The notes under the pieces are model-generated. The model worked only from the letters and a program-made list of their open reading frames with translations, did no database searches and was not told where the DNA came from. A stretch of 64,000 nt of DNA, taken from contig NW_027117346.1 of assembly GCF_038025025.1 (NCBI RefSeq), positions 930,001-994,000 on the forward strand. The letters are read 5' to 3'. Shown here piece by piece: positions 1-64,000 of this stretch. Both the position numbers and the translations under genes were made by a program. This stretch comes from Phyllosticta citribraziliensis (lineage: Eukaryota). The first letter of the stretch is position 1. Each line of letters opens with the position of its first letter.

Positions 1-3000
1 TTGACCTTGTAGTATGATCTACCTCTGGAGAGCAGTGAGTGTCTGGGACCAAGGGAGCAAAACTTCTTTCGTGATGTTTGGAGTTGGAACTGATATTTGC
101 GAAATCTTGCCTAAGGCTGTAAGGCAGGTGTTCTGTGCACCAAGGTAGGCATTATACTCCGGAGTTCTGAAGTCCTTGTTATCACGTTCTTGTCATCACA
201 TCTCCCCGGACCTCGCACATCCGATGCACGCGCGCGGATCTGACGAGATCGTCACGTCTCGCTCGTTCGCGATGCGAAGTCAAAGTACAGCGTGAGGTAC
301 TGAGGCACAAAATGACTACGTCACTGAGACAATGCGAAACGTGAGGCACAGAGGTACTCCACCTCCGCCCTACCCGCTCGCCATGGTTGAAATTCCATCT
401 CATCTCATTCCATCCCATCTCGTAGTCGGACCGCCCGTGACGACAAATATCGCATCTCGTACTCCGCATTTTCGCCACCACCACCACAACAACTCCCAAC
501 ACCAGCGGCATACGAACACGAATTTCCTGGCCAGAGCTGCTCGGCGTGCGTGCTCGGATCGAGCGCCCACAGACTCACCTACTTCAGTTCCACGACACGG
601 CCAAGCGCTTCCCCTTCTCTCCTGAGATCTCCGTGGCTCTCCGTCCTTCCACTGCCTGGCATCGCGAAACAAAGACGATCTGAAAAGCCACACCCGCAGA
701 CTTACTCAGTGCTTACTCGAATGCATAGCAAACCGGGAAACACGAGCAGCCCCATTCAGCCAGCCGCAACCGCACGAATAGACGGGAGCTCCGCGCAGAT
801 CAAGGGAACGGATGTGCGCGCGACGGTACGTGCGTGCGTATACCTGCCTGCCTTAGTGAGCCAGTGGAATAATGCAGGGAGCACGGCAATCCCGCCGCCG
901 CATCCGGACGATCCGGGGACGCAATCTGCCTGAGGCTGAAGGTCGGCGCGGAGGCTCGGTTCCGACGGCTCTTGTTCTCTCCTTTGAAATCCAAAGACCC
1001 AAGTGATCATCAGCCTTGAACTCGGCGGCGCGAGAGTGGGGTTGGGAAATGATGTGATGGTGGAGGTCTTGGGATGTTGGCGTTTGGTGGTGGCGACGTG
1101 ATGGGACGAGCGGGCACTGCTGGGGAGCGTCAGTGGCTGGCGCAAACGCGTAGACGCGTGTATCAGCCGCGAGGCTTGTTATCTGCGATTCCAATGACTG
1201 CAGATGAATAAGAGAAGAGGTTGGAGATGTGGCGCCGCAGCTGTTGGTCGTGCGTGCTTAGACATTGCTCATTCAAGACGGAGCTGGGCAAAGCGGGGGC
1301 GACATAAACAAAGACATTCAGCTAGAATTGGTCCTCGGTACTCATAGGAACGTCGCCAGTTGACACTGCCCAGGCTCGGAAGGGCTTTCCGCAGGTACGT
1401 GCGTGCGGTCCTTGGGATGATAGAGTTTAGGTTTGGAGGGCTCCCGTCAAAGGGGCTGGTAATCATTGTCGCGACGCGCTCAGTGCGTTGCCCGCGTTCC
1501 GCGCGCACTGGGAAAGGCTTGTCGCTGCTATGCTTACGCAAAGAGGGCCTTATTACCCTATGCTTAAGGCACAGGGCACCGATTCTTGGATAAGCATAAC
1601 CAAAGCCCGAAGATTCACATTCTCTTGGATCATTTATGCGCGCAGATGGCGTTCTCTCCGGTGCCAGGTCAAACATCCACGGCCTTGATCTGTGGGGATA
1701 AACGCCTTTCTCCTTGTCGTTGCGATGGCGTACGCGATTCTCCGCCGCAGACCCTGGGAATAGACGGCTTGGTGTTGAGTCTTCAGCCTCTTCATTGGAC
1801 GCGATCCGCAGAAACGCACGATTGTATGTTAAGAGTCCTGTAACAAGTTCGGAATGGCGGAGAGCCAAAGCTGTGAATGGGCGAAGTCATGAAACAGCAA
1901 ATAGTCGAAACACATTGAACTCAAACATCGCCGCCGACATCACCTCTTGCTCTCCGCCCTGCTGTGTCAGCGATGGTCTAGGCTAACACCTGCCAAAATT
2001 GGCAGACTTAACCCATTTTGAGACATTGTGCGACATCTTTGCTTCCCAAAATCCGCTGGTGTCGTCTTGTTTGCACCGGTCGAGGATTGGTTCGCAGTTT
2101 GGACTGGGCACTTGGCTTTCAGGAACTCGTTTCACTCAGCAGCAACCCCATGCCGTACTGACTAGACTGCATCATTCTTCAAGATCGATGACAGCAGCAG
2201 ATGTATCGTTGCTTGTCCATGCAGGTGCTATTGTCTTCAAGTGGTGCGTGAGGTTTTGTGGCGTTTTTTGTGCGAGGATTTCGCATAAGGAACATCGTTC
2301 GGATCAGGAAAGAACTGGAAAGACAACCGGGGAACGAAAACAGTTGACACACAACTGACCGAAATTGACCTACTCAGTGGCTCTTGATTGGATCCAGCAA
2401 CGGTAGTCGACGCAGAACAGGGGCGCGTACTTCCCTAATCCTTCACATGGATCTTATGGTACGTCAGCGCCTAGGTACATCTATGATGAAAGTACGCGAG
2501 TACATACCTTTTACCTTCTTGGCCAGCCGATGTTTCCCCTCCCAGTCCACCGCAGCCACGGCTTTTGCTCTGCTGAGACAGCAGGAATGCCGACCAATCA
2601 GGAGCCCGTGTCCGTACGTACCTGTCATATAGCTGTCGAGACTTTGTGAGCCACGCACAACGGGAATGCCGCAGCAATTCCGCGGGTTCCGAATGCTGAA
2701 ACAACGTAACAACGCCGTTGTTGCTTTGAGGATACCAAGACAAGCCAGCAATCGCCAGGAGCAGAGCCACGATGGAGTATTGCGCGTTGCAATGGCCACG
2801 AAAGGCGTCTTACGCTCTGGCCGGGGGTGGCGAGGAAAAAGTTCTTGAAAATTCTACAGCCACAGTCCGTCGTGTCAACGGCAGATGTACAGGGCTGAAG
2901 GCCAAGCCAGCATCGGTGACGACTGCTCCCCCAGAGCTCGCCGGGAAAACAGCAGCCGATTTGTGTGTCTGAAACACCAGCTGTCCGAGCCGCGAGCCAA

Positions 3001-3597
3001 TGACGCCGTCCGCGTCAACCAAGAGCGCGAGAACGTCGCCCTCGCAGCGAGCACGACCCCCGCTGGCCTTGTTTGAGGAAGGCCGTTTGGCTTCGGCGGG
3101 GCTTGAGCTTGTTGAACGTTGTCCAAGCCAGCCGCTCAGCCAGCAAGCCAATTCCGTTGGCTCGCAGCACACCTAGGCCTCGACCCCGGTTTCTGGTACC
3201 AAGAGTGCAGGGAAGGTGTCCAGGAACCTGCCAAGCCCTGTCCTGTCCGGGCTCTGCACGCTTGCCCTTTTGGGAATTTCTGGGGTATGGGCGTTAGGTT
3301 TCTGGTTTGGCAGAGCATTGGCACTGCTGTCTGCTCGCCGGCTCTCTATGCTTCATCTCGATAGAGTTTGGGATGGTTCTTGCTTTTCCCCAGGCGCGGT
3401 TTTGCTAAGTAATGTGTTGCGATGACGGTGACGGGCGTGAAGTTCGGTCGAAGTGTTGCTCAAGGTGCAAGGCGAGTATATAAGCCCTGATACCCACCAT
3501 TTACTCCAGCTCTATCACAAGCAACTGCTTTGAATACCATTTTCCACTCCTTTGAAGACACCCCAACGTTCATTCATCGCTTCTCTTCTCTTCCAAC

Positions 3598-4208
3598 ATG
3601 AAGACTTCGTTCTTTACCGCTATGGGCCTTCTCGCCCTTGCTGGGTAAGTGCCTTTCGTTGCGATGCTTCTCTGTCTCGACTAATGGACCAAGTTTGGGT
3701 GCCACCAATCCAGTTGCCAAGGAAGGAGGGTCAAACAACCAGCCTAGGCCCGAGTCATTCAACAACGAACAACTCAATCAGGGTCCCCCTCCTGGTCGTG
3801 GTCGCGGTCGTGGCGGTCCCGACCGCGGTCGTTTGCAGCAGCAACAGCAGTATCTTTTCTACTGCAAGGCTGGTGACCAAGGTGATATTGGTCAGATTTG
3901 CGAACAGTGCCAAGGCACTCCCGTTGAGGACCCAAGCTGTGCTCCCGCAAAGCAAGGCGTAAGTGGCAGCTGTCAGCCGTGGAATGAGTTTTGCGATTGT
4001 GCTAATCCGTGGGTGTGTACAGTGCAAGGTTAAGGACGATACCTGCTTCACCGATCAGAAGTGCCAGCAGGAGTACGGTCAGGAAGCCAAGGCCCAGCAG
4101 TGTGGAAAGCAAGATGGTCTCCAAAACAACCAGCTTCTCAGCACCAACCAGGAGCAGCGCCCCGAGCGCCAGCCGCGTCCCGAGAGCGGTGGCAGCATGG
4201 AGGGCTAA
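3598..4208 (+). CDS. Small secreted cysteine-rich protein (about 165 aa, 8 Cys), 3 exons
   Basis: ATG 3598, signal peptide MKTSFFTAMGLLALAGLGA. Introns 3645-3693 (GTAAGT..CTAAT..AAG) and about 3959-4022 (GTAAGT..CTAAT..CAG). Spliced frame is open to TAA 4208. TATATAA at about 3477. Confidence 0.85.
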
Positions 4209-4549
4209 ATGTAAATATTTTCTAGCCCACCACGGAGGTTCGACTCTCGACTCCACGGCTTGGAGTGGAGGAAAGTGGTTCGACTTCTCATTCTGAGGAA
4301 AGAAACATGCGTTTACCGCACCCAGCACTGAATCTGGGTATTGTACTATAGGGTTCAATTCTATTTATCAGATTCTCTTTCCCCATGCTTCAAAACGCCG
4401 TACGTACCACAGAAGGGAAGTTAAGAAGCTCTCCAACGCGCAACAATTAGGGCAGAGGATGCTTCCCGAGCGGAACTGTAGTGTCAGATGACACTTCGAG
4501 CTGATCCATTCAAGTTTTGAAACGCTCTTGAGCGGTCAATTAAGAATAG

Positions 4550-5553
4550 CTACCGCCTCGCTTGCGCTGGAATCTCGAATCCTCGGTTCATGAAATCCGT
4601 GTTTTTGTTCAAGCCTTTCGCCGGGTCCTTGTTGGAGAAGAGACTGTTGAGGTTGTCGTTATTCTCCATCTTCCTCCTCTTGTTCTTCTCCTCCTGCTCT
4701 GCCAATACCTTGGCAGTCAACGATGCTGTGGCGCTATTCTTTATTCCATCTGATGACTTCGCTTCAGTCCTCTTTTTCTTTTCCTTCGATCCACTTGAAT
4801 CAGATGCCTTCTCGTCGCTGCCATTTGCCGCATCAGCGCCCTTTTTGCGCTTCTTTCCACCAGGCGCCTTTTTGAGCGAGTGTGTAAGTCCGCTGGCATG
4901 GAGTGTTTTGTTTCGCTCATCGAGCTTGGTGATATCTTCCTCCGACGTCGGGATTATGGAGATGATATCTCGCGTCTCGTATGCGGTATTGCACTCAAGG
5001 CACATGCGATCACCGCCAGCCTCTTTGATAGCAGTCCCACGGAAAGCGTGTCCACATGGTACCAGATAAACCGCCTTCGAGCCCGGTCCGAGCGGCTCTC
5101 TCGTGATCGGGCAGACCCAGATCTCTCGGCCGTCCTCGGCCTTGCGCTCCTTGCCAGCATCGTCCTTGTCTGTCTCAAACTTGACCTCCACGACGTCGCG
5201 CAGGCTCTTGATGCTGCCTCGAAGGACATTCTCGCTTTGTTCCACTTTGCGCACAGCAGCGTTCGGATCTTCGTCGTCGGCGGGGAGGAGGTACTCGAGG
5301 ACCGCGTCTTTGTTGTAGAGTTTGCCGTTGCAGTCGGAGACTATGGGTCGCGAGAGTGGTTTGTTGGACAGTGGACATGTGCTCCAGCGGTGAGACTCCT
5401 GTTCTTGTTGTGCTGCCTTGATTTCGGTCGTAGTTGGGTTGCGCGCCGCTTCTTTGACAAGCTCGCGGCGAGTCGGAATGCTGGGACTCGTTAGTTAATG
5501 ATACATTCAGGGTGGTTGCAGGAAGCTACTTACCTGCCACCATCGTTACCCAT
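4550..5553 (-). CDS. RTF2: Replication termination factor 2 (Rtf2 RING-finger family)
   Basis: Signature N-terminus MGNDGGS|IPTRRELVKE across intron 5481-5533; RING-like WVCPIT...PCGHAF...CLEC. Confidence 0.93.
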
Positions 5554-5958
5554 GTTGCGGTTTTACGAGAATGGGCGATACCAGGTTTGGGGAGGCAAGT
5601 TGTTGGAGTACGGACGGGAGTGTGGACTGAGGAGGTAAGGCGGCGATAGCGCGGCCGCCGTCTGAAAGATGCGCTTGGAAAAACGTGGCCGGCCCACGTG
5701 GTTTCGCGAAGTCGCGTTCCAAGCCTGAGATGCTGTGTGAAAGGTTTAAAAAGACCTCTTGATGCGTTTTGGAAGTGCTGAAGTCGAAATGACGGTATTG
5801 TTCTATATACACATGCAGGCGCTTCTGTCCTGTCTATCTAGGTATCCGTCAAAGAGCTGTTTGAGAGCTCAAGCCTGGACATTGTCGTTAAAAGAGTGGG
5901 AGTCCACTTCTAAGCCTGTTGGTGTTATCACCCACGTCAGATCCACGTATCCCCCCCA

Positions 5959-8048
5959 TCACGGTGCAAGCCCGTAGTAGGCAAACCAAGCACCGCCGAG
6001 CGAGGGCATCCACATGCCCAAATCGCCCAGCAGTGAAGGCGCCGCTTCACCACCCTGCCGCTTGACTACACCGCCAGGACCAGGCACAGCATTCGACTTG
6101 GGCTTCCCCTGCTGCCCACCATTGTCACCACCCGAAGTGCCATCCCCTCTATCACCTCCCAGATCTTTCGACTGTCCCGGAGCCCTGGAGCCTCCGCGGA
6201 TCTCGGGGACGCGCTCAACGACCGTGGCGTCCGGGCAAGCCCAATCATCGCACCTGGCAGCGTAGCCTGGCGCCGGTGACACCGTCTTGACGACCTCCGA
6301 CCTGCCCAGCACCTTGCCATGCGCGTCGACGGCCTCCACGTACGCGAACGCAGCGTAGTCGCGCGCCTGGAACGGCGTTTCGAAGCCGCCTTTCTGCGCC
6401 GTGCCCAGCTCCACGCCGCTGCCGCCGTTGCCGCCGCGCGACGAAGTCAGTCCGTAGAAGCGCCACTCCGCGACGTCGGTGGCGCCATTCCACGAGACAG
6501 CGAAGCTCGTCGGACCCGCGTCGCGATTCTTCGCAAAGGCGTACAGCGCGGGCTGCGTCTTTGGTTTGGCAGTCCAGTTGGCCGAGTAGGCGCGGTAGTT
6601 CATGACGGGATAGTCGCCCCATGAGGCAGAGAGCAGCGGGGTGCCGTCGGATGAATGCTCAGAGAGAGCGTTTTTGTTGCCCCAGCCCTGGAAGACGTTC
6701 CCGTTGGGGAGGACTTGCGTGTTGGCTTGGCTGGTGGCTATCAATTTGGGGTCTGGCGGAGGTATGCGCTGCACCAGCGACGCGCGCTTCGTTGCGTGGT
6801 CGAGGTTTATGATAAGGCCGGCGGAGTTGCTGGATGTTGAGTTGAAGCCGTTGGAAGCGTTGTCGAAGAGCGAGATGATGGTGTTGGTGTCGTTTTCTTT
6901 GATGAAGCGTGCGTCATGTTGATAGGAGAAGTTGAAGTTTGTGCAGGCATAGTCTGTATAGTCTCCGCCGGCTGAGAGTGTCCAGATGATGCCTCCGTCT
7001 TTGGCACTGATTAGGTAGATTGAAGATACGGAGCGTGCTGAGATCAGGTAGTCACCAGAGCTCGTGGACTTATCAACCGAGTTGATGTGGCTATTTTCAA
7101 ATCAGCTCGAGACCCGGAAAGAAGCCAAGGACCTGGCTAGGGAGCATCCATGCCCACTCACAAATAATCCCAGGCATCACCAGGAGTCAATCCAGTACCT
7201 CCAGTATCGGTGCTATTTGGAAAGACATAAGTAGCCCTCAGACGCACGTGGTCAAGAGAATGCCACTCGAAATTCTTCTTGCCCGACTGAACATCAATGT
7301 CTTGTAAAATGCCATCCAAGACGTACCCAACTCCACGTCGGATGCCGAAAGCGCTCAGATCGGCTTCAGTCGGTTTGTACGAGGTAATCAGAGCAGACTT
7401 TCCGTCCCCAATCAGGTTGAACTCGTGCATGTCTGCAGCAGTGACGCCACTGCCGCCGAGCTGCACAGATTTGACGACAGTATACGAGTTGTCCAGGATC
7501 AAGTCGTTGCCACGGGCGTAGCCCTGGATGGTCATGCCTTGGAAGAAGCAAAGGTGGTCCTCGCCCTGATATTTGCATGGCTTAAAGTTGAATGTCTTTT
7601 CTGGGCCTGCGACTGCGTATCCGGACCAAACGAGGTTCTACAAACGCCGTCAGAATATCGCAAATGAGGTCCAAAGCCTTGACACTGACACATTTCTTGT
7701 CGTAAATGTAAGGACCACTCTGTGGACCACCATACGGCGAGATGAAAATGTAGCCTGCATCTCAGTCAGTGCCACTCTCCCGTGAATGCTCCTTGCCATA
7801 CATACCAGGACTGAGTCCGTCTTTGTTGATCTCGCAAGTCAACGCAGGTGGATTGAGATCTGGTCTCTACAGTTACGGAGCATTAGCTGCCAAGCAGACT
7901 ACCATATCCGAACGGGTCTTACGGAATAAAACGACGATCGAGGTGCAGTTTTGTTGTCGGGCGCAGCGCCAACGCTAGAATCGGCCAAGGCGAGTATCAA
8001 AGCGACGTAAAGAATGCATGACTGGACCCGCAGGAGATTCCAAACCAT
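5959..8048 (-). CDS. Secreted arylsulfotransferase-like (ASST) beta-propeller protein, multi-exon
   Basis: Signal peptide MVWNLLRVQSCILYVALILALADSSVGA. Motifs DMHEF, FEWHSLDH, WDY..HINSVDK, YQHDARF, SLFDN, SQANTQVLPNGNVFQGWG, YRAYSANW, SWNGAT. Confidence 0.85.
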
Positions 8049-9418
8049 GTTGTGACGAATAGAAGAGAGGCAGAACGAGGAACTGTCGTTATCTGGCGAT
8101 GCTCAAGGCGAGAGGCATGCCGAGTAATCGGAGGCTTGCGGATTCTTGTTTCTTGCAGCAAGACGCAGAAAGCTGATCACTCGCAGCGGCAGGGTTTGAC
8201 TTGGCCTGGAAACATGTCCGTAGTACTCCAGGCCTCTGTTCCCCTAGGTAAGCAACGAGAAAGCCGGCAACTTGTTCTCCTGAGACAGACATAAGCTCAG
8301 CGACCGGCATGCGAGTTGCTGGCCCGGCGCTCGTCGTCGACATGGAAGATCGTTGCAGAAAGACCAGAAGCGAACCAGACAAGGGAAACGGGGCAAAAGT
8401 ATGTTCCTTGGAACGCGAGACAGCGTCCGGCGTTGCTTCCGTCCGCCCAGCTAGAAGGAGTAGGAGTTGTGACAAGATTCGGTCCTCACGCCGAGGACGC
8501 AGTCAGGAGCTCCTCCTGGCCTATATACCACCGATTTAGTACCGCCTTCTGACGTCTATGGTCGGTGATGGACATGATCAGTAGCATTGGGGCCTTCGTT
8601 AGTTGTGAGGACGACCACGTTCAGAGGCTCAAGGTCCTGGTCCAAATAAGGTTTGCTCCCGAGTCAAGGTGATGGGATCCCTGATGAGCGGGAGCTGGCT
8701 CATATTGCATTGTTGGCGCTCGTGGCTCGTCGACAAGAGGATGAGACAGAAACGCTGGAAGGGGATGTCGGAGCCAGCCAGCTTTTCTCGTGATGGTGCC
8801 ATCGAAGGCAAGCGAAGACACCGAGCCTTGGTTGGCTCGCGCCCCACCGGGCGCCATCATGGTGTCTCTCGCACGGCCACATGAGCGCACGAATACAAAT
8901 TCAGCCCCTCTCCCACACTCACACACAATATTGATGTCTTCACTTTCTTCGACCGTTGACCACCCGCTTTGTTTTTTTGCTGGCTGTTGTCACCATGCCT
9001 ATCTGATCTTATAGGGGGAATCGAATGCTCCAGAGTCCCATGCCACTCGCCAGACAAAGGAGTCTGCTGCGCACATCGCCGTCTGAATCCACCTCTCTTC
9101 CGATCCGACTTTTGCACCGCCGTTTCCGTCGCCGCTCGTCCAATTTGGCCCGGTCCGTCCGTTCATGAGCAGCTCTTTCGAAGCCGCTGTCGAAGAAGAA
9201 GAAAAAAAGTGCGAAGTGGGAAATCAAATGTGCTCCATGCTGCCTAAACAAGTTTTTTGGGGGCATTCGCGAGGTCGACCATCTCGGGAGCTGAAGATTC
9301 ATCGACGCAAGAGAAATGAAAGGTCGTCATCATGAGCGGCCAAGATTTAATCGAGGCCCACCGTCGCTGATACTAGCAGTCTTCTCATCCCCATGGTGCC
9401 GGTCGGCTCAGGGCAAGC

Positions 9419-10485
9419 TTAGTTGGGGCAAGCGGCCTGGACGTGGCCGGGCTGCTTGCACTTGTAGCAAACCCTCTCGGCAGACGTCTCCGAGGGGCAG
9501 TCGCGAGACAGGTGACCAATCTCGCCGCCTGTGATTCAAGGTCAGTACGTCTTTGTGGCTCAGCTTGGATGCGAATTTTACTCACAGTTGTAGCACTTCT
9601 GGCCCTGGGTGCAGTCGCGAGACATGTGGCCGTAGCCGCCGCACGAGTAGCAGGTCTGACCACGGGGAGCACCAAAGGCACCACCACCGCCGTAGCCGCC
9701 ACCGTAGCCGCCACCGTATCCGCCGGCACCGGCACCGGCACCGTAGCCGCCGCCCTGCGTGCAGTTGCGGGCAATGTGTCCGACCTTGCCGCACTTGTAG
9801 CACTCTTGGCCGCCGCCAATGCCGGGAGCACCGCCCTCGGGGCACTCGCGGGAAAGATGTCCAATCTTGCCGCAACGGTAGCAAGGCTTCTCGGCCTGGG
9901 GCTCGCTGCACTCTCTGCTCAAGTGACCCTGCTGACCGCAGTTGTAGCAAGTCGGGGTGCCCTTGGTGGGGCAGTCGCGAGCTTGGTGGCTGACATCACC
10001 GCCTTCTCCAGGTTAGCATTGGCTCATGCGGGACTCTTGAGAGAGAATTCGGAACGTGACGACGAAGCCATAACGCCCGAGCCCTTGCGCGGAACGGACA
10101 AGGACAATGAAAGGCACGAGGTAGGAAAAGAGGTTGTAGATGCGCGTTCGTATGAACGAGAGATTGGGTTGAAGGCTCGAGTGGCCTGCTCGGTTCCCAC
10201 GCGATCGATCGACGACGTTGGCATTGGCGCTTGGAGCGCGAACACGACGACTCCAACGAGGATCAAAGACTTGTTCCGGATCGAGCAGCCCAAGAAAGCG
10301 TCCCCGCTGGAGGTGAGGCTTAACACGGGTTTGGAAAGGGGGAGGCGTGGGTTGTGCATGTGCTCGCAGGAATGTTTGGGCGGAGGGGCGAAGAGCCGTG
10401 GGCGGAGGGCGACCAGGACCCAACGTGTGTGAGAGGCAGACGTACAGTTGTAGCAGCCACGGGCAGGAGGAGCGCTGTAATCCAT
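9419..10485 (-). CDS. GIS2: CNBP/Gis2/Byr3-type zinc-knuckle nucleic-acid-binding protein
   Basis: Repeated CX2CX4HX4C knuckles (CYNCG, CYRCG, CYKCG, CYSCG) with a Gly-rich linker. Introns 10003-10445 and about 9529-9585, plus a probable 5'UTR intron at about 10519-10618. Confidence 0.92.
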
Positions 10486-11374
10486 TTTTGGACGAGGTAG
10501 GGATGTGTCGTGTAGAGTCTGCAGCGCAGCGCAAGTTAGCATCAGCACCACCTCGGCAGCGAGGATGAGAGGAAAAAAAATCCTGAGGGCGCGAGGGCGG
10601 TGCACGAGAGCGACTTACGGATGTGAAGGCTGAGGAGTTGAGTCGGCACGGGTCTGCAAGCAGGATGTTTAGGTGCTGGCAGAGGTTTGTCGGTGGAGGG
10701 AGGGCGAGTGAGGGTGGAAAGGTTTGTCGGTTGGATGTGGTGGTGCTGGCGTGGTGGGTGAAGGGGACGCTAGGCCACGGCAAGACGTCGGGGCCGGCCT
10801 TGCTGGGGCTTTTAGCGAGTGCGGTGCGGTGCAGTCAACCGCCGGCCTCCTCAACCAGAAACAAACATCCAGGCCGTCTGCGCCAATGGCTAAATTGAAA
10901 GTCCCGACTACTGGCCATGACTTGCTGCCTGCATCCGTTGGCGCGCGCTCTCCTTCATGTCTTCTGCTGATCACCTCGATGCGTGATCGTCGAGGGTCCG
11001 GGTCCGCGCAGAATGTGGAGACTGCCTGAGGTGGCTCTTCCGCCAGCTTGCTCCAGCTCCTGCCAGGCAAGGCTCGTGACAGTGCGCCGCGACATGTCCG
11101 TCGCACTACAGCTGTCAAGTTTCTTGTGCTCCCAGACGACTGGTGGCTGTTGGCCCCAACGGCTCGTGGATCGACTCTGAGGCACATACATACACCCAAA
11201 AGCAATGCGAGCCATCGCACCGCTGCCCATTGCATCTCGATGCCGAGGTCAGAGACTGGCATGATCGCGGATCACGCACGCCACCCTCAATGGCTGCCTC
11301 GTCAATCTGGATACCAGAGCAGTTGGGAGGCGGCTCGCATTTCCGACTCAATTACTCGTCAAGGTACCATCCCA

Positions 11375-11500
11375 CTGTGGGTGTAGGAAGAAATGAGACT
11401 CCCTGGGTCTAGATGCAGCAGTGAACGGGTGCTCCCTAAGTATGGCTGTACTAGTAAATGAATGCTAGGAGGTCTTTCGCATTTCTTTCGACACCCACTG
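11375..11500. mobile_element. Putative MITE (imperfect terminal inverted repeats), copy 1
   Basis: Left end CTGTGGGTGTAGGAAGAAATG is an imperfect inverted repeat of right end CATTTCTTTCGACACCCACTG. Shares colinear blocks with 52586-52720. Confidence 0.6.
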
Positions 11501-11689
11501 CGGTTCCGCCAGCGCAATACAGCTGTAGGCCTCGAGACCGGCGCATCATTTGCCCAGAGCATATTACAAACGTACATATAGGTGTGCTTATACACTCGTG
11601 AGGTGGCATGTCCGGTAATTCTCGAATGACTCGAGCAAACCATACGGGCTTTTCCATCGCCGGGTTACCCTATCCGGCGCAATGGTGCT

Positions 11690-13384
11690 TTAGGTAAAAT
11701 CATAAACGACGAGAGCCTGGTTGCCCTGACCCCACTCCCTCAACACTATGACGTTTTCCTCATCGAAGCCTACCCAGTCGCCTGTACGCGTCCACTCGTC
11801 TGCTCGTCGCAAGGCCATGGCGAGGCTCGTTGATACGTCAGGAGCAGCATGGTCCGTCGCGCTCAACTCGTAGGATGACGGTTGCTTCTGGTCGGGTTGG
11901 ATTCGAATGCTCAATTCTCCAGCTGGTTGGCGCCTCCTGTTCGACGAGGAGCCCATGCCCCCCTCCAACTCCCACACTCTTATCTCGTCTCCCCTCGAAC
12001 TGACCGAGACAGCTTTGCCCCTAGCAGCAACATGTACTCCAGACACAGACGAAGTGTGACCCCACAACCGAGTCCCAGGTCCAATGGAAAGCGAGTCCTT
12101 CGTGGATTTTACCATGTAGAGCGTCAGGGTGTTATCCGGGTGCGAACTCAGGAGGTAGGGATGCGTATATGACAAGGACAGTGGCTTCGAATACGTGGCC
12201 GCCGATTTTGAGGTAACGTACCGGGATGATTCATCAGACGGCGAGTTGAAAGGCCGCTTTGACAGAGATTGAAACCCTGAATTTTCGGCAGAGGCTAGTC
12301 GAGAGTCGACCAACTTTCCCTCCGATGTGATGCGCATCTCCTGTATTCCGACGGTCCATCCGGAGAGGTATGTTGGCAGCGCGTACGCAATCGATGCGAC
12401 GAGGTCTTCGCTTGAAGGTCGGATGGAAAGAGAAAGGGGTGGCCAAACAGTATGAGACCTCAGTGAGTAGAGTAATCGGGGCGGGTCAAGCACTTCGTGG
12501 CCGGACTCTTCGTTTCGTCTCCTTGGAAATTTGTAGAGCGACATGAGTTGCATACCATTCATTGTCAGCAAATAAGGCCATGCACAAGCCACTGCTGATA
12601 CTATGCCATTGGAAGAAGCTGGATGGCTGTAGGGTCTCCAGAATTGGCGTATAGTTCTCGATAAACTGTAGATGGAGAAACTGCCGTCCCCGAATCCAAT
12701 GACCACATCTGTTGAGCCGGACGAATGCTCCTTGTCATCGACGGTCAAACACGTTGGGGCCGGTTGTTGGGGGTCCAGCGCAATGCTTGCGATCAAGTTG
12801 CGGCCCTTTCCAGCAGACCACGCTCGAAGTCCCGACTCCAAGTCCGCGGTGTAAATGATTCCATCATGGAAATGAACCAAGATGGGTGATGTCGAGGGTG
12901 TCTCCAAAAGAGGTATTTCGGCCACATCGCAGGTACCTCTTGACCAATTATGCCGCAGCTTGTATTGTCGTTTCCAGTTCGTCTCTTTTCCATTCTCAAC
13001 AAGGCTCGCCTCGTCCAGCCACTTGGAGATCCTGGAGGAGAAGTAGAGGTGTCCAGCAGTATTTACTTCTTTGATTCCAGGTAACCTCGAGGCTCGGGGG
13101 CGAACGAAGCGATTGTAGTATGCAGCCTTCCAGAGCTGCGAGTCGCAAGCGATTGCATGGAACCTTTTCGATACTCTATGTCGTGTCAGAGGGGAGAAAA
13201 AGATTGTTGCCAACGCGTCTCACCTTTGACAAGCATTGAGGCTGGGTATCGGAAGATATGAAAGGATGCGCAGGAGGGTCTCGTCGCTGAGTTGAGAAAG
13301 ACGGTCCGTATCTGAGGAACCTCTTGTCCGCTTCCTCGGAGGCGACCCAACTTCGCTCAGAGCGTCGGCAGTACGCTTCGCCAT
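11690..13384 (-). CDS. F-box protein with C-terminal WD40-like propeller
   Basis: Exon 1 MAKRTAD...DRLSQLSDETLLRILSYLPIPSLNACQR|VSKRFHAIACDSQLWK (F-box); C-terminal RLWGHTSSVSGV...EIRVWELE. Confidence 0.88.
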
Positions 13385-13807
13385 GGTTGCAGCCTTGGCA
13401 GGCTCAGAGTGTGGATTTCAAGAGAGCGGCATGGTTTGACCAGAGGCAATGTATTCCAAGAAACATTAGTAACGGCACAATGAACGTCACTGTTGATGGC
13501 GGGCAGCCCGCAGCCGGCTCGGAGGCGTCCAGTCGTCGTCTTATCGGACCGGGATCTTATCGGAGATCTCACGTGATCGCGATGGCGCTCGACGCGTTCC
13601 GTCTTGTTCCTTTCGCCTCTTTCGGTTCCTTGCATCAATGCTCCCCTGCTGTTGCCTTTAGCACGAGCACCCTTCTCTGCCTTGTACTTAACCACATCAT
13701 CTCTCTGCATACCAACCCTTCAGCGCACCCGCACTCTCTCTCCTCCCTCTCCGCAGCAATCGTCTGTGATGCCTGACGCGATGCGACGCGTCTGACCTGC
13801 ACGAGTC

Positions 13808-16306
13808 ATGGATCAGGACGACACGTTCTCCCAGGAGTCACAGGGCCTCTCTGCCGCTCATTTTGAAACCCTTCAAAAGAGCATACGCGATGAGAAAAAT
13901 CAGTGTATGCGGATGGCCAGCCTGGTGTTTCCAACGATGCACTAACTCACCCATTCAGACAGACATCGGATACGAGTTCTTGAGAGAAACAACTCTACCT
14001 TGCTTGTCCGAATCGACGAGCTTGAGCAAGAGAACAAGAGCTTGAAAGATCAACTGGCTGCAGCTTTGGATCATCATTCAAATGCAGGTCGAGTCGACCC
14101 GCCGTCGGAAGCGCAAGATGATCTCCCGGATTTCGCAGGCAACTGCCCGGCCAGCTCTCCTCCTGCCACTCACAGCGACACTACCCACGTATCTCACGAA
14201 AAGTGGTCAGAGCTCAACCAGAAATACAATGCTCTCGAACAGCAACACCGTCAAGACGCCGTTGCCAAGGAACGGCTTCAAGAGAAGTGCATAGAGTTGA
14301 AAGAAAAGGCAAAAATATGGGAAGATTACTTCAGAAAGCACGGAAACCCGAAGAGGTCAGATCCTGGAAGCTCTAAGAGCAGAGGCCCTCCAACGCCGGC
14401 CAGTGTGATGTCGCCATTACCTGAGGCTGCGGGTCTGACAGAAGCAGCCCAAATACTAATTCCGCCGGCCACGGAGCAGAACCACCGAATGCCTCCTGCC
14501 CATCTCCGACTTCAGAAGAAATGCGCAACGCCAATTGACCAATTGACACAACGTACTCCTCCAGGAACCGTAATGAAGGGCGTTTGGAAAGAACCAGGAC
14601 ACCAAGTCCACCCCAGGTCAGCCATTACTGAACCCGATTCAGAGATTTCGAACGGAAAATTACATCAAGCTTCTGATGATGGGAACGAAGCAGATTTTGA
14701 TGGTCTCGGGGGTGGCTCAAAAGAAACGCGGTCCAGTCAGACAACCCAAGAGGAGGATCACGAGTCAAATCAGGCAAGGCTGTCTGATGCGAGAGTACAA
14801 ACATCGGATGATGAAATGCCTCAAATTCTTTCGGAGCGGACACTCAAAAGGAAACGCCGTGGTGCTCGAGAAAATCCCGATTTCACCGTGTTTCAGGACA
14901 ATTCGAACGCATCGCAATCTAGCCCTGCATCGCATGTACGGGTTAAGAAAGAGCCAGATGAGAGCGTGCCAGTCTCACAAATCTTGGCGCCGTATCGCCC
15001 GACTGGTTCGGCGCTGGACCTGGACATGACGAATCAGCTCAAGACACCAAGAAAGCGTCGTCACTTGCGGACTTCAGCGAACTTTTCTCGAAGGAACCGC
15101 AAGGTGTATCCAGATGTTCCAGCATTACGACAGGAGAGATCATTCAGCGCTCCTGCCGAGTTAAACCGGCGTCTGCTTCCAGGAGCGCAACGCGCCAGTA
15201 ATGAGAGACGGGCTACCCGGACTGAGGAGATCCCCGATTCTGATTCCGAACCCATACATAATAGCAGTGGGGACGAAGAAAACACTGGCAAGGTCAACTC
15301 TTCTATTGCCAGTCCAAGAAAACACCTCAACACCAGACCATTGATCCAGGTGGACGCCAATCCTCGAGTCCCCCTTCCACAGCCCAAATTTGATTCGCGG
15401 CCTGAAAAGAAGCGCGTAAAGCAATCCAGAGGAGCAAAAGTGATAAATACTGTCTCCGAAAGCGGCGAGGAAAAGGCCCCTGAGTGCGAAATGGCCCCAG
15501 AGGTGAGCAAGGAGTCGAGGCGCCGATTGGCTAGTCTTCTTGAGGCAGAAACTGTCCTGGAGTCTCTTAAACTCGCAAAGCCCTCAACTCCCGCATCAAG
15601 TCGAACCGCTCGACGAGTTCACAAGCCTGATCCTTCTGGAAAGACTCCACAGTCGGAACCTATGCAAAGGAAGACACTGGCATCGACCCCGCAGACCGCG
15701 TCGAAGATGCCTCAACGGACATCCAAACGCTTGCTGGAGCGGTACCCCCAGCCACTACGGTCAAAACCGCTTGAACAGCTTGGCATCAATGATTTCAAAA
15801 TCAATCCGGTTGTCAATGATGGCGTTTCGTTTGCCTACAACCAGGTCATTCGGAACCGAGAGGCGCGTCGGTGTTTGCCAGGATGCATCAGAGAGGAATG
15901 CTGCGGCCCAACTTTCCGTGCTCTTGTCGAGTCCGGCGTCGACCCTCCAGTGGAGCAGGGTTTGTGGGAATCGCCCGAAACGGATCTTACCACAGACGAC
16001 AAGTACCTTCGCGCATATCTTGGCTCTACCTACAACAAGGAGGCTTTTCAGCTGAAACCTCTGGCAGAACAACAGGCAGTTCTGGAAATGGCGAAAATGA
16101 AAGCATGGGCAAATCATTCAGGACGCCACAAGCAAGTTTTTCAACGGGAGCGGACACCGCCTGGGTTCTGGAGGACAGATTTCCCAGCCACACAAGAATT
16201 GCAACGGGACAGAGAAGCAGCCCGGATGGAAGAGAGGAGGCTTGTAGAGGAGCGATGGAGAGAGGCAATGACAGAAGGGGGACGGTGGCTTTTCCGGGAC
16301 GAGTGA
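13808..16306 (+). CDS. SAE2: DNA end-resection factor Sae2/Ctp1/CtIP
   Basis: N-terminal coiled coil; C-terminal RRCLPGCIREECCG and GRHK...RERTPPGFWRTDFP signature. One intron at about 13905-13958. Confidence 0.9.
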
Positions 16307-16768
16307 CTGCGTCCTTCTTGTCTGATGTGCTGCCTCGCTTCTCCCCTTTGGGACAATGAATCAACAACATTCACATTCGTGTGGCATGGCCACGAGGCTC
16401 CAAATTCGATTGTTACAAGGCATGTTACAAGGCATGGAGAGACTTCATTGCACCGATTGCATGATGGGGAGTAGCTGCATCGCTTTCATCGGGAACATGA
16501 CTATATTTGGGGACAAGCACGACGACACAATGTTTCTTCCCTGCAGCTTGCACCCGGCTGGAAATGCAAAAATGCTAACTTTGTTTGGACCGTCCAAAGA
16601 AAATGCTGACAATCTTCCCTAGAGTGTGATCCCAGTGCTGAACAAACGTTTCCAGTCAAGGTCATGCCGCATCGAGTCCACGGCCATTGGTCTTCTAAGA
16701 GTCCTGCCACAGTCTTGTCAGCATCTCTGGTCCACACCCGCAGAGGGGCAAAGGCTACCTTGAGCAGC

Positions 16769-17098
16769 TCAGAAAATCCTCTGTAGGAGCAGAATGAGGA
16801 CGTTCGCCCCGAAGATGAGCAAGACGTTGGCGGGGACTTTAATGGCTGCATTGTCATCGCAGTCGTCGCAGTTGTTATCTCCTCCTCCGCCGCCGCCTCC
16901 GTCTGGATAACCACCTCCTCCGCCCCCTCCTCCACCTCCTCCGTGGTGCCCATTATTTTCTCCTTCCCAACCACCTCCAGAGTTCCATCCCGGCGCCGGA
17001 GCAGGATTGGCTAAAGCGACGGAGGCGGAGAAAAGAGAGAGGAAGACGAGTGTAAGAGAGAGGATGGAAAGGCTTCGAGCATAGAATGAAGCGGCCAT
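16769..17098 (-). CDS. Small Gly-rich secreted protein, probably GPI-anchored (about 109 aa)
   Basis: Signal peptide MAASFYARSLSILSLTLVFLSLFSASVALA, poly-Gly core, hydrophobic C-terminal tail after DNAA; TATA-like run at about 17176. Confidence 0.75.
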   Translation of the reverse strand: MAASFYARSLSILSLTLVFLSLFSASVALANPAPAPGWNSGGGWEGENNGHHGGGGGGGGGGGYPDGGGGGGGDNNCDDCDDNAAIKVPANVLLIFGANVLILLLQRIF

Positions 17099-17544
17099 TT
17101 TGAGTCGAGCGAGCCTGAGTTGAATCGAGGCGGATGTGGGAAGCAGAAATGACAATAGTCTATCAATAGGTCTCTTTTATATATGGCAGCGTGCCGACAA
17201 TGGGTCAGGCATCAAGAACTCTTGATGCAGCTGACGTGCAGCGGGTTTCTTGTCCAAATCATTGATTACGCTCTTGAGATGCAGAAGCAAGAGTTCGGGC
17301 GCTGTTAGCACAGAGACCGCCATGATTCTTGGGTTACATTGCCTTGGTGGTTGGGCACAGGCGCAGAGAAACTACCGTCGAGAGGCAGATGTCATGACGA
17401 TGGATCCCAGCTCGGTGCGGCGGTGTAGTGCCGGTGAGGGTTGTGTGGCTTGTGTGGCTTGCCCGGCCACGTCGCGTCGTCCCGTCCTCTGCACGACGCG
17501 TCTGGCTTTACCACAACCAACTCCAACGCCGACGACAACTCACC

Positions 17545-18580
17545 ATGGACGACCAGATCCCCGACACCCAAGACATTGCTCTTGAGACGCCTGTTGACGA
17601 CGTCTTTCGTGCGCCCTCGGTCCAGCCCTCGGAAATCTTCAAGGGCGCTTCTTACTCGCACTTTTCCCCTCTCCCTCAGACCATCGCCAGCGATCTCACC
17701 ACCGAATGCGTTCTCGGCGTCGATGAGGCCGGGAGGGGGCCCGTACTTGGTTATTCCACTTGCAATGTCCGAGACTTCAATCTGGCTAACAGGGACAGGC
17801 CCAATGGTGTACGCCTTGCTCTACCTTCCGCTTTCCCTCCACCGCTCCCTCCTAGCCGAGACGCACCACTTCGACGACTCCAAAGTCCTCACTCCGGCCG
17901 TGCGGTCCGATTTGATGGAAAAGCTATGCACGACTGGCACCGACCTCTACCAGAATTGCGGCTGGGCCACCAACGTCATGTCCGCGCGCGACATCTCGGC
18001 TGGCATGCTGAAGCCCAACGGGACGTACAATCTGAATGCGCAAGCCATGGACGCGACCATTGACTTGATCAAGCAAGTCTTGGCCAAAGGTGTCAATGTC
18101 AAAGAAGTCTACATTGATACGATTGGCAATCCCGCAGCGTACCAAAAGAAACTTGAGCGCATCTTCCCCACCTGCAAGATCACCGTGGCGAAAAAGGCCG
18201 ACTCGCTGTACCCTTGCGTCTCTGCCGCGTCTGTATGTGCCAAGGTGACGAGAGACGCCGCCCTCGACGTCAGCTACGAAGCGTACAAGACCGAAGCCGC
18301 AGATGGTTGGGGCTCTGGCTATCCTTCTGACGCGCGGTGCTCAAGCTGGCTCAAGAGAAACAAGGACCCTCTTTTTGGATGGGGCCCTGAGTGTCGCTTT
18401 AGTTGGGGTACGGCAAAGGATTTGCTCGAGGACAAGAAGATCAGCTTGAAGGTCGACTGGCCGGTCGATGACGATGCGGAGGGCATGAACATTTCATCCT
18501 TCTTCAATAACTCCGACGAGGCGGACGGAAGCGAATTGTCAAACTGGTATGGTAGACCAGTTACTGAAGAAATCTTTTAA
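17545..18580 (+). CDS. RNH201: Ribonuclease H2 catalytic subunit A
   Basis: CVLGVDEAGRGPVL|GPMVY, FDDSK, VYIDTIG, KKADSLYPCVSAASVCAKV, GSGYPSD; intron at about 17750-17798. Confidence 0.96.
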
Positions 18581-20657
18581 ACTCAGTGCTGGTCTGCACG
18601 AACGTCCATGGTCATATTGGGCCACTCCGCCTGGCGCTGAGTGGAGTTAAATGCTAATCTCAAAGCTGTTGGCAAAGACAACGACAGCTCCTTGAAACAG
18701 GGCCCAGTTGTGGTCTCATGCCATGGTCCTGGTCTAAAGTGGCCTCGTCTCCGACTCTAGCGTCGATATTTTAAACTGTGGATTCCAATGTCCAGAGAAG
18801 CCCTCCTCGCAACCGCACTCGTGCCTCGTACGAGTCCCTGGGATTCGGACTGAACGACTGTATCAAGACTCGAATTGTCAAGCACTCCCGCAATCTATGG
18901 GATGGATCAGCGCCAACTTCAAATCAACATCTTGGCCTGCAGACCAACAATCCTCCACTCTCGAGCCCCGACTTCAGGAGTCAGATCCAAGGAACAGCAG
19001 ACAGCTCTGCTTGGGGACGCAAATCAGACCAAGCCGCGTCCATAGCGGCAGAATCGACTTGAATGGGATTGGTTCATGCGCGCGGGAAGCATTCGACACA
19101 GTCCCAGCAGATAGAGTCGCAGTGATTTTTGGAGGCTGAGGAGCTGCCACGTACCGTGCCCAGTTGTCCAGATGATAGGGGATGTGGCGAAGACTGAAAA
19201 TTCTGGTATCCTACGCCGCAAGCTGTGGACTGAGCAGAGGATTGAAAACTGCACGCGCAGCTCATGCGCGGTCTTTCTTTGGTTACAGGTCCAGACGTAG
19301 ACTTGCGATTGTTCTTGTCAGGGCACGGAATTATCAGGTTGATTTGTATCGTTATCCAATCTTCTACCACACGCTCTGTCACCTGGTCGTCATAAACGAG
19401 ATGTCGCTGTAGAATTGCACCCGTCCAATAACATCATTCACTTTCCTAATCTCTGCAGCCACCGCCGTTGCAAACAAACGAACACACGCATGCTTCACAG
19501 CATACATTTTGGGCGCGGCTCTGAGGGGACAACTGTTGGGTAGATAATTGATAGACAATTCATGCTGCAGATTCTGCTTCTATAGGCTTCGCGTTGAAAA
19601 TGGGCCCTCACGAAGCTTGCTTAATCAATTGCATGTTTTCGTTGCACTTGCTTTTACCAACCATATTTGTTGGCGAGTTGCAAAAATTGTTGCGAAGCTG
19701 AAAATCCACGAAGCAAAGATACTAGCGGTGCAACATCTTTTGGGTTACTAGGAGACTGTACTTTGAGCAGTTGTGTTTAGCAGGACCTGTTGGCACTCTA
19801 AATATTACCATCACGTCTGTTTCTGTTGACGAGCGTTGTTGTGTAAATGGTCTTGACTCGAATGTGTATGACTTGACCGACCACCACTAGGTTCCGTCAC
19901 TCTTTCTGGCAGACGCAAACCTCTCAGACGAAAGTTACGACGACACCAATCACGCACGATCTAAGAATGGCACAAGCAGCAAACAACTACGCAGTCCATT
20001 CTCGACTTCCACCAAACTGACCGACCAGCCGACCGACTGCTCGACCGACTGAACCCCTTTCTCATATCATTACAAGCCTCTCATTCATCCTTCCTCCCTG
20101 CATGGCCTTATTCTCACCAGTCAAGACACAATGACGACCGCTCCCTCAGCCCAGCCTCAATTTCTCACAACTCATAAACGAGCGAGCAGATATTACGACC
20201 AGTCCTCCCAGGCGTTCGTTCGTCCGTCCCCAACGCATCGCGCAGAGTGACAGGCTGATTGCTTTTCGCCTTTCGCAGCTTGCATATTCCCATCCATCCA
20301 TTCTTTGATCTGACCTAGGCTTGCCTTGCCTAGCCTGGTCTAGCCGATCAACCAACCAACCCGACCAATCCCTTTTCCCCTTACCCGCTCATGATACAAG
20401 TGACGAATTGAATTTTGGAGACCAAATTAACCAACCAAACCGACCAGGACGCCGAACGCTCCCCCGGTTTGTCAAAATGAATGTGTGTGTGTGAATGTGT
20501 ATATGTGCAATAGTAGGGGCACGGGAGAAGAGAAAGAGTTGTGAGCAGGTAGAGATAGCTGACCTGCTCAGACTGCATTGGAAACGAACCAGTGGTGCTG
20601 AATGTCTGCCCAAATAAAGGACCGCTCAGATGCCGCAATCTAGGAATGCTCCCGGCT

Positions 20658-23600
20658 TCACCGATCATGCGGCCAAGGCCTGTGTCCACTCGCACTTAAA
20701 CCCAAATACGCCGCCGCTCCAGCACTCCCGGACCCAGAGCCTGCGGCGTGACCTCCAGAACTGCCAGCACCGCCGTGTGATGCACTAGATGAGGCGCCAT
20801 TGCCGTAGCCATCGAGCAAGCCCAGGAGCTTGTTCATCTGGTCGACGGCCGTCTTTGCCCTCTCCCGCACATCAAGCTCTGCGTCGCTGAGACAAAGGCG
20901 GACGCGCTCCTCGACGCCAATGGCGCGTAGCTCCAGCGCCCGCTGTTTCGCTGCCGGCGTATCGGACTGGTCCTCGATCCAGGTCAAGTTGTTGACGAGC
21001 CAGACGCAAGCGACGCGAATGCGACGGTCGGGGTGCCCGAAGAGAGGGAGGAGATGCTGCATCAGCGAAGATTGCGAAATGACTAGTTGCCGGTGGGAGG
21101 GCTTGCCGTTGGCGACGTGGACAATGATGAAGGTGGTGGCAAGGAGGATTTCGGGAGGCGCGAGGTGAGAAAAGTTGGCGGGAGCAGATGTAGACCGCTC
21201 GTGTGCGGAGGTAGTCCGGCCGTGTGGATCGGGCGAAGAGGACGTCGATCCTACGGGAGCTGGTTGGGACTGTGGAGATGCGTTATTTGGACGTGGTCGC
21301 AGTTTGGCCGTCAAGATTTCAAAGAACCTATCCCGTCCAAAGGTTTGTAGGACGTGGTCAATCATGTCGCCCGGGCTCGAGCCAGCGTCAACCATGATAA
21401 GGTTGCGGATGAAATCGAGAGCTTGCTCTTGAATGCGCAAGTCTTCCTTTTGAGCGCGTATGAGTGGGTTGGTCTCCGCTTCCTTGATCGCACGAAGCTT
21501 GGCTTTGTTCTTAGCTGCGACGCTGCTTTGAGTGCTTCTAGGCCTCAACAACCCGATGCTGTCGACCATCATGTCATCTTCGTCCCCAGAAATCTGGGAA
21601 TCGTTGTCGACATCCATCGAGGGTTCCTCGGGGGCATTGAGGAGATCAACTTGCTCGCCGGCTGCATTAGGAGTCCCCATCCCAAGCGGAGTCTCTGGCC
21701 TCGAGGCCTGGACTCTGACTTTCGAGGGCATCTGCACCTGCTTGGTCTCCCCGTAGACGGTCTGAACCAACCACCCAACGCCAAGCTCTTCCAAGCACTG
21801 CGATTTGGTTCCGTTGTTAGCCTGAAGGACGAGGTGCTTCAGTGCCCACATGGAAATAAGACGTATTCTTGAGTCCGCCGAATGTGCGTGCTCGCAGAGT
21901 GTCGTCAAGACGCCTGCCTCGATGAGATCCTGGAGTCTGTCAGCGACACGGCCTGTCAAAAAAAACACTAGATTCTCACCTCTCGCATGGGACTGAATTG
22001 AAGCAACAGATTGCACAATACGTCCGTGGTTGCAATCTGCACGTCCACGACAGGGTGCTTGAGGAGCCCATAAATTGGCTTTGCAATGTCATAATCCATC
22101 ATGCTAGTCCGTAACACGCTGACAGATCTGGACATGGCCCGAGCCGCGTTACACGCAGCTATGAGAACAGGGTCCGGATTGCCGTCTTTAGGGCCGTTCG
22201 ATATGTTCTCTCTGGCCGCCCCTTCCTCGTCATTGGAGTACGGTATGAGAGAGTCTGCGATGCAAGCTACAGCACCGCTTTCGATGATGGTCTTGCGGTG
22301 TATATCCTCCTTGTGCGCAAGTCCAGCCAGGGCTAGGAGAGCGGCTTCTCGACACTTGAGCAAGCTCACTATTGACGTTGGAGGACCCACGCTACCTAAA
22401 ACGTCGTGTCTCTCCATGCCCTCCAGTGTGTCCATATCTTCATCCGGCGAGGGTGTCGGTGACCATCGCTTAGGCTGTGTACCGCCGACCACGTCGAAAG
22501 TCTTCTTAAGAGTCTGGCAAACTTTCTTGATGATGCCAGCGTCGGCAGCCGCGTTCTGTATCATCGTGTCATAAACCAGTATGGCGGCGAGCGATTTCAT
22601 GGCCTCGGTGGCAGTTTCTGACCATGCTTTTGAGTCCGTCTCGTTGATCATACTGGTCAACAAGGGGACGATGAGAACTGCCAATAGCCTTCTTTGGCCT
22701 TCCTTCATTTGATCCGTTCTATGGTCAATGGGATTCGTCTCGGCAAACTCCACAAGCAGCGTCAGCAGCCGTACATACGTGAGCCGTTCTTCGTCATGGT
22801 GTTCTCGAGCCATGCGAACAAGCCATGCGTAGAGCGGGCTCTCGTACTCTTGCCCTGTGACGGGCTTGGCGTGGCTCTGCGATTGTGATTCGGTGAAAGT
22901 TGAAAGCCGGGAACTATCACCGGGCGCTGAAAGGGAACCCAATGCGGGGAAAGCTTTTGAGAAGCTGCTCTCCTTGGTGTGCGCAGCCTGCAGTTGAGGG
23001 AGCAAAAACTCAAAGGAGGGCTCCTCTTCGCGATTGCGGTCGTAGAATCTCGACGTAATCATAAACCCGTATTTCTCAAGAGATGCTAGTTGTTTCGTGA
23101 TCGGAAAGACAGCAACGATTGATGAGCAATACAGGAATCGCGCTGTCCGGTAATCAGAACCCTCTATGATGCTGGAGATGGCAGAAACTAGGTGGAGAAA
23201 TGTCGCCTTGGACGGGGTAGGAGGCAATCCTTCGATGGCAGAAGCCTCGGCTACGGGGCAAAGGAGAGGCGAGGTGGAAACGTGGGCAGCGAAATGAGCG
23301 GCAAGCAGATCCAGCGCTCCAGATTTGACAAGGGAATTCCGATGTTGCTCATCCCGACACGTTTTTTCAATCAGCTCCGCGACCAGAGCGATCTGCTCTT
23401 GTACACTGCGTTGCGCAGACCGCTGAGCCAAAATCTCAGTCAAGTAATCGCCCTCGGGCTTCTTGTAGATTGCGCTCGCCACCCGATCTCTGTAATGGCT
23501 TGGAAAGAGGTCCGTTCCTGTCGACGAGGCGATGGAGATGAGAGTGCGCAGGGTCGCCGTGAGTAGCCTTGGAGGAGTTTCGTTGGGACAGAGAGCGCTC

Positions 23601-24044
23601 AAGAGAGGTTCCAAGAGGCCGCCTGCGATGATGGGAGGTATGAATGGAAGGCCACCTGAACAGCATATCTCGGTCAGAGAAACTTGGTCCTGAAGCTCAC
23701 AGCAGCAAGGATTGAGTAGACATACCCACAGCCAGACTTCCGACTATCAGCGTGGCCTGCAAGCGCTCTTCATCGTCATGGGCCCAGCTTTCTGGGCACT
23801 CGGTAGAGGAGGATGCCACAGGTCCGCCATTCAATTGTCTCTGGCGTCTTTTCCCAGCGCTCTTTACATTGGACTGGAGGACTCGGCTGAGTTGGGGTAT
23901 CAGGCCTCTCCTGACTACCAGCTCCTTCCTGTGGTCGTGGCCGACAATAAAGTTCTTGAGCTGCTTGAGGGCGGCGACTTGCTCGGCGGGGCCCAAGGGT
24001 TCTCGCAGCTCGCGGAGAGCTGTGGGGGTTTGTGCGCGTGTCAT
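20658..24044 (-). CDS. Armadillo-repeat protein ARMC8/Vid28 (GID/CTLH complex)
   Basis: ALKQLKNFIVGHDHRKELVV, ARAMSRSVSVLRTS, LCNLLLQFSPMRE, WALKHLV, WLVNNLTW; introns at about 23657-23724 and 21930-21979. Confidence 0.85.
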
Positions 24045-24350
24045 GTTTGGAGACGTCGAAGGGTGAGCGAAGGGCAACGGGGACCGCTCGCAAGGCGTGG
24101 CGATGTCGTGGGTCAGCTCGAACGGAGGCGCAGGTGCGGAGCGCGGAGGGCGGGCGGGCGGGCGGGAGATGAGCGTGTAGGTGGGTTGTCGTGTTATGTG
24201 TCGACGCAACGATGTGCCATTAGGATCGGCGGTAGAGACGGGGTTGGGTCGTGGAAAGATGGTGGAGGTGAAAGCGGTCGAGCAGCGGTCTGGTGAAGCT
24301 TGTCGGCCGGCAGCAGCGACTGGACCTGCGTGACGTTGATGCCGAGCGCA

Positions 24351-24396
24351 GCCAGAAGCCAGAAGCCAGAAGCCAGAAGCCAGAACGGAAGCCAGA
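24351..24396. repeat. 7-bp minisatellite (GCCAGAA)n, about 5-6 units
   Basis: gccagaagccagaagccagaagccagaagccagaacggaagccaga. Confidence 0.9.
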
Positions 24397-24699
24397 CCTG
24401 AGCGGCCCGCCCGCCTGGAACCTCTCAGAGCCAAACGCCCTGCCAAACATTCCGTTTCGCTCAACACCACAAAACATCCAGGTATCTTGTTGGAAGAAAT
24501 TTCTGAAGTCATGTTTCTGAGGCAGGGATCGAATGCTCCCAAAGAGCAACCATGGTAGCGATTGACAACCCCGTACATGCAAGTAGCGATAAATGCTCCC
24601 TGTACCCGAACAGTTGCAAATCCAGCCAGTTCATATTTTCATTATCTGGGCTATCCCATGGTGAATCTAATATTTACGGCTGACTGCTCAGTCCAAACT

Positions 24700-27078
24700 T
24701 CAGGCCTCGTCCCTCTCTCCCGGCTTGCCTCCTTCAGTCAAAATAACAATCCCGATGCAGGCCGCATATGCCTCTCTGATTGCGCAGGCCATGCACGTCT
24801 TTTCGATGTTGGCGATGATGGCACTGTGGCCATTATGCGCGCACCATGCTCTCGCCAGCACCTCGTTGTCGCTAACTCCCAGTGCTTCGACAACCAGCAC
24901 GCATTCCAAGTATGTGTTTGCTGGCTCTGTCTGTGTCAAAAGTGTCGTTTTTGAGCTGTTTCGAGATACCGATCCCGAGCCTTGATTCGCAGATGCGCGA
25001 GCCGGGCGGCGTCCCCAGTCGACAATATCCATCAGGCCATCGTCGACTCGGATCGCCCTATAGCTGTAGTCGTAGAACAGAACATGCGGTCCTTGGTGAC
25101 ACGGGTACGCCGAGACGAAGTCGACGTCGTATCTCAGTCTGAAAGACCGGCTCTCTCCTCCACAAGCAAAGATGATTGAAGCGTCCCACCACAAAGGCGC
25201 GCCCTCTCCCTGCCGCGACATTGATTGGTCCTTGACTGGAACAAAGCTCAACTTTTGGACCCGAATGTCGTTCGTCACCTCTTCCAATTCGGGCATAACC
25301 AATTCAAAATCATCGACAGGGTATTGTTCGTCTGCAGGGCCAAGCGGTTCCGTCCGTTCCTTCATTGTCAGTACGTCAAGCTTGACGACTTTGAACTCGG
25401 GTGGAGTGCTCTGTCTGACCTTGACACACTCGGTGCGCTTCAGGTCAGGACTGAAGTTGCATGGACCGATCCAGCCAGCAACTTGACTGACTCCGCGTGA
25501 CGCACCCAGGACCTTGCCAACGATCGACCTGTATGACCAGTATGTCACGGACTTGTATTGAAAGCCAGAGGCGGGGACGACATGGGTCAGGTACTTGAGC
25601 GGAGGACCCGTATCTTTGTCGCAATCAATCAGGGAATTCATGAGAAGCCAGGGAAGAGTCGGCCCTGGCAGAACGACGCCAGTGAACCACGTCATGGCGT
25701 CTGCCGAGCGCTCCTCCACTGCAACTTCTCCCCGGCCTTTCTCGTCGAGAATGTAATTCACTTCATCCAAGCCGGGCCACTTGAGTAGCTGCGCGAACCG
25801 CCGCAAGGCTTCTCTTTGCCGCCTCTTCATCCGAAGTTCAAAGCCAAAGTGGCTCTCTTTTGATGACGTTTTGACCTTTGTGATGCTCATGCACTGGAGC
25901 CATTTCTGAGCGACTGCCAGATCCCACAATATTTTTGGTGGCAGGGCCTGGAACAGGTGTTCCTTGGCCATCTCCTCGTGAGTGTCATGATGCACTCGGA
26001 GGTACAGCTCCATGGAAAGAAGCAACTGGTGAAAGAATTTGTGTTTCCTTGCAGGATCTTTGCTGTCGAAGAATTTGGCAACCACCTGATTCTTGGGCAG
26101 GCTAAAATCGACCCATTCATGGCTGTTTGAAAGTACCGTTATGAGGTCACTGATTTGCTTTTCCAAGCCTCTTGGTTCATCGTAGTTCAATGGACGCTCG
26201 AGCAGCGTTGAGTATAGAGCATGTGCAAGCTCGTCTGGGTGCTAAGACACTGGTTAGCGCGGTCCGTGTTGCTCTCTGCAGCCAGCGTGGGTATGACCAA
26301 CATCGCTATCAAATCCATTCTCCAAGCTACGCAACCGATCCAACGTATGTAAGATTTTCAGCTTCTTGGGCTTGGCATCTGTGTCGTATTTCAAGATCGT
26401 CTTCAGGGTGCCAGCCTGGCCTATACGATAATTCAAGGTCGTCGTGCCCGGGTATTTTCCAAACGCGTAAGCCATGCAAGGCTGTTCCAACGAAGTCCAC
26501 GGGAACGGAACAGGGCCAAAGATGGTCATGGTGCAGTCTTCGAAAGCCACGTGGGGGGCTTCGGCGCGATCGTTGCCCTCCGCATGCTCGTCCTCCTTGA
26601 TGGCGAAGAAGCGATAGTGGTCTGGAGGCGCGCCGGGGGCTTGACGGTATTCGCCAGCAAAGGTGGACGCGCCGGCGCAGACGAGATCTTCGGCCTGGAC
26701 TGGATCGAGCGTGTCCTCCAAAGTATAGCCGCGCGGAGGCCATTCTCGCCGGCGTCGAAAGTCTGCGAGCGGATCGACGGGTCTTGGAGACGGCGGGGGA
26801 TTGGGACCGTAGAGATGGGCATCATGCGAGCTAGTCTGTCGGTGTCGCACTGGCAGATCCCACTCGTCCTCAACCATTAGAGGCGGCGTAGGGTCAGAGA
26901 CGTGTCGGTCGGCGCGTGGACGGTGCGCGGGGCGCGGGGCGCGGTGTGGGGTAGGTTTGTGTCGACGCTGGATGAGATGGTAGTCAGTAGTGAACGCAAA
27001 GGCGCGCACAAGGTGGTACTGATACCGAAGAGTGAGAAGAAGAGGAAGGAGAGGCATTATACGGTTTCGACCGGCCAA
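24700..27078 (-). CDS. Fungal hypothetical protein of unknown function; 5' end unresolved (may extend to about 27460)
   Basis: Two long ORFs joined by an intron at about 26242-26301; globular-looking sequence (PSGFQY..WS..SIVGKVLGA, ARAWCAH.G, CMACAIREAYA). Confidence 0.75.
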
Positions 27079-27787
27079 CGTCGCTCTTCATGCCGCGATC
27101 ATGATTATAATACTGTACAAAGGTGCTACGACGTGTCAATGGGTTTACCTGTAATCGGACAAGAAGCAGTCGTGGGCTCGCGTGACGGTTGAGACACACC
27201 AAGCAGGTTGGATCAATGTGATCAGCTCAGTGTCGGACTTGGTCCATCGAATCCCACGCGGGGGGTCAGGATCTGGGAGCGCAGCTTTGTAGTCGTTCTG
27301 TCCAGCATCCAGATAGACAAGCAGCAAAGAGCGTGGTTTGAACGGTCAGGGCAAATGGGGCTCGAGAGTTTTGTTGGCAGGCGAGGAGGTGAAGGACGGC
27401 GGAGGTTGGCTGCCGAGAAAGGGTCGAAGTGGTGAAGGGGAGTGATCCATGGCTGGCCATGCAAAAGCAAAGAGGCATGGAAGAGGGTGGTTGTTTGCGC
27501 GTGGCGGCCAGGCCGGCTCTAAACGCAGCGCAACCTCGTCGACACGCCAGCCCATCCTATTGGGCCAGCACAGCACCCGCCTACTGCATGTCCGCGGTAC
27601 CTACGCCAATTGCTTTCACTTCTTGGCAGCTTGGGAAGAGAAGAAAAAAAGTTAAGGACATCGAGAGGACTTTCTTCGTGGTATCCGCGCTGTGAAATGC
27701 CTTGCAATGCTGCCCCCGAACGCCCCAATTGAAAATGCTATCCTCCCTGCCGCTCGTAGACTTGCTCTGCCCGGCTCCGCCTTGTGC

Positions 27788-28857
27788 TCACTGGTCCGAC
27801 GCTGCTTCAGCCGCAATCTGCTCAACAATGTAGCCCTGGCCTCGCTCTACCAGACTGGTATAGTAATCAACTAGCACCTCAGGCTTTGGGACGATCCGCC
27901 ACTCTAGGCGTGTGAGAAACTCCATTTCTAAAAGGGCCAGTTCCCTCGTGCTGACACCGCCGACCCTGGCGTACGTGTTGTTGGTCCAAAAGCTGTCGCT
28001 GAGACCCTTGGAGGCAACGGTGGCGGCGGCGATCAGGAACCGGTGCACCGTGAGGCTGCTGATGGTAAATGCGGGGTACAAGAGGCACAGTCGGTCAATG
28101 TAGTAGACCATTGAAAGCAAGATGGGCGGAGAGAGTGTCGCATGAACTATGAGACGATTCAAGTAGTCGCCGACTGATATACTCGGAGGAGCCCTGCGGC
28201 CAAAGTCAGAAAATTTTGGCGCCAGGTGCATGGCAGGAGGGCTCACCGAGAGTGGAAGCGCGTCAACTGGCCGTCCTGCAGCGGCAATCCGTCGTTCAAG
28301 CGGACCAGCTCCATGAGCATGTCGGATATCAGAACGCCCAAGTCTTTGACATTACATGTCTCGTATCGCAAAGGCATCACCTTGACGGCGTCTTGTTCTG
28401 GGGCTTGGGTTGGCGTGGGTGAGGGGTCTTGCGGCGGCGGCTGGGGTTCTTCATGCTTCTGCGGTGTAGCGCGAGGGTCCTGCGAGTGGGCATCGTGCAG
28501 AGTAGCCTTGACTGCGGCAGTGGTGGTCGTGTCGCCAGAGGGCAGCGTCTCGCGGCGTTTTGTCCTGGCGCGGACTTGAGAGGGATCGAAAGAGGCGCTC
28601 GAGGTGCGCTTGCCGGGGGTCGTGCGCTCGGGAGGGGTGTACTGGGTGGCAGCATCGGCCGTCTGGCGCTTCAGTACGGGGGAGCGGGCGGCGGAGGACG
28701 GCGAGGCCGTCGCCATGATTGAGGGAGAGGCATCAGTGCGCCTTGCGGCGGGAGTGAAGGGGCGCGGAGAGGGCGCCGACGAGGTCGAGGAGCGACAGGA
28801 GGCGTGGGGATTGAGCTGGACGGTGGGCGAGGTGGGCGACGACGAATTAGCTAGCAT
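27788..28857 (-). CDS. PHO80: Pho80-family cyclin (PREG-like)
   Basis: LTRFHSR|APPSISVGDYLNRL, YYIDRLC, SLTVHRFLI, SKGLSDSFWTN..YARVGG, ELALLEMEFL. Confidence 0.9.
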
Positions 28858-29208
28858 GGCCGTTTGCCGCGACGCATGTTTTAGTGACGACAGGATTCAT
28901 CGAGAGGAGCGCGCGCCAGTGCCTCACAACGCGATAGACATTACCTTATATACCGTCCGCCAAGCGTGTGCCTCGCGGGCCAATCACGTCTCCGCATCTG
29001 CCACACGCTCTGCTGCCCGCCGCTGCTAAGGCTGGAGCCACGGCCTCTGCTCCACCGGGCCCCAGAATTATGATGAGAATTTGACTGATACAACTGATAT
29101 ACTATCTAGGTACATGACAAGCCGCCTCCAAGTCCAAACTCGATTCACCACCACCGCCCTCCCTTCGGCTCCGCAACCCACTTCCCGACTTCCGCCCTGC
29201 TCTAACGC

Positions 29209-30436
29209 CTACCCGGCCATTTCGTGCACACTCGCCTTCTTCTGGCTGAGACCCCGTGTCTGTATAGGCGGCGGCGGGCTGACGCTGGACGGCAGTTCGT
29301 TCCTGTCCCTGATTAGCCCATGTCCGGCATTGCTGGCCTCATCCACGAACCCTGTCTGGTAAAGTCCGACCTCGTGAAAGTTCCCACGGAAGCCGCCCAC
29401 CGGCGATTGGATCGTGCTGTAGTCGACTGGAGAGTACGTGGGCGGTACTGCTGATGTATATCCGTCGCTTCTCGGAAAGAAAGCGCCTCCTGGACTTTGG
29501 TATGTCTGGGGACTGCCAACGGGCGACTTGAGCGCCACCTCCTCCTTGAGGGACTTGTTGCGGCCAAAAAAGAAGAAGAGCGCCCCTATTAGAGCCACCA
29601 CCGCTATAGCTCCGACCACCAGGCCACCTATGGCTCCTCCAGAAAGGCCCCCACTGTCGTTGCTGGATGTTGGGGAACCAGTGCTCGTAGGGATGGAGCC
29701 CCTGACCGAGGTCGAATCGGCTTCCGAGGGAAAGCTCTCACCAGGGCTGAGCGCGTATGAGCTGTCGCCGGCTCTCTCCTTTTGGACCTGTAAAGAGGTC
29801 GTCTTGTTCTGTTCAAGTCAGCCTTTGCCATTCCTCAGAGTACAAAGACTTGGAGGTGGTGACGCACAGGATTTATCACTCCAACCATCTCGTAGTTGAT
29901 ACAGCTCCCCGGAGCCGAGCAGTAGAAGAAAATTGGTAGAGTATCATTGACCCTGACCCTGAAAATGGGTGGCTTATGGAAGTTAGTAGCAAGAATCAGC
30001 GCGTTAGCTGCCAGACACTCACATCGTTGAGGATAGCATCGACCGGCCGGAATCCAGAGTAAAAACCAGCCTTGCCCACTCCCGTCATCTCATAGGGGAC
30101 ACATGGGTATCCATATTCGGCACGGACAATCGAGTGGTTGACCGGGTAGAATTGGAACTGTATGATGTCGCCGACAGGAGCTTGCACAACGTCTGGTTCA
30201 AACTTGTGGTCTAGTTTGCCTACCAGGATCGTATGCGTCGTGACGGCCGAGTTTGTAGCTGATGGTGCTCCCACCCGCGTCACCGAAATGGCCTGAGCGG
30301 AAGCTGAGGACCTTGGGGCAGAAACGCCAGATCCATTGGTTGAAATGGTCTGCGACATGGTCTGGCCGTTGGTGCCCATGGCCAGGACCAAAAGGCTTGC
30401 GATGGCCGCTGTAAACATCTGCGCTGATCGAGTCAT
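29209..30436 (-). CDS. Extracellular Ser/Thr-rich cupredoxin-like single-pass membrane protein
   Basis: Signal peptide; THTILVG..FEPD..A.VGD.IQFQFYP.NHS.VRAEY.YPC; FFYCSAPGSC; GGAIGG-TM helix. Confidence 0.82.
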
Positions 30437-30975
30437 TGCTTTGTCTTGGGATTGACGAGGCGAAGAGGTGAGTGCGAAGTCTCGTGAAGCGCAGAGTCAG
30501 CGAGCCATGTGGGTATCATGGTTCGGGACAAAGGACTTGCAGCGACGGTGGTCAAGAAGATCTCGAACGTGATCAAAACGCCTCGAAATGGAACAATCTG
30601 GCAGGTTCATTGTCCCGGTAAATGAGTTCTTTGTGCCCTCTGGTGTGTTTGGCGCCGCTGTCCGATCCTGCCTGTCCGTGGAAAGCCTAGTAGATACAGA
30701 GAATCATGCTGGTCACTTCGTTGATTTGTGCCTTTTTGTAGTCATACTCGAAGATCAGACCAAAAGAAAGACTGACAGGAAGGCTCCCAGTCGGCAACAT
30801 GGAAACAACCGTAACTGCCTCCAAACAACACAGCGGTCGACGCTCAGAAGTTTTGGTTTGGTACACAGAACCGAGGTAGAAAACCCGTTGTTGGAGAGCA
30901 ATACCGGTGAGGCACGATCGCCTTGTATTGGATGGGCCCTTCGAACAAAGCGTCTTGGAAGGAGAGGTCCTGTCA

Positions 30976-32044
30976 CTATTCGGCCATTCTCCGTGCAGCT
31001 GGCATCTTCTTGCGCTCCTTTCCAGTGGCCTTCTTCCGCCGCCTCTCCATCAACTTGTCCCGATCCTTGCCCTTCATGTCCTTGAATTTGTCGACAAGGG
31101 CTAACTTCTTCGCCTCGGCTGTGATCGATTGGGTTAGCATTTGCGTCTCTGGAGACAAAGCCGGGCTGCTCACATTTCTTGAGGTAGTAAGGCGTCTTGC
31201 CCTGCTTGATTTCCTCCTTCTGACTCTTCTTGTGTTCGCGAACAACCTTCTCTTGCCGTTCCTTTGATTCTCTAGCCTTCTTCTGGCTTTCCATGCTCAG
31301 CAGCTTGCGCTTCAGAATCTCCTTGTCCTCCTCGTTCTTTGTTTTCTTGATGGTAGCCTTAAGTTCGGCCATTTCCGATTCGCGATACTGGTCCAGGAAT
31401 GCATATTTATGCTTCACTTTGTTCTCGTCTATAGGGCCAGACATCTTGTCAAAACGCGGGTCCCGAGCCACGCGCTTCTTTGTGGGGACGACTTCTCGCT
31501 TGCGACTGACGGGCTTCTTGCTGGTCATAACAGCTGGCGCGTTCTTGGACTTGCGTTTCTTCGAGGACGCCTCTTCTTCAGAGTCTGAGCTTTCAGAGCC
31601 ATTGTCGGAATCTGATTCCAGTGGTTCCCGCTTGCCGGGCTTCTTTGGGGCTTCGACGTCCATATTGGTGTTTCCCTTGATCTTCTTCAGCTGTCGCAGA
31701 CGCTCGCGCAAGGCCTGCAGTTTGTCCTCCTGGTCCGCGGTATTTTCTGCGCCTCGCTTGCGTTTCCTCGTGGTGCCATCCTTGTGTAGACTGTCGTGCG
31801 CCTTTGCCAGTGTTCCGAACGATATTTTGCTCAGTTGCTCTTGCACGTCTTCATCTTGGTGGGCTTCCGCGTCCGCATCGTCATCGTCATCCGAAGCCGA
31901 GTCGGGGTCTGTGCCAATGTCGCCGCCTTCGCCCGTGTCCAACACAGACGGCGAACTGGCTTCGAGCTCGTCGGAGTAAGGTTCGGACGCGGAATCATCG
32001 TCTCGGGCTCGCAGGGAGCGGCCCAATGTACGGGAGAGGACCAT
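30976..32044 (-). CDS. RRP36: rRNA biogenesis protein Rrp36 (DUF947)
   Basis: ISFGTLAKA, KNAPAVMTSKKPVSRKR, RDPRFD, YAFLDQYRESE, GKTPYYLKK; intron at about 31119-31172. Confidence 0.93.
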
Positions 32045-33131
32045 GGCGACGTTAATCCGGCGGGTTTCAGGGTTGGAATGCGCGTTTTTCGGAGTGAAGA
32101 TTCAAGGTCGCGACAAGAATCGAACGTCGGGGCCGGGGAAGAGCGGGCCGGGCGCTCATCCCAACTGGGTGGACCCTGAACTCGTACAGCCCTTCCAGCC
32201 ACAGCAGCCACAGTCATCATGCTGTTCTGTGAAACCCTTGCTGTTCCTACTTCAAGCGTCATCACAACGATTGGTGGTTTGGTTGTTTTATCTTGCGAGC
32301 TACCAAGACTCGAACTTTTATCAAATTCCAATTTCATTGATGGGTGACACACCACCATTCAATTCGTGTATTGAGACAGCATAAAGCGCAGAGAGCGATT
32401 TCAGTCTTCACATGCCGCACTGTCCGAAGTACTTTCTTATTGGACAGCCCGGTTCACAAACAGACAACACTACTAGAAAGGTTCGAGCTGTGCCATCAGC
32501 TCAACATTCGTTGCTGTCTGTCACTAAACCCTAGACTGATAACTCGATTCCCGCTTTCCATTCCTGTGCATGGACAGTCGTTAGTGGGTTGTGGGTCTCA
32601 GGAGTCATAAGCTGTAAAAACAAATCATGAAACAAGAACATTTGGAGTTTGCCCTCGAGAAGTGTCATGAATTGTAGCCGAAGCTACGAAGGATTGTGAG
32701 CGACATAGCTGCGATATGACTGGTGAAAGCCGCAAGTTGCCAAATGCCAAACCCGTAGCTAGGGAATTGAGAGAATAAGCGACGCATATTCCAGCAGAAA
32801 TAAAGTGCATAATCATTAAAGTCAATCTACAGTCATCCAATACCGCATCTGAATTTGAAGTCGTAGTCATGAGCTCATGAGCATACGACCATGAGCTTTG
32901 CCCCTCCCCATGGTAAAGGGAATCATAACAAATCCCCATGCTGATCCCACCGTCAAGTCATGAAAAATGAGCAGGAAAAGACAGGAACCGGAGATTGCGA
33001 GCAGACTTCTCATCGATGGGTGATCGGATGCCAAAGCGCGGCTCGATCCCCTTCTTCATGACGCCAGGTCGCCCCGTTGGTCGCATAAAGTCCAGGAACT
33101 GTGTATGCAGCGAATCGAAGGCAGCGAGGCC

Positions 33132-34102
<971 letters not shown>

Positions 34103-35419
34103 TGTTGCGGAGTCGGGTCTCGACAGATGGCAGCGCGCGGAGTGGAGGGTGGAGGAGTCGCAAATCTAGCGGGAAAAAAAGTGGTGGGACGCAGATGACG
34201 GCAACAGAAAGCAGGCCAGGGGAAGGGGAGCAGTCGAGCTTGACGGACTTTGTCGGGGTGTGGAGCAGCTGGACTGGTGGGATGTATGGTGGCCTCCTCG
34301 TTGGCTGATGCGACCTTGTCCGGGGCGGTCTACCGGTAAGGTGCTGCAGAGGCACGTGATGGGCGGCGTCACCAACCAATCTGCATTCACCGCCTTGGAG
34401 CTCGGGCCCCATGGCTGTCCGCCCGGCTGGACGTCTGCAGAGTGGCACGTGCGCCTGTGTCCACCCCACCGGCACCCGGCCGTTCGTTTGACGACTAAAC
34501 CACCACTGCAGATAAAGACGCGCCTAGGTGGTCAACAGAGCGGAGCTTGTTACATCGACGGTTCACGGTCCCTGATCCATAAAGCTACTACCGTCCCTGA
34601 CTTGAGCCCTGCACTTCTCCTCTCCCTGCTGGTCTGCTTGGAATCAACCAACAAACTGTGCCTGACTCGCTCCATCTCCCATCGCCTACCACGAACGTCA
34701 ATTCTGTAGGTAGTCGCATACATGGATGGTATCAGGCGATGAGCCGGCTGGAGCATTCAAGTGCCTGCAGTCCAAGGCGGACATCCGAGTTTCGGGCCCA
34801 GCGTCTGCATCCGATGGTGGTGAATGGTCATGCAGGTCAAGATGAGCTCCAAGGTAATCCATGTGGGTCGGGCTGCTATCCTGGTAGAAAAAAGAAACAC
34901 CGACTATCATGAACACGTCAAATCCAGTCTATACAGATTTGACGCGTTTCACTCGTCGCTCGCGACCACGAACGACACATCAATTCTTGTAGAGACGGGC
35001 CACGCTAAAAACCACACTTCCGCAACTCATCCGCGCGCGTTTTCTGCTGCACCTAGCCGCGACTTGGTTCTGCTCCCGGCCCCGCACAGGTCGAGCTTTC
35101 CTTCCTGACCCCAGAGCCAGGGACTGTGGAGACTGCCCTGGAGCGGTACATGACTACATACCGTAGACTTTTCCAGCGCTTGACGCCCTTCCCGTTTCTT
35201 CCGCTCTCCACTAGCACATTTCCCTTCGCAAACGGCCCGCCCTAATCCTCCAACACCCAACTACACACATACAGTACCTACACTAGGTACAGCGCGTCCC
35301 GCCTCCATTTCGGGCACCTGTCGTCATCCTGCCATTGTTTACTGCTCCCTATCGCATCGCGGTCGCGTCGACGCGCACGTCGTCAATCTCCCTGCCGCCC
35401 AAAAGATTACTTCGCCGCC

Positions 35420-36648
35420 ATGGCCTCGAGATGGCGCGACGAGGATTCTGAATGTTCCGATACATCCCTCGCCTCCACCCAGGACAGTGAGCCTGCCGAC
35501 GACTACACCGTCGAATGTGTCGTTGCTCGAAGGCCCGATGGTGATGGCGATTATGAGTATTTAGTACGCTGGGAAGGTTACCCCGAGCACAGGTAAGGTG
35601 CGCCATCTTCCAACTCCGCCTGCAAACTAAGTTGAAAAGGAACACTTGGGAACCAGTTTCTAGCTTTGCTAGTGAACAAGCAGTCAAGGAATTGTGGCGA
35701 GAGCGACTGCAAGCAGAGAGGCGCGGCAAGACTCCTCCTTTTGACCTCGACGGGTGGGAGAGGGACCAGTACGATCGCGAGGCGGCGGCTGAACGACGAA
35801 GGGCGAAGCGGCGCAAAGAAAGAGCCAGGAGAAAAGCTGCGAAGTCAAAGAGAGCCAGACTCACCCCGAAGAAAAGGAAACTAGACACCTCGAGCGAAAC
35901 CCATCGTTCAACCAAGAAACTCTCGTCAAAACGCCGTCATGTCTTGCTGGACGACTCTTCCTCTTCCTCTTCCGATGATGATATACCTCTTGTCAAATCC
36001 ACTTCCAGACAGCCCCGTTCGCAGGATACGAGGACAGATTCGCCAGTCTCAGATCTGATAGACTCTCATCTCTCCACGCCATCCTCAAGCCTTTTCGTCC
36101 ACAGCAGCGATCTTCCACTCAATCCACCACCTCCTCCAAAACCGAGGCCAATTGCGAACATGAAACCATTGTCTCAACCAACATCAGCGAATCAAAATCA
36201 GTCGGGCAATCCGAAGGCTCCCACAGGGGAGCGTCCTGGGCCTCCACCAACACCAGCGAATCAAAATCAGTCGGGCAGTTCAAATACTCCCGGAGTTCAG
36301 CAGCCTCAACCAACGAATGCCCCCACAGCGCAGCGTCCTCAGCCTCAATCAACGAACGCTCCCGCAGTGCAGCGTTCTCAACCTCCACCTATCTTCCAGC
36401 GTTCGAAACTAATTCAACGCGAGCGCAACAACGGCCCTGGTCGTCCTCGTGGTCCTCAGATGCATAGCAACGGCCGCATACGAACCAATGCCGAATTGTT
36501 CCGTATTTTAAACGGCCAGCGGAACCTGAATGAAAGGCCCGATCTCGAGGCCTTGAACTTCATCGACTTGAAAACTGGCCAAGATGACACGGCAACACAC
36601 GACGCTCTGGTCCGGCAAAGGAATCTCCTCCAACAACAACAGCAATAG
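35420..36648 (+). CDS. Chromodomain protein (N-terminal chromo, disordered C-terminus), about 390 aa
   Basis: DYTVECVVARRPDGDGDYEYLVRWEGYPEHR|NTWEP; intron 35593-35639. Confidence 0.82.
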
Positions 36649-37268
36649 CCACAACAATGATGGTGTATGGGACCTGCTTCATAGTGCTTGGGGACCACGG
36701 TGCCCAATTACTTCTTCATCGGGAGTTTGAAGAAGTCAGGTGCGGGAAATGGCTGAGTATAGGGAGAATTCGTGCCGAACAACAGCTGTACACAGCGCTT
36801 ATTGGCTGGATTGAAAACGGCCAACTGGGGAGCCAGGACAGAACTTGGAGGGGAACACCTACCTGAAAAAACGATGTAATGACCTCGCTAAATAATAGCT
36901 TCGACGGCACGAAATGTGCGCCACCCATTCTCTAGTGTATTGGGCTTCTGCCACACTTAAAGGAGCATTCATCTACTGCCACAGCCGTACTCAAGAAGCA
37001 TTCATTCACTGCCACAGCCGCACATTGTGTTGGTTTGCTTAACTCGCGAATTTACGATTCTATGTACAAAAGCTGCAGGTTTGTTGAATTAGCAGCAAAG
37101 AACCCTGACACGGAAAGATGAGAGAAAATATTAGCAGCAAAAGTGCGAAGAACCCGAGAAATTTTGCGCCGCCCATGTCTAAAATGACGCCTGCTGTCCA
37201 AGGGTATGCCGTTCTCCTCCAGTCCCTCATACTCTGATATAGACAGTGCTGTGTCTGCCACCTTCTCC

Positions 37269-38154
37269 CTAACAACATCCACCTCCTCGGTTCATTGCGT
37301 TCGCAGCCGCCACGTCGTTCATGCCCAAGTTGACCGTTCTCGCCGTATTACCACCACCGGCGTTCGCACTCTTGACACCAGACCTTCGGTCGTTGAGGTC
37401 GTACCTGCCAGCCTCGATGTTTTGATAGATGCGCTCTGCGACCTCGAGAAACGCGCGCTCAACGTTCTCCCCACTTTTGGCAGACGTCTCGACGTACTCC
37501 ATGACTCTGTTTTGCCGACACCACTCCTCGGCCTCCTCGCGCGTCACTTGCCTCTTGTTGTCCTGGTGGGCATGCGGATGCTCTGCTCCGTCGGCTCCTG
37601 GAGCTGGCGCCACGGTGCTGGAGGGCGCCAGATCGGCCTTGTTTCCAACAAGCACGACGACGATATTTTCCTCTGCAATCTGCCGCAGGTCTTGTAGCCA
37701 AGAAGTTGCGCTTTGGAAGGTGGAGCGGCGCGTAATGTCGAAGACGAGAAGAGCGCCGCTGGCGCCGCGGAAATACGATCGCGTGATGGATTTGTAAGTT
37801 TCCTGGCCGGCCGTGTCCCACAGCGAAAGCTTCATGTACTTTTGCGGTTGCACGGCGGCTTTCTTGGCGGTCGCCGTGTGCTGGTCTGCATCCGGGGCCT
37901 TGTTGGGATCGTTGATGCCGAGCGCCTGTGACGCCGGGGGGCCAACGGGCACGATGCGCGATCCGAATTCAACGCCGATGGTCACATCGTGATGCGGTGA
38001 GAAGCGGCCTTCGCACAGCCGGACCGTTAGCTATGTAGCATTAGCAGAATGTTTGAGTCTGCGGGGGAAGTGGGTTTCTTCTCACACTAGATTTGCCGCA
38101 TCCAGAGTCGCCCAACGATACTATCTTTGCAATGTAGTGCCACTCTTGCGACAT
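37269..38154 (-). CDS. Rab4/Rab2-like small GTPase (Ypt4-like)
   Basis: MSQEWHYIAKIVSLGDSGCGKSS|LTVRLCEGRF..VTIGVEFGS, WDTAGQETYKSITRSYFRGA, NKAD, ETSAK, C-terminal GGCC. Confidence 0.92.
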
Positions 38155-39162
38155 TTATGGAGAAGCGGAGGGAGGTCTTGGGCGGTAGGGCAGACTGGTC
38201 AGGTTGACCGAAAATAGGGACAAGGGCGCAAATAGAAGCGGTGGTTTGCCCAAGGACAAAGGACGGGCGTCAATGGTCAAGTAGAGGGCGACAACCGCAG
38301 CAAAAGAGAGGCAGACAAGGGCAGAAGCGCACGGTAGCGAGACGACCAAGGCGCAGGACGGTGTGGAGGGGCACAGCAGCGCTGCGGAGTCGATGCAGTA
38401 CAGTGACAGGGAGCGCAGGACGAGGACGTGCGGGTCGGGCGTTGTGTTGAGGTCTGCTGGGCTGGTTGATCTGATTGATTGCGGTGATGACGTCTCGGGC
38501 GAGGATCCGGGGTTGGAGCGATTGCCTGAACTTCGGCGGGAGCCTTCCTTGACCTCGACCTCTCCATCTATTATTCACCTCGAGGTATTATTATCAGTCC
38601 TCGCTCCTCCAACGCCACAAACACGTCTCGGTCAGACCCCTCGACCATCACGCAGTCCGGTCCATTGATCCCACGCCACGGTAGGCCGTCGTGGCCCGCT
38701 GCCAACGGCTGCCGCCGGTCCCTCGTTGCTTCATCACTCCGCGCCGGCCCATTCACCGCCCGCTAGGCTCGCTGCCTCACTTCGCACTGCCTAGCCTCAA
38801 CACCACGACCCGTATCCCTTGCCATCTCTCCCAGCTGCGACGGCCTCTCGAGCGCCTACCCGGCCGAGCAAGCCATCATGTTCTCCGAATGTAGGTCACT
38901 CACGCAACCACATGCTGCTGCCGTCGCAAGCTCGTGACTGGCCTTGTCTCACCCGCTCGCCTTTGACCTCGCGTGACTGTCCCAAGCTCACCCAATATCT
39001 ACAGATGCCTCCCGATTCCTCGCGCAGTCTCAGTCGCGTCTTCTCGGCGCCCAGGACAACGCAGATACCCAGTCCCGCACCCGCTCCGCTCGCCATTCCC
39101 GAGGACAAGGCCCTGGAGCCTCGAGGCACCACAGCTCTCGATCCTACTTGCAAAAGCCAGCC

Positions 39163-41277
39163 ATGCCAAATCCCTATGGCCCCAGCGGCTCTCAGATGTC
39201 GCGCTTCCCGTTTGCTTCGAGAACCTCGGCCGCCCCGGCTCCTCTCTTTTACAGCGCGACCGACGACTTTCGGGAAGAGGACGACGGTGAGGAGCACGAG
39301 CGCGAGGTAGCCGACTTTTACGCTTTGCAAAAGTCGCGCAGGCAATTTGGCGGCAGCCATCTCACAGAATCATCCGAAACCGATGGGGATGGAGATCGAT
39401 CCATGAACAAAAGCCAAGGAGATGAAGATGATGGTAGCGGACCTGCCTTTGGCAGAGGCATTAGAAGCTCTTGGAGGGGTGGTAGAATTACAAGTCGCGG
39501 CAGAGACCCCAACATTCAGCCCATCGACGAAGGGGATGGAAGAGGCCGCAGCGTGGGTGCCTCTGATGTCAGCGCTCCAAGCAGTAAAGGGAAAGGCCGG
39601 ATGGTGGATGTGGAGTTGGCATCGACGGAAAAAGATAGCGCAGATGATGAGTACCAGGAAGACCTATCCGATGACATGGAACCACCACCTACACACCACC
39701 ATTTCCGGCGGACTCCTGGCATCCAACCTCCGAGGAATCCTCTGCAAAATGCGTTGCCCATTCCGCTAGAGACAGACGAAGAAGCGCTTCTGGGAAATCC
39801 AAGGCCGATGAGTCCTGATCGCGAGACAACCGTCACTGTCGTCCCGGACGAGCAACTGGAAAAGCACGACAGCTTCTGGTCCTTCATCTTCTTCATTGCA
39901 GCAGCAGCCTATTTTGGAACTGCGGTACTGGTATGGATGCACACTTCGGCGCCAGACAAGAAGAATCCCCTGGGCGACACTGTGTACAGCACGTTGCACT
40001 CTTCGTTCCACCTCCTCTCGGCTTACACGCTCGTGTCCATCGTGGTGGCAGCACTATGGTTGGCTTGTCTGGCCTACTTCGTGCGACCTCTCGTCCGACT
40101 TATCATGGTAGGGGTACCGATCATTTTGATATCCTTTTTCCTCTATCCGATGATCTCAAGCTATAAAGGAGCGTGGCATGGGCACAGTGTCCAGGACAAA
40201 GCTATGCGTTGGCTGTCTCTGCTGCCCGGAATTTGCGCCGTAGTCTGGATATACACAGTCTACCAGGGACGCCGCTCCATCGACAAAGCCTCCAGGATTC
40301 TCGAGCTTGCAAGCCGAGTCCTGGGAGCGTGCCCGGCGCTGCTCTTGGTGGGCTTGGGTGTCCTGACCGCAACTGTCATCTGGACCTGGATCTGGATAGG
40401 CATCTTTGCTCGACTGTTCCTCGAGGGCCACTTTAAGCGGCGCGATGGAAAGGTCAGTCTGTGGGCTGTCGACTTGAGCACCTGGTGGCTAGGTATCTTC
40501 TACATCCTCTTCTACCTCTGGTCCCTCGGCGTCATCTCCGGAATACAGCGCTCCTTGACATCAGCTACTGTCAGCCAATGGTACTTCCACCGCTACGCAG
40601 TTCCAAAGCCGACGAGCCACCAGGTTGTCCACGCGTCCTTCTGGCATGCGAGTGGGCCCATGTTCGGAACCATCTGTCTATCAACTTTCCTGACGCTGGC
40701 CCTCCGTCTTCCTCTCATCGTTCTTCCTCGCCGCTTCGCTGCCTTCCTCAGCTTCTGCGTTTACCAACTAATTCCATCTTCTGTGGTCACCCTGACAAAT
40801 CCACTTACTCTCACCTACGCCTCCATTCACTCGATGGACCTGCGTCAAGCCGCCCACGGCCTTGGCCAAATGTCCTTTGTATCGAAATCCTCGCCTACGA
40901 CGACACTGACGCCGAGATCATTCTCATCGCCTTCCGGTCACGAACTCGTCCCCTACCGGCTCTCGAAGCTTCTCTTGCACGCCACGCGGTTCGTCATGTC
41001 GCTCGCATTGGGTTTCGGTGGCTGGGTCTCCACGGCACGAGCTCTCGAGCTCTCAGGGTCAAGCCACCGCGGAAGCCTGTACGCCTACGTCGTCGGGTTG
41101 GTAGCAGCAGCAATCGGGTGGGGCGTTCTTGGTGCAATGGAAGGTGTGCTCGGTGGCATTTTGGATGCCTTGATCGTCTGCTGGGGCAGTGAAGTCGGCA
41201 CCCAAGGTGCTGGACAGAGTAAGTACTGTCGCGAAGCTGGCGAGCTTTTCGGGGAGAGTGAGGGCCGTTGGTCGTGA
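39163..41277 (+). CDS. Choline transporter-like (CTL/Pns1 family) membrane protein
   Basis: Acidic N-terminus then about 10 hydrophobic helices; ATVSQWYF and FGTICLS motifs; intronless. Confidence 0.82.
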   Translation: MPNPYGPSGSQMSRFPFASRTSAAPAPLFYSATDDFREEDDGEEHEREVADFYALQKSRRQFGGSHLTESSETDGDGDRSMNKSQGDEDDGSGPAFGRGIRSSWRGGRITSRGRDPNIQPIDEGDGRGRSVGASDVSAPSSKGKGRMVDVELASTEKDSADDEYQEDLSDDMEPPPTHHHFRRTPGIQPPRNPLQNALPIPLETDEEALLGNPRPMSPDRETTVTVVPDEQLEKHDSFWSFIFFIAAAAYFGTAVLVWMHTSAPDKKNPLGDTVYSTLHSSFHLLSAYTLVSIVVAALWLACLAYFVRPLVRLIMVGVPIILISFFLYPMISSYKGAWHGHSVQDKAMRWLSLLPGICAVVWIYTVYQGRRSIDKASRILELASRVLGACPALLLVGLGVLTATVIWTWIWIGIFARLFLEGHFKRRDGKVSLWAVDLSTWWLGIFYILFYLWSLGVISGIQRSLTSATVSQWYFHRYAVPKPTSHQVVHASFWHASGPMFGTICLSTFLTLALRLPLIVLPRRFAAFLSFCVYQLIPSSVVTLTNPLTLTYASIHSMDLRQAAHGLGQMSFVSKSSPTTTLTPRSFSSPSGHELVPYRLSKLLLHATRFVMSLALGFGGWVSTARALELSGSSHRGSLYAYVVGLVAAAIGWGVLGAMEGVLGGILDALIVCWGSEVGTQGAGQSKYCREAGELFGESEGRWS

Positions 41278-41496
41278 GATGCATAAGATTTCAGAGACTG
41301 CTCATAGTCATGAAGAGATTTGAAAGCATTCAATTGCAACGAGCACTAACGCGAGACACTTGATGCTTGGACGGTTCATCATCACGGGGGTTTTGGCGTT
41401 TTCTCTTTGGCAACTTTCATTGGATCACGCGTTTTGCCTTTTTGCTTTGGTTTTCAGAGTTCGGGCTCTAGGCGAGAGACTATAGATGGATCGACT

Positions 41497-41526
41497 GGGG
41501 GGGGGGGGGGGGGGGGGGGGGGGGGG
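41497..41526 (+). repeat. G30 homopolymer
   Basis: 30 consecutive G. Confidence 0.95.
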
Positions 41527-42013
41527 CTCTTCCGGGGTTTGGTTGGATCAAGGCACATTCGTCATCGGCTCTGGCGTAATATTCTCCGTTTTCTTCATTC
41601 CTTTGGGGTTCCTGGGGTTTGGTTTGGTTCTCATCCTTTTTGGTTCCTTTGCTCGTCGTCGGATTTGCGCTCAGCGCCGGAGCGCAGCATTCTTCTTGGT
41701 CCTTTCTTGCCCATCATTTTTGACCGAGTGCACAGACACAGACGCAGATGAATAGGTTGGATAGATTGAATCGATGCACATATATCTCTCGAGTGGTTGA
41801 GCAGGGGTGTACATGGGGAGCATCCCACAGCAGTGAGGTATATGGAGTGGATAAGAACTGGTGCTCCTGAAGAGAATGTCTTGTTTCATTACTTCGTGTC
41901 TTGCTGCTGAAATGACCGTCAAACTGCCCCGTACAGGGAATCGGAAGTGTTCTACGAGGTATCATGACGAAGAGAAACAAAGGTTGGAATAAAACAGGTG
42001 TGGCGCGAATCCA

Positions 42014-43164
42014 TCACCAAAAGGGCGTGACCATGTCCGAAAACTCGCCAAGCGCGTCGTCGACCTTGAGCGCGAATTCATCGTGCAGGCCATCCAGAGC
42101 TGCAAAGTGCTCCGCAAGCTTGAGACCCCTCTGACGTTCCGCCTCGACGTGCTCCCACGTCCACTCCCCAGGGTTGGTGTCTGCGGGCAGTGCGGAGTCT
42201 TCCAGGACATCTTCCTTCTCTGCTACCGTCTTTGACTCCGAACCACGCTCCGTCGATTCGTCAGTCTTCTCCGGCAAGAGTCCCGAGTTCCTGAGCACCA
42301 GCTCCGGAGCCACGGTCCAGCGGCCCTTTTTGACCACGTACTTGGCGATACTCGTAGCGTAGATGGCGCCCTTCAGCTTCTCCCGCATCTGGTCCTGCTC
42401 TTCCTGGCTCAGCGCTTCCACGCGTCGACCTTGGGCGCCAGGTTTCTTCCATGGCTGCAGCGTGAAAGAGCTCGGTTTGGCGACACCCGGCCGGACCATG
42501 TGGGACACGAGGTACAGCCACTTGTGATCCCACGCCAGCAGCCTTGTCCAGATTTCGAAGCGCGCGTACGGCTTGACCTCGCGCTTGAAGTGGCAGGTTA
42601 TACCGCCGAGGGCGATGCTGAAGGCTCCCTTGACATGTTCGGTTCCTGGCGCGCTGTCCTGTGGCGTCTTCTTGGACGAGAGGCGGCGGATCCCAGTGCG
42701 GAGCAGGGCGGAGACAAAGTGTGAGCGGCTGATGTCAAGGTCGCTGAAGTACGTGCTGTTGGACTTGTGGAGATTGTAGTCGCACTCGGTGATTGGAGTT
42801 CTCGTCGAGGTTATGAGAGGTTGGAAGAGAGCGCGTGGAGGCAGAGGCGTTGGTTGCCAATAGAGGTGGTAGACCAGAGCGCGGAAGAGCCGAATCTGTG
42901 CAAGGCATTGGATTAGCAACGAGAGGCTAAAAACTCTGGAGAGAAGCCACTTACGTGCCAGACAAACGGCACGGTCTTGAGATTGAGGAAGACGGATATC
43001 AGAGCCACCAGGCGCCAGATGCCACCAGGAGAGTCGGTGCCCAGCACACGCGCGACGACCGCGCGAAACTCTGCGAAAGAACCCATGGATGCGACGAATG
43101 CTCCCAGAGATGTTGCGCCGGCGACGAGAAAAGCCACGTACGCCCCCGTCGATGCGGGCGACAT
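42014..43164 (-). CDS. Hotdog-fold thioesterase-like protein (YBR096W/THEM6-like)
   Basis: NLKTVPFVWH|IRLF, ECDYNLHKSNSTYFSDLDISR, FKREVKPY, RLLAWDHKWLY; intron 42896-42954. Confidence 0.85.
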
Positions 43165-43741
43165 GTCAATGCTGGTCGCCAATTGGTCGCGTTGCGGTTC
43201 CTCGGTGTGCCTATTTCAGCCGAGGCTTAGGGTAGCACAAGTGTTTGACGGCCAACGAACGCCCTACGTCACCGCCGACTCATCGAACTTCCGCACGTTT
43301 GATTCAGTACCACACAACGCTTGGGCTTTGCTTCTCGCCCTTCTCGTTGCAGCGTCAGATTCTCTTGCTGTACCATGCAATCCAGTCGTCTGCCAAACGT
43401 CCTGCTCCGCTTTCCCAATCTTCAGCCGATGCCGCTTTGCTATTGGCATGGCGGAATCTCCTGCGGCGCAGCTTAAGCGCCTCACCCACTATGATTGATC
43501 CCGTCATGGTCCATTGGTATCCGTTCGAGCCTAGTATGCTGCTTGTCCATTGCCTGGTTGGGCGGGCTTTGGCCCCAAGCGCGATGCGGTCTTGCCGCCG
43601 TGTTTACGCGCCCCTGTCTCAAGCATGGTCTGCGATATCTCGCACCAATGAGGCTCAGATTGAGCCAAGGCCAACTGGCATAAGAATCTCAGTGTCCAGC
43701 CTCGCGGATCTCTTGGTTCCAATTTCAACTCTTCCTCTACC

Positions 43742-46700
43742 ATGGATACAAAGCCAATTCCAGAGCTGTGGGCGCAGGCAAGAAAACTACTCCAGGAAGA
43801 GCTGGGTGAAGATGACTGGAGCCTTTTTACGTCCCAGTTGGATCCAAGTTCTCCAGGAGACGTCATCGATTCCCTCAAAAGAGTAAAGGACCAAGCTCAG
43901 AATGAGCACACCACTCACTCCCTAACAATCAAGGGCAAGAAAATCTTCGAGATTAACGTTAGCCGCATCGTGCAACGTTTCCAAATTCTTTCCCAAATGG
44001 TGGACTCGACAATCACTTTCGCACCCGAGCCCGCCCAAATCGTATGGACGACTCTCAAATTTCTCACCCAGTTCTTTCTGCAAGATGAACAGCTATGCAC
44101 ACTCGTTACCGCGACGTTCGAGAAAATATCTGATGCAATCTTCTTTTGCGACATATATGCTTCTCGACTCTCCAAAACGGCTTCTGTAATCACGAAGAAG
44201 GTTATGGAGAAGATTCCGCCCGTATACATGGCTGTCTTGCAATTCTCTGTCGAGACGAGAAAGCTCTTCCCACAAGAGAACAAGCACCGGCATTGGGACA
44301 CGACCATTCGCAGCATAAAGGGTGTGTTCGGCAAAACAGGTGAGCTTCATACGCTCGCCAACAAAGTCGACTCTGGGCTGCAGGAACTGCGCGAAATTGC
44401 CGGTTTATCGTCCCAAGTCTTGGTTGAAGATGGTGTGGGGGAAACAAATCTGAAGGTGAAGGAGATGACAGAGCTACTTCTTTCTGAGAAGGAAATACTT
44501 TCAGAGGAGCGATCAAAGGCAAGAGATGAGCGGGAGAAGAAGGTTCTCGACGAAAAGTACAGCAAAAGATTGAAGTGGTTACAATCTGGAACAGTGCTCG
44601 ACGTATCGCAACCTCGGCACCAACAGACGGAGAACATCAATGAACGGACTCCCGACACATGCCAGTGGATTTTTGACCACAACGATTATCAAGCCTGGGT
44701 TTCAGCCTCTGCTCCAGAAAAGCGCATCCTGTGGCTCCGGGGACCAGCTGGAGCTGGCAAGTCAATATTGTCGTCCTCTATCATCGAGAAAATGAGCACT
44801 CAATCAGCCGGTGTGGAGAGACCGCTCGTGGTGTATTTCTTCTGCAAAGTTGGCAATGATGCAAAACAAAACGGCCAAAAGATCATGCACCATCTCCTGC
44901 TTCAACTCTTCGAAAGAATCGGCGATGTGAATTCTACAAATGAGTCCAGCACCATTGATGAAGGAAACATCAAGAAGACCTGCGTTGATATCGTCCAGGC
45001 AAGAGCTAAGATGGAGGACTCCGGTCAGGCTGACAACCTCAAGATATCCACAACAGCCAGTATGTTTTCCGACATCGCAGGGTCTCTTACGCGCAAAGTT
45101 TTCATAATCCTGGATGCTTTGGACGAATGCATAGACTGGTCCGCGGCGGAGTCTAGGCTTCTTCAGTCGCTGATCGATATTACGTCGACCAATTCCAACG
45201 TCAGTCTTTTCATTTCCAGCCGCGCTGATGCCGACATTGAGAGGGCGTTCTCAATCCATGCGTGCCGCATCCACGTTGACAAGTCTACAAACAAGAAAGA
45301 CATCCGGAAATTACTGGATCATAAGCTCGGCCAGGAATGCTTCCGGCCCATTACCAGGGAAGACAAAAAGACAGCCAAGAAGAAGATCTTGGCAAAGAGT
45401 GAGGGAATGTTTCAATGTGAGTCACTTCTGCCCGATTCAGTGTAAATTTCATACGCAACTAACCAAGTCTAGACGCTGTGGTGGCTCTCCAATCCCTTAA
45501 CAGTGGAGAATCGATAGCGAACTTTTCAAGGGCCCTTGACCGGCTTCCACGTGGTATGAATCAGCTCTACGCAAGAAAATACCAATCACTGGAAGACGGA
45601 CCACGAAGCAATCTGTGCATCATTTTACGATGGCTTGTGTGCGCAGAAGGGGCCATTCAAGCTGCACCCATCGTTGACGAAATTGGCGAAATTTACAACG
45701 ACCGCGACAAACCAAAAGAATCACATGTGAACGGATTGGACGACTACGACGAATCCGACCAATCCGACGAGTTTCACGAATCCGAAGAAGAGGCTAGTAA
45801 TGAAAACAGCGGCAATTCCGATGCAAATCAGACAGCTGATGTGGCAGCTACTAGCATGAAGTTACTGATCAAGGACTTCCGCGACTTTGTGAAATTCGAC
45901 TCCCATACCAATGTAGTCAGTCTGCACCACAAGTCAATCAGAGACTGGATCATTGAAGACGCGAAATGTCCGAAAGTAGTTTCTGATTGTCATGTGTGTC
46001 GGGAACGGGATTTAGAAGATTCGGGCAAAACATTGCATATTGCGCCAAAACATGGCCATCTTCATATGGCGTGCAATATTTTGCGCACCCTCAACAATCC
46101 CGTGTTCCAGGAAGACTATGCCAAAGACAGAATCTACATGGAAGGGGAGGGGCTTCGATACGAGCTATCGCATTGGACCTTTCACGTTCGGACGGCAGAA
46201 CAGTATTGGCCGGAACAAGAACGTAGAAATGAAGACGTCGCCGCCAAATGGACCCAGCTTTATAAAGCTATTGAGGATTTCATGTCTTCGAAGATTTTTC
46301 CGAAATGGAGCGGTCAGCACCCACTGCACTTTGCTGCCCAGGAGGGACTGCTAGGAACTCTTCGAAGACTTGTTGATAAAGGGGGAAACCTCGGCAATTT
46401 GGACGCAAATGGTCGCAATTTGCTGCACATGGTATGCGCGGGGAGAGGGAACTACATTGGCCTTGAATATCTTCTCGAGAGAATGGACCCCCGCCATATC
46501 AACCTCCAACAACAATCCACCCGAGAGACGCCTCTGCATACCTTAATTCGCGACAGGCAGGGAGCGGTCAGAGTCACCAATCATGTTCAGCTCCTTCTCG
46601 AACATGGAGCAGATCCTGATTTGGGAGGCGGTTATGGGACCTGTCTCCTTCAGGCAGTGCGCCAAATGGATCTCGAGCTCTGCAGAACGCTGCTGGCGAC

Positions 46701-48701
46701 AAAAGAGCTAGATGTGGATAAACCGGACATCCCGAAGTCATCGAGTGGACTCTCCGCTCTACACTACGCACAATCCACTGAAGTAGCTCAACTTCTCATC
46801 GACCATGGCGCGGATATCCAGTTCCGAAACGAAGACAACCAGGATCTTCTTTTGACAGCAGCAATCACGGGAAACGTTCAGCTTGCACGCTTTTCCCTCG
46901 ATCGCGACGCCGATGTCAATGTCAAGTTAAGAAGCTCGGGACGAACAGCGCTCCATGAAGCTGTAATGGATGGCAACTTGACAATTACCCAGCTGCTTGT
47001 AAACCATTGTGCGGATATACTTGCAACGAACCACGAGGAGAAGAACCCAATTCATGTGGCTTCCACATTGGACTCCAAAGCTATCTTGGGGTATCTGCTC
47101 GAGCAGCAGAAAGTCAGATCCGACGACACTCGTTTCGTGCTGCTGGCAGACCGCACAAGACGGACTGCCTTGCACGAAGCTTCAGGAGCTGGGCACGTCG
47201 GAAACGTTCAATTGCTGCTGGAGTTTGGCCAGCCTGATGTGTTGTGCTCACAGAAAGACGACAACGGCCAGACTCCGTTACACGTAGCAGCTCGGGAAGG
47301 CCATGAAGATGTCATTCGACTCCTGGTGCAAAGCGACGCTCGTCTCGATTGTGTCGACGATTTTGGACAGACACCCCTTGGACTGACAATCGGTGAGTGG
47401 AACCTTTCGATGGGTGACTTAAAGGAGAGTCACGAAAGAATACTACTGTTTCTACTACCCCTGAGTCCAAAGATCATCCAAGAAGTCGAGCTCCTCGAAT
47501 TGGCAATCGAGAAGGGAGCGGGCAGCATATGTCGCCATCTGATTACGACCAGTCTGGCAAATGAGCCTGATGCTCATGGATGGACACCATTGCTTCTGGC
47601 AGTTCAACAGCAGGAGCAACACATCGTTGACACGCTGTCGCAATTCGATACTTCCGGTGTCCTTGAAAGGCTATCCGGCAGAGAAGACGCCGGAATTGGA
47701 TACCCTCCCACCGGGATAGATCCAAAATATGATAACGAATCGATCGCTATTTCCGGAGATGGACTGACATTGGACCTCGTCGGCAATGATGGTGAGGAAT
47801 CATATTTTCTCTGGGAGTCATGCTGACATCTTGACTTAGACACGTATTTTTGGGGCGATGGCTCTGCTTTCGCAGACCACCCGATTCCTGCTGGTATTTC
47901 CCGCTATTACTATGAGGTGGTATTCCAAGATGGTAATCACCCTGACAAGTAAGAAGCTCTTAGTCTGTTAATGGAGAGGGAAACTTTCACCTGGTGCGGG
48001 CAAAAACTGACGACGCCAAATAAAAGGGCCCCCTCATTACGGCTCTACTGTACCTGTGCGATCCCCTGCTCGCTGTTACGAACCTGTCCAGCCCCTCAAA
48101 GCCGCCGATCATACATTGCTGCCACCAACACCATCCACCCACGTCCAGGCTCGCGAACCCGCAAACTTCTCCCACCAGCCTCTGCCGCAATTGGCTTCTG
48201 CTCCCAATTCTCATCTCTAGAGCATTGGCTTCCAGAGGTGGAAAACAAAGCTTTCTCGCAGTGGGTGTACTATTGGGACAGGGGCAGATACCAGTTTGGC
48301 ACCAATGTGTCCGACCATTTCGAGGGCCAGGAAGGATTCGGCCACGGAGACGTTGTCGGTGCTGGCATCGATTTTTGCGAGCGCACGGTGTTCTTCACCA
48401 AGAATGGTAAAAGACTTGGTAAGTCAGAAGTCATCTCAGCACTGAATTTGAGTTGTTTTGCGTGCCATACATGTTCAAGTCTCAACTTGGTCATTGGGAG
48501 GATCTTTTCATACACAGACTTGAAATGTTTTCATTCTCAAACCAAAAGATTGAGAAGTTGCTAATCTATTTTGTCAAAATAGAGGGTGAATTCCACGGTG
48601 ACCAGGTGAAAGGTCGCCTGTTCCCAGTCATTGGAATGAATGGTTTCAAGGTGCGAGTGAACTTTGGCGCTGAGCCGTTCAAGTACAATTGGTTGCCATG
48701 A
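43742..48701 (+). CDS. Fungal NLR: helical N-terminal domain - NACHT - ankyrin repeats - SPRY
   Basis: PDTCQWIF, Walker A LWLRGPAGAGKS, VYFFC, Walker B FIILDALDEC. About 9-10 ankyrin repeats (HPLHFAA, GRTALHEA, GQTPLHVAA, GWTPLLLA). SPRY motifs ADHPIP..YYYEV, FGHGDVVGAGID, FFTKNG, LFPVIG, NFGAEPF. Introns 45417-45472, 47792-47840, 47949-48026, possibly 48050-48178, and 48419-48582. Confidence 0.92.
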
Positions 48702-48999
48702 TCACCCACATTCAAGAGGCACCTCGTGCGGTCTGGAGCCAGTGGAGCTGGAAAGCGTCGAGGGTGGCTTACGCTACTCGGTGACGAATGTCGCGGTAGT
48801 GGGACATCAAAACTTGGCGACCAGATAGAGCGCGGGTAGGGAGCATTCGTTCGCTCCAACAGAAGATGGGTGACAGGGAGCTGGGAGCATTCAAGATTCA
48901 GTTAACGGCAAGCTGCTCGATAACATCAGCAACTCAAATTCCCAACCAGCAAGAAGACCTTGTCCAATAGAAGGTTTTGATGGCTGACTTTCCCCTCCT

Positions 49000-50528
49000 C
49001 TACACATAAGCGAGCATGAGTTCTTCGCCCCGTGAAACAACGCAGCTATCTATCACTTTCACGACGACTCTCTCGGCGCCCTTCCACGTGAAAAACTTCA
49101 GTTCGAGATTGCTGCACTGATCGCACGTCGTATATCGAAGGTACCTGGTCCAGTTTCCTGCAACAGCGCGTCAGCACCACGTTAACAAAGCGATGCTCCC
49201 TCTGAGCTATGCCCGTACCTTCGGAGTCTTGGGAGATCTGATAGATGACCTCACGACGGCAGACATTCAACGCGCGGGGGTACTCCTCGATGTCCTTCCC
49301 GAACGTCACGAGCCCGATGAGCTCGGCGATGATGCTGCCGCCGCGAAAGCATTGCAGTGCCTTTACGGAAAGGGTTGAAGGTTCGACTTCCACGATGTTG
49401 ACGCTGCTGTCCTTAGGGAAGATGATGGAGGAGAGGCATTGGCAATACATCTCGTCATCGCGCGCGTCCGGCTCCTCCGACTGCTCCCGGTAGCAGACGT
49501 CGCAGACGTAGAATTCCGCAGTGTACTGCTGCCGCGGGTCTTCGTCCGGCCACACGGTCCTGTCGACGCGCGACTCGTTGGTGTAGCGGAACGGAGCCTT
49601 GTGGCGCAGCATCTCGACGATTCCCCAGCGGCTGAGGTAGAACTGGTCGTTGCGTAGGGCGGCTGGCGTCGTTGGCAAGGGCTTGCTGTCGGAGGGTGGT
49701 GGTTTGCTCAAGTATTGACCGCTTCCAAAGTGTGCGGGGTTTCGAGGACGTGACGCTGTGACTCTCTCGAGATTTGACATCGTCCTGCAAGGCTCTGAGA
49801 TGATTCCGTCCTCTGAATCAGTAGAGTCTTCGACTGCGGCCTCGTCTTCGACTACGACCTCGTCTTCGGCTGTGACCTCATTTTCGACTGAGACCTCGTC
49901 TTCGCTGGGAGATGGAGGTTGTTCAGGAACGCTCGGTGGACCACGGCGGGGTGGCTGTTCAGGACCTGGCGGGGGCTGCTGAGGCACGCTTGGTGGTTGC
50001 TCAGGAGGTGGCCCACGACTCGGGGGCTCGGATGGGATGGTTGGGAGACGCGGGTCAGGAAGGCTGACGGTGACTTCAGGAGGGTCGGCGGTGCTTTCAG
50101 GAGGTCTGGCGGTGACTTCCGGAGGGCTGGCGGGGGCTTGAGAAGACTCGCGGATGAAGGCGTCTGGAGCAAAGAGCTCGTCGTGGTCACCTTCATAATC
50201 CAGCGGAGTCAGAGCGACCTACAAAGGCAGGCAAGTAAGCGCAAGTCTCGAAGCATCCAGCTTCGCCGCGGGAAAGCCCAAAGCCACTCACCAAGACATC
50301 CGTATGGTGTTGTCCTTCGGGGCCTTCGATGGCGACGGCCAAGGCGATGCGCGAGACGTCGTGGCCGTCTTCGGCGACGTAGCGTAGGACTTCTCGAAGG
50401 GTCTGGACGGCACCAGGGTTGATTGAAGCACGGCCGACTTGGCCAGATACTACCAGATCCAAGGCTTCTTCGAGAAGCTGGAGCGCAGGCCCCAGAATTG
50501 TCGCATTTCCCGTGGGCTGGTCAGACAT
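49000..50528 (-). CDS. Degenerate SET-domain protein with Pro/acidic repeat linker
   Basis: Three exons (introns at about 50219-50291 and 49158-49218). CDVC...CQC, VKALQCFRGGSIIAELIGLV, GNWTRYLRYTTC, terminal GEELMLAYV*. Confidence 0.75.
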
Positions 50529-50566
50529 TTGAAGCGGTGGTCAGGGTTGGGCGTCGGAGGAAATGT

Positions 50567-50592
50567 GGGGGGGGGGGGGGGGGGGGGGGGGG
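50567..50592 (+). repeat. G26 homopolymer about 40 bp upstream of the SET gene start
   Basis: 26 consecutive G. Confidence 0.95.
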
Positions 50593-50615
50593 CAACGTGT
50601 AGAGGAAGTGTCTGC

Positions 50616-50760
50616 GTGAGTCGCAAGATGTTGAAGTGAATGCTGGCTGTGCTGCGGCGTGTTGAGGAGTGCTCGGCGTTTAGAAAAAGTGTTTAAGTGA
50701 CTCGCAAGATGTTTACAGTAATTCTGGAAGTACGGCGGCGTGTGAGTGACTGCTCGGCGT
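50616..50760. repeat. Imperfect direct duplication, 81-bp period
   Basis: GTGA(G/C)TCGCAAGATGTT at 50616 and 50697; GCGGCGTGT and TGCTCGGCGT repeated at about the same offset. Confidence 0.75.
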
Positions 50761-51064
50761 CATATTGAGCACTGCGCAGTGCGCTAAGAACTGCTCGACA
50801 ATCAGAGGAAGCATTAAAAGAGTCGCAGAATCTCTACGGTTCATCAAGTCACGACAGAATCATAAAAGCAGGGGGGTTTTCACTGTGGTTTGGATACTTC
50901 CTGCGTCCTACTTCCCATCTCAAAGTGTCCCCAGCAATGATCCCCTGATTATGTGTTCTCCGATACACACGAGTCTCCGTTCGCCGTTGCTGAAGCCACA
51001 CCTCCATCAGTGTCTCCCACGGTAGTCGTAGATGCCGGGCGAGACCTTTGCTCGTCTGTCGATT

Positions 51065-52462
51065 TCAAGTGCCGTTGCGGCCTTTTCCACCAACACCTGC
51101 TTGGAGCTTGCTGGCTTCAACGTCGTGATGACCAACGAAACCATCGCGACCCTCCTCGTACTCAACCACGTCCATCAGATTGTCAATGAGGTCGGACAAA
51201 TTCAGAGCGTTGAGCCTCTTCTTGCTGTGGGGATGCATCTCATAGTTCAGCTTGCTGATCAGGGCCTTCTTGGCCGAGACTGGATCCCACCCGGCCCTCT
51301 GAGTCAGACTGACAAACTCGGTGACGAATTCTCCAAGCGGGCGGTTGTCTTGCTGCATGAACTCGAGCTTGGTTCGAGCGGCGTGGAGCTTGTCGCGAGT
51401 GTCGAAAAATTTGTCGAGGCATTGGACAACTTCAACAGACGACTTGGGGACAGCGGCGCCGGGTCGATTTATGAAAATCGACAGGGCCTGTCCTCGAAGT
51501 CGTGTCATGATGTAAGCCGCTTTGTCTTCCTCAAGACCAAGGCGTTTGTCGAAGTCCAACTTGACCTTGAGCTGGTATCGCCAGGCCTCATATTGACTTC
51601 TGTCACCCTCGAATTCGGGAATGTCGGGGATTGGAGACGTAAGGTTTTCGCTGGCAACGGCGGTAGGGGCGGATTGCTGTTGAGCCTGGAGGGCGCTGAC
51701 GACTGCTGCTTCGATGTCTTTCTTGAAATCATCCTTGGTTGCGTACATGGGATGCTCCGCATGATCGTCGATGTCCGTGTTCTCTCTCAAGTAGTCTTGA
51801 CTATGAGCAGCATCTCCAGTCGTGATTTCCTCGGTGATATGGGGTACGATGGTAATGGTCTTGGGGACCTTGATGAGTCGCGCCTCGTCCTTGGCTTCGC
51901 TGATGATGGAAGCAAGCGTAGAAGTCTGAGATTGGCACCAGTTGTTTCGCTTGACGGCGCACCAGTACTCGAGGGAGTCTGACAGATCGTCGAGTAGGAA
52001 GAGACATGCAATGTTGTCTTCAACCTTCCAACCAGCAACAGTTCGACAAAGTTTCACTTGATGCTCAAAGGCGTCGATGTACTCGCTGATGGAGCCATAG
52101 TCGGCAGGCTTGATGTGTCGGAGGCCATTGATGGTCGCAATCTTTGACTGCAAGCTGGGCTGATCGAACAACTGGTGGAGCCTGTCCCAAATCTCCTTGG
52201 CGGTAGTATGGTGGTTGGCAAGCTGCTCTCTCACCTTTTGAGAGCAGTTGCTGTAGAGTAAGGACATGACAACGGCGTCTCTGTGCCTCCATTCCTTTCG
52301 CTGGACGGGATTCACGCCATAGGGAAAACTTCCGGTCAAATGCTCTTCGTTGTCCATGGCCTTGACGTGGAGCTCCACGGTTGTCTTCCAAGAGGCCCAA
52401 TCAGCTCCATCTTTGAGCTCTGGGACGTTGGCCTGCGGATGGCCGTCCAGAGACGGAGCCAT
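51065..52462 (-). CDS. Stand-alone retrotransposon-derived protein: copia-type Gag fused to gypsy-type Gag (465 aa)
   Basis: Domain 1: PELKDGADWASWKTTV..EHLTG..WRHRD..TAKEIWDRLHQLF..SISEYIDAF..FLLDDL. Domain 2: PDIPEFEGDRSQYEAW..KAAYIMTRLRGQA..ARTKLEFMQQDNRPLGEFVTEF..AGW. Intronless; no pol. Confidence 0.8.
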   Translation of the reverse strand: MAPSLDGHPQANVPELKDGADWASWKTTVELHVKAMDNEEHLTGSFPYGVNPVQRKEWRHRDAVVMSLLYSNCSQKVREQLANHHTTAKEIWDRLHQLFDQPSLQSKIATINGLRHIKPADYGSISEYIDAFEHQVKLCRTVAGWKVEDNIACLFLLDDLSDSLEYWCAVKRNNWCQSQTSTLASIISEAKDEARLIKVPKTITIVPHITEEITTGDAAHSQDYLRENTDIDDHAEHPMYATKDDFKKDIEAAVVSALQAQQQSAPTAVASENLTSPIPDIPEFEGDRSQYEAWRYQLKVKLDFDKRLGLEEDKAAYIMTRLRGQALSIFINRPGAAVPKSSVEVVQCLDKFFDTRDKLHAARTKLEFMQQDNRPLGEFVTEFVSLTQRAGWDPVSAKKALISKLNYEMHPHSKKRLNALNLSDLIDNLMDVVEYEEGRDGFVGHHDVEASKLQAGVGGKGRNGT

Positions 52463-52585
52463 GATGGCAGAAGCGTTGGTGAGAGGATGAACGAGGTTGT
52501 TAAGAGTTGAAGGGGAAAGTGACGATTGGGGTGTTTTATTTTGCACGTCGTTTGTGGCCCGGCGTCGGGTCGGCTTGGTGCCGGA

Positions 52586-52720
52586 GGATGGGTTTGGGAA
52601 GGAAAGAACGGAACAACTGCCTTGAGACTCCTCAGGTCTAGCTACCCGCACAGCAGCGAATGAACGCTCCCTGGGCGGACTTGTACTGCTAGGGGGTCTA
52701 ATTTCTTTCGACACCCACTG
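52586..52720. mobile_element. Putative MITE, copy 2 (left TIR degenerate)
   Basis: The 20-bp ATTTCTTTCGACACCCACTG (52701-52720) is identical to 11481-11500. Also shares TGAGACTCC, GGTCTAG, CAGCAG.GAA, GCTCCCT, TGTACT and TGCTAGG.GGTCT in the same order. Confidence 0.6.
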
Positions 52721-52748
52721 TGCCTCTTACTTCTTACGTGCCTGCCCA

Positions 52749-55202
52749 TTACAGCCTCTTGACGTCGCCCACACTCCACTGCTCATACGCCTCCACCATC
52801 TCGGCTGTAATCCTCTTGGGCACCTTCTCCAGCGCAGCTTCGAAATCCGCCGACTCGACGCACGGAATTCCAGTGTCTTTCCTCTCGATCCGGCGTCTCA
52901 ACCTCGTCCTCGCCGCTTCTGCACACACCTCCACAATCTCAGCACCGCTGTATCCTTCCAGTCTCTCAGCCAGCACATCCAGGTCCACATCGTCTCCCAA
53001 TGGCCTCCTGCGCATTCCGGCAACGTTCAGAATCTGTCTGCGGGCTTCCAAACCAGGCGGTCCGACGTATAGAATGGCATCGAAGCGACCAGGGCGCATG
53101 AGAGCAGGGTCAAGAATCTCCGGCCGGTTGGTTGCAGCAAGGACGAGCACACCCTTCAAACTCTCGATGCCGTCCATCTCATTGAGGAGTGTTGTCAAGA
53201 CATTCATGCCGGACAAGTGCGAGCCGGACGTCCTGCTAGCAGCAATGCTGTCGATCTCGTCAAAGAACAAGATGGAGGGCGACGCGGCACGAGCCTTGCT
53301 AAAGACGTCGCGCACGGCACGTTCAGTCTCTCCAACGTACATGGATGTCAGCTCCGCGCCTTTGACGGCAAGGAAATTGAGCGACGACTCGGTAGCAATG
53401 GCTTTGGCGCACAGAGTCTTGCTGCAGCCCGGTGGTCCATACAGCAGGATTCCTCGCTGCGGTTGGAGATCGAGAGCGTCCATGTCATCTGCGTAGCGGT
53501 AGGGCCATTCGGTGACTTCACGCAGGGCTTGCTTGACGCTGTCGGAGCCGCCAATGTCTGACCAGCGAACCTTGGGGGTTTCGAGGAATACTTCGTTCAT
53601 CGCTGTCGGGCGCACTTGGAGAAGAGCGGCTTCGAAGTCCTCGAGTTTCACTTGGGCAGGCTCCCGGTACACGAAATCTTCGTCATCGAGTTCAATCTCA
53701 ACGGGCTCCTGGGCGGCCTCTTGCTCCTGCCGCTGCTTTTGAGTGTCGTCGTCCTCCTGTTCTTGAATCTTCATGGCATCGAGCGATTGCTCGAGGTCAT
53801 CGGCTGATGAATGCTTCTCCTGCTCGAAAAACCTATCCACTGCTCTTTTGAGTGCCTTTTTGTAAAGGGCCGCGAGATCTCGACCTACAAAGCCGTGGGT
53901 TCTGCCGCCGATTTCGTCCGCAACCCAGTCACGGATCGGCCAGTCCTGGTCCTGGAGCACCTTGAGAATCTCGACACGGGCTCCAGATTCGGGCACCGGG
54001 ACTTCGATCTCATCTGAAAAGTGTTGTGGGGTTCTCAGGGCAGGGTCAACATTGACCAGTTTGGTGGTAGTGCCCACAACCATGACACGGGCCGTTCCCA
54101 GTTTCTCTATCTCCGCCGCAATGCATCCTGCTAAGCTCACTCTGGAAGAAGCACCATCTTCGATCCGGGGGGCGAAATTCTCGAGTTTTTCGAAAACGAG
54201 TAGACTTGGCTGGGCCTTGACGGCCTCGTCAAATGCTTTGCGTAAAGCGCTATGGCTCTTTTCGGATGACCCAGCCGGTTCTTCCACATTGATGACTTTG
54301 CGCCATGGTGCTTCGCTCAGTCGACGCAAGAGTAAGCTCTTTCCGGTACCAGACGGACCATGAATTAGAACCCCTGTGCTGGTATTCAGAATAGTCGGAT
54401 ATTTTTGACGGCGCAGGGTGTTGGTAAGGGTTGTCAGGCGTTGATTGAGCTCCAAGACCTGGCGGTGCAGTCCGCCGATGCCCTCGGCGCTCATTTCAAA
54501 CTTGGTGGGCTCTTGTGCAGTCGTCGTGGACACAGCTTGGCCTGCTTCAAGAAGGCAGACCTCGCTCTTGTAGTCGCAATAGTACGGCACATGGGGTTCC
54601 TCGGCTGGAGGCTCGACCTGGCTGACTACAAAGCGTACTTTTCGACCAGACCGAGGGTGTGTGACTGCAAACGTCCCGTTTGGAAGGACAGCATCAAGAG
54701 ACCCTGCGAGAATTGAATAAGAGAAAGGACTGGATAAGGGCACGCGGGATAGAGACACGGAAACAAGGGACTTTCAAATTGCAGAGGTCTGCTTACACAA
54801 TGCTACTTTGGCTAGCAATTCCAAAGCCTCCTTGGGCAGCCTGATGCTTCCAGGCTCCAGCTCTTGGATATGAAGTTTTTGGGCATGGCGCAGTCTCTGC
54901 GGTTCAAATTTGGAAACGGTGACCTTGTCTTCCAGTTTCAGACCAAACAGGTCCTTCAGGGGCTCTTCTATGAAGGCAATGCGGTTCTGGTCCTTTGGGT
55001 CGGCCTTGGTATTCCAGGCCACGCCTACGGCTTTGGGGTTTCCATTGGGCTGATCAAGGAGGCAGTAGTCGCCAACTTCGAGACCCAGAGACTTGAGGTT
55101 TTTCATGGACATCAAGACCCTCAGACCGCCTGCGTCCAGGGCGCGGGGCGGCGTGGAGGCCTTGGCCGAGGCCCAGCGGAGGCGGAATGGAGAAATATCC
55201 AT
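52749..55202 (-). CDS. AFG2: AAA+ ATPase Afg2/Drg1 (SPATA5) family
   Basis: Two AAA modules: GPSGTGKS and GILLYGPPGCSKTLCAKA; VKGAELTSMYVGETER, FFDEID, LLNEMDG, ALMRPGRFD; intron at about 54708-54795. Confidence 0.88.
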
Positions 55203-55612
55203 GTCGGGGGGGCTGGCACGGTGGGAGGGGGAGCGGGAGCGGTCGTGGGCGTGGTCGAACTTTTTTTTTTTTTTCCAGATGTGGTGGGAGTTGACCAGTC
55301 AGAGCCAATCAACGGGCTCAGAATTTGCACTGATCAGCCCCTCGTTGACGTCGGTCTCGGGCGTCTCCAGATCAGCTCAGAGTCAGGGACAGGAGAGTCA
55401 GAGCTTCCGGTTGCCCTGGGTGGCCGCTCTCCGTCGCTCCCCGCCCGTCCGTCCGTGCTCGGGCGCTCGGGCCGAGTGAAGCTCCCGTCGTGCCGCCCCC
55501 GTGTCCGCATCTCCAGCAAGCCCAGCTTGACGCGACTCTCCAAGCAAACTGACCTCCCACGCTTTCCACCTGGCCCGATTTGGCCCAATACGCCCTTCCT
55601 CCGCCTCAACCC

Positions 55613-58041
55613 ATGCCGCCAACTCGGCAGCTACCCTTGGATTCTCTCCATCCTCTATCAATCGCCCTACGGAACTGCCTCGGCATCACCGATCGTCGCC
55701 TGCTCACCCGAGCTCTCCACGTTTCTCCAAGAACCTCTCCAGACGTGCGGCGCGTCGTGTACTCTAGCAAAGAAAACGGTCCTGGGGAGGAACTTCCCCA
55801 AATCGCGTCTGCACAAGGCCGCAGGATATCCCGACTGGCGCAATTGGATGAGGAGTTTGTCAAAATCGTGGAAAGAGGGCCTCGCGCATCGCCGACTGCA
55901 GGAAACTACAGCGAGAGGCGCCGACGGCTGACAGGTGCTCAATCAGATACGCAGAGCTCGCATGAAGCGGAGACCGTGGAAACAACGGAAAAGCGCTCTC
56001 GAATAATAGAACCAGGAGCGCCGCTTAGCTTGCAGCAACCGATTGGACAAAGTACGGGAGATGACGAGAAGCGCGGCATGTCTTCGTGGTCTCCCGAGTT
56101 GCTCAAAGAGACACCGAAAGGGCAGAGTCCGAGTCCGAGCCCTCATGTACAAGTCGACATGATGGAGAAGCAAGATTGGACTGGAATCTCGTACAACGAG
56201 GCCATGCAAAACCTCGACATTGAGCAAGTATCAGCTACGACTGAAGATCCAGTCGTACTAGATCAGGTCGCAAGGACGTTGCGCCAGAGCAACGAAGAAG
56301 CATTCCAGGACAAATCCATTCTCGGAACACAAACGGAAGTGGCAGATAGTTCAGGTGAACAGGGAGCTGCTCAGGCGTCTGAGTACCGTGGTCGAGATTT
56401 GGAAGTCGAAGAGGTTGTACAGCAGGATCAGCCTCCGCAGCTGCGTTTGGAGAAAGGGCAGCACACTACCACTGTGGAAAATCAAGGCGGCCTGCTAGCG
56501 GCCCTGTTTCCTGAAATGAGCGGCGCACCAGATACTGAGAACCGAACCGTCGAGCAACAAGAGGAAGCGGATGCCCTGGAAATCCCAGGAGGACTGGTGG
56601 CTGCAATGTTTCCCGATTTGACAGAATCATCGGAAAACGAGAACAAGGCCGTTGAAGACGACCCCAATGAACTATTGGACATGTTGTTCCCCGAACTCAG
56701 TACAAAGCAATCCAAAGCCGAGCGAACACCCACAAAAACTAGCCCGGATTCGAAAGAGGACCCGGGAAGTGGAGTAGGAAAGTTTAAGTGGTCATTCCCT
56801 GAAGAGACTTGGGGGCGAAATGGGCAGCTTCCACAGGCCATCCTGCAGCAGAAATCTGCAAGAATGAATTCTGACCAGAAGTCGACAAAGAAACCCAAGG
56901 ACACAGTGAAAGTCAAAAGAGACTCGAAACCGGTCGATGACTCTGGGACAACAAAAGAGCCAGTTGACCGCAACTTGAACTACCATGACGTTGTTCCAGA
57001 GAATCTGCTCGAGGAACTCTTCCCGGAAGAGTCCAAGACGCAGAGCAAAATGGAGGTGGCCAAACGACGAGAATTTGAGGTTCCGAAAATGAGACTCGAC
57101 TTGGCAGCAGGGCCTCAGCTGAGACACTACATCCGCTCTGGGGAGATCAAAACCCCACGACAAGAACATACCTGCATCGTTAATCTGCAAGCCGTCAGTC
57201 CTCGACTGACCGAAGAAGACATTCGAGGCCTGCTCCCACCCACAATGCACATTGAGGGCTGGAGCTCCGAGTACATAAAAAGTGAGCCACGCCCGTCTTT
57301 CCTTTCTCGCCTTTGCTGACTCCTCTAGCTATCCCAATACGTGACCCAACCACGCTCGCTCGAAAGGACGCGTACAATATTCTCTTTCGCAGCGCATACG
57401 GCGCTCTAGACTTCCAAAAGCGCTTACGCAGGCTACACGACATTCTCTTCAAACAAGCACCAACATCAATGCTCTCGCCGCGCACACATCCACTCAGCCT
57501 GACGGACCCCGAAACGGGCGAAAACTTCAGGGCATCGCTTAAGCTGTACACACTGGGGCCGCCAAGCCAGCGCGGCAACGTCTACGCGAAGGTCCTGGGC
57601 GAGCCATGGCCGCACGAAACGGCGCGCCTGGTACACAATGGCGGGTATCCGCAGGTCATGGACCTCGCGCCCGGCATCGCCGCCAAGGTGCTGCTGCACT
57701 TTGACGGCATGCAGCCCACCAAGTACGAGATCGTCGACGCCATCCGCGCCGATGGCCACGACCGCGGCGTCCCCTGGGACATACCCGGTGGCCACAACGG
57801 CGGGCCCACCGTCGTGGCTGGCGTGGTGCAGCTGAGCACGGCGCGTCGAGACGACGCGTATTCGGATACGTCTGCCCTTATGCGCAAGTTGCCGCCGAGG
57901 TGGCTGATCAGTTTTCGGTCCAAAGCTGAGGCGCATCGTTTCGTGAGGAGGTGGCATCGGAGGCCTTTTCCGTGGCAGCCTAAGGAGTATAGTGAGTATG
58001 GCGAGGATCTGCCTACGGTGAGGGCTGAGGTGCTGTGGTAG
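55613..58041 (+). CDS. Fungal hypothetical protein (possible mitochondrial presequence; acidic disordered middle; RRM-like C-terminus)
   Basis: Long ORFs joined by an intron at about 57282-57328 (GTGAGC..GCTGAC..TAG); C-terminal IPIRDP.TL...YNILF and RWLISF...EAHRFVRRWHRRPFP. Confidence 0.75.
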
Positions 58042-58330
58042 GCTGGGAGTCAGTTGGTGCTGTAAATAGCGTGAAACCTCGTAGATACAATGAGGAGCAA
58101 TCCGTCAGGGTCTTGGACGAGAATCAGAGTATGATTGATGATGCAGATCAAAAAGGACGGCAATAATGTATTGAGCGTTTTGATATTCATCTGGCGTCTC
58201 CAGCCATGAATGTCCTTTGCTGCATATAAACAATGCCCCGTCATAAAAGATCCCAACGCCGCGCTATGCCAATGCGCTCCCGATTGAAGTTCCCAAAGTC
58301 AGCCAGAAGCGCCTTTCATCAGTCCCACGC

Positions 58331-59397
58331 CTATTCATCCATCTGCCATGCGTACTCCAGGTCCCTCCGATTGGCGCGCGCATTCCTCGACTTGAACCAC
58401 TCCCTCTCAAAGCCATTGCTGCGATCAACGCCATCCCAGCGGTGACCGGGGCGGATACCATAGCGATTGGGCTCAAACGCGCCCTTGTACAACGGCTTGC
58501 CCGTCCGGCTCTTCTTCTCCTTTTTGGTCGTCAAAAACTGCATCGCAGGATCATTCCAGCGCTCGACCTCCTTCATCTCCTCGTTGATCTCCTTGTCGTC
58601 GGCGGTGCGCGCAAAGGGCATGTACTTTGCCTCGGCGAGGGCCTGGCGGCGAGCCTCCTTTTCGGCGCGCTGCACGTCGCCCTTGGCCTCCTCCTCCTCC
58701 TGGCGCTTCTTGGCCTCGGCCTCGTTGGCCGCGCGCCGCGCCTCCGCCCGCTTCATCGCCACGTTGATGATGCGTCCGCTGGCGTCGCGGTAGATGGTCT
58801 CGCCCGCCGCCGCGCCCGCTTCGCGCATGGCCGCTTCCATGTGCTTGCGCTCCTCGCGCTGCCGCTTCTCGAGCGCCGCTGCCACCTGCGATGCTGTTTG
58901 TAGACCCGCCGCCGCGCCGGAGTCCATGACCGGGCCATCTTGGTTGTCGGCGACCGTGGGTGCTTCGTCGTCTGCGGCGCCTGAGGCTCGGTTTTCTGCT
59001 GCGGCCGAGGCGATGATGGCGTCGGCGGCGGCTTGGTCGGCGTTTGTGGGCGCGCTGCTGCCAACGGTTTTCCAGCCGGAAGTCTTCTTTTTGCGGAACT
59101 CGGCGCTGGTTCCGGCGACTGGAAGGATTGTCAATTACTGGTTGGCGCAGAGTGGGCGTGTACTCTGGAAGAAGTCGAATATGCGTGGTGGGATGATTGG
59201 GAAGACGTACCGTTCATGGGCGCTTCATCGTCGTCGTTGGTCTGCGGACCTGAATTCCAGTCCGTGGCATCGTCGTCGGCAATGACAAGGCCGCCGCTGG
59301 CTTCGGCCTCCTTTCTTTTGCGCTTTTTGCTCTTCTTCTTTTCCGCAGGACCGTCGGCAGTCAGGTACTTCTTAGCGAGGTAATCGGCAAGGGACAT
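58331..59397 (-). CDS. BUD13: Pre-mRNA splicing factor Bud13/Cwc26
   Basis: [50 protein letters not shown]; one intron at about 59110-59210. Confidence 0.95.
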
Positions 59398-59815
59398 GAT
59401 GCTTCCAAAGACGGGGACAGTTGACGGGGAGCTTTCGAAGCTTTCGGAGGTGACGTCCTGCCGCGCTAGCGGAGCGATGATGGTCTGTGCATTTGGACAA
59501 ACATGGCAAACCTCAGGCAGGCGCCACTGCTCCCTCCCCCGGTGAAACGCTACTCGAAGAACTGAAGTCTATCTCCACCAGGATTCTGCAACTTGACTTT
59601 CAAAGCCCATGTCGATCGAACTTGATCGAATCTTGCGAGTTTCAATCCAAACCCAAGATTTACTTTTTGTTCTGACTGTTCAGTAGCTGAAGCATCGCAA
59701 AAGACGAGTCACTCGCAGGCAGAAGTCGTGGCCGGTCGTCTTGCGGCCTGGCATTCTTGACGTGCTCTATTCCTACGAGGCCCACCCGGTGACCAGCTTC
59801 GACAACTTTGGAGCC

Positions 59816-60489
59816 ATGTCTCGCCGGTCCGAAGAGGCGGCTGCGTGGTTTGCAGCCGTATATCAGGCAGTCCAAGAAGTGCCCTACGGCAAAGTCACGT
59901 CCTATGGGCACATTGCGCGACTGGTGGGAAGACGTAGGTGACAACCTCGAGTCAATGTATCTGTAGTCGACGACTGACCTGTTTCCACGACCAGCCGAGT
60001 GCCCAAGGTGCGTGACACGGTCTGGGGGCGTTGGTGGTGAGGTCTGACCATGACCCTTGCAGGCAAGTCGGTGTCTATCTCAAACACCTGGCGTCGTCAC
60101 CGAACGCAGCCGATGAGAGCAGCCGGAGCAGGCCGAAGTGGCATACAGCCAACGTACCATGGCAGCGCGTCATCAACTCCAAGGGCATCATCAGTCCGAG
60201 GTAAGCGCCTTGAATTCCTTGTCTCACGCATGTCCCGTGACTTTTGGGGCGCTCGAGGCTGACTTGTCGACAAAGAGGCCCGTCGGGTGCGAGCAGGCAG
60301 GCAGCTGCCCTACGCGCCGAGGGCGTCCACGTGGATAGGGGCAGCTTGGGAGAGTATTTAGTCAGTTTGGAAACCTACGGCTGGTTTCCCGACATGCTGC
60401 CCAGCGAGGAGGCGGAGCTGGAGAGCAGCGACCCGGACAGCGACAGCGACATGGGCGAGGGCAATGACGTCGAGCGCGCAGCAAGGTAG
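59816..60489 (+). CDS. ATL1: Alkyltransferase-like protein (MGMT family, non-catalytic Trp variant)
   Basis: VPYGKVTSYGHIARLVGR|PECPR|QVG, NVPWQRVINSKG; 13-nt microexon 59995-60007. Confidence 0.88.
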
Positions 60490-60892
60490 GCGGAGGGGGA
60501 GGATGACATGGACTAGATCCGGCGGGGACCCAAGTGCTGCTTTGCTTACGGGGGTGGGTGGATCCGGAATGCAGAGAGATTTCGGGGGGCTTCGCGGCTT
60601 GGGTGGCTACGGGCGTATAGCGAAGCGCAATTCAAAGGTGTAGATGCGGCGTTGGATGGGGAAACGCGGAGGATCATCGGCCAAGGACTTGTGGTTGGTC
60701 GTGATGCGGGCACCTCACCTCCCTCGGGGCACGGCCGCCCGCTACTGTACACCCAAACTCCATTACCACCAAGGTGCTGAACTGCGACGACCCACGACAA
60801 CCCAACGCCCCCATGTGCGCGAGTGAGGCGCGATAATCGACGGCCGGGCCGGAGCCGGACCTGGGGCATGGCCAGGTGGAGAGGCTGACAGA

Positions 60893-60918
60893 CAGCAGCA
60901 GCAGCAGCAGCAGCAGCA
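60893..60918. repeat. (CAG)8 microsatellite
   Basis: cagcagcagcagcagcagcagcagca. Confidence 0.9.
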
Positions 60919-61534
60919 CTGGCAGGCCGGGCCCGGCTTCGCGCTCTCTCCGCTCCCCCTATCAGCGCGCCGCGAGCTGAAGCGTGGATGGCTTTCAGGG
61001 CACCAGGAGGGATGGTCCCGTGTCCATCTGCCACAACCAAGGCTGCTCCTTATCTCGACCTGTCCTAGTCCCTTTGTCCCAACTTAGAAGCCCGCTGGCG
61101 TCATCCGCCGTACATAAACAACAACACCGCACCCGCCTTTATCCTGCCTTGCGCCCCCCGCAAACTGCTATTCCCAAACCACGCTGCCCATCCATTGCTG
61201 TCCGCATCCGCATCCGCATCCGTGCAAACACCGCCCTGCCCTTCTAGGAAAGCCCCCTCCTTTTCGAGACGCCGCTAGACCTCCCCTCCCCGCCGCACCG
61301 CCACTGCTCCATTCGGCCACGGCAGTGACTCAGCTGGCCCGAGTCATCCTCTGGACCGGTCACGACCTCCGTCGACCCTCTTGACCTATAAGACAACTTG
61401 CACCTACTAGCTCGCCTCTTAACCTCGACCTCCACCGCATTCCAGCCATCCCAACCGACCTCCATTCACCTCACCCATTCTACCTCACCACAAGTCGTTC
61501 CCTTCCTGCAACCAAGCATCCCATCACGTCGACC

Positions 61535-62140
61535 ATGGCTCCCGAGCAGTCCTTCTCTAACGATCTCCGCTCCGCTGCCGTCGACTACAACCGCGACCAC
61601 GAACAGAAGCACAAGTGGGCCTTGGGTGGCCAGCACGGCCCCGGCCGGATGGGCGAACAACCCAGGCCCTTCCGCTATGCTTCGGGGTAAGTCGCGCATG
61701 GCGGGGAGAAGCTGCCGACGTTGACACGGACTGACGTGATTGCTAGTATGAACGCCGCCTTCAAGCGCGACAATGCCAAGACCGCCAACCGCGCTGCGAA
61801 GCTCCGCAAGCAGGAGATTCTCCCAAGCGAGCCCTACACATCCAGCGACTCATCGGCCGACGAGGAACCCGTCGAGGCCTCGGCCGCGCCCGAACCTGAT
61901 GCCGAGATTACATATTCGTTTGATGCGGAGCGGGGTCCTAGCCAAGGCAGCCAAATCCTGAACCAGGCGCTTGTCCAGGCCATCGAACGCTTTGAGGATC
62001 GCAAGACGCACGAGCTGGTCGAAGAAGAATACGAAGTTCTCGATGAGAACGGCGAGGCCGCACAGGTCAAGGCGCGTCGTTCGGCCAAGGGCAAGAAGAA
62101 GGCTTCAAAGTCGGACGACGACGACTTTGTCGTGGTCTAG
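61535..62140 (+). CDS. Small fungal hypothetical protein, 2 exons
   Basis: ATG 61535; intron at about 61687-61746 (GTAAGT..CTGAC..TAG); YSFDAERGPSQGSQIL..AL..A.E.FE..T..LV..EYEVLD. Confidence 0.75.
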
Positions 62141-62824
62141 CGGGGCGATTAGGCTCGAGGGCGGTCTCTTGTGCTGCAGTGATTCGGGTTTCGGCATGGC
62201 GTTTTGGTAATCGACGGCCTGTTACGAGCGGCCAGATTGGGTTTGATTCTGACTAGCATGGATACGGGCATTTCAGGAGAGGAGCTCTGGGTTTTGCTGT
62301 TTCTCGAGGAACTGATGGGCCCGGATAGTCAGCGACGGGCATGGGCTTTTTTTCGCGGGGAATGGCATGGTAGATGATTGCTTTTCGATGATGCGCTGAT
62401 AGGCGCCATACGAACGCTCGCAGATTGCTCATGGTGCAACATGAACCTGGACAAGGCGGCAGCTACGTGAAGTGAACGAAAGCATGACGATAAGGGCTGC
62501 AAAGGTGGAGGCGTGGAGCTGGCGACGTCCACTGACGATCCCGGGGTCGGGAATGCCAAGGCTCGCGCAACATGCTAGACCCCGGTTACGTCATGCGGCT
62601 GGACCACCCGTTACCTTGGACGGCCTATCGCCATTCCTCCGCTACCTAACCGCTCACTATTCTTCCTCCTCCTTGCAAACATCTGGTCGACTGACCTGAC
62701 TGTACCCTCAACGACTCCTCTGTTTTTGCCTCTTCTGGAGCGCTAATGCACTCGCCTTCGCTGACTCGTCTCTGACCACGTCTCCCCACTCTTGCCCTTT
62801 CTTGTACTGTACACTTTTCTGGAC

Positions 62825-64000
62825 ATGGCCAAGTCCAATCCCCCAGTCTCCAAGGCACCGCGCCCGCGATGGGTGCTTCACCTCCAGGCTCAAGTCTGGC
62901 GCGTTCTCATGCAGATCGGCATGATACTCCATCGCTTCGCGCCGCCCCGTCCTCCTAAACCTTCGTTCTCGCGGACCGTTCCAACAACCGTTTCTCCCAC
63001 AAAGGGCCAGTTCACTCTCCAATTCTACACTCCCGAGGATTACGACATCCAAAAGCGTCTGCGATCTAAAAAATTCCCCGTCGTCGTCAACTTCCACGGT
63101 GGCGGCTTCACACTCGGCACAGCCCATGACGATGCCCGCTGGTGCGCAACTGTCGTGCAAGAGGTCGGCGCCATTGTGGTGGGCGTCGACTACCGCCGCG
63201 CCCCTGAGCACCCGTTTCCTACGGCCGTCGAAGATGGAGTGGACGCCATTCTCTATCTGGCCGAGAATGCAGAATCACTCAACATCGACATCGAGCGCGT
63301 TGCCGTCTCTGGATTCAGCAGTGGAGGCAACATGTCGTTGACGGTGCCTCTGCGGCTGCAAGGCGAAACAATTCCCGAACCACCAAACGCCGAGACGCCC
63401 TACGGCATGCAGCGTGTTCCACCCTCGACAGACAACATACCACAAAAGACGCTATCGGCGGGGCGAACGCTAGTCAACGTGCGGCGCGAGCTCTGCATCA
63501 AGGCAATAGTGGCGTGGTATCCGTCAGTCGACTACACGCAAACACGCGAGCAGCGCCGCATGACGTGCGTGCGGACCGACCAGGAGCTCCCTGCCATCTT
63601 CACCAAGCTCTTCGACGAGTCCTACCTGCAGCCGCCGACCATGGACATGGCGAACCCGTACCTCTCGCCCGGCGTTGCGCCCACGGCCATGCTCGCCGGT
63701 CTGCCAGAAGACATCATCCTCTTTACGTGCGAGTGGGACATGCTGCTCGCCGAGGGCGAGCGCCTTCGCGACAGGCTGACCAACGAAGTCAAGAAAAAGG
63801 TCGTCTACACCTGCATCCCAGGCGTTCCTCACGGGTGGGACAAGGCGCCAAATCCCATGAAGCCGACACCTGGCGTGCAGGATTACTATCTCAAGGCGTG
63901 TGCAGAGTTGCGCAGGGTCTTCCACGAGAAAATGCCAGACACGGCCGTCGAACGCGATTTCGAGGGCTTCGAGGACAGCGACGAGGCCGAGTCGAGCAGC
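62825..64000 (+). CDS. Alpha/beta hydrolase, HSL-family esterase (runs off the window end)
   Basis: VVVNFHGGGF, VDYRRAPEHPFPTAVED, SGFSSGGN, CEWDML, GVPHGWD. Confidence 0.9.
   Translation, partial: MAKSNPPVSKAPRPRWVLHLQAQVWRVLMQIGMILHRFAPPRPPKPSFSRTVPTTVSPTKGQFTLQFYTPEDYDIQKRLRSKKFPVVVNFHGGGFTLGTAHDDARWCATVVQEVGAIVVGVDYRRAPEHPFPTAVEDGVDAILYLAENAESLNIDIERVAVSGFSSGGNMSLTVPLRLQGETIPEPPNAETPYGMQRVPPSTDNIPQKTLSAGRTLVNVRRELCIKAIVAWYPSVDYTQTREQRRMTCVRTDQELPAIFTKLFDESYLQPPTMDMANPYLSPGVAPTAMLAGLPEDIILFTCEWDMLLAEGERLRDRLTNEVKKKVVYTCIPGVPHGWDKAPNPMKPTPGVQDYYLKACAELRRVFHEKMPDTAVERDFEGFEDSDEAESSS

Follow-up and report, generated by a model that had tools for sequence, protein, structure and literature searches.

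A fungal gene predicted to join a copia-type and a gypsy-type capsid in one reading frame, and its probable domestication

Does a fungal gene that joins capsids of two different superfamilies of LTR retrotransposons still belong to a transposon, or has it become a gene of its host, and what could such a protein do? Domesticated capsid genes are known from animals (Arc, PNMA and PEG10) and yeast (Drt2), and a few fungi have them as single genes of copia or Bel-Pao origin; to our knowledge, and as far as could be found, all of them carry a capsid of one lineage. The locus considered here lies in a stretch of 64,000 nucleotides (the window, meaning the whole of the DNA analysed) whose source is a filamentous ascomycete, and the sole named relative of its gene comes from Phyllosticta. 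A previous reading made from the letters of the window (the sequence-only reading) had proposed that a copia-type Gag is fused in frame to a gypsy-type Gag at this position and that the product has been co-opted by the host.

The gene (51065-52462, minus strand) is one intact open reading frame of 465 amino acids (P0001), running from ATG to TGA. Two RNA contigs (50872-52069 and 52040-54702) pass through it with no joint inside, in agreement with the intact and intronless frame that had been described, and its tight placement between host genes was also correctly recognized, with spacers of 286 bp on its upstream and 536 bp on its downstream side. Because these spacers are so small, neither offers space for an LTR, and the upstream one must house the 3' end of the neighbouring AAA-ATPase gene together with the promoter and 5' UTR of the tandem-capsid gene. 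An Rfam scan of positions 50400-53000 gave no match. The features of the locus are listed below, P0002 being the homologue discussed further on.

51065..52462, minus strand: whole gene P0001, an unspliced open reading frame with its stop codon at 51065-51067; RNA contigs show 0 differences and no joint inside
52463..52748, minus strand: upstream spacer of 286 bp, ending at the stop codon of the AAA-ATPase gene and spanned by an RNA contig
52163..52408, minus strand: predicted N-terminal lobe of the copia-type capsid, residues 19-100, with model helices from H22-35 to H88-100 (pLDDT ~90), aligned with chain 8vvw_A
51866..52156, minus strand: predicted C-terminal lobe of the copia-type capsid, residues 103-199, matched by Ty1 CA-CTD/p22 chains; PF14223 lies on residues 53-170
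51635..51865, minus strand: junction or linker, residues 200-276 (~77 residues), of which 200-236 show poor conservation and contain indels
51677..51754, minus strand: conserved linker segment, residues 237-262, the DPMYATKDDFKKDIEAAVVSALQA region, 73% identical to P0002
51140..51634, minus strand: predicted gypsy-type capsid, residues 277-441 (N lobe ~277-353, C lobe ~355-441); PF03732 on residues 320-402, model pLDDT 87.4, matches in Foldseek and VIA
51068..51139, minus strand: C-terminal tail, residues 442-465, short, poorly conserved and without a zinc knuckle

The N-terminal half had been read as a copia Gag, and it indeed scores 46.3 bits against PF14223 (Retrotran_gag_2), well over the Pfam cutoff of 27, but merely 14.4 bits against PF03732 in the same stretch; PF14223 is likewise present in 20 of the 22 relatives that P0001 has through this half only. 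A profile built from the N-half family finds the Copia virus-like-particle protein at E 5.8e-31 and Ty3 only at 0.3. When the half was modelled by itself (pLDDT 89.4), the predicted structure matched the Copia capsid 8vvw_A with a Z score of 13.6 and 183 of 184 residues aligned (model residues 10-201), a match also found by Foldseek (E 3.8e-5), and Ty1 CA-CTD/p22 chains aligned on model residues 103-199 with Z 10.0-10.5 (rmsd 2.3-2.5, 89-91 residues aligned). By profile and by model, residues 19-199 are thus predicted to be a complete two-lobed Ty1/copia-type capsid.

The C-terminal half had been taken for a Ty3/gypsy capsid. PF03732 (Retrotrans_gag) is the sole Gag family that Pfam finds in it: whole P0001 reaches 30.1 bits summed over two stretches, the best of which is located at residues 320-402 and the second of which is probably the weak 14.4-bit match of the N-half, and the C-half by itself scores 19.4 bits, under the cutoff of 24.1. 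The gypsy-type assignment therefore rests on the homologue, the relatives, the family profile and the fold. P0002 scores 39.3 bits against PF03732 in a single stretch, and the relatives of the C-half recovered by phmmer, which reach E 6e-19, carry PF03732, Ty3_capsid and CCHC; among the relatives that match through the C-half only, 24 of 128 were scanned, with PF03732 present in 16 and PF14223 in none. The profile of this family finds the PEG10 CA-CTD (7.5e-15) and Ty3 Gag (2.8e-8), and no Copia chain occurs in the best 60 of its 190 matches. The separate model of this half (pLDDT 87.4) resembles PNMA2, dArc1, PEG10, Arc and Ty3 (Z 8.2-11.8); in VIA, the PEG10 CA-CTD is matched at Z 11.8, the dArc1 capsid at 9.0 (rmsd 3.4, 155 residues aligned) and Ty3 at 8.7, and in Foldseek PNMA2 (E 1e-3, TM 0.58-0.60) as well as dArc1, while the fold taken alone does not discriminate gypsy from copia, Copia itself reaching a Z of 9.7, within ties. 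On this combination of profiles and fold, the original assignment holds, and residues 277-441 are read as a complete two-lobed Ty3/gypsy-type capsid.

Profiles and models accordingly support a description of P0001 as a copia-type CA joined in frame to a gypsy-type CA. The two halves come from different Gag families as had been expected, the profile of the N-half favouring Copia and that of the C-half favouring PEG10/Ty3, and the two CA-NTD/CTD pairs sought by structure prediction and Foldseek were found, with both lobes present in each half. The halves were folded separately because a full-length MAFFT alignment, which was dropped, put copia-type relatives on the C-half. Internal duplication was considered as the origin of the two halves and rejected, BLASTP between them giving E 0.18 and the family profiles being 8% identical. 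A predicted complex of the N-half with the C-half, computed without alignments and without controls, scored 0.00 and is informative neither way. The linker of about 80 residues named in the sequence-only reading does separate the modules, and residues 199-236 are 39% identical to P0002 with 7 gap columns, but it is not all spacer, given the conservation of residues 237-262; residues 255-263 are modelled as a helix with low confidence (pLDDT ~60).

In copia Gags a zinc knuckle is expected after the capsid, and none is found at the junction of P0001, although CCHC is present in relatives. The motif C-x2-C-x4-H-x4-C was sought across the protein and does not occur, its six cysteines being located at residues 73, 139, 153, 168, 176 and 348, and there is no basic tail for nucleic-acid binding. 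Pfam scans found no protease, reverse transcriptase or integrase in P0001 and no pol domain in 14 flanking ORFs, and none of the direct or inverted repeats of at least 25 nt in positions 44000-60000 is able to serve as an LTR. The motif, Pfam and repeat searches for a knuckle, pol and LTRs, all of which had been reported as missing, thus came back empty. A comparison of the window with 152 proteins gave no second match save for an 18-residue zinc-knuckle match at 9896-9949. The composition of the gene (GC 0.54, GC3 0.65) lies within the range of eight neighbouring genes, as do its dinucleotide ratios (TpA/ApT 0.34; (CpA+TpG)/(ApC+GpT) 1.34), and no RIP signature was found in it. These observations support the view that the gene is capsid-derived and is at present no transposon.

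The same architecture occurs in one further protein, P0002, which has 467 amino acids, is 58% identical to P0001 along 97% of the length and exceeds the Pfam cutoffs for both domains; among 150 of 181 matches listed from 1.84 billion representatives, this pair alone shows the full arrangement. Both members are intact and differ by in-frame indels only, all but one column of which fall outside the capsid modules. Since the two modules are 61% and 64% identical (1 and 0 gap columns) while the linker and tails have drifted to 36-45% with 6-7 gap columns each, the comparison points to purifying selection on both capsids. The outside relatives nearest to each half are ordinary transposon Gags, which among the same 150 of 181 matches listed are 26-34% identical to either half. 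Word-based searches among proteins of 815-2325 aa and of 30-254 aa returned no longer or shorter relative at E <= 1e-3, which is weak evidence; in metagenomes, a protein-pattern scan produced 594 pattern matches with 0 confirmed as relatives, and a back-translated 12-residue motif common to P0001 and P0002 produced 0 matches. In the ESM Atlas the best score was 0.89, with no cluster at or above 0.9. A plant cluster from this atlas (PF14223 in 100%, PF03732 in 76%) was examined as a second tandem protein and rejected, because both profiles can match one and the same capsid, as they do in P0011, P0089, P0101 and P0135.

Other loci and other genomes contain partial or degraded copies. P0003 shows 85% identity over residues 336-408, after which it is unrelated, and P0024 and P0106 are fragments closest to P0002, the latter with one conserved W and one conserved L replaced. 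In run X1, a contig of 409 nt matches positions 51239-51375 only, with 10 differences, and ends at the breakpoint of P0003. In three runs, positions 52009-52069 show depth spikes and loose ends, which indicates that another locus has about 60 nt in common with this stretch.

With respect to expression, a contig of run X1 skips positions 54704-54796, where the upstream gene has a minus-strand intron of the form GTAAGC...CAG, and because of this splicing the run contains RNA. Its contigs, which give no expression level, cover 50872-55354 except for the spliced intron and thereby the entire ORF, with 0 differences, so that the check for transcription turned out positive. Run X3, from a close relative (organism B), contains the locus at ~96-97% nucleotide identity, its contigs differing at 17 places within the 575 nt of 51491-52065, and all seven of the indels listed for this run lie outside the ORF. 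One of its contigs links the start of the downstream gene to the 3' end of the ORF; in this relative, the one compared, the gene is thus fixed beside the same downstream gene, and we infer upstream synteny from indels reported in the spacer. The per-contig depth is 74-83 over the ORF and 70-83 over the flanks. Taken together, transcription, downstream synteny in organism B, host-like composition and domain-focused conservation support the notion that the gene acts like a host gene. Host co-option, as proposed in the sequence-only reading, is therefore sustained for the architecture, for the lack of a present transposon and for host-gene behaviour. The functions proposed there, a dominant-negative inhibitor, a decoy or a particle scaffold, remain candidates and call for a more graded answer, given the low identity to transposon Gags, the very narrow family and the partial copies elsewhere.

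It is quite probable that we are dealing with a domesticated tandem-capsid gene, which most likely serves its host and perhaps does so against both kinds of retrotransposon. The best overall explanation, for which we would put the probability at about 0.55, is a host-resident domesticated gag with two CA modules that may act on retrotransposon particles. According to this explanation, one unspliced mRNA gives rise to a 465-residue protein with two complete CA modules of different origin, the gene having lost the zinc knuckles of both nucleocapsids, every pol function and the LTRs. In each module, the surfaces through which CA contacts CA in its own superfamily would be preserved. This could allow the protein to join or cap the Gag lattices of copia-type as well as gypsy-type elements during their assembly, in which its bulky foreign module and its lack of an RNA-binding knuckle would lead to dead-end assemblies, a two-headed version of the lattice poisoning by p22 and Drt2. 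That the function is indeed such a bispecific poisoning of capsid lattices is suggested by analogy and can be put forward only tentatively. We are more doubtful of the formulation in which a two-headed capsid protein would act either as a bispecific restriction factor or as a heterotypic shell that forces copia and gypsy modules into one lattice; if true, P0001 would be the first protein from nature with tandem capsids that descend from both Pseudoviridae and Metaviridae. The identity of 26-34% to transposon Gags, among the matches listed, would mean that the targets are unsampled or extinct, or that the function has shifted.

Other explanations have to be weighed against this one. A domesticated protein might instead be a builder of self-assembling shells or lattices like Arc, PNMA2 and PEG10, with the tandem CA as a built-in pseudo-dimer and with cargo or a compartment as its purpose. 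In favour of such a role, both modules appear to be complete two-lobed capsids, whereas the known fungal lattice poisons, as characterized in the text available, consist of the C lobe only (PMC13709905). Assembled capsids (Copia, PNMA2, dArc1 and Ty3) are among the best structural matches at full length, and the low identity to transposon Gags suits a function independent of a transposon partner. Nevertheless, a shell of this kind seems unlikely, considering that P0001 has neither a zinc knuckle nor a basic tail with which to bind nucleic acid, that its distribution is very narrow and that we know of no tandem-CA shell. It is very improbable that only one module is functional and the other a decaying passenger or a spacer or solubility domain; this would be the simplest outcome of a chance fusion, with no direct pointer to it, and the C-half is weaker than the N-half against Pfam, yet the two modules are equally conserved with respect to P0002 (in contrast to the linker and tails) and both fold at high confidence.

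The gene might also not be domesticated at all, being either a gag that has stayed open by chance in an LTR element that is decayed, nested or non-autonomous (copia inserted beside or in a gypsy gag) or a gag-only element mobilised in trans, in which case conservation would reflect selection for transposition. The partial copies at other loci and genomes, the very narrow taxonomic range and the ordinary transposon Gags that are the nearest outside relatives of each half would all fit. On the other hand, LTR-like repeats are absent and would not fit into the spacers of 286 and 536 bp, no pol lies nearby, the composition is host-like with no RIP signature, and both knuckles that a replicating element needs are absent. 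Organism B shows the same downstream neighbour, the depth over the ORF resembles that of the flanks, and two ORFs have stayed intact at 58% identity with in-frame indels almost confined to the regions outside the modules, all of which makes an undomesticated element rather improbable. A domesticated gag with two CA modules, perhaps acting on retrotransposon particles, remains the preferred explanation.

A conserved and expressed fusion of complete capsids from two superfamilies would be a natural experiment in capsid compatibility, bearing on whether bispecific lattice poisoning is possible and whether capsids related only by fold can function as a unit. The gag co-options known from fungi would gain a Ty3/gypsy-derived case, and the gene, if it restricts transposons, would provide a handle on fungal retroelement control besides RIP and RNA silencing.

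With regard to known systems, Arc/dArc1, PNMA2 and PEG10 have the two-lobed fold in common with the C-half of P0001, but they are animal proteins with a single capsid module, whereas P0001 comes from a fungus and has a copia-type capsid ahead of its gypsy-type one. The N-half matches the Drosophila Copia capsid (PDB 8vvw, 8s41) over its entire length; Copia Gag, however, belongs to an active element with knuckle and pol, while in P0001 this capsid stops short of the knuckle and is joined to a foreign one. Mouse Fv1, a host gene derived from Gag, restricts retroelements to which its own ancestor is only distantly related; it consists of a coiled coil and one CA-like domain and acts on incoming retroviral cores. 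Low identity to a target is thus compatible with restriction, because Fv1 restricts distant relatives of its own ancestor. Fv1 is mentioned in the available text of a report on yeast restriction factors as well (PMC13709905).

Among fungi, co-opted single gag genes are known in Dothideomycetes, and the 2021 survey, in the part available, describes gag co-options that are copia- and Bel-Pao-derived only (PMC8321522). Two of these, the Ty1/copia gag genes Crtg12 and Crtg13 of Wang and Han 2021, resemble P0001 in being fungal, LTR-less, single-locus, expressed and conserved, and its N-half in being copia-type; they come from the class to which the sole named relative of P0001 belongs (PMC8321522). 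Compared by description, they differ in consisting of a single copia gag, the text available describing no second, gypsy-type capsid, and Crtg13 spans Pleosporales and Mytilinidiales, a range far wider than the one that P0001 appears to have (PMC8321522). A search of the literature for copia-gypsy gag fusions found no pertinent description.

The closest functional parallels are the Gag-derived lattice poisons of yeast, Ty1 p22/p18 and Drt2, which as described in the available text are like P0001 in their Gag origin and their lack of a zinc knuckle, Drt2 being also encoded at a fixed locus (PMC13709905). The C lobe of the N-half aligns with p22/Drt2 structures (PDB 7nlg, 7nli, 9rxy) at Z 7.8-10.0 and rmsd 2.3-2.5. 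Drt2 acts in a subfamily-specific manner and has 91.5% identity to its target (PMC13709905). The precedent of p22 and Drt2 lies at ~90% identity, as opposed to at most 34% between P0001 and transposon Gags among the matches listed. Moreover, p22/p18 and Drt2 are C-lobe-only proteins of ~170 residues directed at one target subfamily (PMC13709905), whereas P0001 is predicted to combine two complete capsids from two superfamilies.

The tandem-capsid gene is a single uninterrupted reading frame, intact from ATG to TGA as the sequence-only reading had described it, and its product (P0001) matches two Pfam families:

51065-52462, minus strand: tandem-capsid gene, 465 aa in a single frame
Residues 53-170: PF14223 (Retrotran_gag_2, copia-type), 46.3 bits (cutoff 27)
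Residues 320-402: PF03732 (Retrotrans_gag, gypsy-type)

The sequence-only reading had expected one such profile for each half; the C-half by itself scores 19.4 bits with PF03732, under the cutoff of 24.1. The 30.1 bits obtained with PF03732 on the whole protein are summed over two stretches, the best being 320-402 and the other probably a weak match (14.4 bits) inside the copia-type half. PF14223 and PF03732 are remotely related families, and the 22 copia-type relatives include four (P0011, P0089, P0101 and P0135) in which both profiles match a single capsid; thus, two Pfam names on one protein do not prove two capsids, and position together with independent evidence is required.

Such evidence was provided by the relatives of each half. 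A phmmer search of 1.84 billion representative proteins (E ≤ 1e-3) returned 181 hits, the best 150 of which were considered, and when the halves were searched separately against a set of 152 proteins, the N-half was matched by 24 and the C-half by 130, P0001 and its full-length homologue P0002 being counted in both and being the only two proteins to match both halves. Among relatives matching only the N-half, 20 of 22 carry PF14223, some additionally with DUF4219, Retrotran_gag_3, a CCHC zinc knuckle or copia Pol_BBD, and in the 24 scanned of the 128 matching only the C-half, PF03732 was detected in 16, Ty3_capsid in four, CCHC in many and PF14223 in none. Compared with solved structures, the N family profile reaches E 5.8e-31 with the Copia VLP protein but only 0.3 with Ty3, and the C family profile reaches 7.5e-15 with the PEG10 capsid C-terminal lobe (CA-CTD) and 2.8e-8 with Ty3 Gag, in agreement with the copia-type and gypsy-type assignments originally proposed. 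Internal duplication was rejected as the origin of the halves, as BLASTP detects no similarity between them (E 0.18) and their family profiles, although aligned at 98% probability, share only 8% identity; the two halves have the ancient capsid fold in common and did not arise by a recent duplication.

Structure models made for each half separately also contain the two predicted capsid folds. Ten helices, arranged as two lobes, make up the N-half model (residues 1-210; pLDDT 89.4), which resembles the Drosophila Copia capsid over its full length (Foldseek E 3.8e-5; structural alignment by VIA, Z 13.6, 183 of 184 residues aligned); its C lobe (103-199) aligns at Z 10.0-10.5 with Ty1 CA-CTD and with the restriction factor p22. 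For the C-half model (251-465; pLDDT 87.4) the best Foldseek matches are the PNMA2 and dArc1 capsids (E 1e-3 to 4e-3), and VIA gave Z 11.8 with PEG10 CA-CTD, 9.8 with the Arc C-lobe, 8.7 with Ty3 and 9.0 with the dArc1 capsid (rmsd 3.4, 155 aligned). Copia reaches Z 9.7 with the same model, indicating that fold by itself cannot tell the two superfamilies apart in the C-half, whose gypsy-type identity is instead told from sequence.

The gene is no transposon at present. P0001 lacks a CCHC motif, no protease, reverse transcriptase or integrase was detected by Pfam in it or in 14 ORFs between ~30.7 and 64 kb, and no direct or inverted repeat fit to be an LTR occurs in 44000-60000, where the search detected only a coding repeat of 18 nt and a tandem pair of 81 nt. 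Elsewhere in the 64-kb window the 152 Gag-like proteins have a single match, to an 18-residue zinc knuckle inside an unrelated ORF (9896-9949). The fit between host genes is as tight as had been noted: its start lies 286 bp past the stop of an AAA-ATPase gene with two such domains, and 536 bp separate its end from the next ORF. Its GC, GC3 and both RIP indices fall inside the range of eight neighbouring genes. Neighbours are ordinary host genes (choline-transporter-like, thioesterase, RRP36, alpha/beta hydrolase, a NACHT-ankyrin NLR and a SPRY-domain ORF), the last two lying downstream of the tandem-capsid gene:

43664-47826, plus strand: NLR-type gene (NPHP3_N/NACHT then ankyrin repeats), ~3.2 kb away
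47953-48564: SPRY-domain ORF, ~2.5 kb away

Four public sequencing runs (X1-X4) were compared with the window as contigs over 48500-56000, which for transcription informs on presence only, not on levels or transcript ends. In X1 (organism A) a 3222-nt contig lacks 54704-54796, which the AAA-ATPase gene carries as an intron (GTAAGC...CAG on the minus strand), so that this run contains spliced RNA. X1 contigs cover 50872-55354 minus the spliced-out intron, with no differences from the window and no joint in the ORF; hence the gene is transcribed and, as the frame had suggested, intronless. A further RNA contig, 49265-50556, is unspliced, yet the ATG-started ORFs there are split in three. In X3 (organism B) the locus is present at ~96-97% identity (over 51491-52065, 575 nt contain 17 differences), one contig spans from the downstream gene start to the ORF 3' end, all seven reported indels lie outside the ORF, and per-contig depth is alike in the ORF (74-83) and in the flanks (70-83). 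The more distant P0002 (467 aa) is 58% identical to P0001 over 97% of the length, with an intact frame, the same ends and both domains above Pfam cutoffs.

Regional identity of P0001 to P0002
N-terminal tail, residues 1-18: 45%, 7 gap columns
Copia capsid, residues 19-198: 61%, 1 gap column
Remaining linker, residues 199-236: 39%, 7 gap columns
Linker segment, residues 237-262: 73%, 6 gap columns
Gypsy capsid, residues 278-445: 64%, 0 gap columns
C-terminal tail, residues 446-465: 36%, 6 gap columns

This pattern, a regional comparison and not dN/dS, points to purifying selection on both folded modules.

This is a very narrow family: P0002 is the only full-length relative among the best 150 of 181 hits, and the closest transposon-type Gags among the matches listed are 26-34% identical to the halves. 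The sole named hit, P0003, is an uncharacterised Phyllosticta citribraziliensis protein, 85% identical over residues 336-408 of the gypsy-type C lobe (window 51239-51457) and then unrelated. A 409-nt X1 contig matches 51239-51375 only, with 10 differences, and has the same breakpoint; as X1 also contains the full gene, P0003 is a paralogous partial copy, not an orthologue. P0024 and P0106 hold short fragments closest to P0002, set in otherwise unrelated predicted proteins, and P0106 has lost one conserved W and one conserved L. At 52009-52074, sharp rises in depth together with broken contigs and loose ends in X1, X2 and X3, and an X3 joint going back 66 nt, suggest a further, highly represented locus sharing ~60 nt with the copia C-lobe coding sequence (52009-52069), or alternatively an in-frame 22-codon duplication in organism B.

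Other irregularities were observed around the gene:

52670-52722: ~50 nt immediately past the AAA-ATPase stop, depth 10-20 times the surroundings in X1 and X3 and several-fold raised in X4 and X2, flanked on either side by many differing loose ends
50557-50757: ~26-nt poly-C run then the tandem pair of 81 nt (73% alike), within the spacer that precedes the next gene
49808-49897: tandem array of four 18-nt units inside a minus-strand ORF (49046-50218) with no Pfam family

The first, with no second copy in the window and no Rfam match, could represent either a dispersed short repeat or a widely shared element. An organism B joint going back 67 nt at the second looks like a different repeat number, and an 18-nt organism B insertion at 49913, just past the third, is consistent with one more unit.

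Taken together, this is a stable, expressed host gene coding two complete capsid modules without a nucleic-acid-binding knuckle, and its proposed co-option by the host is supported by its transcription, the organism B locus, the conserved modules and the lack of transposon machinery. A transposon remnant or gag-only mobile element would be improbable given the absence of knuckle, pol and LTR, the host-like composition and tight host-gene setting, the transcription, the presence in organism B beside the downstream gene and the conservation of both modules against P0002. Still less probable is one functional module with a passenger, as both modules are retained (61% and 64% identity to P0002, 1 and 0 gap columns).

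As to function, capsid modules serve homotypic CA-CA contacts, and P0001 would offer contact surfaces of two superfamilies, without RNA packaging and with a bulky foreign domain, a combination best suited to lattice termination. P0001 may therefore join Gag lattices and terminate them, a tentative reading to which we assign a probability of roughly one in three. It is weakened by how little P0001 resembles any transposon Gag sampled (26-34% identity, among the matches listed), although Fv1, a Gag-derived factor, is able to restrict distant targets despite low identity. The main alternative, that P0001 self-assembles like Arc or PNMA2, is favoured by the completeness of both modules, which are not C-lobe fragments, but seems rather unlikely.

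Such lattice poisoning has been demonstrated for Ty1 p22/p18 and endogenised Drt2 (PMC13709905). Three co-opted fungal gag genes have been described, two of copia origin (Crtg12 and Crtg13) and one of Bel-Pao origin (Crtg14), in a survey that reported no gypsy-derived fungal case and no two-capsid gene (PMC8321522). In line with the sequence-only reading, the literature searched contained no account of a Gag fusion between copia and gypsy, most subscription journals and domain-architecture databases lying outside the search; independent fusions may exist elsewhere. P0001 is probably a domesticated gag product, of a known kind, in an architecture not found described: like the Crtg genes it is a co-opted fungal gag, to which a gypsy-type capsid is added in tandem, and, unlike Ty1 p22, which structurally matches the C lobe of its N-half, it carries modules that are complete and two-lobed.
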